Shown: piece after piece, positions 1-37,229 of the stretch | Numbering within the stretch: position 1 is the stretch's first letter | How the letters are laid out: each line of letters opens with the position of its first letter | From: Candidatus Uhrbacteria bacterium RIFCSPHIGHO2_02_FULL_53_13 | Lineage (GTDB): Bacteria > Patescibacteriota > Patescibacteriia > UBA9934 > UBA11717 | DNA: 37,229 nt | NCBI GenBank assembly: GCA_001791035.1 | Contig: MGDX01000006.1 | Location: 1,787-39,015, forward strand | Reading direction: 5' to 3' | Notes under the pieces: model-generated | Seen by the model: only the letters and a program-made list of their open reading frames with translations | Database searches by the model: none | What the model was told of the DNA's origin: nothing | Position numbers and translations under genes: made by a program

Positions 1-8
1 TGAATAGT

Positions 9-551
9 ATGTCTTTACTCAAATCACACTATTCAACGAAGGTGGCACCGGCATTGAAGGCGTCGCTTGGAAAGAAGAATATCCACGCGGTTCCAAAGAT
101 GGAGAAAGTCACCTTGAACGTGGGGCTCGGTTCTGGACTCAAGGATAGTCAGTTTCAGGAAACGGTAGCCAAATCGTTGCAACGCATCTCGGGACAGAAA
201 CCGGTGTTGACGAAGGCGCGCAAATCTATTGCCGCGTTCAAGATTCGCCAAGGCATGCCCATCGGCATAAAAGTGACGCTTCGAGGACCGCGCATGTATG
301 ATTTTGTCGAAAAGCTGGTTGCGGTGACGTTTCCTCGCGTGCGCGATTTTCGCGGTATCGATCGCAAGAGTGTGGATCAATCCGGGAACTTCAACTACGG
401 ATTCAAGGAACACATTGCCTTTCCGGAAATTTCGTCCGACGAAGTGGAGCGCTTACACGGATTGCAAGTGACCATCACCACGTCTGCCAAGACGCGCGAA
501 GATGGCATAGCGCTGTTTGAGGCTCTGGGCTTCCCCTTTAAAGCAACATAA
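9..551 (+). CDS. rplE: 50S ribosomal protein L5 (uL5)
   Basis: 180-aa ORF with a uL5-like sequence (..KVTLNVGLG.., GMPIGIKVTLRG..MYDF..KL). It is the first gene of the conserved L5-S14-S8-L6-L18-S5-L15-SecY order. A TGA at 1-3 probably ends rplX. Confidence 0.95.
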   Translation: MSLLKSHYSTKVAPALKASLGKKNIHAVPKMEKVTLNVGLGSGLKDSQFQETVAKSLQRISGQKPVLTKARKSIAAFKIRQGMPIGIKVTLRGPRMYDFVEKLVAVTFPRVRDFRGIDRKSVDQSGNFNYGFKEHIAFPEISSDEVERLHGLQVTITTSAKTREDGIALFEALGFPFKAT

Positions 552-569
552 CGTATTGTTTCCTCCCCT

Positions 570-755
570 ATGGCAAAAACATCACAAATCGTGAAGTCTC
601 GTCGCAAGCCGAAATTCAGCACGCGATTGGTTCGACGGTGCTGGAAGTGCGGCCGCTATCGCAGTTTCATGCGGGACTTTGATTTGTGTCGCATCTGTTT
701 TCGCGAACTGGCCAACCGAGGGGAAATTCCGGGTATCACAAAAGCAAGTTGGTAG
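570..755 (+). CDS. rpsN: 30S ribosomal protein S14, type Z (zinc-binding, 61 aa)
   Basis: 61 aa, [19 protein letters not shown].., with CWKC..CRIC zinc-ribbon cysteines and ..ITKASW at the C-terminus. Position between rplE and rpsH fits. Confidence 0.93.
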
Positions 756-756
756 T

Positions 757-1152
757 ATGACAACGAACGATCCAATCTCCGACATGCTCACGCGCATTCG
801 TAATGCGCAGTTGGCTGGCCACAAGACGGTTCGCGTTCCACGCTCGAACATGAAGTTTGCGATTGCCAAGATTCTGGAAACCGAGGGGTACTTGGCAGAG
901 GTCGGTGAAGCGGAGGGGACCGCGTTTCCGGAGCTCGAACTTACGCTCAAGTACAAGGGCCGCACGCCGATTATCCGCGAACTCAAGCGTGTCTCAAAAC
1001 CCGGCCGCCGCATTTACACGAAAGCAAAGGACTTGCCGCGCGTCTATTCGGACATCGGGATCGCGATTCTTTCGACACCAAACGGTGTGATGACGAATAA
1101 AGACGCGCGTCGTCAGCGATTGGGCGGTGAAGTCTTGTGTACGATTTTTTAA
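757..1152 (+). CDS. rpsH: 30S ribosomal protein S8 (uS8)
   Basis: The ORF track begins at 679, but the ATG at 757 gives the canonical N-terminus MTTNDPISDMLTRIRNA. It lies 1 nt after the rpsN stop at 753-755. Confidence 0.93.
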   Translation: MTTNDPISDMLTRIRNAQLAGHKTVRVPRSNMKFAIAKILETEGYLAEVGEAEGTAFPELELTLKYKGRTPIIRELKRVSKPGRRIYTKAKDLPRVYSDIGIAILSTPNGVMTNKDARRQRLGGEVLCTIF

Positions 1153-1155
1153 CCT

Positions 1156-1713
1156 ATGTCACGCATCGGAAAAAATCCTGTCGTCATTCCCGCGAACGTT
1201 GAGACTCGTATCAACGATGGCGTGGTGAGCATGAAAGGCCCCAACGGAACGCTGGAGCAGACCATGCACGCGCACGCGCGTGTGGAGCTTCGCGATGGTG
1301 GAACGGGCAAGGAGCTCGTCGTGACCATGGTGGATTTGGATTCAAAAGAGAACCGCTCGCTGTGGGGAACCATGCGCACGCTTTTGCAAAACATGGTGAC
1401 GGGCGTGACGGAAGGATTCAAAAAGCAACTGGAAGTGAACGGCGTGGGGTACAAGGTGGCTCTGCAAGGGAATGGGCTCAAGCTCGATGTCGGATTCTCG
1501 CACTCGATCATGTACGCGCTTCCCGACGGCGTAAAAGCCGAGGTGGAGAAAAACATCATCACGCTTTCGGGGGCGAGCAAAGCGCTCGTCGGTCAAACGG
1601 CGGCGGAGATTCGAAAGGTTCGTCCACCGGAGCCGTACAAGGGCAAGGGGATTAAATATGTTGATGAGGTGATTCGACGCAAAGCCGGAAAGGCTGCAAA
1701 AGCGTCCGCATAA
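1156..1713 (+). CDS. rplF: 50S ribosomal protein L6 (uL6)
   Basis: MSRIGKNPVVIP..V.. N-terminus and ..PEPYKGKGIKY.. near the C-terminus. Operon position fits. Confidence 0.95.
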   Translation: MSRIGKNPVVIPANVETRINDGVVSMKGPNGTLEQTMHAHARVELRDGGTGKELVVTMVDLDSKENRSLWGTMRTLLQNMVTGVTEGFKKQLEVNGVGYKVALQGNGLKLDVGFSHSIMYALPDGVKAEVEKNIITLSGASKALVGQTAAEIRKVRPPEPYKGKGIKYVDEVIRRKAGKAAKASA

Positions 1714-1716
1714 CAT

Positions 1717-2064
1717 ATGTCCATATCAGACAAACAACGATTGCGCACTGCAAGAGCGCGGCGAACGCGCGCACGCATGCACGGAACGGCGGCCTGTCCG
1801 CGGCTTTCCGTCTTTCGTTCGGCAAAACATTTTTCTGCACAGCTCATTGACGATGATGCCGGCCGTACTCTGGCGGCTGTTTCGGACAAGGGAATCCAAG
1901 CGGAGAGCCCAACTGCTGCGGCGCAGCAGCTTGGCGTACTCATGGCGAGCCAAGCGAAGAACATCAAAGTGGATTGTGTGGTGTTTGATCGCGGCGCTTA
2001 TGCCTATCACGGTCGTGTGAAGGCGTTTGCCGATGGCGCGCGCAGTGGCGGACTGATTTTTTAA
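1717..2064 (+). CDS. rplR: 50S ribosomal protein L18 (uL18)
   Basis: 115 aa with the ..RLSVFRS.KH..AQLIDD.. and ..FDRGAYAYHGRVKAFADGAR..GL.F pattern. Operon position fits. Confidence 0.93.
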   Translation: MSISDKQRLRTARARRTRARMHGTAACPRLSVFRSAKHFSAQLIDDDAGRTLAAVSDKGIQAESPTAAAQQLGVLMASQAKNIKVDCVVFDRGAYAYHGRVKAFADGARSGGLIF

Positions 2065-2065
2065 C

Positions 2066-2803
2066 ATGCCTATGTCGACGGAAGAACATCAAGCATCGGT
2101 GAACGAGAATCAAGCATCGGGAATCTCGAATCAAGCAGAGTCGGAAACAACGATGGCGGTTTTGGATACCGCAACGGAGGTATCGGCTTCCGGAACTCCA
2201 GCGCCTTCGAGCGATGGGGAGCGCGGTGGACGCGGAGGTCAGCGTCGTCCTCGCCGCACGCGCGAGCGTGAACCGCGTGAATTTGAACAGACGATTCTTG
2301 ATCTTGCTCGTGTCACGCGCGTGACGAAAGGAGGTAAGCGCATGCGATTCCGCGTGGCGCTCGTGATCGGGGACAAAAAGGGACGCGTAGGATTTGGCGT
2401 GGCCAAAGGCGCCGATGTTCAAATGTCCATTCAGAAGGCGTACCATCAAGCGAAGAAGAACGTGACGAATTTGGAATTGGTGAACGGAACGTTTCCACAT
2501 CGCGTTTCAGCGTCGTTTAGCTCGGCGGATGTGTTGCTCATGCCGGCTCCAAGCGGAACGGGACTCAAGGCCGGTGGAGCCGTGCGTACGATTTTAGAAC
2601 TCGGCGGCGTGAGCGATGCGGTGGGAAAAATTCTTCGAGGCCACAATAAATTGAATGTTGCCAAAGCCGTGTTTAACGCGTTGAGTCAGATGACCATTCC
2701 AGAAGGCGTGACGACGGATAAGGAACAGCGCGCATCCAAGCGGAAAGAAATTCGTAAGGAGGCTTCCAAAAAGGTCGCAAAGAAAACGACCGCAAAGAGC
2801 TAG
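2066..2803 (+). CDS. rpsE: 30S ribosomal protein S5 (uS5) with N- and C-terminal low-complexity extensions
   Basis: The core ..VTRVTKGGKRMRFRVALVIGD.KGRVGFGVAKG.. and ..GTGLKAGGAVR..LE.GG.. is typical uS5. About 70 extra N-terminal residues (Ser/Glu/Arg-rich) and a Lys-rich tail are added. Confidence 0.93.
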   Translation: MPMSTEEHQASVNENQASGISNQAESETTMAVLDTATEVSASGTPAPSSDGERGGRGGQRRPRRTREREPREFEQTILDLARVTRVTKGGKRMRFRVALVIGDKKGRVGFGVAKGADVQMSIQKAYHQAKKNVTNLELVNGTFPHRVSASFSSADVLLMPAPSGTGLKAGGAVRTILELGGVSDAVGKILRGHNKLNVAKAVFNALSQMTIPEGVTTDKEQRASKRKEIRKEASKKVAKKTTAKS

Positions 2804-2806
2804 GAT

Positions 2807-3241
2807 ATGCCAATGACATTACACACCATCAAGCCGTCTCCGGGTTCTCGAAAGCGCAAGCTTCGTGTTGGTCGCGGACTGGCACGGCGAGGCGCGATGT
2901 CCGGGCGCGGTACGAAAGGACAGCGTGCTCGTTCGGGCGGCAAGAGCGGGCTCAAGGTGAAAGGATTGCGACAAACGCTTTTGCGTATCCCAAAATCGCG
3001 CGGATTCAAATCGCCGGTCGTGAAGGCGGCGACGGTGAGTCTTCGTGATGTGAATGACGTATCGTTGAAAGTCATTTCGCCGTCGAGTCTTAAAAAGATT
3101 GGATTGGTGAAAGAAACGCGGTACGGAGTGAAAATTTTAGGTACCGGCGCGCTTACAAAGGCGCTTACCGTAAAAGGATGCCAAGTCACGCAGTCGGCAA
3201 AAAAGCAGATTGAAGCAGCCGGAGGAACGATCGCAAGTTAG
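2807..3241 (+). CDS. rplO: 50S ribosomal protein L15 (uL15)
   Basis: ..LHTIKPSPGSRKRKLRVGRG...G.GTKGQ.ARSG.. is the uL15 signature. It starts 3 nt after the rpsE stop, so no rpmD lies between them. Confidence 0.93.
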   Translation: MPMTLHTIKPSPGSRKRKLRVGRGLARRGAMSGRGTKGQRARSGGKSGLKVKGLRQTLLRIPKSRGFKSPVVKAATVSLRDVNDVSLKVISPSSLKKIGLVKETRYGVKILGTGALTKALTVKGCQVTQSAKKQIEAAGGTIAS

Positions 3242-3246
3242 AGAGA

Positions 3247-3324
3247 GGAAGTTGAGAAGTTAGAGATCAGAGGTCCGAGGTCGGAACTGCGAGGCCCCTC
3301 GTAAGGAGTCAACGGCCAATAGCC
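3247..3324 (+). repeat. Copy A of a roughly 75-nt intergenic repeat element (copy B at 15648..15722)
   Basis: It shares collinear identical blocks with copy B: GGAAGTTG, GTTAGAGAT, GTCGGAACT, GCGAGGCC and AACGGCCAATAGC. It fills the unusually long (102 nt) rplO-secY spacer. Confidence 0.6.
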
Positions 3325-3343
3325 AAAAGATCATAGCCAAAAT

Positions 3344-4630
3344 ATGTTTGAAGCGTTTAGACGCATTTGGAATATTAAAGCCCTTCGCAAAAGTATCGGC
3401 TTCGTGATTCTCATGCTGATGCTGTTTCGATTTTTGGCAACCATTCCGGTGCCGGGGATTGATCCGGCATTAGTGCGCTCGGCTCTGGAAGGCAATCAGT
3501 TTTTTGGCTTGCTCAACATTTTTTCCGGCGGAACGCTCGAAAGCTTTTCTGTGGTGGCTCTTGGTGTGGCCCCTTACATTACAAGTTCGATTATTTTTCA
3601 ACTTTTAGTGATGGTCGTTCCATCTCTCAAGCGCATGCAAAAAGAGGAAGGAGAAGCGGGGCGCCAAAAAATGAATCAGATTACCCGTTGGGTTTCGGTG
3701 CCGCTTGCCGCCATCCAGGCCTACGGATTCATTGCGCTCATCTCTCAAGGGAGTGGCGGTGGAGCAGGACAGGGCCTGCTCATTATGGGTTTTAGTCTTT
3801 TTATGGCCATGCTCGTGATGATTGCCGGTTCGGTGTTCTTGATGTGGATTGGAGAGATTATCACAGAGAAAGGCATTGGGAACGGATTGTCCATCTTGAT
3901 TCTTGCGGGAATTATTGCGGCGTTTCCACGCTATCTTCAACAAACGATCGCTACGTTTGATCAAAGTCAAATCGTGAATATGGTGGTGTTTGCGATTGTG
4001 GCTCTCGTGACCATTGTGGTGGTTGTTGCGCTCAATGAAGCGAGCCGCAATGTGCCTGTGCATTATGCACGCCACCATGCAGGCAATCGGTTGAGCGGCG
4101 GCGTCAACTCTCAAATTCCGCTTAAAGTACTTATGGCCGGAGTGATTCCAATTATCTTCGCTATTTCGGTGGTGCTCTTTCCAACCATGATTGCACAATT
4201 CTTCTTGCACGCACAGTCGCCGACCTTGATTACGCTTGCCGAGTGGGTTCTGCGTACGTTCCAGAACAACTGGGTGTACGGCATTCTGTACTTCGTGCTC
4301 GTGTTTGGATTCACGTACTTCTACACAGGTGTCATTTTTCAACCAGACGAGATGGCAGAAAATTTACAAAAGCAAGGTGCGTTTATTCCTGGCGTGCGTC
4401 CGGGAACGCACACGGAGGCGTTTTTGCGCAATGTCATGAACCGTATCTTGCTTCTGGGAGCGACGGCTCTTGCAGTCATTGCCGTACTTCCGGTGGCCAT
4501 GCAGCCGCTCACGGGCTCGCAAACGTTAGTCGTCGGCGGAACGTCACTTCTTATTATTGTTGCGGTGGTGATTGATATTGTGCGCCAAACCGAAGCTCGG
4601 TTGGTGAGCTACGAGTACGAGCAGTTGTAG
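3344..4630 (+). CDS. secY: Preprotein translocase subunit SecY
   Basis: 428-aa polytopic membrane protein (..IFSGGTLESFSVVALGVAPYITSSII.QL..) in the conserved position after rplO. Confidence 0.95.
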   Translation: MFEAFRRIWNIKALRKSIGFVILMLMLFRFLATIPVPGIDPALVRSALEGNQFFGLLNIFSGGTLESFSVVALGVAPYITSSIIFQLLVMVVPSLKRMQKEEGEAGRQKMNQITRWVSVPLAAIQAYGFIALISQGSGGGAGQGLLIMGFSLFMAMLVMIAGSVFLMWIGEIITEKGIGNGLSILILAGIIAAFPRYLQQTIATFDQSQIVNMVVFAIVALVTIVVVVALNEASRNVPVHYARHHAGNRLSGGVNSQIPLKVLMAGVIPIIFAISVVLFPTMIAQFFLHAQSPTLITLAEWVLRTFQNNWVYGILYFVLVFGFTYFYTGVIFQPDEMAENLQKQGAFIPGVRPGTHTEAFLRNVMNRILLLGATALAVIAVLPVAMQPLTGSQTLVVGGTSLLIIVAVVIDIVRQTEARLVSYEYEQL

Positions 4631-4683
4631 AAAAATAGGAGTGCCGCGATTTTTACAGAGATCTTGTAAGTAAAACCCGGGGT

Positions 4684-4759
4684 TGGTGGAGCCGACGGGA
4701 TTTGAACCCGCAATGGCTGGTGTGGACTCAGCTAAGGTTACCGTTACCTTCACGGCCCC
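4684..4759 (-). tRNA. Atypical tRNA, anticodon CCA (nominally Trp), with an Ala-like acceptor stem (G3:U70, A73) and encoded CCA
   Basis: The minus strand reads GGGGCCG-TG-AAGG-TAACGGTAA-CCTT-A-GCTGA-GTCCACA-CCAGC-CATT-GCGGG-TTCAAAT-CCCGT-CGGCTCC-A-CCA. This is a 76-nt cloverleaf with a canonical T-arm and GG in the D-loop. The anticodon arm is non-canonical: an A31-C39 mismatch, G32 and C37. Confidence 0.6.
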
Positions 4760-4818
4760 GGCTCCAGTCCCCGGGATATCAACAATAAAACTCCGCCAAC
4801 AATGAGGGGAGTTTATTG

Positions 4819-4856
4819 CCACACCAACTGGGACCGTAAAGGTCTTAGCTGAGTGA
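4819..4856 (+). pseudogene. Degenerate, inverted and permuted partial copy of the neighbouring tRNA
   Basis: On the plus strand, CCACACCA (4819-4826) equals the tRNA anticodon-loop/3' stem segment. GGGACCGTAAAGGT-CTTAGCTGAGT (4830-4854) matches tRNA positions 1-13 (12/14) plus the segment CTTAGCTGAGT (11/11), with the D-loop deleted. Confidence 0.45.
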
Positions 4857-4860
4857 TATT

Positions 4861-4889
4861 ATTGAATCAATATTCTCCACATCTGTCAA
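4861..4889 (-). promoter_or_regulatory. Putative sigma70-type promoter for the tRNA leader transcript
   Basis: On the minus strand, TTGACA (4889-4884), a 17-nt spacer, then TTCAAT (4866-4861). Confidence 0.35.
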
Positions 4890-4933
4890 GTGGATAACTA
4901 TAGTCATTTCATAGTGTGATGACCATATGTTCA

Positions 4934-4962
4934 TTGCAAAGAAGATGACATTTGTTTAAACT
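4934..4962 (+). promoter_or_regulatory. Putative adk promoter (near-leaderless)
   Basis: TTGCAA, 17 nt, TAAACT. The -10 element ends 8 nt before the adk ATG at 4971. Confidence 0.4.
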
Positions 4963-4970
4963 ACGCCCGT

Positions 4971-5603
4971 ATGATTGTCATTATTCTCGGACCGCAAGGA
5001 TCAGGAAAAGGTACGCAAGGAAAAAAACTCGCCGAGTTTTTTGGCGTTCCATTTGTGAGCGCGGGAGAGTTACTGCGCGAGGAAGCGGCATTGGGATCGG
5101 AGCTCGGCCGACGGATTCATGAGATTATCAACGTGCAAGGCGAGCTCGTTCCGCCGGAAGTGATTACGGATTTGCTGGATGCTCGTAGAATGAAAGATGA
5201 TGCCAAGCAGGGCATGATCATTGACAGCTACCCGCGTGATCTTCAGCAACTGGAACTCATGCGTAAACGATTTACGCCGGACGTGGTAGTGGTACTCAAT
5301 CTTTCCGACGACGAAGCGATCAAGCGCCTTGGCGGTCGAAGGCAATGCCCTGACGGCCACATTTATCATCTTGTGTTCAATCCGCCGAAGAGGGAAGGCG
5401 TATGCGATGTGGATGGCAAACAACTTTTGGTACGCGATGACGATCGTGAGGAGGCCATACGCAATCGACTTGGATGGCATCGCGGTAAAACAGAACCGAT
5501 GATTGGGGCGATGGAACAGAGTGGCGTGCGCGTAGTGCATGTGGATGCGTCGGCGGGGATTGACGATGTGCAAAACGCTGTGCGTAAAATCGTCGGAATA
5601 TAG
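4971..5603 (+). CDS. adk: Adenylate kinase
   Basis: P-loop N-terminus MIVIILGPQGSGKGTQ, a ..FVSAGELLR.. segment, and a LID segment CPDGHIYH..C.VDG. Confidence 0.93.
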   Translation: MIVIILGPQGSGKGTQGKKLAEFFGVPFVSAGELLREEAALGSELGRRIHEIINVQGELVPPEVITDLLDARRMKDDAKQGMIIDSYPRDLQQLELMRKRFTPDVVVVLNLSDDEAIKRLGGRRQCPDGHIYHLVFNPPKREGVCDVDGKQLLVRDDDREEAIRNRLGWHRGKTEPMIGAMEQSGVRVVHVDASAGIDDVQNAVRKIVGI

Positions 5604-5605
5604 GT

Positions 5606-6385
5606 ATGGCGCTTGTAAAAACCGCACAGGAAATTTCGCTCTTGCGTGAAGGCGGCGCTCTCTTGAGTCGCGCGCTTGGAGCGGCGCTCGATGCCGCTTC
5701 GTCGGGAGTCACCATGAAGGAGTTGGATGCCATCGCCGAGCGCGTCATTCGCGGCGGTGGAGGCGAGCCGTCTTTTTTGGGATACACCGGCGGTGGCGAC
5801 ATTCCATTTCCGGCGACGGTGTGCATTTCGCGCAACGCGGAAGTTGTGCACGGGCCGGGGAATCGTGACCACGTGCTCGAAGACGGCGATGTTGTGGGAT
5901 TTGACATTGGTTGTTGGTACGAGGGTTTGTGCACAGACATGGCCTACACGGTTGCTATTGGCGATGCGTTATCGGATGCTCGCACGCTGATGAATGTCAC
6001 CAAAGCGGCCCTGCAAAATGGCATCAAAGTCGTCAAAGCGGGGGCAAAACTCCAGAGCATCTCGCAAGCCATTGAAGACACGATTCGACCGCACGGATTT
6101 GGCATTGTGACGAGTTATGTTGGCCATGGGGTTGGACATCGTGTGCACGAAGAGCCGCAGATACCTAATTTTGTGTCTTCGCAATTTCCGAATCCGGAGA
6201 TGAAAGTCGGGATGGTATTGGCGCTTGAACCAATGGTGACTCTCGGCGGCGGTCTTGTGCAAGTCGCCGACGACGGATGGTCTGCTATCACCGTGGACGG
6301 TTCTCTTGCCGCGCACTATGAGCAAACGATTGTGGTGACGGCCGAGGGGTTTGAGATTTTGACTCCGTTTCCCAAAGGGAGGTAG
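5606..6385 (+). CDS. map: Methionine aminopeptidase, type I
   Basis: 259 aa with the ..VCISRNAEVVHG.P.., ..GDVVGFDIG.., ..YVGHG.G...HE.P.. and ..LALEPM.. metal-ligand pattern. Position after adk fits. Confidence 0.93.
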   Translation: MALVKTAQEISLLREGGALLSRALGAALDAASSGVTMKELDAIAERVIRGGGGEPSFLGYTGGGDIPFPATVCISRNAEVVHGPGNRDHVLEDGDVVGFDIGCWYEGLCTDMAYTVAIGDALSDARTLMNVTKAALQNGIKVVKAGAKLQSISQAIEDTIRPHGFGIVTSYVGHGVGHRVHEEPQIPNFVSSQFPNPEMKVGMVLALEPMVTLGGGLVQVADDGWSAITVDGSLAAHYEQTIVVTAEGFEILTPFPKGR

Positions 6386-6390
6386 GCGAT

Positions 6391-6822
6391 ATGACTCGCG
6401 TGCTCGGCATTGATTTTGGCACCAAGCGTCTTGGACTTGCGTTCGGCGATCCGTTGACGGGCGTTGCTGTGCCTATTGACACGGTAGAACTTCATGGAAA
6501 CGATCCCGTAAAAGTCGTTTGGGGCATGATTGAACGCGACGGATACGATCATGTGGTCGTGGGCGCACCAAGCGATCCAACGTCGAAATTGCATCAAGCT
6601 GTTGTCGCATTTGCAAAGCAACTCCGCAATGTTTCCGGAATTACCGTGACGCTCGTGGATGAACATCTAACAACGAACATTGCCGATCAACTGGCGCGCG
6701 AACACGGCGGCGCATCGCACGACGACTCGCTTGCCGCCATGCTCATTGTGGAGGAATTTTTGCATGAGATTGCTTCCCGCTTCACCAAGGCTTCGAGGGA
6801 CAAGTCACAGCGTTCGCAATGA
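6391..6822 (+). CDS. ruvX: YqgF/RuvX-family putative pre-16S rRNA nuclease / Holliday-junction resolvase-like protein
   Basis: N-terminus MTRVLGIDFGTKRLGLAFGD, typical of the YqgF family. Size is about 140 aa. Confidence 0.85.
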   Translation: MTRVLGIDFGTKRLGLAFGDPLTGVAVPIDTVELHGNDPVKVVWGMIERDGYDHVVVGAPSDPTSKLHQAVVAFAKQLRNVSGITVTLVDEHLTTNIADQLAREHGGASHDDSLAAMLIVEEFLHEIASRFTKASRDKSQRSQ

Positions 6823-6825
6823 CAC

Positions 6826-7623
6826 GTGAGTATGACCTCCATCATCACTGCTGTGGTACTCGGAAGCCGTGACTACAAAGATTACGATCGCTTTTATGAC
6901 TTGTATACGAAGGAGCGAGGGAAGGTGATGGTGTTTGGCAAAGGGACGCGGAAATTTCAAAGCAAGCTTGCCGCTCACATGCAACCATTTGCAGAATTGA
7001 CGTGCATGGTAGCTCATGGAAAGCTTTGGTTGCGTCTTGCGGGCGTAGAACGACGGCGCGATTTTCCCGGTGTGCGACGCGATCTTCAAACGCTCGGTCT
7101 CGGACTTGGCCTCAATGAACTGCTCCGTGTCGGCGTGGGTTCCGGAGAGTCGGATGCTTCGCTCTATGCGTTTCTTCTTGACGCTTACGCATGGGTGGAT
7201 GCGCTTTCACCCCCATCGCGCCATCGCACCGCGTTCATTCACAGTGCCATTACACTCAAGTGGCTGATTCTGCTCGGCGTTGGACCGCACTGTGACGCGT
7301 GTGTGATTTGTCACTGTGAACTCGAGCGTGTTGTACAGCCCCACATTTCGGTCATGCACGGCGGATTGGTGTGCACAAAATGTGTTCAACAAGATCGACC
7401 TCGGTTTGCGGATGCTCGTCGCGTGAGCCATGAACTCGTCTCCGCCCTACGATTCCTTGCAATGGCACCGTTTGACGTTTTACTCTCTCGCAGTTTTGAA
7501 CCCCTGCTGAACGATTTAGCTGTTGTCCAGGATCAATTTGTCACGTACCATCTTGAGCGAGAACTTAACACCACTGCATTTATTTATGATCTCAACGATC
7601 AACCGATTGCCGAGCTTGCTTGA
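6826..7623 (+). CDS. recO: DNA repair protein RecO
   Basis: OB-fold N-terminus (..AVVLGSRDYKDYDR...LYTKERGK..) and a Cys4 zinc motif, CDACVIC...VCTKC. The start is GTG 6826, or alternatively ATG 6832. Confidence 0.8.
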   Translation: MSMTSIITAVVLGSRDYKDYDRFYDLYTKERGKVMVFGKGTRKFQSKLAAHMQPFAELTCMVAHGKLWLRLAGVERRRDFPGVRRDLQTLGLGLGLNELLRVGVGSGESDASLYAFLLDAYAWVDALSPPSRHRTAFIHSAITLKWLILLGVGPHCDACVICHCELERVVQPHISVMHGGLVCTKCVQQDRPRFADARRVSHELVSALRFLAMAPFDVLLSRSFEPLLNDLAVVQDQFVTYHLERELNTTAFIYDLNDQPIAELA

Positions 7624-8875
7624 TCAGCGCGTTGAACTCACTGGATGGGTGGACAATGTGCGTACATCCGGCAAAATTGGTTTTGTGCAGTTTCGCGATG
7701 GCACAGGATATGTGCAATGCGTGTTTTCAAAAGGAGACGTTGGTGATGCGACATTCGAGACCGTAAAAGGATTGACGCTTGAAATGGCCGTGCGTGTTGC
7801 GGGCAAGGTTGTCAAAGACGAGCGTTCGCCGTCGGGCGTTGAGGTGCAGGGCACAGCGTGCGAAGTCTTGGCGCCGTCAAAGGAGTATCCAATTTCTAAC
7901 AAAGAACACGGTGTTGATTTTCTGATGGACCATCGTCACTTGTGGCTCCGGTCAAAGCGCCAATGGGCGGTGATGCGCGTGCGCGATACCATTGAACGAG
8001 CGACTGTCGATTTTTTGTACGAAAACGGGTTTTTACGCTTGGACTCGCCGATTTTGACGCCAAACGCGTGCGAAGGAACGACGGAACTCTATGAAGTTGA
8101 TCACTTTGGTCGGCCGGCATACCTTTCGCAATCGGGACAGCTCTACAGTGAGGCCGGCATTTTTGCGCACCGACGCGTGTACGACTTTGGGCCGGTATTT
8201 CGTGCTGAAAAGAGCAAGACACGCCGCCACCTGAACGAGTTTTGGATGATGGATGCTGAAATGGCTTTTTGCGACTTTGAAGAGAGCATGCAGATACAGG
8301 AGGACCTGGTTGTATTCATTGTCGAGCGCGTTTTGTTGGAACGCCGAGCTGAACTGGCGATGCTTGACCGCGATATTTCTGCACTTGAGAAGGTGAAAGG
8401 ACCATTTCCGCGTCTGACACACAAGGAAGCCGTAGAGAAACTACACACACTCGGGAGCGACATCCACGAGGACGAGGACTTGGGAGGCGACGATGAAACG
8501 CTGCTCACCCAAGAATACGAAACGCCGATTTTCGTGACAAAGTATCCGGCGATCGTGAAGGCGTTTTACATGAAGCGTGATCCGCAGGATGACACGCGCG
8601 TGCTTTGCGCCGATCTCTTGGCACCGGAAGGATATGGAGAAGTGATAGGCGGTTCACAGCGTGAAGACGATATAGAAATTCTCATGAACAAAATTCGTGT
8701 TCACGATTTGCCGCTTGAACAATTTCAGTGGTACTTGGATTTGCGCCGTTATGGCTCCGTACCACACAGTGGCTTTGGATACGGACTCGAGCGTTTGGTG
8801 ACATGGATGTGTGGTACTAAGCACGTGCGCGAAGCCATTCCGTTCCCGCGCACGCTCACGCGGCTGGAGCCGTGA
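7586..8875 (+). CDS. asnS: Asparaginyl-tRNA synthetase
   Basis: Class IIb motifs FRAEKSKTRRHLNEFWMMDAEMAF, GSQRE, and RRYGSVPHSGFGYGLERL..FPRT. PHSGFG and FPRT favour AsnRS over AspRS. ATG 7586 gives a typical N-terminus. The start is ambiguous: 7523 TTG or 7616 TTG are possible. The gene overlaps the recO 3' end. Confidence 0.85.
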   Translation: MISTINRLPSLLDQRVELTGWVDNVRTSGKIGFVQFRDGTGYVQCVFSKGDVGDATFETVKGLTLEMAVRVAGKVVKDERSPSGVEVQGTACEVLAPSKEYPISNKEHGVDFLMDHRHLWLRSKRQWAVMRVRDTIERATVDFLYENGFLRLDSPILTPNACEGTTELYEVDHFGRPAYLSQSGQLYSEAGIFAHRRVYDFGPVFRAEKSKTRRHLNEFWMMDAEMAFCDFEESMQIQEDLVVFIVERVLLERRAELAMLDRDISALEKVKGPFPRLTHKEAVEKLHTLGSDIHEDEDLGGDDETLLTQEYETPIFVTKYPAIVKAFYMKRDPQDDTRVLCADLLAPEGYGEVIGGSQREDDIEILMNKIRVHDLPLEQFQWYLDLRRYGSVPHSGFGYGLERLVTWMCGTKHVREAIPFPRTLTRLEP

Positions 8876-9003
8876 CGACGGTTCTGATTTTGAAACTGCT
8901 TTCTTATTCGCCAAGGCTACGGAAGACAGGTCGCTTGGTTCACAAAGATGGATAGAGGACGCGCTCAAAAGCTTGAGCTTGTTCTATCGGGTGGTGACAA
9001 CGC

Positions 9004-9032
9004 TTGACAGAATTACACTTGGAGTCAATAAT
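9004..9032 (+). promoter_or_regulatory. Possible ddl promoter
   Basis: TTGACA, 17 nt, AATAAT. The -10 ends only 2 nt before the annotated ATG at 9035, so either the promoter or the start call is uncertain. Confidence 0.3.
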
Positions 9033-9034
9033 CT

Positions 9035-10129
9035 ATGCGGAAATTAGTTGTGGGGGTAATGTTTGGCGGGCGTTCAGCAGAGCATGAGATTTCTCTATTG
9101 TCGGCCTATAATATCATCGCCGCAATACCAAAAACGAAGTACAGTATCGTTCCGATCGGTGTCAGCAAAGACGGATCATATCTGTGCTATACAAAAGAAG
9201 ACTCCATTCTTCATCCAATGGATGCCAAGAGAGTATGCTTGGCAAAGCACGGCGTTCCTGTCACATTCGAGTTTGGTGAGGAGGGCCGCATTGTTTCGTT
9301 AAAGGGGAATGGCATGAAGAAACGGTTAGACGTTGTTTTTCCCGTCTTGCATGGTACCTATGGGGAAGATGGAACGATGCAGGGACTACTGAGTCTTGCC
9401 GATATTCCGTTTGTGGGTTCGGGTGTTTTGGGCTCAGCGATTGGCATGGATAAGGACGTCGCAAAGCGGTTGTGGCGCGATGCAGGTTTACCGATCGCGA
9501 AGTTTCTCGTTTTTCGCAGTGAAGACATAAAGAACATTCGATTCCAATCGGTCGCACGTAAACTTGGTCTGCCATTTTTTGTCAAACCGGCCATTGCAGG
9601 CTCGTCTGTCGGCGTTCATCGAGTTGTAAACGTAAAACAATTTTCCGATGCACTGCGCGATGCGTTTTCTTTTAGTCGGAAAGTTTTAATTGAACGGATG
9701 ATTGTAGGAAAGGAGATTGAATGTTCTGTTTTGGGGAACGATCAACCAGTTGTCTCATTGCCTGGAATGGTGATTCCCTCACACAGCTTTTATTCTTATG
9801 AAGCAAAATATCTCGACGAGAATGGCGCTCATTTTGAAATTCCCGCTTTATTATCGACGAAGGTTGTAAAAAAGATTCAGCGCATTGTCTTGGAAGCATT
9901 CAAAATTTTGGAGCTTGAGGGGATGGCTCGTATAGACGGTTTTCTCACTCAAAAAGGAGAGTTTATCTTGAGCGAAGCAAATACTATCCCGGGCTTTACC
10001 AAGATCAGCATGTATCCAAAACTGTGGGAGGTGAGTGGTGTGAGCTATCCTGACCTGATTGATCGTCTCATTCAATTGGCGATTGCGCGACACAAAAAAG
10101 AGCGCCTTTTAAAAATGATTCGGCTCTGA
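9035..10129 (+). CDS. ddl: D-alanine--D-alanine ligase
   Basis: MRKLVVGVMFGGRSAEHEISLLSA N-terminus, ..VFPVLHG.YGEDG..QG.L.., and ..EANTIPGFT..S.YPKLW... This is the classic Ddl ATP-grasp pattern. Confidence 0.92.
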   Translation: MRKLVVGVMFGGRSAEHEISLLSAYNIIAAIPKTKYSIVPIGVSKDGSYLCYTKEDSILHPMDAKRVCLAKHGVPVTFEFGEEGRIVSLKGNGMKKRLDVVFPVLHGTYGEDGTMQGLLSLADIPFVGSGVLGSAIGMDKDVAKRLWRDAGLPIAKFLVFRSEDIKNIRFQSVARKLGLPFFVKPAIAGSSVGVHRVVNVKQFSDALRDAFSFSRKVLIERMIVGKEIECSVLGNDQPVVSLPGMVIPSHSFYSYEAKYLDENGAHFEIPALLSTKVVKKIQRIVLEAFKILELEGMARIDGFLTQKGEFILSEANTIPGFTKISMYPKLWEVSGVSYPDLIDRLIQLAIARHKKERLLKMIRL

Positions 10130-10146
10130 TTCCCCAATTCGTTGTG

Positions 10147-10155
10147 TGATAGAAT
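10147..10155 (+). promoter_or_regulatory. Extended -10 element upstream of aspS
   Basis: TG-a-TAGAAT, 21 nt before the aspS ATG. The leader that follows is G-poor (gtctccattcctatcatacct). Confidence 0.35.
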
Positions 10156-10176
10156 GTCTCCATTCCTATCATACCT

Positions 10177-11580
10177 ATGAAACAGCGTATTTTGGCGGCG
10201 GAAACTACTGGAAAGGTCGGCGAGGAGATTGAAATTTGTGGATGGGTACATGCCCGCCGCAATATGGGGAAGGTGGCTTTTTTGGATATACGCGATCGAT
10301 CGGGCATCGTACAGGTGGTGGTAGTCCCAAAAGAGCTGGATGAAGTATCCAAGTCGCTCATAGAAGGAATTCGTCCGGAATTTGTTCTGCAGATTCGTGG
10401 GACGGTTCAGGCGCGCGGCGAAAAACAGATCAACGCAAACATGAAAACGGGGACGGTGGAAGTACTCGCGACGTCGATCGTGATTTTGAATAGAAGCGAA
10501 ACGCCTCCGTTTGAGATTGATAAAGACACCTTAGGCGTAAGCGAAGATGTGCGGCTCAAGTATCGCTATCTTGATTTGCGTTCCGAGCGTCTTACGCACC
10601 ACATTCGTTTGCGCAGTCGCTTTGTTCAGGCCTGCCGAGAGTTTTTGTTTCAGAGGGACTTTACGGAAATTGAAACGCCGCTCTTGTCACAGGCAACGCC
10701 CGAAGGGTCGCGCGACTTTGTGGTGCCGTCGCGCTTACAGCCGGGGAAGTTTTTTGCGCTTCCACAGAGCCCGCAACAGTACAAACAATTGCTCATGGTC
10801 GCTGGCTTTGAGCGGTATTTTCAAATTGCGCGTGCTCTGCGCGACGAAGATCCTCGTGCCGACCGTGGATTTGAGCACACACAAATTGACATTGAGATGA
10901 GTTTTGTCGATCGCGATCAAGTGATGCAGATGGTGGAAGACATGATGATTCACGCCGTTCAAACGCTGGGGTTTACCATCAAACAGGTTCCGTTTCCGCG
11001 TATTTCGTATCAAGAAGCGATGGAGCGTTATGGCGCCGACAAGTTTGACTTGCGCACGGATGAAGAAAAGGAAAAGAGAATTTTAGCGTACGCGTGGGTG
11101 GTGGATTTTCCGTTTTTCGAAAAGACCGAGAATGGCGGATGGACGTTCACGCATAACCCATTTTCTAACCCTCTGCCGGAATTTCGTGACGATTTGTTGA
11201 ATGGCCGCAACGTTGAGAACATTCTGACATCGCAATACGACTTGGTTTGCAACGGGTATGAGTCGGGCGGAGGCAGTATTCGCGCGCACGAGGCTGAAGT
11301 CTTGCGCGCCACTTATGGCGTGATGGGGTACTCGGACGAAGAAACCGAGGCATCGGTGGGACACATTCTGGAGGCTTTCAAGTATGGTGCGCCGCCGCAC
11401 GGAGGTATAGGGCTTGGCGTGGAGCGCAACATCATGAACTTGACGGGGGAGTCGTATCTGCGTGAAGTCGTGGCGTTTCCGATGACGGGTTCCGGGAATA
11501 CATCGGTGATGCATGCACCGGGGCCGTTGCCAAAGGCGGTGACGGACGAGCTTGGACTGGAAGTAAAGCCGAACCAATGA
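10177..11580 (+). CDS. aspS: Aspartyl-tRNA synthetase, bacterial type, lacking the GAD insertion domain
   Basis: QSPQQYKQLLMVAGFERYFQIARALRDEDPRADRGFEHTQIDIEMSF and YGAPPHGGIGLGVER motifs. It is only 467 aa. The sequence goes from ..YGADKFDLR to ..WVVDFPFFE.. within about 15 residues. Confidence 0.9.
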   Translation: MKQRILAAETTGKVGEEIEICGWVHARRNMGKVAFLDIRDRSGIVQVVVVPKELDEVSKSLIEGIRPEFVLQIRGTVQARGEKQINANMKTGTVEVLATSIVILNRSETPPFEIDKDTLGVSEDVRLKYRYLDLRSERLTHHIRLRSRFVQACREFLFQRDFTEIETPLLSQATPEGSRDFVVPSRLQPGKFFALPQSPQQYKQLLMVAGFERYFQIARALRDEDPRADRGFEHTQIDIEMSFVDRDQVMQMVEDMMIHAVQTLGFTIKQVPFPRISYQEAMERYGADKFDLRTDEEKEKRILAYAWVVDFPFFEKTENGGWTFTHNPFSNPLPEFRDDLLNGRNVENILTSQYDLVCNGYESGGGSIRAHEAEVLRATYGVMGYSDEETEASVGHILEAFKYGAPPHGGIGLGVERNIMNLTGESYLREVVAFPMTGSGNTSVMHAPGPLPKAVTDELGLEVKPNQ

Positions 11581-12269
11581 GCTACACGGTGACAATGGAG
11601 CAGTTTGAAGGGCCGCTTGGGTTGTTGCTGTCGCTGATTGAACGGCGCGAACTCGACATTTCACAAGTGAGTTTGGCGAGCATCACAGAGGAGTACGTTG
11701 CGCACTTAGAGCGAGTGGAGACAGTCGCCCCGAGTGAGTTGGCGGATTTTTTGGTGGTCGCTTCAAAACTCTTGTATCTCAAATCAAAAACACTCTTGCC
11801 GGAATTGGCGATAGAAGACGAAGAGTCGGGAGCGGATTTAGCCGACCAATTACGCATGTACAAAAGATTTGCTCAAGCTGCTGATTGGTTTGAAACGATG
11901 CTTGGGGACGGTCGCGAGGCGTACGTCGCACCGCGACAAGCGATTGAAGCGTCCGAATTTGCGCCGCCTCTATTGCTGACAACGACCGATTTGTTCAGCG
12001 CTCTCACATCAGTCATTCAACGCCTCCAGCCATATCTCGATCTGCCAAAACGGCTCATGGAGCGCACCGCCAGCGTGGAAGAGCACATTATGCATCTCAA
12101 ACGCCGTATTGCAGAGGGTGCTCGGGTCCTGTTTCACGAAATGGCACAGAGCGGATCTCGCGGCGATATGGTGACGAGTTTTTTAGCGCTTTTGGAGCTT
12201 TTGAAACAAAAGATTGTACGTGTGGAACAGCGAAGCTTGTTTGAAGACATATCCATTGAACGCGTATGA
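11577..12269 (+). CDS. scpA: Segregation and condensation protein A
   Basis: ..FEGPLGLLLSLIERRELDISQVSLA.IT.EY.. is an ScpA kleisin N-terminus. The start overlaps the aspS stop as ATGA. Confidence 0.88.
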   Translation: MSYTVTMEQFEGPLGLLLSLIERRELDISQVSLASITEEYVAHLERVETVAPSELADFLVVASKLLYLKSKTLLPELAIEDEESGADLADQLRMYKRFAQAADWFETMLGDGREAYVAPRQAIEASEFAPPLLLTTTDLFSALTSVIQRLQPYLDLPKRLMERTASVEEHIMHLKRRIAEGARVLFHEMAQSGSRGDMVTSFLALLELLKQKIVRVEQRSLFEDISIERV

Positions 12270-12799
12270 ACACAAAAGTTGCTCAACTTGAGGGCTTGTT
12301 ATTTGTCGCCGGGAAGCCGCTAACACTCACTCGATTGGCAAAAGAATTGAACGCGACACCGGATGAAATTCGTTCAGCGTTAGATCAGGTAACGGAACAT
12401 TTGAATCACGAGGGTTCCGGTATCAGATTGTTTGTGACCCAAAGGGAAGCGTCGTTGATGACCGCGCCGGAGACGGCAGAGTTTGTGCGCGCATACTTAA
12501 AAAAGGATTTGACCGGCGAGCTCACGCGGCCGTCGGTGGAAACGCTTGCCATCATTGCGTATCGCGGGCCGATTACGAAGCCGGAGATTGAGCAGATTCG
12601 CGGAGTGAACTGTTCGCTGATTTTGCGCAACCTGATGATTCGAGGGCTCGTGGACGAAGTAGAGTCACCGGAGGGGAGCACCTACACGGTTTCTATGCCG
12701 TTTTTACGCCATCTGGGAGTGACCTCTATGGATACGTTGCCGGACTTTGCGGTGCTAAGTGATCCCTCGCTCACGGAGTCTTCTGCACCATCAACATGA
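12266..12799 (+). CDS. scpB: Segregation and condensation protein B
   Basis: ..LEGLLFVAGKPLTL..LA.. and ..LAIIAYRGPITKPEIEQIRGV.. are typical ScpB winged-helix repeats. ATGA overlap with scpA. Confidence 0.88.
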   Translation: MNTKVAQLEGLLFVAGKPLTLTRLAKELNATPDEIRSALDQVTEHLNHEGSGIRLFVTQREASLMTAPETAEFVRAYLKKDLTGELTRPSVETLAIIAYRGPITKPEIEQIRGVNCSLILRNLMIRGLVDEVESPEGSTYTVSMPFLRHLGVTSMDTLPDFAVLSDPSLTESSAPST

Positions 12800-13728
12800 C
12801 TCTCGCTTCCGTGATCAACGTGTTTCTCGTGTTGGCGCTCGTTCCGCTTTTTCCGGGTGCGGTTGTGGCGCCGAATCCAACCGATACGCATGTAGCGCTG
12901 GTGCGTGCCGCAAGCGGCGCGTTCCCGTCTGCCAATCTGCGCGGACCACGGCGCGTGGACACCGACGCGCTCGGTGTGGTGACAAACGCGCCCTCATTTG
13001 TGGTGCGCGATGTGGAAAGCGGCGTGACGCTTCTTTCGGGCGTGCCGAGCGAGCCGCGCCCCATGGCGAGCATCACCAAACTCATGACTGCGCTTGTTTT
13101 CTTGGACGATCCGACGTTTAACCTCGAACGCCGCGGAACGGTTCTGCGCGAAGACGTACGCGACGGCGGGCGTTGGTATATTCGTTTTGGCGATGAGGTG
13201 TCGTTTGATCAAATGCTTTCAGTCATGCTCGTGGGTTCCGGAAACAACGAGACGCTCGCACTTGTGCGCGAGCTGGGACTCTCGGAGGAGACTTTCGTGG
13301 CGCGCATGAACACAATTGCGACCGAGCTTGGCATGTACGACACCGTGTTTGTTGATCCTGTTGGATTGGGGGCGGGAAATCTTTCGACGGCGTACGATGT
13401 GACGCAATTATTGGATGCCGCGCTTGCCAACGAAACGATTGCAGAGCGCGTTCGTCTGCCGTCGTACACGTTTGAATCTAGAACGGGTAACACGTATGTT
13501 GTTGAGGCGACCGACCAACTGCTCGATTCGTACATCAACCGATCGCCGTATGCCATTCACGGCGGTAAGACCGGATTTACGGATGAAGCGGGAGCGTGCC
13601 TTACGATTCGCATCGAGCGTGATGGACACTCGATTGATGTGACCGTGCTTGGCGCCGCGAGCATTGATGGTCGATTTCAAGATGTGAAGGCGCTGACCGA
13701 TTGGGCGTTTAGCGTGTATGAGTGGTGA
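12796..13728 (+). CDS. Serine-type D-Ala-D-Ala carboxypeptidase (peptidase S11/PBP5-like)
   Basis: An N-terminal signal/TM segment and the SxxK (SITK), SxN (SGN) and KTG (GGKTGFT) active-site triad in the correct order. Confidence 0.8.
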   Translation: MTLASVINVFLVLALVPLFPGAVVAPNPTDTHVALVRAASGAFPSANLRGPRRVDTDALGVVTNAPSFVVRDVESGVTLLSGVPSEPRPMASITKLMTALVFLDDPTFNLERRGTVLREDVRDGGRWYIRFGDEVSFDQMLSVMLVGSGNNETLALVRELGLSEETFVARMNTIATELGMYDTVFVDPVGLGAGNLSTAYDVTQLLDAALANETIAERVRLPSYTFESRTGNTYVVEATDQLLDSYINRSPYAIHGGKTGFTDEAGACLTIRIERDGHSIDVTVLGAASIDGRFQDVKALTDWAFSVYEW

Positions 13729-14230
13729 ACTCATAGAGAGCGTATTGTTACTATTGCGCGGATGGCCGCCGGAACTCGTGACGTTTTTGATAGCGTCATT
13801 GCCGGTGTTGGAGGTGCGCGTTGCCGTTCCCGTGGCCATGGAAGGGTTTGGACTTTCCATGTTCTCGGCGAGTTTTTTTGGTTTTCTTGGGAGCGTCGTA
13901 CCTGCGTTTTTGATTCCCACGTTTTTGCACTGGTTTGAAGCTCCATGCCGAAAGCACATTCCATGGTGTGCTCGCGCCTTGGATTGGTCCGCGGAGCATG
14001 TCGAGCGACGATACACAGAGCGATATCGCGCGCTGGGTATGATTGGCTTGGTGGTGTTTGTTGCCGTTCCGTTGCCCATGACGGGCGTGTGGACCGGTTC
14101 TCTGGCCGCGTGGCTCTTTCGCATGAAAAAACGCCACGCGATTCCGGCAATCATGGTCGGCGCAGCAATCTCAACGGTGATCGTGACGCTCGCGACTATG
14201 GGCGTGTTCGGAGTTTTGCGGTGGCTCTAA
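13718..14230 (+). CDS. Small membrane protein, COG2426 / small multidrug export-like family
   Basis: 170 aa with about 4 TM helices. The ..LPVLEVRVAVPVAM..G.. motif resembles that family. Overlaps the preceding gene by 11 nt. Confidence 0.55.
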   Translation: MSGELIESVLLLLRGWPPELVTFLIASLPVLEVRVAVPVAMEGFGLSMFSASFFGFLGSVVPAFLIPTFLHWFEAPCRKHIPWCARALDWSAEHVERRYTERYRALGMIGLVVFVAVPLPMTGVWTGSLAAWLFRMKKRHAIPAIMVGAAISTVIVTLATMGVFGVLRWL

Positions 14231-14691
14231 AACCATCGTTGGGCCACGATGACAAAAACCGCTTGGGCAAACAACGCATAGCGCAGAGGGACGTCGCCCC
14301 AGCGATTGGAAATCATATTGTGGAAGAAGAAATGGAGGCGATGGAACCACCGCAGCCATTTTATGTGGAATGCCTCATGGATACCGATGATGAGGTCCGG
14401 CAAGATGGATCCGATAACGCCCATCGCGATGGAGGCGTTTAGGTACTGAACGGGCTGGAAGCCGGTCATGAGCGCGATAACCATGACGGCGACAATACCG
14501 TCTATGGTGACGAACGCGTAAGCGCGGCGGTGTTTTTGTTTACGTTTGTGGTTTTCGTACAGTTCGCGATCGCCATGGGGAATGATGTCGACGAGGAAGT
14601 GAGATAGTAAACCTGCGCCAAATGCCAAAAAAGGATTTCCGGTGGCGGCGCCAATCAAAGCGCCAATAGTTGCATGGGTCGTGAGGGTCAT
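14227..14691 (-). CDS. Membrane-bound metal-dependent hydrolase, YdjM/DUF457-like
   Basis: 154 aa, TH..IG...G N-terminus, ..LSHFLVDIIPHGD.. His/Asp motif, several TM helices. Its stop overlaps the convergent gene's stop (CTAA). Confidence 0.55.
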   Translation of the reverse strand: MTLTTHATIGALIGAATGNPFLAFGAGLLSHFLVDIIPHGDRELYENHKRKQKHRRAYAFVTIDGIVAVMVIALMTGFQPVQYLNASIAMGVIGSILPDLIIGIHEAFHIKWLRWFHRLHFFFHNMISNRWGDVPLRYALFAQAVFVIVAQRWF

Positions 14692-14712
14692 GGAAAACCA
14701 AGTATAGCATGC

Positions 14713-14741
14713 TTGACGGCAATCTTCAAAGATGGTGTACT
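14713..14741 (+). promoter_or_regulatory. Putative promoter of the vWA gene
   Basis: TTGACG, 17 nt, TGTACT. It lies downstream of the ORF-track start (14709), which supports ATG 14757 as the true start. Confidence 0.45.
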
Positions 14742-14756
14742 CGTATTGGATACATC

Positions 14757-15455
14757 ATGAACATCCAACTCCCACGGGAAATAAAGGGAAGTGATGCGGT
14801 GCTTGTGACGTTGCTTTTGGACGATTCGGATTCGATTAGTGCCTGCAGGAACGTCTCTGTGGTGACACGCGGGGCCAACGCATTTCGCGAGCAGTTGATT
14901 CGGCGTGGCGGAAGCGCGATGCAAGCATTTTTGCGCGTTGCTACGCTCAATCAACGAGACGTTGGCCGCGACTTTGTTGTCCTATCAAATACCGAGCCGC
15001 TGGAAAACGACGACTGGTTCAGGCCGGGTTTCAATACCCCGCTCTTTGCGGCGGCGCGCCGCGCCTTGTACGTGTCGGCAGAGTCCGCTCGCCGCGCACG
15101 GGTGTGGTACAGCGGCGACGTTTTGTCCATCACGGTGATTGTGACCGACGGCGCCGACAATGCCAGTGGAGACATTACGGCGCAGAGAGTGTGCCGTCGT
15201 GTGCAGAAGATGCTTGCTACAGGGCATCACATGGTGGTTGGTTGTGGCGTTTATGACGGTGCGACCGATTTCCATGCCGTATTCCGGAGCATGGGCATTC
15301 CAGACCGGATGGTCATGGTCATGGAACGAACCGACGAGGACATTGAGGAGGGTTTGACAAACCTTGGACGGTTTGCGGCAGCCTCGACGGAGAACATTGG
15401 CACGTTCACGCAGAATCTTGCGGCTGGGGTTGGGTCCACGCCGTCCGTGCCGTAG
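14757..15455 (+). CDS. Stand-alone von Willebrand factor A (vWA)-like protein with a MIDAS motif
   Basis: DxSxS (LLLDDSDSIS), a later Thr (FNTPLF) and VIVTDGADN in vWA order. No signal peptide or TM segment is seen. Confidence 0.55.
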   Translation: MNIQLPREIKGSDAVLVTLLLDDSDSISACRNVSVVTRGANAFREQLIRRGGSAMQAFLRVATLNQRDVGRDFVVLSNTEPLENDDWFRPGFNTPLFAAARRALYVSAESARRARVWYSGDVLSITVIVTDGADNASGDITAQRVCRRVQKMLATGHHMVVGCGVYDGATDFHAVFRSMGIPDRMVMVMERTDEDIEEGLTNLGRFAAASTENIGTFTQNLAAGVGSTPSVP

Positions 15456-15501
15456 CTTTTTTCGCCCAACGTCGGTGCACGATGTTGGGCGATCGTATTT
15501 C

Positions 15502-15530
15502 TTGACAGACACAGGGCAAAACGGTACACT
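15502..15530 (+). promoter_or_regulatory. Putative promoter of the tRNA-Met/tRNA-fMet unit
   Basis: TTGACA, 17 nt, TACACT, about 40 nt upstream of the first tRNA. Confidence 0.5.
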
Positions 15531-15568
15531 CGTGACGAAAATCCGAGCGATAAGGTGGGGAGTGATGT

Positions 15569-15645
15569 GGCGGGGTAGCTCAGCTGGTTAGAGCACAGGC
15601 TTCATAAGCCTGGGGTCGCGGGTTCAAGTCCCGCCTCCGCTACCA
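15569..15645 (+). tRNA. tRNA-Met (anticodon CAT; elongator type, tRNA-Ile2/lysidine not excluded)
   Basis: GGCGGGG-TA-GCTC-AGCTGGTTA-GAGC-A-CAGGC-TTCATAA-GCCTG-GGGTC-GCGGG-TTCAAGT-CCCGC-CTCCGCT-A-CCA. Canonical 77-nt cloverleaf. Confidence 0.9.
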
Positions 15646-15647
15646 AT

Positions 15648-15722
15648 GGAAGTTGGAGGTTAGAGATTGGAAGTCGGAACTCGCGAGGCCTTACTAGAAG
15701 CTAAAAGCCAACGGCCAATAGC
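15648..15722 (+). repeat. Copy B of the roughly 75-nt intergenic repeat element (copy A at 3247..3324)
   Basis: Same ordered blocks as copy A: GGAAGTTG, GTTAGAGAT, GTCGGAACT, GCGAGGCC, AACGGCCAATAGC. It occupies the spacer between the two tRNAs. Confidence 0.6.
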
Positions 15723-15743
15723 GCACATGCAAGGAATGTACAC

Positions 15744-15820
15744 AGCGGGGTAGAGCAGCCAGGCAGCTCGCCAGGCCCATAACCTGGAGGTCGCAGGTTC
15801 GAATCCTGCCCCCGCAACCA
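15744..15820 (+). tRNA. Initiator tRNA-fMet (anticodon CAT)
   Basis: AGCGGGG-TA-GAGC-AGCCAGGCA-GCTC-G-CCAGG-CCCATAA-CCTGG-AGGTC-GCAGG-TTCGAAT-CCTGC-CCCCGCA-A-CCA. It has a 1:72 mismatch (A-A) and A11:U24, both initiator hallmarks, and close overall similarity to bacterial tRNA-fMet. Confidence 0.9.
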
Positions 15821-15825
15821 AAATG

Positions 15826-15858
15826 CGCATCTCTCTTATGAGAGGTGCGGATTTTTTT
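15826..15858 (+). terminator. Rho-independent terminator after the tRNA pair
   Basis: 10-bp stem CGCATCTCTC/GAGAGGTGCG, TTAT loop, then a T7 run. Confidence 0.8.
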
Positions 15859-15892
15859 GTTATACTGGATGCATCCTAATATCTCGTATACT
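15858..15892 (+). promoter_or_regulatory. Putative lemA promoter elements
   Basis: TG-t-TATACT at 15858-15866, and a second TATACT at 15887-15892 that ends 8 nt before the ATG at 15901. Confidence 0.35.
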
Positions 15893-15900
15893 CGAATCAT

Positions 15901-16485
15901 ATGAACAAAAGAAAATCGCTTACTCCGTATCTATTGGTTGTCGCTATTGTTTTGGTGCTTGCTCTCTGGCTTGGCGGAACCTACAACGGTCTTGTGCAAA
16001 AAGATTCGCTCGTGCAGACGCGCTTTGCGGATGTGGAAGCGCAATATCAGCGACGCTTCGACTTGATTCCAAACGTGGTGAGCACCGTGGAGGGTTCGGC
16101 GGCGTTTGAGCAAGATACGCTTCAAGCGGTTACCGAAGCGCGCAGTGCGTGGGCGCGCGCGGGAGCCGCGCGTGACATGGACGGCCAAGTGGCGGCGGCA
16201 GGCGTGTTTGACTCCGCGCTGACGCGGTTGCTCGTGACCGTGGAAGCATATCCTGTCATTCAAAGCACGCAGGCGTTTCGCGATTTGATGACCGAGCTTG
16301 AAGGCACGGAAAACCGCATTGCCGTTGCGCGCCGCGACTACAACCAGGCGGTCAACACCTACAATGTGGCGGTTCGCCGCGTTCCATCAAACATCGTGGC
16401 GGCGTTGTTTGGATTCGATGCGCATGAGTTTTTCGCGGCGGTGGAGAACGCCGAGGCGGCTCCGTCGGTTGAGTTTGAACTTTAG
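15901..16485 (+). CDS. lemA: LemA family protein
   Basis: N-terminal TM helix followed by ..YNGLV......V...FADVEAQYQRRFDLIPN.V..V.. and ..RR.YN.AV..YN... This is the LemA signature. Confidence 0.88.
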   Translation: MNKRKSLTPYLLVVAIVLVLALWLGGTYNGLVQKDSLVQTRFADVEAQYQRRFDLIPNVVSTVEGSAAFEQDTLQAVTEARSAWARAGAARDMDGQVAAAGVFDSALTRLLVTVEAYPVIQSTQAFRDLMTELEGTENRIAVARRDYNQAVNTYNVAVRRVPSNIVAALFGFDAHEFFAAVENAEAAPSVEFEL

Positions 16486-16486
16486 T

Positions 16487-17209
16487 ATGTTGCGCAGAGG
16501 CTTGGTTGCTTTGTTGGCTCTCGCATCTCTGCTGCCGGCGATGGGTTTTGCGTACACATCTCCGGGAACGCCATCGGGGTATGTGAACGATTTTGCGGAT
16601 ATTCTCTCGCCAAGCGCCGAAGCGACTTTAGAAGAAATGCTTTTGCAGTTCGAACAGGAGACATCGCACGAGATTGCGGTGGTCACAATTCCATCGCTTG
16701 GCGGAGATGATATTGAATCGTATGCCAACACGCTGTTTAGAGAGTGGGGCGTTGGACAGGCGGACGTCAACAACGGCGTGCTGTTTTTGGCGGCCATGGA
16801 GGATCGCAAGATGCGCATTGAGGTTGGCTACGGACTTGAAGGTGCGCTGACGGACATTGAAGCCAAGCACATCATTAGCAACGTGATTGCGCCGGCATTT
16901 CGGGAGGAAGACTTTGACGAGGGCATTGCCGCTGGGGTTGAAGCCATCAAGGCGGCGACAGAGTCGGAACTGGTCGTAGATGATGAGCAGAGTTTTTCGG
17001 TCGTTGCTTTTCTCACAATGTTCATTGGCATTTTCGTTGTCGCGTTCGTCATCATTGCCATTGGCTTTTACTTTTCACGAAAGGGCGGCGGGAAGGGCGG
17101 TCGGCGCAGTGGGTGGGATTGGAAGAGCGGATCGTCGAGCGGCGGCTCGTCCAGCGGAGGCTTTGGCGGCGGATCATCGGGAGGCGGCGGCGCGTCTGGA
17201 GGGTGGTAA
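16487..17209 (+). CDS. TPM-domain (YgcG/TLP18.3-like) membrane protein with a Gly/Ser-rich tail
   Basis: ATG 16487 lies 1 nt after the lemA stop (the ORF-track start 16298 overlaps lemA). Signal peptide, ..YVNDFADILS......LE..L..FE..T..EIAVVT... pattern, a TM helix and a GGSSSGGFGGGSSGGGG tail. LemA-TPM pairing is common. Confidence 0.85.
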   Translation: MLRRGLVALLALASLLPAMGFAYTSPGTPSGYVNDFADILSPSAEATLEEMLLQFEQETSHEIAVVTIPSLGGDDIESYANTLFREWGVGQADVNNGVLFLAAMEDRKMRIEVGYGLEGALTDIEAKHIISNVIAPAFREEDFDEGIAAGVEAIKAATESELVVDDEQSFSVVAFLTMFIGIFVVAFVIIAIGFYFSRKGGGKGGRRSGWDWKSGSSSGGSSSGGFGGGSSGGGGASGGW

Positions 17210-17233
17210 ACACGAAAGGTTACAAAAGAGTAG

Positions 17234-17263
17234 CGGCAGGCCTTGACGCCTGCTGTTTGTTTT
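17234..17263 (+). terminator. Rho-independent terminator after the TPM gene
   Basis: Stem CGGCAGGC/GCCTGCTG (8 bp, one G-U), 6-nt loop, then TTTGTTTT. Confidence 0.6.
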
Positions 17264-17271
17264 GCTATAAA
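17243..17271 (+). promoter_or_regulatory. Putative promoter of the two-gene hypothetical cassette
   Basis: TTGACG (in the terminator loop), 17 nt, TG-c-TATAAA extended -10. The ATG is 15 nt downstream. Confidence 0.5.
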
Positions 17272-17286
17272 GGGTCGGGAACAATC

Positions 17287-17712
17287 ATGCCTCTGATCGA
17301 AATCAAAGGACTAGATCCAAGGATGTTGACGACGGACGTTGTGAGCTGTTTGAAGGCGTATCAATTGAGACATCAAGCAACTCTAGCCGACCATATTGAC
17401 GATCGAGTGTTGTGGGAGAGGATTGTTGAGCGTCGTGTCACGTCAATGATTCGCACGACAAGCTTTCCGAACTTTAGACAGGATACGACGGTGACGTTTA
17501 GCTTTTCGCTTTGGCGAGAAGCGACAGCGCAGAACGTTGTCGTGATTGTTCGTGGATTGTTTGTGCATCCCGACCGTACGCGCGACACAAAGAACGGTTT
17601 GCTTAACAGGCTGAACAGGGCGTTGTCCTGGTATATCCCCTTGGGTTGGGGACTGGAATTGTGGACGGAATCTGTCGATCTCCATTCGGAAGGGTACTGG
17701 GCACGTGAGTAA
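17287..17712 (+). CDS. Hypothetical protein (141 aa), possibly tautomerase-superfamily-like (Pro-1)
   Basis: ATG 17287 is preferred over ORF-track start 17113, which overlaps the TPM gene and its terminator. It begins MPLIEIKGL.. and appears to contain two beta-alpha-beta-like halves (PLIEIKGL.., VVVIVRGL..). The family assignment is a weak impression only. Confidence 0.5.
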   Translation: MPLIEIKGLDPRMLTTDVVSCLKAYQLRHQATLADHIDDRVLWERIVERRVTSMIRTTSFPNFRQDTTVTFSFSLWREATAQNVVVIVRGLFVHPDRTRDTKNGLLNRLNRALSWYIPLGWGLELWTESVDLHSEGYWARE

Positions 17713-18058
17713 TCCGATAGACCGAGGCCTTTGCCTCGTGCTCAAGGGCGGCAATCTGTCCCAAGACCTGCTAACGGCATGTCTGTATCAGGCACTCGCC
17801 ATGATCCGCGATCAGGCGAAACGGTTCGACTTTGACGGAAAAGATGCCGCGGGTCGAATCGTGAACACGGGACGCTACCAGTGCCTCGGCGGATTCGCCG
17901 GCGTGCTCGTTGAAGTCAACGTCGAGCACGGTGATTGCTCAACGAGCATGACGATGCTCGTCAAACCCGTGGACCACTTCCCGATGGGAGAGTGGAAGAA
18001 CGTCGTACTCGACGATGGAAAATGGCGGCTTGAGAACGAAGAGCCGTGTTGGAACTAA
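17705..18058 (+). CDS. Hypothetical protein (117 aa)
   Basis: The GTG start overlaps the upstream stop by 8 nt (GTGAGTAA). No motif recognised. A strong terminator follows. Confidence 0.45.
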   Translation: MSNPIDRGLCLVLKGGNLSQDLLTACLYQALAMIRDQAKRFDFDGKDAAGRIVNTGRYQCLGGFAGVLVEVNVEHGDCSTSMTMLVKPVDHFPMGEWKNVVLDDGKWRLENEEPCWN

Positions 18059-18064
18059 CGCAAA

Positions 18065-18098
18065 CACCCCGGTCGCTTGGCCGGGGTGCGCTTTTTTT
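18065..18098 (+). terminator. Rho-independent terminator (hairpin shared with the convergent tRNA-Leu)
   Basis: 10-bp stem CACCCCGGTC/GGCCGGGGTG, GCTT loop, then CGC-T7. Confidence 0.8.
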
Positions 18099-18119
18099 CA
18101 AAAATCGGTTTGAGTCTTT

Positions 18120-18206
18120 TGGTGGGCGGAGAGGGAATCGAACCCTCACAGTATTGCTACCACTGGATTTTGAGTCCAGCGCGTCTACCAATTCCGCCAT
18201 CCGCCC
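18120..18206 (-). tRNA. tRNA-Leu (anticodon CAA), type II with a long variable arm
   Basis: The minus strand reads GGGCGGA-TG-GCGG-AATTGGTAGA-CGC-G-CTGGA-CTCAAAA-TCCAG-TGGTAGCAATACTGT-GAGGG-TTCGATT-CCCTC-TCCGCCC-A-CCA. 87 nt. Confidence 0.92.
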
Positions 18207-18253
18207 CCCAAAAGACACAAAAAATTCTCTCGTTATTGCTCAAAACATCTTCG

Positions 18254-18282
18254 ATCGTATGCGGATTTGCTCGAGTTGTCAA
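18254..18282 (-). promoter_or_regulatory. Putative tRNA-Leu promoter
   Basis: On the minus strand, TTGACA (18282-18277), 17 nt, TACGAT (18259-18254). Confidence 0.5.
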
Positions 18283-18321
18283 CATGTACGGCGTTGTCCA
18301 CACGCACGTATGTCGATATTT

Positions 18322-18330
18322 TGTTATACT
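18322..18330 (+). promoter_or_regulatory. Extended -10 element upstream of parA
   Basis: TG-t-TATACT, ending 11 nt before ATG 18342. Confidence 0.4.
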
Positions 18331-18341
18331 GCAAACGGACT

Positions 18342-19133
18342 ATGGCGCAGATTTTCGCGATCGTAAACCAGAAAGGGGGAGTTGGAAAAACGACGACGAC
18401 CCTTAATCTGGGAGCGTATTTGAGTGCATGCGGAAAAAAGGTGCTTATGGTGGACTTGGATCCGCAGGCCAATGCCACATCTGGAATTGGCATTGACCAT
18501 CAAGCGCTTGAGCAAAGTGTGTATGATCTGTTGGTCGGTCGCGTCACGATTGGGCAGGTGATTTACAAAACCTCGCACGATGGCCTCCACATCGTGCCGT
18601 CCAATCAGGCGCTCGCGGGCGCCAGCGTGGAGCTCGTGAGCGAGCAGAATCGCGAATTCAAACTCGCGCAAGCGCTCGAGCCGGTGCGTACAGAGTACGA
18701 CTTTATTCTGGTGGATTGCCCTCCGTCGCTCGGCCTTCTGACGCTCAACGGGCTTGTCGCCGCCGATCGTGTGCTCATTCCCATTCAAGCCGAGTACTAC
18801 GCGCTCGAAGGATTGGGGCAACTGCTCAACACGATTCGTCTTGTGAAAGAGAACCTGCGGCCGGAGCTCGATGTGTTTGGCGCGCTCATCACCATGTACG
18901 ACAGCCGCACGCGCCTTTCCAAAGACGTGATGACGGAGCTGTACCGTCACTTTCCCGACAAAATCTTCCGTTCGGTTATTCCTCGTTCGGTGCGCTTGGC
19001 GGAAGCCCCGAGCTTTGGGCAAACGATTTTGGGGTATGCGCCGGACAGCAAAGCCGCGCGTTCCTATGAACGTCTGCGCGATGAATTTCTTGTGAGATTT
19101 GATGAAGGGGCCTTAGTGCCATCCATGCTATGA
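18342..19133 (+). CDS. parA: Chromosome partitioning ATPase ParA/Soj
   Basis: ATG 18342 gives MAQIFAIVNQKGGVGKTTTTLNLGA (deviant Walker A). The ORF-track start 18267 would extend upstream across this ATG and the -10 element at 18322-18330. Confidence 0.92.
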   Translation: MAQIFAIVNQKGGVGKTTTTLNLGAYLSACGKKVLMVDLDPQANATSGIGIDHQALEQSVYDLLVGRVTIGQVIYKTSHDGLHIVPSNQALAGASVELVSEQNREFKLAQALEPVRTEYDFILVDCPPSLGLLTLNGLVAADRVLIPIQAEYYALEGLGQLLNTIRLVKENLRPELDVFGALITMYDSRTRLSKDVMTELYRHFPDKIFRSVIPRSVRLAEAPSFGQTILGYAPDSKAARSYERLRDEFLVRFDEGALVPSML

Positions 19134-20035
19134 AAAAAAAATCAGGACTTGGGAAGGGGCTTGGTTCGCTTATTCCGGAAAGGAGCGTTGAGCGTGTCAT
19201 CAGCGCGTCGGCCGATCCGAAAACAACTTCGGGGCGAGTGCTTGAAGTTCCCGTGGACAGCATTGAAGTGAATCCGCGTCAACCGCGCACGCATTTTAGT
19301 CCCAGCGATTTAGAAGATTTGATTGCCAGTATCAAGCAGTACGGCATCGTCCAGCCGCTTGTCGTGACGCAAACGAACGCCGGGTATCAACTCATCGCGG
19401 GCGAGCGTCGTCTGCGTTCGGCAAAAATGCTGGGGCTCGAGTATGTGCCCGTGGTGGTGCGCACGGCGACCGATCAAGAAAAGCTCGAGCTCGCTTTGAT
19501 TGAGAACATCCAGCGTCAGGATTTAAACGCGGTGGAAGAAGCGCGCGCGTATCGTGCGCTCATGGACTCGTTTGATTTGACGCAAGAGGAAGTGGCCAAG
19601 CGTGTGGGAAAAAGTCGCAGTGCGGTAGCAAACACGATTCGCTTGTTGGACTTGAATGAGGAGATGCTCGAGGCGCTCATGGACGGTGAGATTACGCGTT
19701 CGCACGCTCGCGCGCTCTTGGCGCAAAGCGATCCGATATTGCGCAACCAAATGTTTTTGCAAATGCTCGCCGGCGATTTGTCGGTGCGTGAGGCGGAAGT
19801 GCTTTCCACCAACAAGCGCTCGGTTCGCCAACCGTCTTCTGTTTCTAAAGACCCGAATGTCGAGGCGCAAGAACGCTCGCTCGAATCCTTGTTTGGCACC
19901 AAGGTGCGCATTGAAACAAAACCGGACGGCAAAGGAAAAATTGTCATCCACTATTTTTCCAACGAGGAAATGTACAAAGTGCTGGATTTGATGGGCACGA
20001 TTCACGTGGAAGTCGAAGCCCACCGGGCTTTTTAG
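19130..20035 (+). CDS. parB: Chromosome partitioning protein ParB/Spo0J
   Basis: ..GLGKGLGSLIP.., ..NPRQPR..F....L.EL..SI...G..QP..V.. and ..IAGERR.RA.. are ParB box motifs. ATGA overlap with parA. Confidence 0.92.
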   Translation: MKKKSGLGKGLGSLIPERSVERVISASADPKTTSGRVLEVPVDSIEVNPRQPRTHFSPSDLEDLIASIKQYGIVQPLVVTQTNAGYQLIAGERRLRSAKMLGLEYVPVVVRTATDQEKLELALIENIQRQDLNAVEEARAYRALMDSFDLTQEEVAKRVGKSRSAVANTIRLLDLNEEMLEALMDGEITRSHARALLAQSDPILRNQMFLQMLAGDLSVREAEVLSTNKRSVRQPSSVSKDPNVEAQERSLESLFGTKVRIETKPDGKGKIVIHYFSNEEMYKVLDLMGTIHVEVEAHRAF

Positions 20036-20041
20036 CCGGCT

Positions 20042-21553
20042 TCAGATTCTTTTTGTTTTCGTGGCGGCTCCCATCATTCCATCAATCCACTGTCTCACGC
20101 GATTCCGCGTCGCCGCGCGGATTTTTGATTGCGCGTGATGCGTTTTGACGAATTTGAGCCAATCCGGATTCGGGCCTTTGCGCTTTTTGTCGGTGACAAT
20201 GATGCACAAATCGCCGGATTTGAGCGGCAGGTCGAGTGGCACGGCATGATCGTTCACGCTCGCCGACACGCATTTGTTTCCAACGTCGGTGTGAATATGA
20301 TACGCAAAATCAACGGGCGTCGATCCTTCCGGCAGGTCAATCACATCGCCCTCGGGAGTCAGAACAAAAATGCGATCTTGAAACATGTCGAGCTTCACTT
20401 CGTCCAAGTGTTTGAGAAAATCTTTTCCGCTGGAAATTTCTTTGTGGATGTCAATCAGATCCTGCATCCACGGAATCTTTGGCGGGTCTTCTGAACCGTG
20501 CTGTTTGTAATGCCAATGTGCCGCCACGCCAAACTCGGCTTCGTTATGCATGTCTTTGGTGCGAATCTGAAACTCGACAATGCCGCAGTGTTCATCCAAG
20601 ACGGTGCTGTGCAATGACTGATATCCGTTCGGCTTTGGCTGGGCAATGTAGTCCTTGATGCGGCCTTTGAGCGGCACCCAGTGTGAGTGCAAGATACCAA
20701 GAGCGGCATAGCAATCGGTAACGGAGTCCACGATCATACGTATGGCAATGAGATCGTAAATCTTGGAAACGTCTCCGTGATACGACTGCAGTTTGCGCCA
20801 AAAGCTGTACAGAAATTTGCGGCGGCCAGAAATGTATTGAATCGGAATATGGGCTTTCTGAAGCTGTGTTCGCGCTTCGGCGATGGTGAATTCTATATCG
20901 TCGGTTCTGACCTGCACCTGTTGATCAAAGAGTGTTTTTGCGGCGTCATACTCCTGTGGCATGGCATATCGAAACGCGTTGTCTTCGAGCCGCCCCTTCA
21001 TCTCACCCATGCCCAAACGACCAGCAATTGGTGCGTAAATTTCCAGCACTTCTTTGGCAACACGCTGGCGTTTGTGTTCCGGCATGGCAAAGAGTGTTTC
21101 GACATTGTGCAGGCGATCGGCAAACTTAATAAAGACGACGCGGACGTCCGCCGCCATAGCCAGAAACATCTTGCGCAGATTCTCGGCGTAGCGATCGATG
21201 CCGCGATATTTGACCTTCCCAAGTTTGGTGACGCCGGCCACCATGGAGGCGATGTCCTCGCCAAACGCCTCTTGCACATCTTCGAGTGTACGATCCGTAT
21301 CTTCGGGGACATCGTGCAACAAACCGGCGATGACGATTTCAAGTGGGAGTTGCATTTCGGCCAAGCGCACGGCTGTGGCAATAGGGTGGATGATGTAAGA
21401 GGCGCCGGAGTAACGTCGCTTGGTTCCGTGCGCTTCTTTGGCATACAAATATGCATCCCGGACGCGATCAATGTCAGGATGTTCGTAGTGTGTTTTGAGG
21501 ACGCGCTCAAGGTCCTCAAATGACCACAGGTACTCTTGTGGTTGAGATTTCAT
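20042..21553 (-). CDS. rel: Bifunctional (p)ppGpp synthetase/hydrolase Rel (HD-SYNTH-TGS), C-terminally truncated
   Basis: HD motif LLHDVPEDT, synthetase motifs GRRKFLYSFWRK, DLIAIRMIV, YQSLHSTV, VEFQIRT, and a TGS segment IFVLTPEGDVIDLPEGSTPVDFAY.IH. ATG 21553 (MKSQPQEY..) is preferred. The 194-codon upstream extension in the ORF track is antisense to ORF 21648..22196. Confidence 0.9.
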   Translation of the reverse strand: MKSQPQEYLWSFEDLERVLKTHYEHPDIDRVRDAYLYAKEAHGTKRRYSGASYIIHPIATAVRLAEMQLPLEIVIAGLLHDVPEDTDRTLEDVQEAFGEDIASMVAGVTKLGKVKYRGIDRYAENLRKMFLAMAADVRVVFIKFADRLHNVETLFAMPEHKRQRVAKEVLEIYAPIAGRLGMGEMKGRLEDNAFRYAMPQEYDAAKTLFDQQVQVRTDDIEFTIAEARTQLQKAHIPIQYISGRRKFLYSFWRKLQSYHGDVSKIYDLIAIRMIVDSVTDCYAALGILHSHWVPLKGRIKDYIAQPKPNGYQSLHSTVLDEHCGIVEFQIRTKDMHNEAEFGVAAHWHYKQHGSEDPPKIPWMQDLIDIHKEISSGKDFLKHLDEVKLDMFQDRIFVLTPEGDVIDLPEGSTPVDFAYHIHTDVGNKCVSASVNDHAVPLDLPLKSGDLCIIVTDKKRKGPNPDWLKFVKTHHAQSKIRAATRNRVRQWIDGMMGAATKTKRI

Positions 21554-21647
21554 GTGCGATGCTGTGTCAAGGGTGCCAAAAAAGCGTATCCTAGCCAATT
21601 CTTTCTGTAAAGTGTAGGCTGTGCGTATTATTCGTGTAGTCCATTGT

Positions 21648-22196
21648 ATGGCAGAACGTGAATTGGCTCGCGCAAGAGCTGAAGAACAAGCGGTAACAAC
21701 AGAGTCGGAGCGTCCACGTGAACAACCAAGGGGTGAAACTGCAGAAGCGGCCGCGGAAACGGCTCCTGCGCCCGCTCGTGTAAGTGATGGGGAGCGCGCG
21801 GCGGCGACGGAAAGCGCAACGGTGGGCGCGCGAGAAGCCGTGAGCGCGCGCGATCGGCTTGTTGGCGCGGCAAAAAAAGCGGGAAAGGGAGCGCTGGGCG
21901 CGGCAAAAGCCACAGGCAAAGCGGCGGGAAAAGCCGTCTCTTTCAGCGGTGGATGGTTAGGCAACGAAATGGTGTCCGATTGGAATCGCACGGCGTTGGG
22001 GTTTGGCGAGCGCATGCGGCGCATCACGAATGTCGCGGGGCGAATCTTCAATCCGTTCATTCGCATGGGAGCGGCGATGGAAGATTGGGCAAAGGGATAT
22101 CCTCCGTTTAGTTGGTTTATGAAAAAGACGGACACGACAGAAGCGTTGGAAGATCTTCTTCCGGATTACGGAAAAGGCGATGGCAAGAAGAAATAA
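21648..22196 (+). CDS. Hypothetical Ala/Glu-rich protein (182 aa)
   Basis: Starts MAERELARARAEEQ... The N-half is low complexity. The C-half is aromatic-rich (..GGWLGNEMVSDWNRTALGFGERM..NPFIRMGAAMEDWAKGYPPFSWF..). No family recognised. Confidence 0.5.
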   Translation: MAERELARARAEEQAVTTESERPREQPRGETAEAAAETAPAPARVSDGERAAATESATVGAREAVSARDRLVGAAKKAGKGALGAAKATGKAAGKAVSFSGGWLGNEMVSDWNRTALGFGERMRRITNVAGRIFNPFIRMGAAMEDWAKGYPPFSWFMKKTDTTEALEDLLPDYGKGDGKKK

Positions 22197-22199
22197 CAG

Positions 22200-22230
22200 C
22201 ACCCGGCGCATCGAGGACGATGGCCGGGTG
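22200..22230. terminator. Hairpin between convergent genes (likely a bidirectional terminator)
   Basis: CACCCGGC(G)CATCG-AGGA-CGATGGCCGGGTG: 13 bp with one bulge. It fills the gap between the stops at 22196 and 22231. Confidence 0.5.
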
Positions 22231-23559
22231 TTAGATGTGGAGCTCTCTCTTCAGCTGCTGCATGGTGTACCTCCAGTTTTTGCTCCGTACAAGTCGGTTA
22301 TTCCATTCGACGCCAAAGAGCGATGGCGGTCGAATGGTGGGGAGAAACTGTTGGAACCGGCGCCAGGCAAAAAGCCGGTCGTTCTCATCTCCCATGCTAA
22401 ACAATACGTTTGCCGCTACCGACAGCGGCAAGACCTGTATTTCTACAGGATGTCCCGCAATCATCGCGTGGACACGGTGCGCGCGAAAACGCGTGGATGC
22501 GAACGCGCTCTTTGAAGCGGTCGCATCGGCACTCGGCACACGGCCTGGACGCGGCATGGCCGTCAGTCCGGCGAGAGTGACTCCGAGATTGGCAAAGAGC
22601 CACACACCCATCTCATCAAATTCCTCATCGGCAACGACGAGCCGAACGCCCATGGCGTCAGGCGTGTACGTTCGTCCCGACTGCGACTTTGCGCAGAATT
22701 TGAACCACCGCGTTAGGGGACCCTTGACGCGGATCATGATGTACGCCTCAATCGTTCGGTCGTTCCACGGGACGCCTACGCGACATCCGTGAATGTCGGC
22801 AAGCTGCTCCACGGACTGTGCAGACGTTCCTGGCCGCAGAAAGCGACAACACTGAAGCTGGTTGCTCGACATCACGATCGGGAGAGACGTGGGTTCCCAC
22901 GATCCCGTCACCAATTCGTGACTCTCAAAATACGCTCGAACGAGCCGAATCTCGTCATCCGACACGGCGATCGCTCCTCCCGTATCGGTTCCGTCATCGC
23001 TGGCGCCTTCCGGAGTATCGTCGCGCATGCTTTCAAGAAGCCGCGTGCGAAATTCCGGATCGTCGCGCAGGATGATATCGAGTGACTGGAGCGTCATAAG
23101 GAAGATGAGGCGCGCTTCGTAAGCGCGGCGCTGATCCTCCACTGTCCTTGGCGCTTCTTGAGGGAAAGCGGCCGTGCGCAGGCGCACCACCGAGTCGCCG
23201 ATGCCAAGGATTGGCAGGGCAATTTCGTGATAGGCGGGGTCCACGAAACGTCGCACACAGCGGCGCAAGTCGCGCTTCAACTGTCGTGCCAACACGCGGA
23301 ACATTTCTGCGAGCGTATCTAAACCGCGCTCGGTCTGTTCCTCGTCGTCGGCGTACTGCCGTGCGAGCGGCCCAAAGATGAGCCCGAGGGCATGCGACGG
23401 ATCTTCGAGAATCGTCGCCGTCTCACGTTCCAACATGTCAATCAATGCACGCTGGACTTCTGTCAACTGTCTCCAATCCTCGCTGTCCCGATCGATCACG
23501 GGAATCAGGAGGCTGGGCAGTGCCAGGTCCATGTTGTTTCCGGTAATCGGGCGGTCCAT
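22231..23559 (-). CDS. RelA/SpoT-synthetase-domain (small alarmone synthetase / toxSAS-like) protein with an unknown N-terminal domain of about 240 aa
   Basis: The C-terminal part carries IRVKGPLTRWFK (RxKxxx[ST]xxxK), DAMGVRLVV (DxxGxR), FRAHRVH and PVEIQVLP (EIQ) in RSH-synthetase order. There is no HD motif. The coding call is strong (442-aa ORF with its own promoter). The family call rests on motifs only. Confidence 0.6.
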   Translation of the reverse strand: MDRPITGNNMDLALPSLLIPVIDRDSEDWRQLTEVQRALIDMLERETATILEDPSHALGLIFGPLARQYADDEEQTERGLDTLAEMFRVLARQLKRDLRRCVRRFVDPAYHEIALPILGIGDSVVRLRTAAFPQEAPRTVEDQRRAYEARLIFLMTLQSLDIILRDDPEFRTRLLESMRDDTPEGASDDGTDTGGAIAVSDDEIRLVRAYFESHELVTGSWEPTSLPIVMSSNQLQCCRFLRPGTSAQSVEQLADIHGCRVGVPWNDRTIEAYIMIRVKGPLTRWFKFCAKSQSGRTYTPDAMGVRLVVADEEFDEMGVWLFANLGVTLAGLTAMPRPGRVPSADATASKSAFASTRFRAHRVHAMIAGHPVEIQVLPLSVAANVLFSMGDENDRLFAWRRFQQFLPTIRPPSLFGVEWNNRLVRSKNWRYTMQQLKRELHI

Positions 23560-23584
23560 TGTAGGGTACCTTTGATCCGAGCGG

Positions 23585-23613
23585 AGTATCGTCTTTTTTT
23601 GTCAAAATGTCAA
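23585..23613 (-). promoter_or_regulatory. Putative promoter of the SAS-like gene
   Basis: On the minus strand, TTGACA (23613-23608), 17 nt, GATACT (23590-23585), about 25 nt upstream of ATG 23559. Confidence 0.5.
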
Positions 23614-23624
23614 TCTCCTCTCTC

Positions 23625-23662
23625 GTAAAATCAATATCCACCAACACATATCGGTGGATATT
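23625..23662 (-). terminator. Terminator-like hairpin after topA
   Basis: 10-bp stem AATATCCACC/GGTGGATATT (23633-23662), 10-nt loop, followed on the minus strand by GATTTTAC. Confidence 0.5.
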
Positions 23663-23668
23663 GAGTTC

Positions 23669-25924
23669 CTACTTTACGTTTGCCCGTTTGTGTCGAGAAC
23701 GTTTTGGCTTCTTCAAAAGTTCAATGGCTTGTTCGAGCGTGATGTCGAGCACCGTAAAATCGGCCTTGGCTGGAATACTGCGCGATTCCTCGTCGCAAGC
23801 AATGTACGGGCCAAAGCGGCCAACGTGCGCGGTGACTTCAGAGTCTTGATACGTGCCAAGCGTACGCGGAAGGGACAGTAGGGAACTGGCGATTTCAAGC
23901 GTCACGTCGTCCGGCGCCATGCCGCGCAATAAGCTCGCGCGCTTGAGTTTTTGCTTTTTGCCGTCCACCTCTTCTTCCTCTCCCAGTTGCACATACGGAC
24001 CAAAGCGCCCAGTGCGCAGTGTAACGGCTTTTTGCGTTGCCGCGTCCGTGCCAAGCACCTTCGGTTCTTGCAGTGCTTGCTTTGTGCCGTCCTTGTTGAG
24101 CGCGATGGTGTGCTTGCACTCGGGATAATTTGAGCACGCCATAAACTTGCCGAAGCGCCCAAGTTTGATGACCATCGGGCTTTGGCATTTTTCGCACAGC
24201 TCGTCGGTCTTCTCCTCGGTGAGTTCTTTTTTGTTCACCTCCTGCTCTTTTTGCGTGATGCGTTCTTGAAGCGGCTCAAAAAAGTCGCGCACGAGCGGAA
24301 CCCAATCGCGCGCTCCTTCTTCGACGCGATCCAAATCCGCTTCCATGGTGGCCGTAAAATCTTTGTCAACGATGTTGGGAAAGTGCTCGACTAGAAGGTC
24401 GTTGACGACAAACGCAATGTCGGTCGGAAACAGTTTTTTGTTGTCGTCGCGCTCCACATAGCCGCGGTCGATGATGGTTGAAATGGTCGGCGCGTAGGTG
24501 GATGGCCGGCCGATGCCGTTTTCTTCGAGCGTTTTGACGAGCGTCGCGTCCGAGTAGCGCGCCGGCGGTTCGGTAAAGTGCTGCGTTGGCGTGAGGTTTG
24601 AAAGCGCTACGGGGTCGTGCTCTTTGAGTTCGGGAAGAAGCGTTTCTTTGGAGGCATCGGGATACAGCTTCATGTAACCGTCAAACACAATCACATTTCC
24701 GCTCGCGCGAAACGTGCCGTGCTCTCCGACAAGATCAACGCCCTGCTTGCGCAGTTTCGCCGGTGCCATTTGTGTGGCGACCGCGCGCCGCCAAATGAGG
24801 TCGTACAGTTTGAATTGTGTCGGATCTAGGTGCACGCGTACAGAATCTGGCGTGCGCGCCGCGCTTGTGGGGCGAATCGCCTCGTGCGCTTCCTGCGCGC
24901 CTTTCGCGTTTGTCTTGAAATGCCGCGGCTTATCGGCACGATACGCTTGGCCAAACGCCCCCTCTATAAACTCGTGTGCCTCGGACACAAACACATCCGC
25001 CATGTTGAGCGAGTCGGTGCGCATATACGTGATGAGCCCCGTCATACCGTCTTTGCCAAGCGCCACGCCTTCGTACAACTGTTGAGCCACGCGCATGGTT
25101 TGCTTGGAGCTCATGTGCAGTTTGTTGTTGGCGTCTTGTTGGAGCGTCGAGGTTTTGTACGGCGGCTTTGGCTGTTTGGTCTGCTCCTTTGTTTCAATGG
25201 ACGCGACGCGGTAGGTGTCGCTTCGCAAAACGGCTACCATCTCGTGTGCTTCTGCGTCGGTTTTGATGTCCATCTTGCCAACCTTTTTTTCACGATACGT
25301 CTTGAGTTTTGCGTCGAACGGAACGTTGGCATGTACAAATACGGCGTCGAGCGACCAGTATTCTTCGGAAATAAAAGCTTGGCGTTCACGTTCGCGTTCA
25401 ACGATGAATCGCATGGCGACCGATTGCACGCGACCGGCCGACAAACCGCGCGCGACTTTTTTCCATAAAAACGGCGAGAGCGTATAGCCCACCAAGCGGT
25501 CGAGGACGCGGCGGGCTTGTTGAGCTTGAAACAGATCGAGGTTGATGGAGCGCGGATGCGACATGGCCTCGTCAATGGCACGCTTGGTAATTTCGTGAAA
25601 CACGATGCGCTTGGCGGTCTTGGGATTGATCTTCAAAACATGCGCGATATGCCAAGCAATCGCTTCACCTTCGCGATCATCGTCTGTGGCGATATAAACG
25701 TCGTTCGCTTTGCTGGCCGCCGCCTTGAGCTCGCTGACGCGCTTGCGTTTGTCGGGAGGGATCACGTACTTGGGTTCGTAGCCGTGCTCGGTATCCACGC
25801 CGATTTTCGACTTTGGCAAATCGCGGATGTGCCCGTACGAAGACACCACATCAAAAGCGTCGCCGAGCATGCGTTTGATGGTCTTGGCCTTTGTGGGGGA
25901 CTCTACGATGACGAGACGGTTCAT
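23669..25924 (-). CDS. topA: DNA topoisomerase I
   Basis: ATG 25924 gives the Toprim N-terminus MNRLVIVESPTKAKTIKRMLG. Also ..YIATDDDREGEAIAWH.. and C-terminal zinc-ribbon Cys motifs (CEKC..C..C). Confidence 0.93.
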   Translation of the reverse strand: MNRLVIVESPTKAKTIKRMLGDAFDVVSSYGHIRDLPKSKIGVDTEHGYEPKYVIPPDKRKRVSELKAAASKANDVYIATDDDREGEAIAWHIAHVLKINPKTAKRIVFHEITKRAIDEAMSHPRSINLDLFQAQQARRVLDRLVGYTLSPFLWKKVARGLSAGRVQSVAMRFIVERERERQAFISEEYWSLDAVFVHANVPFDAKLKTYREKKVGKMDIKTDAEAHEMVAVLRSDTYRVASIETKEQTKQPKPPYKTSTLQQDANNKLHMSSKQTMRVAQQLYEGVALGKDGMTGLITYMRTDSLNMADVFVSEAHEFIEGAFGQAYRADKPRHFKTNAKGAQEAHEAIRPTSAARTPDSVRVHLDPTQFKLYDLIWRRAVATQMAPAKLRKQGVDLVGEHGTFRASGNVIVFDGYMKLYPDASKETLLPELKEHDPVALSNLTPTQHFTEPPARYSDATLVKTLEENGIGRPSTYAPTISTIIDRGYVERDDNKKLFPTDIAFVVNDLLVEHFPNIVDKDFTATMEADLDRVEEGARDWVPLVRDFFEPLQERITQKEQEVNKKELTEEKTDELCEKCQSPMVIKLGRFGKFMACSNYPECKHTIALNKDGTKQALQEPKVLGTDAATQKAVTLRTGRFGPYVQLGEEEEVDGKKQKLKRASLLRGMAPDDVTLEIASSLLSLPRTLGTYQDSEVTAHVGRFGPYIACDEESRSIPAKADFTVLDITLEQAIELLKKPKRSRHKRANVK

Positions 25925-25955
25925 GGGAAAGTGAGTGGTGAGGAGTGAGTGGTGC

Positions 25956-25984
25956 ATCATGCGCAAACGCGGTGAGATTGTCAA
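25956..25984 (-). promoter_or_regulatory. Putative internal promoter for topA, overlapping the dprA stop codon
   Basis: On the minus strand, TTGACA (25984-25979, containing the dprA TGA), 17 nt, CATGAT (25961-25956). Confidence 0.45.
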
Positions 25985-26856
25985 ACCACGGTGAGCGAAT
26001 ATGTCTGCCGATCAGCCGTCGTGACGCGCCCTTGAAGTTCCAGTTCGGTGAGGACAGCCATCACCTCTCCAATGGGCAGTTGTGTGGCAAAGACAAGGTC
26101 ATCTATAGGCAAGGGGCCATTTTGCAGTGCCGCGGCAATGGCGGATGATTGCGGAGTATTGGCAGGCAGGTTCAGCGTGAGTTGTGTCAAATCGAGCGCG
26201 GTCAAAATGTCCTCAATGGAATTGATGGGGATGGCGCCGTCTTTGATGAGCCGATGCGGACCCTCCGAGAGCGCGGAGTCAATTGGACCGGGCACGGCAA
26301 AGACGAGGCGGTTTTCTTCCATCGCCAAACGCGCGGTGAGCATGGTGCCGGACTTGCCTGTCGCTTCTATGATAACGGTCGCGCGGCTCAAGCCCGCGAT
26401 GAGGCGATTGCGTTTTGGGAACGAGCCGGGATGCGTGGCGGTACCGTCGGGATATTCGGACAGGAGTGTGTTGCCCGTGCTTTCAAGTTGATGTGCAAGT
26501 CCAAGGTGATGTCGAGGTACGATGGAAGCGTCGTCAAGTCCTCCGGGGAGCACGGCGACGGTGCGTCCGTCCGATTCAAGAGCCGCCTTGTGCGCGGCCG
26601 AGTCAACGCCAAACGCGAGGCCCGACACAATCACGGCGCCCGCGCGCGCAAGCGGCGGCACAAGCAAGCGCACGACGCGCGCGCCATACGGACTCATGCG
26701 CCGCGAACCGACGACGCTCACACACAGCGCGTCGTGTGGCGGAAGAACGCCGCGTACAAAAACACGCTGTGGTGGATCGTGGATTTCTTTGAGCAGCGCA
26801 GGGTAGGCCGGATCGTTTTGTAAAATGCTTGAGCGGAGAGATGGTGCATGCGTCAT
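25981..26856 (-). CDS. dprA: DNA processing protein DprA (Smf)
   Basis: ..YP..L..I.DPP..VFVRG......VSVVGSRR.S.YG......L...LA..G..IVSGLA.G.D..AH.. Rossmann-like pattern. ATG 26856 overlaps the pth stop (ATGA). dprA directly upstream of topA is a common arrangement. Confidence 0.88.
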   Translation of the reverse strand: MTHAPSLRSSILQNDPAYPALLKEIHDPPQRVFVRGVLPPHDALCVSVVGSRRMSPYGARVVRLLVPPLARAGAVIVSGLAFGVDSAAHKAALESDGRTVAVLPGGLDDASIVPRHHLGLAHQLESTGNTLLSEYPDGTATHPGSFPKRNRLIAGLSRATVIIEATGKSGTMLTARLAMEENRLVFAVPGPIDSALSEGPHRLIKDGAIPINSIEDILTALDLTQLTLNLPANTPQSSAIAAALQNGPLPIDDLVFATQLPIGEVMAVLTELELQGRVTTADRQTYSLTVV

Positions 26857-27362
26857 AGGGTGTTGAGCAGACGGTTGATTTCTGTGGCGGCACGTTTCAC
26901 GACATCGGGAAGCGCGGCCTCTTGCTCTGCGCTCCACGGTTCAAGCACGTAGCGATCAAGCGGCGCGCTCGGGTTTTGCGGGCGGCCGATGCCGATGCGC
27001 ACGCGCCAAAAGTCCTCACTCCCAAGATGAGCGGTGATGGATTTGAGTCCGTTGTGACCGGCGGTGCCTCCACCGTGCTTGACGCGCACATCGCCAAACG
27101 GAAGATCGGCGTCATCATGTACGACGATGCAGCGCTCCGATGGCACATGGAACCAGTCGCATAGCGCGCGCACGGCTTCGCCCGATCGATTCATGAATGT
27201 TTGCGGTTTGGCAAAAACCGCGCTAGCGGTACGCGTCACGAGCGCCTGTGCCTTCTTTTGCGTTTTCCAATCTGACGCAAACGCATCGAGCGCCAAAAAT
27301 CCTGCGTTGTGTCGCGTGTGCTCGTACTTTGCGCTGGGATTGCCCAAGCCAACCACGAGCAC
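26853..27362 (-). CDS. pth: Peptidyl-tRNA hydrolase
   Basis: ..LVVGLGNPSAKYEHTRHNAGF.. signature. GTG at 27362, 4 nt after the der stop, gives the canonical N-terminus. The ORF-track start at 27476 would overlap der by 110 nt. Confidence 0.85.
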   Translation of the reverse strand: MLVVGLGNPSAKYEHTRHNAGFLALDAFASDWKTQKKAQALVTRTASAVFAKPQTFMNRSGEAVRALCDWFHVPSERCIVVHDDADLPFGDVRVKHGGGTAGHNGLKSITAHLGSEDFWRVRIGIGRPQNPSAPLDRYVLEPWSAEQEAALPDVVKRAATEINRLLNTL

Positions 27363-27366
27363 GGTC

Positions 27367-28725
27367 TCACGACGGCTTTTCGGCGATGGCGCGAATGTTG
27401 ATGGGAGTTCCGGTGAATCCGAACGCTTCCCGAAGACGGTTTTCCAAAAAGCGGACATAGGAAGGATGAAGAACATCGGCGCGACGGCCTTTCACCAAAA
27501 GACCAAACGTCGGAGGGCGCACGCCGAGCTGGCGAAAGTCGAGCACGGTTGGATGCGCCACGCCTTTTCCGCGCGATGGTTTGTGACGGGCGACGGTTTT
27601 ACGGAGGAATTGCTCCAGCTCTTCCGGCGAGACACGATGGACGCGCTCTTGCATGATTGTATCAAATAGATCGAAGAGCTTGTGGATACGCATACGTTCT
27701 GTGGCGGAAACAGTCAAGAGGGGAGCAAAGCGCAAGTGCGGAAGGGCGCGGCGGATGTCGCGCTCGACCTCGTGCACGGTGGACGGCCCTTTGTCTTGCA
27801 CGAGATCCCATTTATTGAGAGCGATCACGCATCCAACGCCGGCCTCTTGAATCAGGCGACCCAAGCGCATTTCCTGCGCGTCAATATCTTTGCCGGCGTC
27901 CAGAACCAGCACGACGATGTCGGCTTGCCGCAAACGCTCGAGCGATTGTTGCACGCCAGCGTGCTCGATGCCGGCTTGCACGCGCGATTTTCGTCGAATG
28001 CCGGCCGTATCAATGAGCAGATACTCGCGCCCGTCGAACTCCACGAGCGTGTCGTTCGGTTCGCGCGTGGTATGGGCAATGGGCGAAGTGATGAACCGAG
28101 GCTCTCCCAGAATTTCATTGATGATGGACGACTTGCCGACGTTGGGGATGCCCACAAGCGCGATGCGCGGAATCGTTCGAGCTTCTTCAAAGTCAATCGG
28201 CGGACGGCCAAGTATGGCGAGCGCATCAAACACTTCGTCCAGCACGTCCCCAAGACCATTTCCGCGGATGGCGCTCACAGGGTGCGGCAGGCCAAACGGT
28301 AGGTTGTACCAATCGGCGTCAAGCGCCGCGGCGGCTTGGCGATCAGCCTTGTTTCCCACAAGGATGACGGGTTTGTTCAAGCCCTTGAGTTTGCGCGCCA
28401 CCTGTAAATCCTGCTCAAGGACGCCGACCTCCAGATCAACGACGAGCAGAATAACATCCGCTTTTTCCATGGCTATTTCTACTTGATGCGTCACTTCTTG
28501 TTCGAACGCGTCGTGACCCGGATGGTCAAGTCCGCCCGTGTCCACTAACAAAAACTGCGCTCCCCGCCACAAAACGGGAGCTTCTTTGCGATCGCGCGTG
28601 GTGCCGGCCTTAGGCGACACAACGGCGCGGTGCGTTTCCGTCAGGCGGTTGAACAGGGTGGACTTGCCAACGTTGGTTCGACCAAGGAGCGCAACGACGG
28701 GAAGGTTGGAGGTGATGGCTTTCAT
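27367..28725 (-). CDS. der: Ribosome-associated GTPase Der (EngA)
   Basis: Two tandem GTPase domains (GRTNVGKSTLFNRL; GIPNVGKSSIINE) plus a KH-like C-terminus. Confidence 0.93.
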   Translation of the reverse strand: MKAITSNLPVVALLGRTNVGKSTLFNRLTETHRAVVSPKAGTTRDRKEAPVLWRGAQFLLVDTGGLDHPGHDAFEQEVTHQVEIAMEKADVILLVVDLEVGVLEQDLQVARKLKGLNKPVILVGNKADRQAAAALDADWYNLPFGLPHPVSAIRGNGLGDVLDEVFDALAILGRPPIDFEEARTIPRIALVGIPNVGKSSIINEILGEPRFITSPIAHTTREPNDTLVEFDGREYLLIDTAGIRRKSRVQAGIEHAGVQQSLERLRQADIVVLVLDAGKDIDAQEMRLGRLIQEAGVGCVIALNKWDLVQDKGPSTVHEVERDIRRALPHLRFAPLLTVSATERMRIHKLFDLFDTIMQERVHRVSPEELEQFLRKTVARHKPSRGKGVAHPTVLDFRQLGVRPPTFGLLVKGRRADVLHPSYVRFLENRLREAFGFTGTPINIRAIAEKPS

Positions 28726-28726
28726 C

Positions 28727-30217
28727 TCATTGCCTTACCAGATAAGAGGAACTTTGTCCAAGAATAATGAGAAAATCCTCCTCGCGTTGTGCGCGGCCGT
28801 CCATGAGTCCTTCGTCGTCGAGCGTTATCGTGCGTGGGGCGATATTGTCGGTAAACAGCCAACCTGTGACCGTCGTTGCCACATCGGCTTTGAGGTATTC
28901 CTGTAGCTCTTTCAGCTCTCTGGGATACGCACCGCCCGAAAAGTCGTAAATGATGGTGTGCGAAAAGTCCCGTGTTTCCGCATTCGCGATGTTTGTGACG
29001 GAAAACCCTTGGCTTTCCAAGAGCAGTGACGTGCGAAACGCGAACCCATTGATGGATGTGCCGTTCTCGATGGCGATGCGCACATTCGCGTTTGAGTGCT
29101 CGGATGGAATAAACGCAAACGCGGACGCCGCTGTTTCTTCAGGTTTTGCCAAGTTGGCGGCAAGCGATCGAATGCTCTGCCAGTCATCATTTTTCGGCAA
29201 AATCACGTATGCTCCGTTCATGGTTGTTTCGTAAAGAAGCCCGTCCGGACTTGTGTCGAGCACGACATGTTGAATCTGATCCTGCTTCACTTCGCTTGCG
29301 TATCGGGCCAAGCGCATCATCTCCCATGTGGAGAGATCGGTGTCTACGTTGTCCGACACCGCCTTGATAAGCTCGCCAATACGCGCGGGGTTTAAAACGG
29401 TTTGAGATGAAAAGAGACGCTCCTTTACGGCCAGGATGATTTTTTGTTGACGCTTGGCGCGCGCAAAGTCGGACCCTTCTCCGTTGGTGCCGTGGCGCGA
29501 TCGTGCAAACATCAGTGCCGTGTCGCCGTCCATGCGTTGCCATCCTTCCTCAAAGCGGATCGTGCGTGTGAGGTAGTCGTCGGTGGGGTAGAGCGAATCC
29601 ACGAATGCGCGTTCCACGTACACGTCTACTCCGCCGAGCGCGTCAATAAAGTCTTCAAAACCGTGAAAATCAACCTTGACGTAATAGTGCACCTCTTGTT
29701 CGAGCATGTCGCCAATCACGTTTGCCGCATATGCGGCGCCGTTTCCCGGGTTCTCCAACTCGCCGAATGCGTTGGCGTGGTTGATTTTGCGCCAGCCCTG
29801 GTCGCCTATCGGAATCGTCAAATCGCGCGGAATGGACAGGAGTCCCACACGGTGTGCCGCCGGATCGAATGTACCGAACATGATCGTGTCCGTGAGCTCG
29901 GGGCCGTCGTGGCCTTCGCCTCCAATGCCGAGCACCACCACGTTGATGCGGCCTTCCGTTTCGCCGACGAGCGGTCGGTCGCCGCTGGTCACAAACGACG
30001 CAATCGATCGCAAAAATCCACGCGGTGTCTCTTGACTCACGTTCAACCAATCAGCGCGCGTGATGGCAAACGAGAACCCAATGCCCACAAGGGCGCCCAC
30101 AAAAACCGTCACAAAAAAGTACGACCCTAATTTCCAAGGGGTCACCGAAGGATCCGGATGGAGATCGAAGTGATCGTCCAAGAGATTGATGCGCGGATCG
30201 TCGTTCATGGCTTGCAT
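28727..30217 (-). CDS. LytR-CpsA-Psr (LCP) family cell-envelope phosphotransferase with a C-terminal LytR_C-like domain
   Basis: N-terminal TM helix, then ..INVVVLGIGGEGHDGPELTDTIM....P......LSIPRD.. and ..ALMFARSRH......DF.RA.RQQ... ATG 30217 (or 30208) is preferred, because 30307 would overlap the lepB promoter and start. Confidence 0.85.
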   Translation of the reverse strand: MQAMNDDPRINLLDDHFDLHPDPSVTPWKLGSYFFVTVFVGALVGIGFSFAITRADWLNVSQETPRGFLRSIASFVTSGDRPLVGETEGRINVVVLGIGGEGHDGPELTDTIMFGTFDPAAHRVGLLSIPRDLTIPIGDQGWRKINHANAFGELENPGNGAAYAANVIGDMLEQEVHYYVKVDFHGFEDFIDALGGVDVYVERAFVDSLYPTDDYLTRTIRFEEGWQRMDGDTALMFARSRHGTNGEGSDFARAKRQQKIILAVKERLFSSQTVLNPARIGELIKAVSDNVDTDLSTWEMMRLARYASEVKQDQIQHVVLDTSPDGLLYETTMNGAYVILPKNDDWQSIRSLAANLAKPEETAASAFAFIPSEHSNANVRIAIENGTSINGFAFRTSLLLESQGFSVTNIANAETRDFSHTIIYDFSGGAYPRELKELQEYLKADVATTVTGWLFTDNIAPRTITLDDEGLMDGRAQREEDFLIILGQSSSYLVRQ

Positions 30218-30240
30218 TGTATGGCAAACGGAGTGCTTGC

Positions 30241-30258
30241 GCAACGCTTGAGCGTTGC
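30241..30258. promoter_or_regulatory. Perfect 18-bp palindrome (candidate operator) in the divergent LCP/lepB control region
   Basis: GCAACGCT-TG-AGCGTTGC: 8-bp arms and a 2-nt spacer. It overlaps the -35 of the lepB promoter. Confidence 0.45.
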
Positions 30259-30276
30259 AGAAAATCGTGATAGTAT
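30248..30276 (+). promoter_or_regulatory. Putative lepB-hisS promoter
   Basis: TTGAGC, 17 nt, TG-a-TAGTAT extended -10. Confidence 0.45.
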
Positions 30277-30305
30277 GGTTTTCATTAGCGATTCTTTTAT
30301 TTTCC

Positions 30306-30926
30306 ATGCCTCACACTCCTCCATCTTCGTCCGTTCTGCGGTCGTTTCTTGAGCGCTGGGTCGGATCGTCCATTACCGCACTTCTTATTTTTACGATCGA
30401 GATCGTTCAGATCGTGGTGATCGCCGCCGCGATCATTATTCCGGTGCGCTACTTTGTTGTTCAACCATTTGTGGTGCGCGGCGCTTCCATGGAACCGACG
30501 TTTACCGATCGCGAGTATCTGCTTGTGGACGAGATTTCGTACCGATTTCATGAGCCGATTCGCGGAGACGTGGTCGTGTTCCGCTACCCCCTTGATCCGA
30601 GCGAGTTTTTTATCAAGCGCGTGGTGGGCGTTCCGGGCGACACGGTGGATGTGCGCAACGGGAAGATCGTCGTCTCCAACGCGAAACATCCAGATGGCGC
30701 GGTGCTCGACGAATCCTATTTGGGTCCGGCGGGCCATACGGGGCTCGACACCCATGTTGTTCTCAATCTGGACGAGTACTTTCTGCTCGGGGACAATCGG
30801 GGGGCGAGCCTTGACTCACGCAACTTCGGTCCGGTAAAAGAGGAGTTCCTTGTCGGAAAGGTGTGGGTTCGCGGCTGGCCACTCCAGCGATTCGGCGCCT
30901 TCCATCCCCCTGAATACAATTTGTGA
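30306..30926 (+). CDS. lepB: Signal peptidase I
   Basis: ..VVRGASMEPT.. (catalytic Ser box), ..GDVVVF......FIKRVVGVPGD.V.. and ..GDNR..S.DSR..G... ATG 30306 lies downstream of the predicted promoter. The TTG at 30255 sits inside the promoter. Confidence 0.88.
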   Translation: MPHTPPSSSVLRSFLERWVGSSITALLIFTIEIVQIVVIAAAIIIPVRYFVVQPFVVRGASMEPTFTDREYLLVDEISYRFHEPIRGDVVVFRYPLDPSEFFIKRVVGVPGDTVDVRNGKIVVSNAKHPDGAVLDESYLGPAGHTGLDTHVVLNLDEYFLLGDNRGASLDSRNFGPVKEEFLVGKVWVRGWPLQRFGAFHPPEYNL

Positions 30927-30935
30927 ACATCATTT

Positions 30936-32261
30936 ATGGCAACCAAACCAAAAGCGGAGGAAGATACATCCGTACGCAAAGTAAAGACCATTGAATCCGT
31001 TCGCGGAATGAAGGATATTCTTCCGGACGAACAGCCGTACTTTGAATACTTTCGTCGCAAGGCGCAAGAGATTTCCGAGGCCTACTCGTTTGGTCACATT
31101 GACACGCCGATTCTGGAAGACGTAAAGCTCTTTGAGCGAACAGTCGGCAAAATGACGGACATTGTGGAGAAGGAAATGTATGTGTTTGAGGATAAAGGAG
31201 GGCAATTGGTGGCTTTGCGTCCGGAGGCCACGGCAAGCGTGGTGCGCGCGTACATCAATCACGGCATGCTCAATTTACCCCAGCCGGTAAAGCTGTGGTA
31301 TCTGGGACCGATGTATCGTTACGGTCGTCCGCAATCAGGGCGACTACGCCAGTTTTATCAGTACGGGCTTGAAGTGATTGGCGGCGCGGATGCTGTGACG
31401 GACGCGCAGCTCATTTTGATTGCCGTGAAGCTTTTTGAGGATTTGGGAATGAAGGTCAAGGTGGAGATCAATTCTATTGGTACACCGGAGACGCGACAGA
31501 CGTATAAGGTGGAGCTGGTGGCGTTCGCGCGAAAGCATCGCAAGAATTTGTGTGAGGATTGTCAGCGCCGGCTTTCGAAGAGTCCTCTGCGTCTGTTGGA
31601 CTGTAAAGAGGAAGGGTGCCGCGCAGTGATGAAGGAGGCTCCGCAAATTGTGGATTGGCTTGATGAAGCATCCAAAGAGCACTTCATGCAACTCATTGAG
31701 TACTTGGACGAGCTGTCGCTTCCTTATGAGCTCAATCCGCATTTGGTGCGCGGGCTCGATTACTACACGCGCACGGTGTTTGAAATCGTGCCCGATCGCG
31801 GTGATGGCGCCGAACTGGGATCGCAATCATCGCTTGGAGCTGGTGGGCGCTACGACGGATTGGTGGAGCTCATGGGCGGGCGTGAGGAAACACCGGCCGT
31901 AGGGTTTGCTGTCGGTATTGAACGCGCCGTTTTGGAGATGAAGCGCCAAGAAGTGGAGCCGCCGGCATTGCCCGCGCCGCAGATTTTCTTTGCACAGATT
32001 GGCGCAGAGGCGCGTCGGATTGCTTTGCGGCGTTTCGAGGAGATTCGCGCCGCCGGACTCACGGCGGTGGAATCGTTCGGGAAGGCGAGTTTGAAAGCAC
32101 AACTGGAAACCGCCAACCGCAGTGGAGCGCGCTTTACCGTGATTTTGGGGCAAAAGGAAGTGATGGACGGCACCATGATTGTGCGCGACATGGAATCGGG
32201 CGCCCAGGAATCCATCGCGGACGATAAGGTGGTGGAGTATCTCAAGAAGGAACTGAAATAG
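30936..32261 (+). CDS. hisS: Histidyl-tRNA synthetase
   Basis: ..GMKDILP.., ..LRPE.TAS..RAY.., ..YYLGPMYRYGRPQSGRLRQFYQ.G.E.IG.. and ..GGGRYDGL.. are class IIa HisRS motifs. Confidence 0.93.
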   Translation: MATKPKAEEDTSVRKVKTIESVRGMKDILPDEQPYFEYFRRKAQEISEAYSFGHIDTPILEDVKLFERTVGKMTDIVEKEMYVFEDKGGQLVALRPEATASVVRAYINHGMLNLPQPVKLWYLGPMYRYGRPQSGRLRQFYQYGLEVIGGADAVTDAQLILIAVKLFEDLGMKVKVEINSIGTPETRQTYKVELVAFARKHRKNLCEDCQRRLSKSPLRLLDCKEEGCRAVMKEAPQIVDWLDEASKEHFMQLIEYLDELSLPYELNPHLVRGLDYYTRTVFEIVPDRGDGAELGSQSSLGAGGRYDGLVELMGGREETPAVGFAVGIERAVLEMKRQEVEPPALPAPQIFFAQIGAEARRIALRRFEEIRAAGLTAVESFGKASLKAQLETANRSGARFTVILGQKEVMDGTMIVRDMESGAQESIADDKVVEYLKKELK

Positions 32262-32363
32262 AGGTATGATGTATCAAGTATCATGTATGGGACGGACTTG
32301 ATGGGGAAGTAAGAATCGAGAATTGGGAATACGGTGGCTAGCATCGAGCATTCTGGGCAACGA

Positions 32364-32392
32364 TTGACGCGTTGTTTTGGGCGTGCTATCAT
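32364..32392 (+). promoter_or_regulatory. Putative rpsU promoter
   Basis: TTGACG, 17 nt, TATCAT, 30 nt upstream of ATG 32422. Confidence 0.5.
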
Positions 32393-32421
32393 CGTGCCAC
32401 GTTGAAATCAGATGAAAAAAC

Positions 32422-32673
32422 ATGATTGAAGTCAAACGAAAACAAGGCGAGAGCTTCGATGGACTATTCCGTCGCTTTAAGCGTCGCATTTCGCAAAGCG
32501 GAGTGGACCTGGAAGTGCGCAAGCGCAAAGTGCGCGAGCCGGTTCCGAATCGCAACGCCAAGCGAAAGACGAAAGTGCGCGGTATTCGTGTCGCCTCCAA
32601 AATCGAATGGATGATCAAGAGCGGCAAAGCGACCGAAGAGGACTTTCGCCAGAGGCGCAAGCGCCGCCGATAA
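32422..32673 (+). CDS. rpsU: 30S ribosomal protein S21 (bS21)
   Basis: MIEVKRKQGESFDGLFRRFKRRISQSGV..EVRKR... is the bS21 pattern, with a basic C-terminal tail. Confidence 0.88.
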   Translation: MIEVKRKQGESFDGLFRRFKRRISQSGVDLEVRKRKVREPVPNRNAKRKTKVRGIRVASKIEWMIKSGKATEEDFRQRRKRRR

Positions 32674-32680
32674 TCAGAAT

Positions 32681-32707
32681 GGGAGCTTCGGCTCCCGTTT
32701 TGATTTT
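32681..32707 (+). terminator. Rho-independent terminator after rpsU
   Basis: GGGAGC-TTCG-GCTCCC followed by GTTTTGATTTT. Confidence 0.75.
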
Positions 32708-32727
32708 GGCATGTTGAGCGTTATACT
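32700..32727 (+). promoter_or_regulatory. Putative promoter of the yqeY-like gene
   Basis: TTGATT, 16 nt, TATACT. A 34-nt G-less leader follows, up to ATG 32762. Confidence 0.4.
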
Positions 32728-32761
32728 CTGCACGACTCACCATTCATCACTCACTTTTCCT

Positions 32762-33214
32762 ATGACTATCCAAGAACAACTCAAAGCGCGCCTTATTGCC
32801 TCCATGAAGGAGGGAAAAAAAGACATAGTAGAGATGATTCGCGGGCTCCAGGCGGCGCTCAAGAACAAGCAAATTGAACTTCAGCGAGAGCTCAAGGAGA
32901 GCGAAGTCATTGATGTGCTCAAAATGAACGCGAAGCAACTTAAAGACGCGTTAGGGGATTTTATGCGCGCAGAGCGAAACGATTTGATTTTGAAAACAGA
33001 AAAGGAACTTGATTTGATTGCCGAATATCTTCCGACTCCTTTGGAGCGCGATGAGATTCGCAAGCATGTGGTGAGTTTGGCGGCAGATATTGGAGCGCAG
33101 ACGATGGCGGATATGGGCAAGCTTATGGGCGCGGTGATGAAAGCGGTGGGCGCGGCGGCCAATGGCGACGACGTGCGAGCCGAAGTGGAAGCGTTTTTGA
33201 AAGGGGAGAAATAA
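32762..33214 (+). CDS. GatB/YqeY-domain protein
   Basis: ATG 32762 gives MTIQEQLKARLIASMKEGKK......L..ALKN..IE... and ..EL.LI.EYLP..L...E..... This is the YqeY pattern. rpsU followed by yqeY is a common pairing. Confidence 0.8.
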   Translation: MTIQEQLKARLIASMKEGKKDIVEMIRGLQAALKNKQIELQRELKESEVIDVLKMNAKQLKDALGDFMRAERNDLILKTEKELDLIAEYLPTPLERDEIRKHVVSLAADIGAQTMADMGKLMGAVMKAVGAAANGDDVRAEVEAFLKGEK

Positions 33215-33442
33215 GGTGGGGCGACACTTCGTATGACTCACACCGGCAGCGCACTTGATTTTTGCAGATATCCCCATTATAGACCCTTTTCAAAATAGCT
33301 CTATTGCCTGCAAAACTCCATCTTTGGCTCCAAGAACCTTTTCGGAATCCTCACCATACTTCCAGTATTCTTCGGATTCCTCAAAGGCCTTTCGCTCAAT
33401 GATGTCGTTTTTCGGCTGTAAATCTATTTTGAAAAAGGTCTT

Positions 33443-33847
33443 ATGAAGCCTCAAAAAATTATCACAGTACTTCTATTGGTACCTGTGACCGGAGCATACG
33501 CTTATTTGACCGTTATGCTTGGATATGAGGCGACCTTTCCCTGGGGGTTCAATCTTCTTTCTGTGCTCTCAATATTTGGTTTACTGGGCTTGATTGGCGT
33601 GTGGCTCTTGTTTCTGAACGATACCTTTGATCGCCGATGGTTGAAAAGATTAACCCTCGTATTGCTCACTTTTGGATTCATTGCTGCTCTATCAGTCTCT
33701 TTCATCATCTTGAAAGTTTCTGATTTTGGGAGGGAGACAGATTTTCCAATCAGCTTGTTGATCCCTTGGGGCTTGGTCATCTTGATGGTGGTTGTTGCAT
33801 TCTACGGCAAAAAAAAATTGTTCAATACGCCATCACACAACGCGTGA
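33443..33847 (+). CDS. Hypothetical 4-TM membrane protein encoded in a low-GC islet
   Basis: 134 aa with four hydrophobic helices. The local base composition is clearly more AT-rich than the flanks. No family recognised. Confidence 0.5.
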   Translation: MKPQKIITVLLLVPVTGAYAYLTVMLGYEATFPWGFNLLSVLSIFGLLGLIGVWLLFLNDTFDRRWLKRLTLVLLTFGFIAALSVSFIILKVSDFGRETDFPISLLIPWGLVILMVVVAFYGKKKLFNTPSHNA

Positions 33848-33880
33848 TATTTGCACGAAGAACTATCCCCAGCGTTGTGC

Positions 33881-33909
33881 TTACGGATTCGGTCGTGAGA
33901 GGGTAGAAT
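33881..33909 (+). promoter_or_regulatory. Possible promoter of the first pilin-module gene
   Basis: TTACGG, 17 nt, TAGAAT, followed by the G-less CA-rich leader aaacacaaatacacac before ATG 33926. Confidence 0.35.
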
Positions 33910-33925
33910 AAACACAAATACACAC

Positions 33926-35677
33926 ATGCCAAACGTTCGAAGGCAAAGGATATTCTCCATCGCCGCGGCCGCTCTGTTTGTCGTCGCGTTTTTTGGAGTA
34001 TTTTTTGTTTCGAGCGTGAGCGTGCATGCGCAGAGTGAGCTTGCTACAAACCTTGCGACGGTCAACGCGGAAGTCGGACTTGGCACCACGGACATTCGCA
34101 TTGTGATTGCGCGCGTCATTCGCATCGCGCTTGGGTTTCTCGGCGTCATCGCCGTGGGACTCATGATCTATGCCGGATTCATTTGGATGACTTCCGGCGG
34201 CGATCCGACGAAAATCAAAAAAGCCCAAGGCATCATGATCAACGCGGCTGTGGGGCTCGTAATCATTCTGTCCTCACTTGCCATTACGCAGTTCATTTTG
34301 AGTCGGTTGCTCGATGCCACGGGTGCCGGCGGCTCGGGTACATCGCGATCGGCCGCGGAAATTCTGACGCCGTTTAGCTCGGCGCTTGGCACGGGCATCA
34401 TTGACACGCACTATCCGGCGCGCAATCAAACGGATCTTCCGCGCAACACGAATATCGCCGTGACGTTCCGCCGCGAGATGAATCCTACGACCATCATGCC
34501 TGCGTACGATTCGGCGAATCCCGAGCTCACGTCGGCGCTCAACACGGATGCCATGCGCATCTTCTTTGTGGATGTGGATGATTTGGATGGCGACGGCAAC
34601 ACGACCGAAGAAATTGAGCTTTCCGGTGAACAAGTGGATGTGGGTGTAACGCCCGACAACAAAACTTTTGTGTTCAACCCCAATGTCTATCTTGGCAGTG
34701 AAGAAATGCCGGTGTGGTACACGGTGGAGCTGACAAACGACATTGAGCTTGCGGGCAGTTCCGAATCCATTTTCCGATCGGGCGCATATACATGGACATT
34801 TCAGGTTTCTACCGAGTTGGATTTGATGCCGCCAACTGTGGAGAGCGTCATTCCGCAGGCGAGCACCACGAATGCGCGCAACATCCTTGTACAAATAAAT
34901 TATTCAGAAACGATCAATCCTATTTCGGCGGTGGGGCACGCGCCGACGCCATTTACCAACATCACTTTGCAGACGGTGCCCGTGGGAAGCGGTTCACCGG
35001 CTGGAAATTGGTTGCTTGGAAACGCGTATCGCACATCCGAGTTTGTAGCAGAAACGGCCTGTGGAGTGAACTCGTGCGGCGAAACGATCACCTGTTTGCC
35101 CGAAAATGTTACGGTGAACGTTACGGCTAAAGCGGCCGGACGCGTAGATTCAGACTCGTTTGAAGCCGTATTTCCATACAGCGGGCTCGTTGACATGGCC
35201 GGCAATCGGCTCGACGGCAATGATAACGAGGTGCCCGATGAGACAGACAACTATTCGTGGCAGTTTCAAACGAACAACGACATTGTGTTGACCGAGCCGC
35301 GCGTCACCGCGCTCACGCCGCCTTTGGACGGCAATGTGCCAGCGTCCGAAATCCCGTTCGATCAAACCGTGCGTATTGGATTTGACAGCGCTCTGCAAGT
35401 TTCGACGGTCAATGCGGACAACGTGATTCTGCGCTCGCCTTCAGAGTCGCTGTGGTTTACCAATTCGACGACGCTCATAGACGGCAATCCGCCAGTGCAC
35501 GAGGTGACCATACAGCATGGAGCTTTTTCTGAAGATATTTTGTACGGAGCAGAGCTCGATTCTGGATTGCGCAGTGTCTATCAAAACTGCTTTACCCCCT
35601 CGCGCAGTCAAAGCTGTATTGGTCCGAACTGTTGCAACGAGCAGTCTTCACTGGCGCAGTGCGCGTACCCGCTCTAA
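33926..35677 (+). CDS. Secreted surface protein: signal peptide + TrbC/VirB2-like pilin two-helix module + Ig-like (SbsA_Ig-type) repeats + Cys-rich C-terminus
   Basis: Signal peptide ending ..SVHA-Q, then the hydrophobic hairpin DIRIVIARVIRIALGFLGVIAVGLMIYAGFIWMTSGGDPTKIKKAQGIMINAAVGLVIILSSLAITQFIL. Three segments follow with the ..P......V......I.V.F...M.. pattern. The domain naming is my motif-level judgement. Confidence 0.75.
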   Translation: MPNVRRQRIFSIAAAALFVVAFFGVFFVSSVSVHAQSELATNLATVNAEVGLGTTDIRIVIARVIRIALGFLGVIAVGLMIYAGFIWMTSGGDPTKIKKAQGIMINAAVGLVIILSSLAITQFILSRLLDATGAGGSGTSRSAAEILTPFSSALGTGIIDTHYPARNQTDLPRNTNIAVTFRREMNPTTIMPAYDSANPELTSALNTDAMRIFFVDVDDLDGDGNTTEEIELSGEQVDVGVTPDNKTFVFNPNVYLGSEEMPVWYTVELTNDIELAGSSESIFRSGAYTWTFQVSTELDLMPPTVESVIPQASTTNARNILVQINYSETINPISAVGHAPTPFTNITLQTVPVGSGSPAGNWLLGNAYRTSEFVAETACGVNSCGETITCLPENVTVNVTAKAAGRVDSDSFEAVFPYSGLVDMAGNRLDGNDNEVPDETDNYSWQFQTNNDIVLTEPRVTALTPPLDGNVPASEIPFDQTVRIGFDSALQVSTVNADNVILRSPSESLWFTNSTTLIDGNPPVHEVTIQHGAFSEDILYGAELDSGLRSVYQNCFTPSRSQSCIGPNCCNEQSSLAQCAYPL

Positions 35678-35680
35678 AAC

Positions 35681-37229
35681 ATGACAAAACGATGTACAAA
35701 AATTGTGTTCACCCTTGCCTGGGCGTTCGTGCTCGTTGGGGTGTTCATGTTTGCCGATTCCGCGTTTGCCCAGTTGGATACGGGTCTTGGCGGTCTTGAA
35801 GAAACGGGTCTTGGCTCGGCGGACATCCGCATCATCATTGCGCGCATGATCCGCATCGTGCTTGGGTTTCTTGGCATTGTGGCGCTCGGATTCTTTCTCT
35901 ATGCAGGCGTTCGATGGATGACGTCCGGCGGCAACATAGACACGGTTAAAAAAGCGCAGGCGATTATGGTCAACGCGGCCGTTGGGATCATCATCATTTT
36001 GTCGTCGTACGCCATCACGACCTTTATCATCAATCAGTTACTGGAAGCGACGGGGATTGGGCCTGGAGGATCTCTTACGTCGAGTGTCGGCGGTCCGGGG
36101 GACTGTTTTGGACCTCATTGCGCGAGCGGAGGAAGCGGGTTTGATTTGCGCTCCGTGACGCCGACGGGCTTTGTACCAATCCGCAACGTCGTCGTCCAAA
36201 TCGCCATGAGCTCGAATGTGGACGCGTCAAGCGTTGAGGACAACATTCGCGTGCGCAACACCGATACCGATTTGGAAGTGGACATCCGTGCGTCGGTGAC
36301 AGGGCGAGTGATTCGCGTGCGTCCAACGGCGCCATGCCCCGCGCCCAACACATCGCAGAGTTGCTTTGACGCCCAATCGAACTTTACGGTGGAACTCTAC
36401 GGAGGACTTCAGGGAACCAATGATGTGCTCTTGAGTTGCGGATTCACCGGGTGTCCGGTGACGAGATCGTTTTCGACGGGTGATTTGGTGGATGTATTGC
36501 CGCCAAACGTGGTCATCACGACTCCGCTTAGCGGTTCGGACGTAAGCGTGGACGGTTTTGTGGACGTGGAAGTCACGGTCGTGGACGACGCGGGCGTTGG
36601 TCTTGTTGAGGCGACTGTGGACGGCACAGCCATTGGCACCGACGCACCGGTGGGGAATGAGACTACGTTTGCCGCGCGTTTGGTGTGGGGAACGACGGGT
36701 CTTGAAGTCGGGACGACGCACACGATTGACGCGCTTGGCACGGACATTGCCGGATACAGCGCCTCTGCCGACGATGTGATCGTGTCCGTTATTCCAGCTT
36801 ATTGCTTTAACAATGTTCAGGACGGTGACGAAACAGGTATTGACTGCGGAGGTTCGTGCGGCGCATGTACGGGGGCGGCGTGCGTTGAACACGCGGATTG
36901 TTCAAGCGGTTTTTGTGTGGAAGATGTGTGCGTGGCCTTGCCGGTCATTCAGGCGTTTTCGCCGATGAACGGCGCTCCGGGCACATATGTCACGATTCAA
37001 GGAACGGATTTTGGCACGGCTACGGGAGGCATTACATTTCTTGGAGTGGATGGAGATCCAACGGACGATACCGTAGCCGCGTTGGCATGCGCCGAAGGGT
37101 GGGGCAATTCGCAGGTGGTGGTGCACGTGCCAACGGCGGCAAAAAGCGGCCCGATTCAGCTCTACACGGCAACCGGATCGTCCGATATCACGAACAACAC
37201 CGTTGGACCGGATCTCCCCGATTTTACGG
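35681..37229 (+). CDS. Paralogous secreted surface protein (3' end runs off the window): signal peptide + pilin-like two-helix module + Ig-like domains + Cys-rich module + IPT/TIG-like domain
   Basis: This is not in the ORF track because no stop is reached. My translation from ATG 35681 stays open for 516 codons: MTKRCTKIVFTLAWAFVLVGVFMFADSAFA-QLD..ADIRIIIARMIRIVLGFLGIVALGFFLYAGVRWMTSGGNIDTVKKAQAIMVNAAVGIIIILSSYAITTFI... The many antisense ORFs on the minus strand here are consistent with plus-strand coding. Confidence 0.75.
   Translation, partial: MTKRCTKIVFTLAWAFVLVGVFMFADSAFAQLDTGLGGLEETGLGSADIRIIIARMIRIVLGFLGIVALGFFLYAGVRWMTSGGNIDTVKKAQAIMVNAAVGIIIILSSYAITTFIINQLLEATGIGPGGSLTSSVGGPGDCFGPHCASGGSGFDLRSVTPTGFVPIRNVVVQIAMSSNVDASSVEDNIRVRNTDTDLEVDIRASVTGRVIRVRPTAPCPAPNTSQSCFDAQSNFTVELYGGLQGTNDVLLSCGFTGCPVTRSFSTGDLVDVLPPNVVITTPLSGSDVSVDGFVDVEVTVVDDAGVGLVEATVDGTAIGTDAPVGNETTFAARLVWGTTGLEVGTTHTIDALGTDIAGYSASADDVIVSVIPAYCFNNVQDGDETGIDCGGSCGACTGAACVEHADCSSGFCVEDVCVALPVIQAFSPMNGAPGTYVTIQGTDFGTATGGITFLGVDGDPTDDTVAALACAEGWGNSQVVVHVPTAAKSGPIQLYTATGSSDITNNTVGPDLPDFT

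Follow-up and report, generated by a model that had tools for sequence, protein, structure and literature searches.

Alanine identity in tRNA is set by A73, G2-C71 and G3.U70, and bacterial tryptophan identity by G73, A1-U72 and G3-C70 (PMC9976931, Table 1). G3:U70 is sufficient for recognition by AlaRS (PMC11415595). Mistranslating tRNA-Ala anticodon variants are known (PMC10543346), and allo-tRNAs with GCG or UUA anticodons are natural hybrid-identity G3:U70 tRNAs that are alanylated and active in decoding in E. coli (Mukai et al., PMC5389517). In the allo-tRNAs, the acceptor/T geometry is 8/4 or 9/3, and the variable arm is long. The tRNA-like domain of tmRNA (ssrA) also carries G3:U70, A73, a CCA end and a T arm, and tmRNA is a precedent for alanylation without reading of an anticodon.

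Some tRNA-shaped RNAs do not serve decoding. A non-proteinogenic tRNA-Gly of staphylococci feeds FemAB-type cell-wall synthesis. In Bacillus cereus, tRNA-Other is a pseudo-tRNA located inside a larger regulatory transcript (PMC3399842). T-box leaders (RF00230) present a triplet that matches the anticodon of a tRNA and is followed by an intrinsic terminator. In the antisense pairs ColE1 RNA I/RNA II, hok/sok and CopA/CopT, pairing nucleates at U-turn loops, and the contact spreads to a long duplex.

Here we describe a locus that shares features with each of these systems. The window, i.e., the whole stretch of 37,229 nucleotides that we analyzed, is from Candidatus Uhrbacteria bacterium RIFCSPHIGHO2_02_FULL_53_13. 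On its minus strand, in antisense orientation between secY (3344-4630) and adk (4971-5603), ARAGORN calls a tRNA-Trp (CCA) at 4684-4759. Our main result, from comparative sequence analysis, is that this gene is part of a multi-copy family in which an antisense leader co-evolves with the RNA. With a probability of about 0.6, we read the locus as a copy of a promoter-to-terminator cassette, in which an antisense leader is followed by an alanine-type tRNA-like RNA that is gated as an RNA lock. The parts of the cassette are as follows.

4632-4899, minus strand: whole cassette, corresponding to the DNA that two genomes of the same genus lack between secY and adk (alignment)
4889-4897, minus strand: DnaA-box-like nonamer TTATCCACT, which abuts the -35 element (sequence match)
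4861-4889, minus strand: predicted promoter, with -35 TTGACA (4884-4889), a 17-nt spacer with TG, and -10 TTCAAT within TGATTCAAT (4861-4869)
4844-4853, minus strand: leader segment A (CUCAGCUAAG), antisense to nt 22-32 of the tRNA-like RNA (3' strand of the D stem, nt 26 and 5' strand of the anticodon stem)
4830-4843, minus strand: copy-specific leader segment ACCUUUACGGUCCC, antisense to nt 1-14 of the tRNA-like RNA with two G.U pairs (cofold)
4819-4828, minus strand: leader segment B (GUUGGUGUGG), antisense to nt 34-43 of the tRNA-like RNA and containing the 'codon' UGG opposite the anticodon CCA
4780-4818, minus strand: A-tract (4812-4818), terminator-like hairpin CUCCCC...GGCGGAG (4791-4811) and U-run UUUUAUUGUUG (4780-4790)
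4769-4775, minus strand: IR-L, CCCGGGG, the pairing partner of IR-R on the other side of the tRNA-like RNA
4684-4759, minus strand: alanine-type tRNA-like RNA, called 'tRNA-Trp' (family model R1, 90.4 bits)
4676-4682, minus strand: IR-R, CCCCGGG, followed by UUUU

The original prediction described a 76-nt minus-strand cloverleaf with a CCA anticodon, G3:U70, A73, an encoded CCA end, an A31-C39 mismatch, G32 and C37, and all of these features are confirmed from the sequence. The acceptor stem is GGGGCCG/CGGCUCC (G1-C72, G2-C71, G3.U70), followed by A73 and the encoded CCA. The D arm is AAGG-UAACGGUAA-CCUU, the anticodon arm is GCUGA-GUCCACA-CCAGC (A31.C39, G32, U33, C34 C35 A36, C37, A38), and the T arm is GCGGG-UUCAAAU-CCCGU. 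The cloverleaf has a 7/5 acceptor/T geometry and a 4-nt variable region. In addition to the ARAGORN call, Rfam RF00005 matches 4687-4759 with 36.5 bits, above the gathering score of 29, and the non-standard pair in this match is 31:39. The other tRNAs of the window score 57-70 bits, far above this value. When folded as a single sequence, the RNA is modestly better than shuffles (z = -2.2). Across 20 relatives, 93% of the cells in the cloverleaf alignment are paired, 14 pairs have changed on both sides, and none of 500 shuffles equals this; because of this covariation, we conclude that the cloverleaf is real and not a product of chance.

The anticodon C34 C35 A36 is that of tRNA-Trp, but the RNA has A73, G1-C72 and G3.U70 in place of the tryptophan determinants G73, A1-U72 and G3-C70 (PMC9976931). 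One of the readings first proposed was a lineage-specific, odd tRNA-Trp. In its favor, TrpRS is encoded in the genome (contig C7, 6446-7417), and the inventory of tRNA genes revealed no other tRNA with anticodon CCA in the assembly (93.8% complete, 41 contigs). However, an ordinary tRNA-Trp (A1-U72, G73, CUCCAAA loop), unrelated to the gene at 4684-4759, is present in a same-genus genome and in at least 20 other relatives; the tRNA-Trp genes of the genomes G004 and G001 gave no BLAST match to the locus, and CCA is found in only 1 of 83 family members. A canonical tRNA-Trp was not detected in this assembly by BLAST with the tRNA-Trp genes of two relatives, upstream of secE-nusG, or beside the orthologue of the gene that flanks tRNA-Trp in the same-genus genome G001. 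We ascribe the missing gene to the absent ~6% of the assembly, which is an uncomfortable coincidence. Judged by its identity elements, the gene at 4684-4759 is not a tRNA-Trp gene; the idea that it is the organism's real, if unusual, tRNA-Trp fails, and we give it hardly any weight. The case also matters for annotation. Finders label genes of this family as tRNA-Ser, Thr, Leu, Pro or Trp, and a genome may seem complete for an amino acid though the real tRNA is absent; here, the sole 'tRNA-Trp' call is the gene at 4684-4759.

The alanine set (G3.U70, A73 and G2-C71) is present in this RNA and is shared by the host tRNA-Ala genes. In this and most other copies, the acceptor stem has exactly the sequence found in the tRNA-Ala(GGC) of this genome, which also encodes AlaRS (contig C17, 3739-5532) and a FemAB-family gene. 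By these identity elements, the tRNA-like RNA is predicted to be an AlaRS substrate, to be alanylated and not to be charged with Trp. The proposal of an alanine-accepting tRNA is thus supported as far as sequence can show. The RNA resembles tRNA-Ala and the allo-tRNAs in that G3:U70, A73 and G2-C71 are combined with non-alanine anticodons. It differs from the allo-tRNAs, which decode, in its 7/5 geometry, its 4-nt variable region and its C37-containing loop, which is unfit for decoding. Copies of the cassette also have a co-evolving antisense leader, and none has been reported for allo-tRNAs or mistranslating tRNA-Ala variants. Unlike tmRNA, the tRNA-like RNA is a full 76-nt cloverleaf with no pseudoknots and no tag reading frame; RF00023 gives 34.4 bits (cut-off 47), and no tmRNA is called here by ARAGORN. 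A two-piece or minimal tmRNA was considered and rejected as a general reading, because 33 of 41 relatives have an ordinary tmRNA, whether or not they carry the cassette.

When the 76 nt were compared with 40 relatives by BLAST, near-identical genes that differ in their anticodons were recovered. A family model, R1, was built on 20 of these look-alikes; members score 79-96 bits (90.4 for the 4684-4759 copy), and the ordinary tRNAs of the genome score 52 bits or less. An R1 search of 151 genomes of the order detected the family in 90, with 1-9 copies in each and more than 200 copies, roughly 225, in total. Another 150 genomes of the phylum yielded just two borderline matches, both of them ordinary tRNAs. 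The T arm is so close to that of tmRNA that a family pattern with 26 specified bases found, among the matches listed, mostly tmRNA 3' ends in other phyla; at least about nine family loci are named among those matches, in Candidatus Uhrbacteria and Patescibacteria MAGs and in one Peribacteria MAG with the same layout. Viral contigs searched with a restrictive family pattern gave no match. Across these searches, the cassette is lineage-restricted, mainly to the Candidatus Uhrbacteria order of the window (Patescibacteria/CPR), and nothing similar was found in Rfam or in the literature searched. It is apparently an undescribed multi-copy RNA family, and it represents an accessory RNA element in ~1 Mb genomes that have very few regulators. 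tRNA-Other and the staphylococcal tRNA-Gly are likewise tRNA-shaped RNAs not serving decoding, but they are single-locus and have neither the alanine identity set nor a self-complementary leader.

Conservation within the family is uneven. Of 83 copies, 82 retain GGG/UCC (G1-G2-G3/U70-C71-C72) and 70 the ACCA end; G1-C72, G2-C71 and G3:U70 occur in all 20 aligned relatives, and the G18G19 elbow and the T loop are retained. The 'anticodon' drifts, with 14 different anticodons in the family, of which UGA is found in 45 of 83 members. A decaying pseudo-tRNA, which was another of the readings in the original prediction, fails at the family level, given the number of copies, the preserved acceptor end and the compensatory changes.

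The secY-adk spacer measures 340 nt here, ~102 nt in G002 and ~72 nt in G001, both of the same genus, and neither of the two shorter spacers contains a family match. The cassette is missing from these orthologous spacers, which the original prediction had suggested comparing for compensatory changes; such changes were found in the family cloverleaf across the 20 relatives. When the ORFs around 48 loci were compared all against all by BLAST, no neighbor gene recurred, and no transposase or integrase recurred near the copies.

Upstream of the tRNA-like RNA, TTGAC is present at the site equivalent to the predicted -35 element in 80 of 83 cassettes. This element sits 130 nt ahead of the tRNA-like RNA, compared with -37 to -51 in the ordinary tRNA genes of the genome. 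An upstream box with at most one mismatch to TTATCCACA occurs in 35 of 80 cassettes, versus 0.7% in random background, and 36 of the 45 boxes with at most two mismatches begin 17-18 nt ahead of the -35 element; the DnaA-like box of the 4684-4759 copy is displaced and begins 8 nt before it. The organism's own DnaA is encoded on contig C5 (6441-7787). Between segment B and the tRNA-like RNA, 82 of 83 cassettes have a hairpin and a U-run (median dG -17.8 kcal/mol), with the hairpin of the 4684-4759 copy being weaker (-9.2 kcal/mol). A generic promoter/terminator scan flagged neither the promoter nor the terminator of this copy. The promoter was missed because of the T at -10 position 2, and the terminator was picked up by an RNAfold-based scan. 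The U-run starts ~22 nt before the 5' end of the tRNA-like RNA. Since the leader terminator precedes the tRNA-like RNA, the latter would be made by read-through only.

The leader (~95 nt) is unusually long compared with ordinary tRNA genes and carries the antisense of the D and anticodon arms in circularly permuted order, followed by the terminator. Segment A (at about -96 in the family, against nt 22-31) matches its own partner at a mean of 8.8 of 10 positions, as against 5.0 with the leaders of other copies, and segment B (at about -70, against nt 33-43) at 9.4 of 11, as against 5.6. In the 4684-4759 copy, the values are 8/10 for segment A at -93 and 8.5/11 for segment B at -69. Among the 38 members with an anticodon other than UGA, 30 have a leader 'codon' that forms an exact Watson-Crick match with the anticodon, as UGG does here; G.U pairs are tolerated in the complementarity. 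This copy also shows complementarity of the leader to nt 1-14 and of the 5' flank to the 3' acceptor strand, neither of which is general across the family.

Seventy-five cassettes were informative as to which structure is maintained. Nucleotides 31 and 39 are paired with each other inside the tRNA-like RNA in just 30 of them, but a Watson-Crick partner in the leader is available to nt 31 (segment A) in 60 and to nt 39 (segment B) in 72. A mismatch at 29:41 occurs in 19 of the 75, yet nt 29 and nt 41 each have a Watson-Crick partner in the leader in 71. The leader hairpin P1 is itself paired less well. Because neither hairpin is as well conserved as the leader:tRNA-like pairs, the comparison indicates that selection acts on the leader:tRNA-like duplex. 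The predicted energy gain on pairing is -9.7 kcal/mol for cognate and -3.5 kcal/mol for non-cognate combinations.

Complementarity of this kind might instead serve DNA, if the cassette were a small element that moves or recombines, with inverted repeats that template switching keeps similar or that its movement requires. The insertion/absence polymorphism between congeners, the many genomic sites without a conserved neighbor gene, and the inverted repeats that flank the tRNA-like part would be in keeping with such an element. We consider it very unlikely, as no recurring transposase or integrase gene lies near the copies, the repeats are permuted and 70-100 nt apart, the segments are framed by a conserved promoter and terminator, and the tolerated G.U pairs are a signature of RNA, not DNA, pairing.

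Alternatively, the leader may be a T-box-like feedback attenuator. In that case, the folded tRNA-like RNA would contact the nascent leader by its anticodon loop only and set terminator read-through, such that each copy would autoregulate and never be unfolded. The codon-like triplet in a single-stranded stretch just upstream of an intrinsic terminator resembles the arrangement in T-box leaders, and a tRNA-like RNA obtainable solely by read-through would suit this scheme. However, a search of 4600-4960 (E up to 10) gave no match of RF00230 or another Rfam family in the leader, with only the tRNA model and noise being returned, and the Stem I platform, the T-box sequence, an antiterminator alternative and a conserved UGGN bulge for the NCCA end were not found by inspection of the cassette leader. 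In addition, the regulated 'gene' here would be the tRNA-like RNA itself, and the pairing involves ~21 nt, extending past the loop into both stem strands and a D-stem strand and outconserving the stems. A loop-only contact would not need complementarity in the stem strands and is disfavored for this reason; we regard the attenuator as unlikely.

The better conservation of the leader:tRNA-like pairs points to an RNA lock that operates by strand exchange. In the lock model, transcription from a single promoter would yield the ~95-nt leader, ending at the intrinsic terminator, and read-through transcripts would also carry the tRNA-shaped RNA. From the predicted start to the U-run, the terminated leader RNA would measure ~80 nt; it would be abundant, the read-through product would be rarer, and a 76-nt RNA would result from processing. 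The leader is predicted to fold as two stacked hairpins, P1 (antisense of the anticodon stem) and P2 (antisense of the D arm), with a single-stranded 3' tail that is antisense to the anticodon loop. Either attached or freed as a terminated small RNA, it would dock this tail on the U-turn anticodon loop as a toehold. Strands would then be swapped from the weak loop-proximal pair through the anticodon stem and into the D stem. The outcome would be a leader:tRNA-like duplex of ~21 bp, in which the lower half of the cloverleaf is unfolded and the acceptor/T minihelix remains intact. The 'anticodon' would serve as an address by which every copy is paired with its cognate leader, and the CCA of the 4684-4759 copy would be a drift variant that is compensated by the leader UGG. 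The order of strand exchange, the action of the lock in cis or in trans, and its function are what we infer from these features.

This mechanism would resemble that of the antisense pairs mentioned above, in that a single-stranded antisense meets an anticodon-like loop in a cognate-specific manner. Unlike in those pairs, the target is a tRNA-shaped RNA rather than an mRNA or primer, and the antisense is circularly permuted and located upstream on the same strand, within the same transcription unit. Some points count against a lock: segments A and B cannot both pair in a simple nested fold, and complementarity could in principle persist at the DNA level via correction of inverted repeats. The 12-19-nt connector would have to bridge ~21 bp, which is feasible on paper.

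The anticodon loops bear on a further explanation, namely a gated mistranslating tRNA or RNA-only toxin-antitoxin. Here, the alanylated RNA would decode the matching codon (UGG as Ala), a labile leader would mask it, and loss of transcription would unleash mistranslation. The alanine identity set is indeed joined to mostly non-alanine anticodons, a combination that in allo-tRNAs is both alanylated and decoding in E. coli (PMC5389517). The patchy, multi-copy and site-variable cassette, its absence from the orthologous spacer of congeners, the 11-nt address that differs between paralogues within one genome, and a gene order that favors the masking RNA in excess would also be compatible with a toxin-antitoxin. 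Nevertheless, 77 of 83 members have a pyrimidine at position 37, nt 32 is variable, and a loop fit for decoding (Y32, U33, R37 and a paired 31:39) occurs in 1 of 77; the 4684-4759 copy has G32, C37 and A31.C39. Moreover, the two members with UGC and the one with CGC, both alanine anticodons, would be harmless, and Trp codons remain conserved in SecY and Adk. We view this explanation as improbable, and it is unlikely that the RNA mistranslates UGG, as CCA is one drift variant among 14 anticodons.

It could also be asked whether the 4684-4759 copy is a decaying relic of the cassette with no function of its own. Its leader complementarity is below average, its terminator is weak, its box is displaced, and it has no downstream terminator; of the two further copies in the genome, that on contig C1 no longer has its discriminator base, and that on contig C37 is a divergent cassette variant. 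On the other hand, all family-invariant positions are intact, its R1 score is among the best of all members, and its unique anticodon is matched by the leader UGG, which involves at least two coordinated changes per side from the UGA/UCA consensus. There is, in our view, only a small chance that it is a relic.

As for function, the unlocked RNA might be alanylated by AlaRS and used independently of codons, e.g., as a donor for a FemAB-type transferase, or might act as a regulator; we offer these uses as tentative suggestions at best. FemAB is present in 145 of 151 genomes with or without the cassette and so lends no specific support to a cell-wall role, and searches of this genome for the MprF C-domain and for RqcH (NFACT-N) gave no match. 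The patchy, 60% distribution argues against a core function. In a speculative extension, the cassette would be an RNA-only switch, in which an antisense lock is combined with a read-through, Ala-charged tRNA mimic that stays off the decoding cycle. This mimic would be gated by toehold exchange at the anticodon loop, would be expressed from a promoter that often has a DnaA-type box, and might feed FemAB-type wall bridges or enter ribosomes without a codon. Such a switch would represent a new class of regulators derived from tRNA, in which the 11-nt address is programmable.

If the lock model is true, this would be the first tRNA-shaped, aminoacylatable RNA with a fold controlled by a co-evolving antisense RNA of its own transcription unit. 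The anticodon loop would then function as an RNA-RNA recognition address and not as a codon reader, and the cassette would offer RNA engineering a natural toehold/strand-exchange device on a tRNA scaffold.

The inverted repeats that flank the tRNA-like RNA show compensatory changes in many copies, examples being CCCGGAUCG/CGAUCCGGG and CCUGA/UCAGG.

Run on the locus, ARAGORN returned a tRNA-Trp (CCA) in the following setting.

3344-4630: secY, flanking the window copy
4684-4759, minus strand: tRNA-like RNA (the window copy), running antisense
4971-5603: adk, flanking the window copy

The enclosing gene order is rplO-secY-adk-map-ruvX-recO. The RNA reads GGGGCCG UG AAGG UAACGGUAA CCUU A GCUGA GUCCACA CCAGC CAUU in its 5' half and, after CAUU, GCGGG UUCAAAU CCCGU CGGCUCC A CCA in its 3' half; the oddities listed in the original prediction (G3.U70, A73, A31.C39, G32 and C37) are all seen there. 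Its score against the Rfam tRNA model, 36.5 bits, only slightly exceeds the threshold of 29 and lies far below those of the window's three ordinary tRNAs (57-70 bits); this model marks 31:39 as a non-standard pair. We considered the possibility that this copy is a relic.

Of 40 relatives searched by BLAST with the 76-nt sequence, 18 contain matches at 71-82% identity; with the window's own genome (assembly G000) added, the count is 19 of 41. ARAGORN typed the full-length matches of relatives as Leu, Ser, Thr, Val or Pro. Their side-by-side consensus is GGGCCCGUGGAGGUAAYGGUAACCUC...U-NNN-CAC-C...GGGUUCRAAUCCCGUCGGGUCCACCA. In a 20-copy alignment the cloverleaf is backed by covariation (93% of cells paired and 14 pairs with two-sided change, matched by 0 of 500 shuffles), and G1-C72, G2-C71 and G3.U70 are invariant. 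R1, the covariance model built from this alignment, scores the window copy at 90.4 bits and a second G000 copy (C1:5421-5497) at 78.9 bits; no ordinary tRNA exceeds 52 bits. The family occurs in 90 of 151 genomes of the order, with 1-9 copies per genome; a scan of 150 other genomes of the phylum yielded only two borderline matches, both ordinary tRNAs. Among the matches listed, the named public carriers are Candidatus Uhrbacteria and "Patescibacteria group" MAGs.

Most family copies have the acceptor stem GGGCCCG/CGGGUCC, identical to that of the G000 tRNA-Ala(GGC). The invariant alanine set, together with an intact G18G19/T-loop elbow and an encoded CCA, indicates that the folded, alanylatable form matters. 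In G000 every real tRNA-Ala gene has G3.U70 and A73. ARAGORN, regular expressions and two-query BLAST all failed to reveal a canonical tRNA-Trp in this assembly, and inspection upstream of secE-nusG and beside the orthologue of the gene that flanks it in the same-genus genome G001 showed none either. An 82-nt "tRNA-Ala (UGC)" called by ARAGORN at C10:27582-27663, lacking both G3.U70 and a T loop, is probably a false positive.

The reading of the window copy as a tRNA-Trp is very unlikely. The bacterial Trp identity set is G73, A1-U72 and G3-C70 (PMC9976931); the window RNA has A73, G1-C72 and G3.U70 instead, and by this comparison is predicted to be a poor TrpRS and a good AlaRS substrate. Both synthetases are encoded in G000. 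Canonical tRNA-Trp genes are present in relatives, including G001 (AGGGGCG...G-CCA) and the family-free G004 (AGGGGUA...UACCCCU-G-CCA, loop CUCCAAA), and BLAST matches to tRNA-Trp were obtained in at least 21 of 41 genomes, cassette carriers among them. Trp codons are kept relative to congeners (5/5 in SecY against G002, also of this genus, and 1/1 in Adk). With 41 contigs, the G000 assembly reaches 93.8% completeness, and the real tRNA-Trp most likely sits in its unassembled part. A tRNA-Ile with anticodon UAU, found in G000 (C18:19077-19153) and in G004 (L073:3026-3101), points to a UAU tRNA as the reader of AUA codons in this lineage.

Anticodons of 83 well-aligned family copies

UGA: 45 copies
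UGU: 9 copies
UGG: 7 copies
CGA: 5 copies
UAA, UAG: 3 copies each
CGU, UGC, GUC: 2 copies each
UCA, CGC, UAC, GAG, CCA: 1 copy each

The family anticodon probably does not serve codon reading. The sole CCA is that of the window copy, and no family copy has the long variable arm needed for Ser or Leu identity. Nucleotide 37 is C in 69 copies and U in 8, nucleotide 32 may be any base, and no more than 30 of 77 copies have a 31:39 pair; Y32, U33, R37 and a paired 31:39 occur together in just 1 of 77 loops. These loop statistics argue against decoding. G004, which lacks the family, has a complete set of ordinary tRNAs, among them Ser-UGA, Thr-UGU, Leu-UAA, Leu-UAG, Pro-UGG and Trp-CCA. That the RNAs form an RNA-only toxin-antitoxin pair was considered, but the loops are not suited to decoding. 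As a codon-independent alanine donor, the RNA might serve the FemAB-family gene encoded in G000; such genes are near-universal in the order and so lend this reading no specific support. Ribosome entry in the manner of tmRNA was weighed against the ordinary tmRNA that most relatives have; in the G000 assembly neither a tmRNA above the Rfam threshold nor SmpB was found, and the same-genus G001 and G002 likewise gave no tmRNA match above threshold.

Upstream of all copies lies a common cassette, whose parts are, in order:

1: TTGACA promoter with extended -10
2: segment A, complement of tRNA-like nt 22-31
3: short hairpin
4: segment B, complement of tRNA-like nt 33-43
5: A-tract
6: hairpin with U-run
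7: tRNA-like RNA, ~22 nt further on, between inverted repeat arms

The leader is the antisense of the D and anticodon arms, circularly permuted and opened at the anticodon loop, with P1 as anti-anticodon stem, P2 as anti-D arm and the 3' tail as anti-loop. Segment positions are constant, at about -70 (B) and -96 (A). With its own partner, segment B scores 9.4 of 11 (5.6 for other leaders) and segment A 8.8 of 10 (5.0), and an exact Watson-Crick codon is present in the leaders of 30 of 38 non-UGA members, including the window copy (UGG). These matches indicate that leader complementarity is copy-specific and that each leader co-evolves with its own tRNA-like RNA. Since same-genome paralogues often have UGA in common and differ in the subsequent stem bases, the unit of specificity appears to be the 11-nt segment, not the triplet. 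In 82 of 83 cassettes the leader is followed by a terminator before the tRNA-like RNA begins (median dG -17.8 kcal/mol), so an excess of leader should also be present as a free small RNA.

Pairing census of 75 cassettes

31:39: paired within the tRNA-like RNA, 30/75; 5' base Watson-Crick to segment A, 60/75; 3' base to segment B, 72/75
29:41: paired within the tRNA-like RNA, 56/75 (19 mismatched); 5' base Watson-Crick to segment A, 71/75; 3' base to segment B, 71/75

The leader's own P1 helix also pairs less well than the leader:tRNA-like contacts. Because the stems of both RNAs pair worse than these contacts, selection would seem to keep an intermolecular (or long-range) duplex, with the loop-proximal pair as the weak point; the predicted pairing energies (-9.7 kcal/mol for cognate, -3.5 for non-cognate partners) agree with this. 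The leader tail may dock onto the U-turn loop of the tRNA-like RNA, after which strand exchange would open the anticodon stem, plus the D stem, to form a lock. We infer the order of these events, as well as whether they take place within a precursor or between separate RNAs. A feedback attenuator was considered as well, but no antiterminator was found and the pairing extends well past the loop.

The leader gave zero matches in Rfam 15, and no description of it turned up in full-text literature searches, although it may be listed unnamed in an earlier motif survey such as Weinberg 2017. The closest published systems include allo-tRNAs that have G3:U70 and non-Ala anticodons (PMC5389517), tRNA variants that mistranslate (PMC11415595), the tRNA-like domain of tmRNA, T-box leaders and a B. 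cereus pseudo-tRNA inside a larger regulatory RNA (PMC3399842). In none of them is an alanine-type tRNA shape joined to an antisense leader that is dedicated, permuted and co-evolving.

The secY-adk spacer measures 340 nt in the window genome, ~102 nt in G002 and ~72 nt in G001. The extra DNA (~4632-4899) is exactly the cassette, and the spacers of both congeners lack a family match. Gain and loss of the cassette appear to occur on a short time scale. We looked for a recurring protein gene beside the cassette and found none. The -35 elements of ordinary G000 tRNA genes lie at -37 to -51, those of the two family copies at -130 and -117. Upstream of the -35, 35 of 80 cassettes have a DnaA-box-like element that departs from TTATCCACA by no more than 1 mismatch (0.7% in random background); allowing up to 2 mismatches gives 45 boxes, 36 of which start 17-18 nt ahead of the -35. 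In the window copy this element is TTATCCACT and abuts the -35.

Exact TTATCCACA occurs 45 times in G000 (~6 expected by base composition), often as pairs at 24-nt spacing, and forms many clusters, far above the need of one replication origin. Examples are C5:5975-6407 beside dnaA (C5:6441-7787), C9:20194-20531, C10:22288-22547 and C17:36604-36717.

Two further antisense stretches are found in the window copy specifically. GGAGCC (4760-4765, minus strand) sits immediately upstream of the tRNA-like RNA; together with G1 it matches the 3' acceptor strand by Watson-Crick pairing, which creates an alternative register with A3-U70. The other, ACCUUUACGGUCCC (4830-4843, minus strand), is the complement of tRNA-like nt 1-14. 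The second G000 copy (C1:5421-5497, minus strand; locus L022/L027) is typed "Thr CGU" by ARAGORN; its leader carries ACG opposite the anticodon, and its 3' end, ...CGGGUCC-CCAC, lacks the discriminator A. An ordinary tRNA-Thr(CGU) lies at C16:37150-37225.

A Candidatus Peribacteria MAG, also among the matches listed, shares the Uhrbacteria cassette layout (CAYFJZ010000003.1, L170:~6850-7152), with an 11/11 leader complement at -70 followed by a terminator; as this cassette lies outside the order, either the family is more widely distributed or the contig was mis-binned. A third, distinct module in G000 (C37:~2250-2325, minus strand) is a D-armless alanine-type tRNA look-alike with acceptor GGGCGUG/CACGUCC, in which G3.U70 is present, and with A73. 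Its T loop is UGCAAUU, and a single long hairpin replaces the anticodon arm. Promoter-antisense-terminator small-RNA units flank it on both sides, the downstream one with a contiguous 17-nt complement (one G.U pair) to the long hairpin. In a Candidatus Saccharibacteria MAG (CAZTXE010000054.1, L097:520-760), a tRNA-like RNA with G3.U70, A73 and CCA has its partner RNA as a separate gene after it, not before. The partner gene comprises a promoter of its own, 13 nt perfectly antisense to the anticodon arm of the tRNA-like RNA, and a terminator.

What the first reader, a model, noticed from the sequence alone, without database searches (positions are those of the whole stretch)
22231..23559. Divergent second RelA/SpoT-synthetase-domain protein with a novel N-terminal domain: a candidate alarmone-synthetase or toxSAS-like module
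The last 190 or so residues show the RSH synthetase motifs in the correct order and spacing:
- IRVKGPLTRWFK (RxKxxx[ST]xxxK; compare GRRKFLYSFWRK in the adjacent Rel)
- DAMGVRLVV (compare DLIAIRMIV)
- FRAHRVH (compare YQSLHSTV)
- PVEIQVLP (compare VEFQIRT)
There is no HD hydrolase motif. The first 240 or so residues, acidic and apparently helical, match nothing I recognise.
The gene has its own TTGACA-17-GATACT promoter and hairpins on both sides. It lies 0.7 kb from the truncated housekeeping rel.
Single-domain RSH synthetases with extra domains include RelQ/RelP-type SAS enzymes. They also include toxic toxSAS effectors (FaRel, PhRel, CapRel), which make (pp)pApp or ppGpp or pyrophosphorylate tRNA 3' ends and are held in check by a fused or neighbouring antitoxin. 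An N-terminally extended, highly divergent member in a minimal CPR genome could be a new regulatory or defence-type architecture.
Basis: partly seen in the sequence, partly recalled or inferred. Interest (0 to 1): 0.7.

Follow-up and report, generated by a model that had tools for sequence, protein, structure and literature searches.

The report
Divergent RelA/SpoT-like synthetase in Uhrbacteria
This is a real, conserved gene of a tiny-genome groundwater bacterium (Candidatus Uhrbacteria) whose C-terminal half is a very divergent but apparently active relative of the enzymes that make the stress alarmone (p)ppGpp, fused to an unrecognisable helical N-terminal domain and always sitting next to the ordinary Rel gene.

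Summary
Window 22231-23559 (-) encodes a 442-aa protein with full-length homologs at 99-24% identity. It has its own TTGACA-17-GATACT promoter and a hairpin on each side.

No curated model recognises it directly. A profile of the family's C-terminal domain, however, hits almost only RelA/SpoT (RSH) synthetases in the PDB (best E 7e-5). It aligns to Rel synthetase domains by hhalign at 95% probability (E 4e-8), while three control pairings score 0.1-0.9%. Five of the family's eight invariant residues are RSH catalytic positions: R277, K279, D301, R306 and Q375. E373 is always E or D.

Foldseek on a good AlphaFold model (pLDDT 81) ranks RelSeq first but not significantly (E 0.46). The N-terminal helical, mostly acidic domain matches nothing.

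The gene sits in a fixed core arrangement, Der-Pth-DprA-TopA-X-Y-Rel-ParB-ParA, in seven loci down to 28% identity. It is monocistronic, absent from viral contigs and unmatched by defence models. A housekeeping, N-domain-regulated pyrophosphokinase is therefore more likely than a toxSAS defence module, although the very basic catalytic domain keeps an RNA or tRNA acceptor possible. I class it as a new variant of a known kind, of moderate interest.

The parts
22231..23559 (-). Gene X: 442-aa protein, made of an N-terminal helical domain, an acidic linker and an RSH-synthetase-like catalytic module
   Evidence: ORF. Homologs at 99-20% identity. AlphaFold2 with the 16-sequence alignment gives pLDDT 80.7, pTM 0.82.
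23017..23559 (-). N-terminal domain, aa 1-181. It is all-helical (about 8 helices) and acidic (aa 1-215 pI 4.6). Family-specific motifs are IFGPLARQY, AYEARL and LRDDP. It matches no known family.
   Evidence: Secondary structure. pI. No Pfam, NCBIfam, PADLOC or PDB sequence match. hhalign versus the Rel HD domain scores 0.9%.
22966..23016 (-). Acidic, low-confidence linker, aa 182-198 (DTPEGASDDGTDTGGAI)
   Evidence: pLDDT below 50 for residues 182-198. This region varies in length in alignment A2.
22231..22965 (-). Catalytic module, aa 199-442. It is the RSH-synthetase-like core plus family-specific C-terminal helices, and is very basic (aa 216-442 pI 9.9).
   Evidence: hhalign to Rel synthetase: 95%, E 3.7e-8 and 91.8%, E 7.5e-7. 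Profile versus PDB E 7.1e-5. pI 9.3-11.5 in all 16 relatives. The short relatives P0011 and P0012 consist of this module alone.
22699..22731 (-). Motif 1, R277-V-K279-GPL-T283-RWF-K287 (RxKxxx[ST]xxxK), the ATP-phosphate-binding basic patch
   Evidence: R277 and K279 are invariant in 16 sequences. They align with Rel R240/K242/S246/K250.
22642..22659 (-). Motif 2, D301-AM-G304-V-R306 (DxxGxR), containing the Mg-binding catalytic Asp
   Evidence: D301 and R306 are invariant. They align with Rel D263/R268.
22468..22503 (-). Motif 3 region, aa 353-364 (FASTRFRAHRVH). It holds the candidate acceptor-stacking aromatic, F358 (at least 90% conserved) or F353. The His of YxSxH is not conserved.
   Evidence: F358 is nearly invariant. 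Spacing F358 to E373 is 15, versus 16 in Rel. hhalign instead pairs F353-A-S355 with Y307-Q-S309 at low confidence.
22435..22443 (-). Motif 4, E373-I-Q375 (ExQ), containing the catalytic Glu
   Evidence: Q375 is invariant and E373 is E or D in all 16. It aligns with Rel E323/Q325 and with the EVQ of T. thermophilus Rel.
22297..22362 (-). Family-specific C-terminal signature, aa 400-421 (R400 ... R410-P411 ... E418-W419-N-N). It has no RSH counterpart.
   Evidence: R400, P411 and W419 are invariant in 16 sequences.
23585..23613 (-). Sigma-70-like promoter TTGACA-17-GATACT, ending 26 nt before the ATG
   Evidence: An equivalent TTGACA-17-CATACT lies 20 nt before the ortholog in L002. TTGACA/TTGACT-17 sites also lie upstream in L012 and L007.
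23625..23672 (-). Strong hairpin followed by a U-rich tract, directly after topA. It is probably the topA terminator and insulates gene X.
   Evidence: -24.5 kcal/mol, z -6.2.
22200..22230 (.). Hairpin between the convergent stop codons of X and Y. It folds on both strands, so it is probably a bidirectional terminator.
   Evidence: -24.6 kcal/mol (z -5.1) on the - strand and -28.0 kcal/mol (z -5.5) on the + strand.
21648..22196 (+). Gene Y: a conserved 182-aa protein of unknown function. It is convergent with X and divergent from rel. Its N-half is Ala/Glu/Arg-rich and its C-half is a conserved Trp/Phe-rich region. This is context; a functional link is only inferred.
   Evidence: Present in the same place in every syntenic locus where that flank is on the contig (L011 is too short to show it). 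Five copies align at 27-55% identity. No family match.
20042..21541 (-). rel: a 499-aa bifunctional-type long RSH (HD_4 + RelA_SpoT + TGS) that lacks the usual C-terminal domains beyond TGS. It is a conserved neighbour and a candidate hydrolase for X's product (inferred).
   Evidence: Pfam E 8e-42, 1e-36 and 1e-18. Orthologs are 500-503 aa.

Best explanation
Gene X encodes a catalytically competent but very divergent member of the RelA/SpoT-homolog (RSH) synthetase fold. It has no hydrolase domain. A lineage-specific helical N-terminal domain is fused in front of the catalytic module through a flexible acidic linker.

X is a vertically inherited chromosomal gene of Candidatus Uhrbacteria. It is transcribed on its own and always lies two genes from the short housekeeping Rel.

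Most likely mechanism:
- The basic patch (R277, K279, T283, K287) holds the ATP phosphates.
- D301 and E373 coordinate Mg2+.
- The beta-gamma pyrophosphate of ATP is transferred to the 3'-OH of an acceptor stacked on a conserved aromatic residue (F358 or F353).
- The acceptor is most probably a purine nucleotide, giving a (p)ppGpp- or (pp)pApp-type alarmone.
- The N-terminal domain gates activity in response to an unknown signal.
- The HD hydrolase of the neighbouring Rel removes the product.

What is shown: homology to RSH synthetases, retention of the catalytic residues, the domain layout, the single-gene transcription signals, and the conserved synteny.

What is inferred: enzymatic activity, the identity of the acceptor, the regulatory role of the N-domain, and any link to Rel or to gene Y.
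For: Homology:
- The C-domain profile versus the PDB returns RSH chains for 19 of 20 hits (Rel, RelA, RelP, RelQ), best E 7.1e-5, with RxK, DxxGxR and ExQ in register.
- hhalign gives 95% probability, E 3.7e-8, over 122 columns. Control pairings score 0.1-0.9%. The full-length comparison gives 91.8%, E 7.5e-7.
- PF04607 is hit below threshold by seven of the ten distant relatives scanned (best 1.2e-4), by one of the six closest and by two further cluster members. A long RSH is found by the family profile at E 9e-3 in 5.8e9 sequences. The adjacent Rel is the only other window hit.

Catalytic competence:
- Five of the eight invariant columns in 16 sequences are RSH catalytic positions. The chance of that overlap, by a hypergeometric test run after the motifs were known, is about 6e-5.
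- Motif spacing is nearly identical to Rel.
- The predicted order of strands and helices fits the RSH core: hairpin ending in RxK, helix, DxxGxR strand, helix, two strands ending in ExQ, helix.

Housekeeping character:
- The order Der-Pth-DprA-TopA-X-Y-Rel-ParB-ParA is kept in the window, L001-L004, L007 and L012, down to 28-31% identity.
- X has its own promoter, conserved in L002, and flanking terminators.
- There are no viral contigs and no PADLOC match.
- Distant family members sit beside nucleotide-metabolism genes: NDK and MazG, and a PNP/UDP phosphorylase.
Against: - No curated model reaches its threshold. PF04607 does not hit X at all, and the best relative scores 22.7 bits against a 27-bit cut-off.
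- Foldseek of a confident model finds no significant match. RelSeq N-terminal domain ranks first, but with E 0.46 and TM about 0.2. A phage RelA/SpoT protein ranks third in BFVD with E 0.43.
- The segment that binds the acceptor's 5'-phosphates in Rel (the RxKD region) is replaced by a poorly conserved, low-confidence 13-residue-longer loop. The His of YxSxH is not kept. A guanine-nucleotide acceptor is therefore not supported specifically.
- The catalytic domain is strongly basic in every member (pI 9.3-11.5). This resembles tRNA-targeting toxSAS more than RelQ-type enzymes, whose equivalent surface is reported to be acidic (bioRxiv 10.1101/2021.04.30.441581).
- There are no experimental data.
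Confidence: 0.55

Rival explanations
1. X is a chromosomally fixed, toxSAS-like translation inhibitor. The basic catalytic module pyrophosphorylates the 3'-CCA end of tRNA (or another RNA). The acidic N-terminal domain is a fused intramolecular inhibitor or sensor, analogous in logic to CapRel, that releases the enzyme on a trigger such as phage infection or starvation.
For: - The catalytic domain has pI 9.3-11.5 in all 16 members, while the N-domain is mostly acidic.
- A basic patch is required for tRNA recognition by FaRel2, and the equivalent surface of RelQ is acidic (10.1101/2021.04.30.441581).
- The guanosine-phosphate-binding RxKD segment is not conserved.
- pTM 0.82 suggests the two domains pack together.
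- Neighbours include the tRNA- and ribosome-related genes pth and der.
Against: - There is no co-directional partner gene. X is monocistronic.
- Its position in a housekeeping block is fixed over deep divergence. This is unlike the patchy, mobile distribution of toxin-antitoxin and defence genes.
- It is absent from viral contigs and has no PADLOC hit.
- The extra domain is N-terminal and helical, not a C-terminal zinc-finger-like domain.
- Short family members lack most of the N-domain (36-94 residues remain) and have no evident antitoxin gene beside them.
Confidence: 0.2
2. X is an ancient, highly diverged duplicate of the N-terminal half of the adjacent Rel. Its helical N-domain would be a degenerate pseudo-hydrolase (HD) domain. 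X and Rel would then form a RelA/SpoT-like division of labour that arose independently in this CPR lineage. This concerns origin and is compatible with the best explanation for the catalytic half.
For: - X lies next to rel in all seven loci.
- The domain order and sizes are the same: about 180 all-helical residues, then a synthetase module of about 190.
- The family profile scores higher against long-RSH synthetase domains (24-26 bits) than against RelP or RelQ (16-17 bits).
- The top Foldseek PDB hits are two-domain Rel structures aligned over 407 and 465 columns.
Against: - hhalign of the N-domain versus the Rel HD domain gives 0.9% probability.
- No HD or HD_4 hit is found in any member.
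- The Foldseek hits are not significant: E 0.46-1.9, TM 0.14-0.21.
- The Rel profile available here was thin (4 sequences), so the negative result is weak.
Confidence: 0.2
3. X is an RSH-derived pseudoenzyme, or a nucleotidyltransferase-fold protein with a different chemistry such as nucleotidyl transfer or nucleotide binding only.
For: - Divergence is extreme.
- The His of motif 3 and the RT of EIQIRT are lost (EIQVLP here).
- There is no significant structural match.
Against: The metal-binding and triphosphate-binding residues that pseudoenzymes usually lose are the ones that stay invariant over 16 sequences at 20-60% identity: R277, K279, D301, R306, E/D373 and Q375. The only family detected by any profile is RSH.
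Confidence: 0.08
4. The motif resemblance is chance. The protein is unrelated to RSH enzymes.
For: No direct Pfam, NCBIfam or PDB hit with the single sequence.
Against: - Several profile tests, all built on the same family alignment, point only to RSH.
- The controls are at noise level.
- The invariant residues coincide with the catalytic positions.
Confidence: 0.03

Closest known systems
Synthetase domain of long RSH enzymes (Rel, RelA, SpoT; Pfam PF04607), for example B. subtilis Rel 7oiw/6yxa, M. tuberculosis Rel 5xnx, T. thermophilus Rel 6s2t
   Same: These are the best profile matches. The RxKxxx[ST]xxxK, DxxGxR and ExQ motifs are in the same order and with nearly the same spacing. An aromatic residue sits one hairpin before the catalytic Glu. 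The predicted order of strands and helices is the same.
   Different: - X is below the Pfam threshold.
- It has no HD domain detectable by sequence and no TGS or further C-terminal domains.
- A 13-residue-longer, non-conserved loop replaces the RxKD/G-loop segment.
- EIQIRT is EIQVLP.
- It has a family-specific C-terminal signature (R400, P411, W419).
- The catalytic domain is strongly basic.
Small alarmone synthetases RelQ and RelP (5dec, 6ewz, 6fgk)
   Same: Both are synthetase-only RSH proteins with no hydrolase. They are chromosomal second synthetases that exist alongside a long Rel. The short members of this family (248-261 aa) have the same single-module layout.
   Different: - Profile scores are weaker than to long RSH.
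- X carries an N-terminal region of about 200 residues (helical domain plus linker).
- X is basic rather than acidic.
- Oligomerisation and allosteric pppGpp binding are unknown.
Toxic SAS (toxSAS): FaRel, FaRel2, PhRel, PhRel2, CapRel (PMC7229694; 10.1101/2021.04.30.441581; PMC11782079)
   Same: These are divergent synthetase-only RSH modules. Some have basic surfaces and non-guanosine acceptors (tRNA CCA end, adenine nucleotides). CapRel carries a fused regulatory domain.
   Different: - X has no adjacent co-directional antitoxin.
- It has a fixed housekeeping location.
- It is not on viral contigs and has no defence-model hit.
- Its extra domain is N-terminal and helical.
- Toxicity is untested.
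Dual-domain SAS such as M. smegmatis RelZ (RNase HII + SAS; PMC7591505, title and abstract only)
   Same: This is a precedent for a SAS module fused to an additional N-terminal domain in a chromosomal, non-toxin setting.
   Different: The N-terminal domain of X matches no known domain, RNase HII included.
NCBIfam TIGR04552 / TIGR04562 uncharacterised families (genes with this annotation are reported in Myxococcus and Bdellovibrio)
   Same: The RxK...DxxGxR stretch of two distant family members weakly matches the middle of these profiles of about 350 positions. This hints at a similar layout of an N-extension plus an RSH-like module.
   Different: E-values are only 0.09-0.17. X itself shows no match. 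This is an untested lead.

Membership tests
RSH superfamily, synthetase domain (RelA_SpoT, PF04607) | Statistically supported sequence-profile homology to known synthetase domains | tested here: met
   Profile versus PDB E 7.1e-5, with 19 of 20 hits being RSH. hhalign 95%, E 3.7e-8, with controls at 0.1-0.9%. Full-length comparison 91.8%, E 7.5e-7.
RSH superfamily, synthetase domain (RelA_SpoT, PF04607) | Score above the curated Pfam gathering threshold (27 bits) | tested here: not met
   X has no PF04607 hit even at E up to 10. The best relatives score 22.7 and 21.9 bits.
RSH superfamily, synthetase domain (RelA_SpoT, PF04607) | RxKxxx[ST]xxxK ATP-binding motif | tested here: met
   R277-V-K279-GPL-T283-RWF-K287. 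R and K are invariant in 16 sequences and align to Rel R240/K242/S246/K250.
RSH superfamily, synthetase domain (RelA_SpoT, PF04607) | DxxGxR motif with the catalytic, Mg-binding Asp | tested here: met
   D301 and R306 are invariant and align to Rel D263/R268.
RSH superfamily, synthetase domain (RelA_SpoT, PF04607) | ExQ with the catalytic Glu (EIQIRT) | tested here: met
   E373 is E or D in all 16 and Q375 is invariant. They align to Rel E323/Q325. The following RT is not kept (LP here).
RSH superfamily, synthetase domain (RelA_SpoT, PF04607) | G-loop YxSxH (acceptor-base stacking Tyr and conserved His) | tested here: inconclusive
   An aromatic residue is present, but the register is ambiguous. 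F358 is at least 90% conserved, with spacing 15 versus 16. hhalign picks F353 at low confidence. The His is not conserved.
RSH superfamily, synthetase domain (RelA_SpoT, PF04607) | RSH/nucleotidyltransferase fold by structure comparison | tested here: inconclusive
   AlphaFold2 model with pLDDT 80.7. In Foldseek versus the PDB, rank 1 is the RelSeq N-terminal domain and rank 5 is B. subtilis Rel, but E is 0.46-1.9. In BFVD, rank 3 is 'RelA/SpoT' at E 0.43. The domains could not be searched separately.
RSH superfamily, synthetase domain (RelA_SpoT, PF04607) | ATP-dependent 3'-pyrophosphokinase activity | not testable with these tools
   This needs biochemistry.
Small alarmone synthetases (RelQ/RelP type) | Single synthetase domain with no other domains (about 200-250 aa) | tested here: not met
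   X is 442 aa, with about 200 extra N-terminal residues. The distant family members P0011 and P0012 (248 and 261 aa) do fit this layout.
Small alarmone synthetases (RelQ/RelP type) | Absence of an HD hydrolase domain | tested here: met
   No HD or HD_4 hit and no HD dipeptide. hhalign of the N-domain versus HD gives 0.9%.
toxSAS toxin-antitoxin modules | Adjacent, co-directional (often overlapping) antitoxin gene in one operon | tested here: not met
   X has its own promoter and hairpins on both sides. The only unassigned neighbour, Y, is convergent.
toxSAS toxin-antitoxin modules | Patchy, mobile or defence-island distribution | tested here: not met
   The same housekeeping synteny is found in seven loci down to 28% identity. 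No viral contigs. No PADLOC hit.
toxSAS toxin-antitoxin modules | Basic tRNA-binding surface or non-guanosine acceptor | tested here: inconclusive
   C-domain pI is 9.3-11.5 in all members. This is consistent with the feature, but bulk charge is not a mapped surface.
toxSAS toxin-antitoxin modules | Growth inhibition on expression, neutralised by a cognate partner | not testable with these tools
   This needs toxicity and neutralisation assays.
Fused toxSAS of the CapRel type | C-terminal zinc-finger-like antitoxin or sensor domain fused to the synthetase | tested here: not met
   The tail after the core (aa 394-442) is predicted helical and contains no Cys. The large extra domain is N-terminal and helical.
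Long RSH (Rel/RelA/SpoT) | N-terminal HD or pseudo-HD domain followed by the synthetase | tested here: inconclusive
   The order and size match, but there is no sequence signal (0.9%). The two-domain Foldseek alignments are not significant.
Long RSH (Rel/RelA/SpoT) | TGS and further C-terminal regulatory domains | tested here: not met
   The protein ends about 50 residues after the catalytic core, and there is no TGS hit.

The most novel reading that the evidence does not exclude
X is the founding member of an unrecognised RSH clade in which an acidic, fold-novel N-terminal domain masks a strongly basic pyrophosphokinase. The acceptor would not be GDP or GTP but an RNA 3' end (tRNA or rRNA) or a different nucleotide. 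It would give Candidatus Uhrbacteria a growth brake that is hard-wired into the chromosome beside a C-terminally shortened Rel. In effect this is a domesticated, self-inhibited toxSAS used for housekeeping control of translation.
Probability: 0.2. Interest if true: 0.75.

Novelty: new variant of a known kind. Interest (0 to 1): 0.5.

Why it matters
- Censuses of RSH enzymes are built from HMM thresholds, and this family falls below them. Every database copy that carries a name is called 'hypothetical protein'.
- No paper in the searched library links Uhrbacteria or Patescibacteria to small alarmone synthetases.
- CPR bacteria have very small genomes. A second RSH-type enzyme kept in a fixed place next to a Rel that lacks the usual ribosome-sensing C-terminal domains therefore suggests a real division of labour in stress or growth control in these uncultured organisms.
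- The unassigned N-terminal domain and the diverged acceptor site could reveal a new regulatory input or a new product of the RSH fold.
- The family is small and rare: 12 representatives at E up to 1e-3 among 1.8 billion. The impact is therefore specialist rather than general.

Tried and rejected
- Direct searches with the single protein found nothing useful: Pfam, PADLOC, NCBIfam and PDB sequences. The only marginal hit, TetR_C_15 at E 1.2, is noise.
- AlphaFold2 with the 6-sequence alignment was unusable (pLDDT 40). The 16-sequence alignment gave pLDDT 81.
- Foldseek on that model found no significant match in the PDB or in BFVD.
- The third homologous-protein search, with the C-domain profile, returned only one known fragment.
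- The genome-contig scan added one locus and the metagenome-contig scan one fragment. The A2 alignment was too divergent for pattern scanning.
- Pseudo-HD test: N-domain versus the Rel HD domain by hhalign gives 0.9%. The N-domain profile versus the PDB finds nothing. The idea is not supported, but it is not excluded, because the Rel profile had only 4 sequences.
- Toxin-antitoxin or defence reading: I looked for a co-directional partner, defence-model hits and viral contigs, and found none.
- Gene Y as antitoxin: rejected as a classical type II partner. It is convergent with X, and in L002 it stays with rel when a Fic/DOC gene and a 64-aa ORF are inserted between X and Y.
- No toxSAS chain was detected in the PDB sequence search. 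A canonical Rel synthetase domain used as the query also detected none. Their absence from X's hit list therefore says nothing.
- TIGR04552/TIGR04562: these are only weak hits, and the two papers that mention TIGR04552 give no function.
Full report
**1. The observation**

Window 22231-23559 on the minus strand is an ATG-started ORF of 442 codons. It is a real gene.
- The large protein collection holds full-length homologs at 99%, 61%, 60%, 60% and 37% identity.
- An exhaustive profile search of 1.84 billion cluster representatives found 12 proteins at E up to 1e-3, eight of them at E up to 1e-10.
- The family is therefore genuine but very rare.
- Named copies come from 'Candidatus Uhrbacteria bacterium' and 'Patescibacteria group bacterium', all annotated as hypothetical.

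The other details also check out.
- The TTGACA-17-GATACT promoter lies at 23613-23585.
- The two flanking hairpins fold far better than shuffles: -24.5 kcal/mol with z -6.2 upstream, and -24.6 kcal/mol with z -5.1 downstream.
- The Rel start is 690 bp away.
- Rel itself is a 499-aa HD_4 + RelA_SpoT + TGS protein with nothing beyond TGS. Its orthologs have the same short length.

**2. Is the RSH resemblance more than chance?**

The single sequence hits nothing in Pfam, NCBIfam, PADLOC or the PDB sequences. Evidence appears once the family is used as a profile.

(a) A 13-sequence alignment of the C-terminal domain (A3) was searched against 177,635 PDB sequences. It returned 20 hits at E up to 10. 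Nineteen are Rel, RelA, RelP or RelQ, with the best at E 7.1e-5. The RxK strand, the DxxGxR strand and, in the longer alignments, ExQ are in register.

(b) hhalign of the C-terminal part against the synthetase part of four Rel sequences gave 95.0% probability, E 3.7e-8, over 122 columns. Three control pairings gave 0.9%, 0.1% and 0.1%: N-domain versus HD, N-domain versus synthetase, and C-domain versus HD. The full-length comparison gave 91.8%, E 7.5e-7, covering residues 262-378 against Rel 224-328.

(c) Pfam PF04607 is the only family repeatedly touched by relatives, always at the same place but always below the 27-bit threshold. The best values are 1.2e-4, 2.2e-4, 1.4e-3 and 7.5e-3.

(d) The family profile picks a 720-aa long RSH at E 9e-3 out of 5.8 billion sequences. 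Among 324 ORFs of the window, it picks only itself and the adjacent Rel (E 1.4e-4).

(e) In the 16-sequence alignment, only eight columns are invariant. Five of them are RSH catalytic positions: R277, K279, D301, R306 and Q375. E373 is E or D in every member. A hypergeometric estimate, made after the motifs were known, puts the chance of that overlap at about 6e-5.

(f) Motif spacing is almost identical to the neighbouring Rel. The exception is a 13-residue-longer loop between motifs 2 and 3.

For calibration, the window's own Rel synthetase domain finds RelQ and RelP only at E about 1e-4 and finds no toxSAS structure at all. The distance of X from Rel is therefore of the order seen between accepted RSH subfamilies.

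**3. Structure**

With six sequences, AlphaFold2 failed (pLDDT 40). With sixteen, it gave pLDDT 80.7 and pTM 0.82. The model contains these elements.
- About eight helices in residues 27-178.
- A disordered acidic linker at 182-198.
- A helix at 201-213 and a strand at 223-231.
- A hairpin at 251-278 that ends in RxK, then a helix at 281-292.
- The DxxGxR strand at 303-309, then a helix at 311-325.
- A low-confidence loop at 328-347.
- A hairpin at 361-378 that ends in ExQ, then helices out to residue 439.

This order fits the RSH synthetase core as I know it from published structures (my own knowledge). The strand that normally follows the second helix is missing.

Foldseek gave no significant match. 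In the PDB, rank 1 is the RelSeq N-terminal domain (E 0.46, TM about 0.2) and rank 5 is B. subtilis Rel. In BFVD, rank 3 is a phage 'RelA/SpoT' protein (E 0.43). The direction agrees with the sequence evidence. As a test of fold membership it is inconclusive, and I could not search the domains separately.

**4. The N-terminal domain**

Residues 1-181 are helical and acidic (pI 4.6 for aa 1-215; mostly acidic across the family). They evolve faster than the catalytic half. N-domain identities to X are 60%, 30%, 32%, 28% and 22% for P0002, P0005, P0007, P0008 and P0009. The corresponding C-domain identities are 67%, 48%, 33%, 34% and 31%.

No Pfam, NCBIfam, PADLOC or PDB sequence match was found, alone or as a profile. 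The exhaustive search found no protein that carries this domain without the catalytic module.

Short relatives of 248-313 aa lack most of it (36-94 residues remain before the catalytic module). It is therefore an accessory domain of the Uhrbacteria branch.

One idea is that it is a decayed hydrolase domain, which would make X a diverged copy of the Rel N-terminal half.
- In favour: adjacency to rel, matching domain sizes, and the two-domain Foldseek alignments.
- Against: no sequence support (0.9%).

**5. Genomic context**

Seven loci keep the same arrangement around X, as far as each contig reaches: the window, L001, L002, L003, L004, L007 and L012. These hold orthologs at 99% to 28-31% identity. 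The composite order is der, pth, dprA, topA, X, a conserved opposite-strand gene Y of about 180 aa, rel, parB, parA.

Y (21648-22196, +) is conserved at 27-55% identity. It has a low-complexity N-half and a Trp/Phe-rich C-half, and matches no family. It is convergent with X and divergent from rel. In L002, a Fic/DOC gene and a 64-aa ORF are inserted between X and Y, so Y stays with rel.

X has its own promoter. An equivalent TTGACA-17-CATACT sits 20 nt before the 61%-identical ortholog, behind a topA terminator.

X is absent from 2.9 million viral contigs. No family member meaningfully matches a PADLOC model; one of 16 gives a single E 0.025 hit.

More distant family members lie between ndk and a mazG-family gene, before a PNP/UDP phosphorylase gene, or near a U32 peptidase gene. 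None of these is in a toxin-antitoxin-like pair.

**6. Most likely function**

The residues that bind the ATP phosphates and the metal in RSH synthetases are the ones this family never changes. The best reading is therefore an active ATP-dependent 3'-pyrophosphokinase. Its fixed, monocistronic, housekeeping setting beside Rel, and the nucleotide-metabolism neighbours of distant members, favour a nucleotide alarmone as the product. On this reading the N-domain is a regulatory input and the Rel HD domain is the probable hydrolase. Those last steps are inferences.

The acceptor is not settled, for three reasons.
- The Rel segment that holds the guanosine 5'-phosphates (RxKD) has no conserved counterpart.
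- The His of YxSxH is lost.
- The catalytic module is strongly basic in all 16 members (pI 9.3-11.5).

The last point is a trait reported for tRNA-modifying toxSAS and contrasts with the acidic equivalent surface of RelQ (10.1101/2021.04.30.441581).

My estimates are as follows.
- About 0.9 that this is a true RSH-synthetase homolog.
- About 0.7 that it is active.
- 0.55 for the whole housekeeping-alarmone statement.
- 0.2 for a self-inhibited RNA- or tRNA-directed enzyme.

**7. Comparison with known families**

X works like an RSH synthetase, and I file it in the RSH superfamily on profile and motif evidence. Two reservations are stated openly: it fails the curated Pfam threshold, and the fold test is inconclusive.
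- It is not a canonical SAS, because of the extra domain.
- It is not a long RSH, because it has no detectable HD domain and no TGS domain.
- It does not meet the context criteria of toxSAS modules or the architecture of CapRel.

Weak hits of two distant members to NCBIfam TIGR04552/TIGR04562 (E 0.09-0.17) hint at a sister family with a similar layout. Genes carrying the TIGR04552 annotation are reported in Myxococcus and Bdellovibrio. I did not test this.

**8. Verdict**

The defence or toxSAS branch is disfavoured but not excluded. Novelty: a new variant of a known kind, namely an unrecognised, CPR-restricted RSH clade with a new accessory domain. Interest is moderate (0.5). It is worth a specialist's experiment, but it does not overturn current views.

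Noticed in passing
window 20042-21541 (-): The housekeeping Rel is naturally short: 499 aa with HD_4 + RelA_SpoT + TGS, and no helical, zinc-finger or ACT-type C-terminal domains. Orthologs are 500-503 aa. The 697-aa ORF listed by the ORF listing is only an upstream open frame.
   Followed up: partly
window 21648-22196 (+): Gene Y is a conserved 182-aa protein of unknown function between X and rel. It has an Ala/Glu/Arg-rich, probably disordered N-half and a conserved C-half (GGWL..SDWNRTALGFGER..FNP.IR.GAAME.WG.GYPPFSWF). It is present at the same place in every syntenic locus where that flank is on the contig, and it matches no family.
   Followed up: partly
L002 2792-3552 (-): In one ortholog locus, a Fic/DOC-family gene (PF02661, E 1.2e-5) and a 64-aa ORF are inserted between X and Y. 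This looks like a Doc/Phd-type toxin-antitoxin insertion.
   Followed up: no
L004 (CAYHRP010000020.1), whole locus: The record is titled 'uncultured Gammaproteobacteria bacterium'. However, it carries the topA-X-Y part of the Uhrbacteria arrangement. A 448-aa protein from a contig of the same length (9,564 bases) clusters at 90% identity or more with a fragment named 'Patescibacteria group bacterium'. The taxonomic label is probably wrong.
   Followed up: partly
P0013 residues 203-252 and P0015 residues 246-292 (distant family members): These stretches weakly match NCBIfam TIGR04552/TIGR04562 (E 0.09-0.17) over the RxK...DxxGxR region. Genes carrying the TIGR04552 annotation are reported in Myxococcus and Bdellovibrio. 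This could be a sister family with an N-extension plus an RSH-like module.
   Followed up: partly
L009 7231-10350: A distant family member from another Uhrbacteria genome (P0016, 367 aa) lies between a nucleoside-diphosphate kinase gene and a MazG-family pyrophosphohydrolase gene. This is a nucleotide-metabolism neighbourhood.
   Followed up: no
L007 1038-1740: In this ortholog locus, a 700-bp stretch without a called gene separates topA and X. It contains three terminator-like hairpins and several promoter-like sites.
   Followed up: no
window 15569-15645 and 15744-15820 (+): Two tRNA-Met (CAT) genes lie 100 bp apart. The window also carries tRNA-Trp at 4684-4759 (-) and tRNA-Leu (CAA) at 18120-18206 (-).
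   Followed up: no
window 1-37229: GC skew is positive in every 1-kb bin across the whole window, although gene orientation switches from + to - at about 20040, between parB and rel.
   Followed up: no
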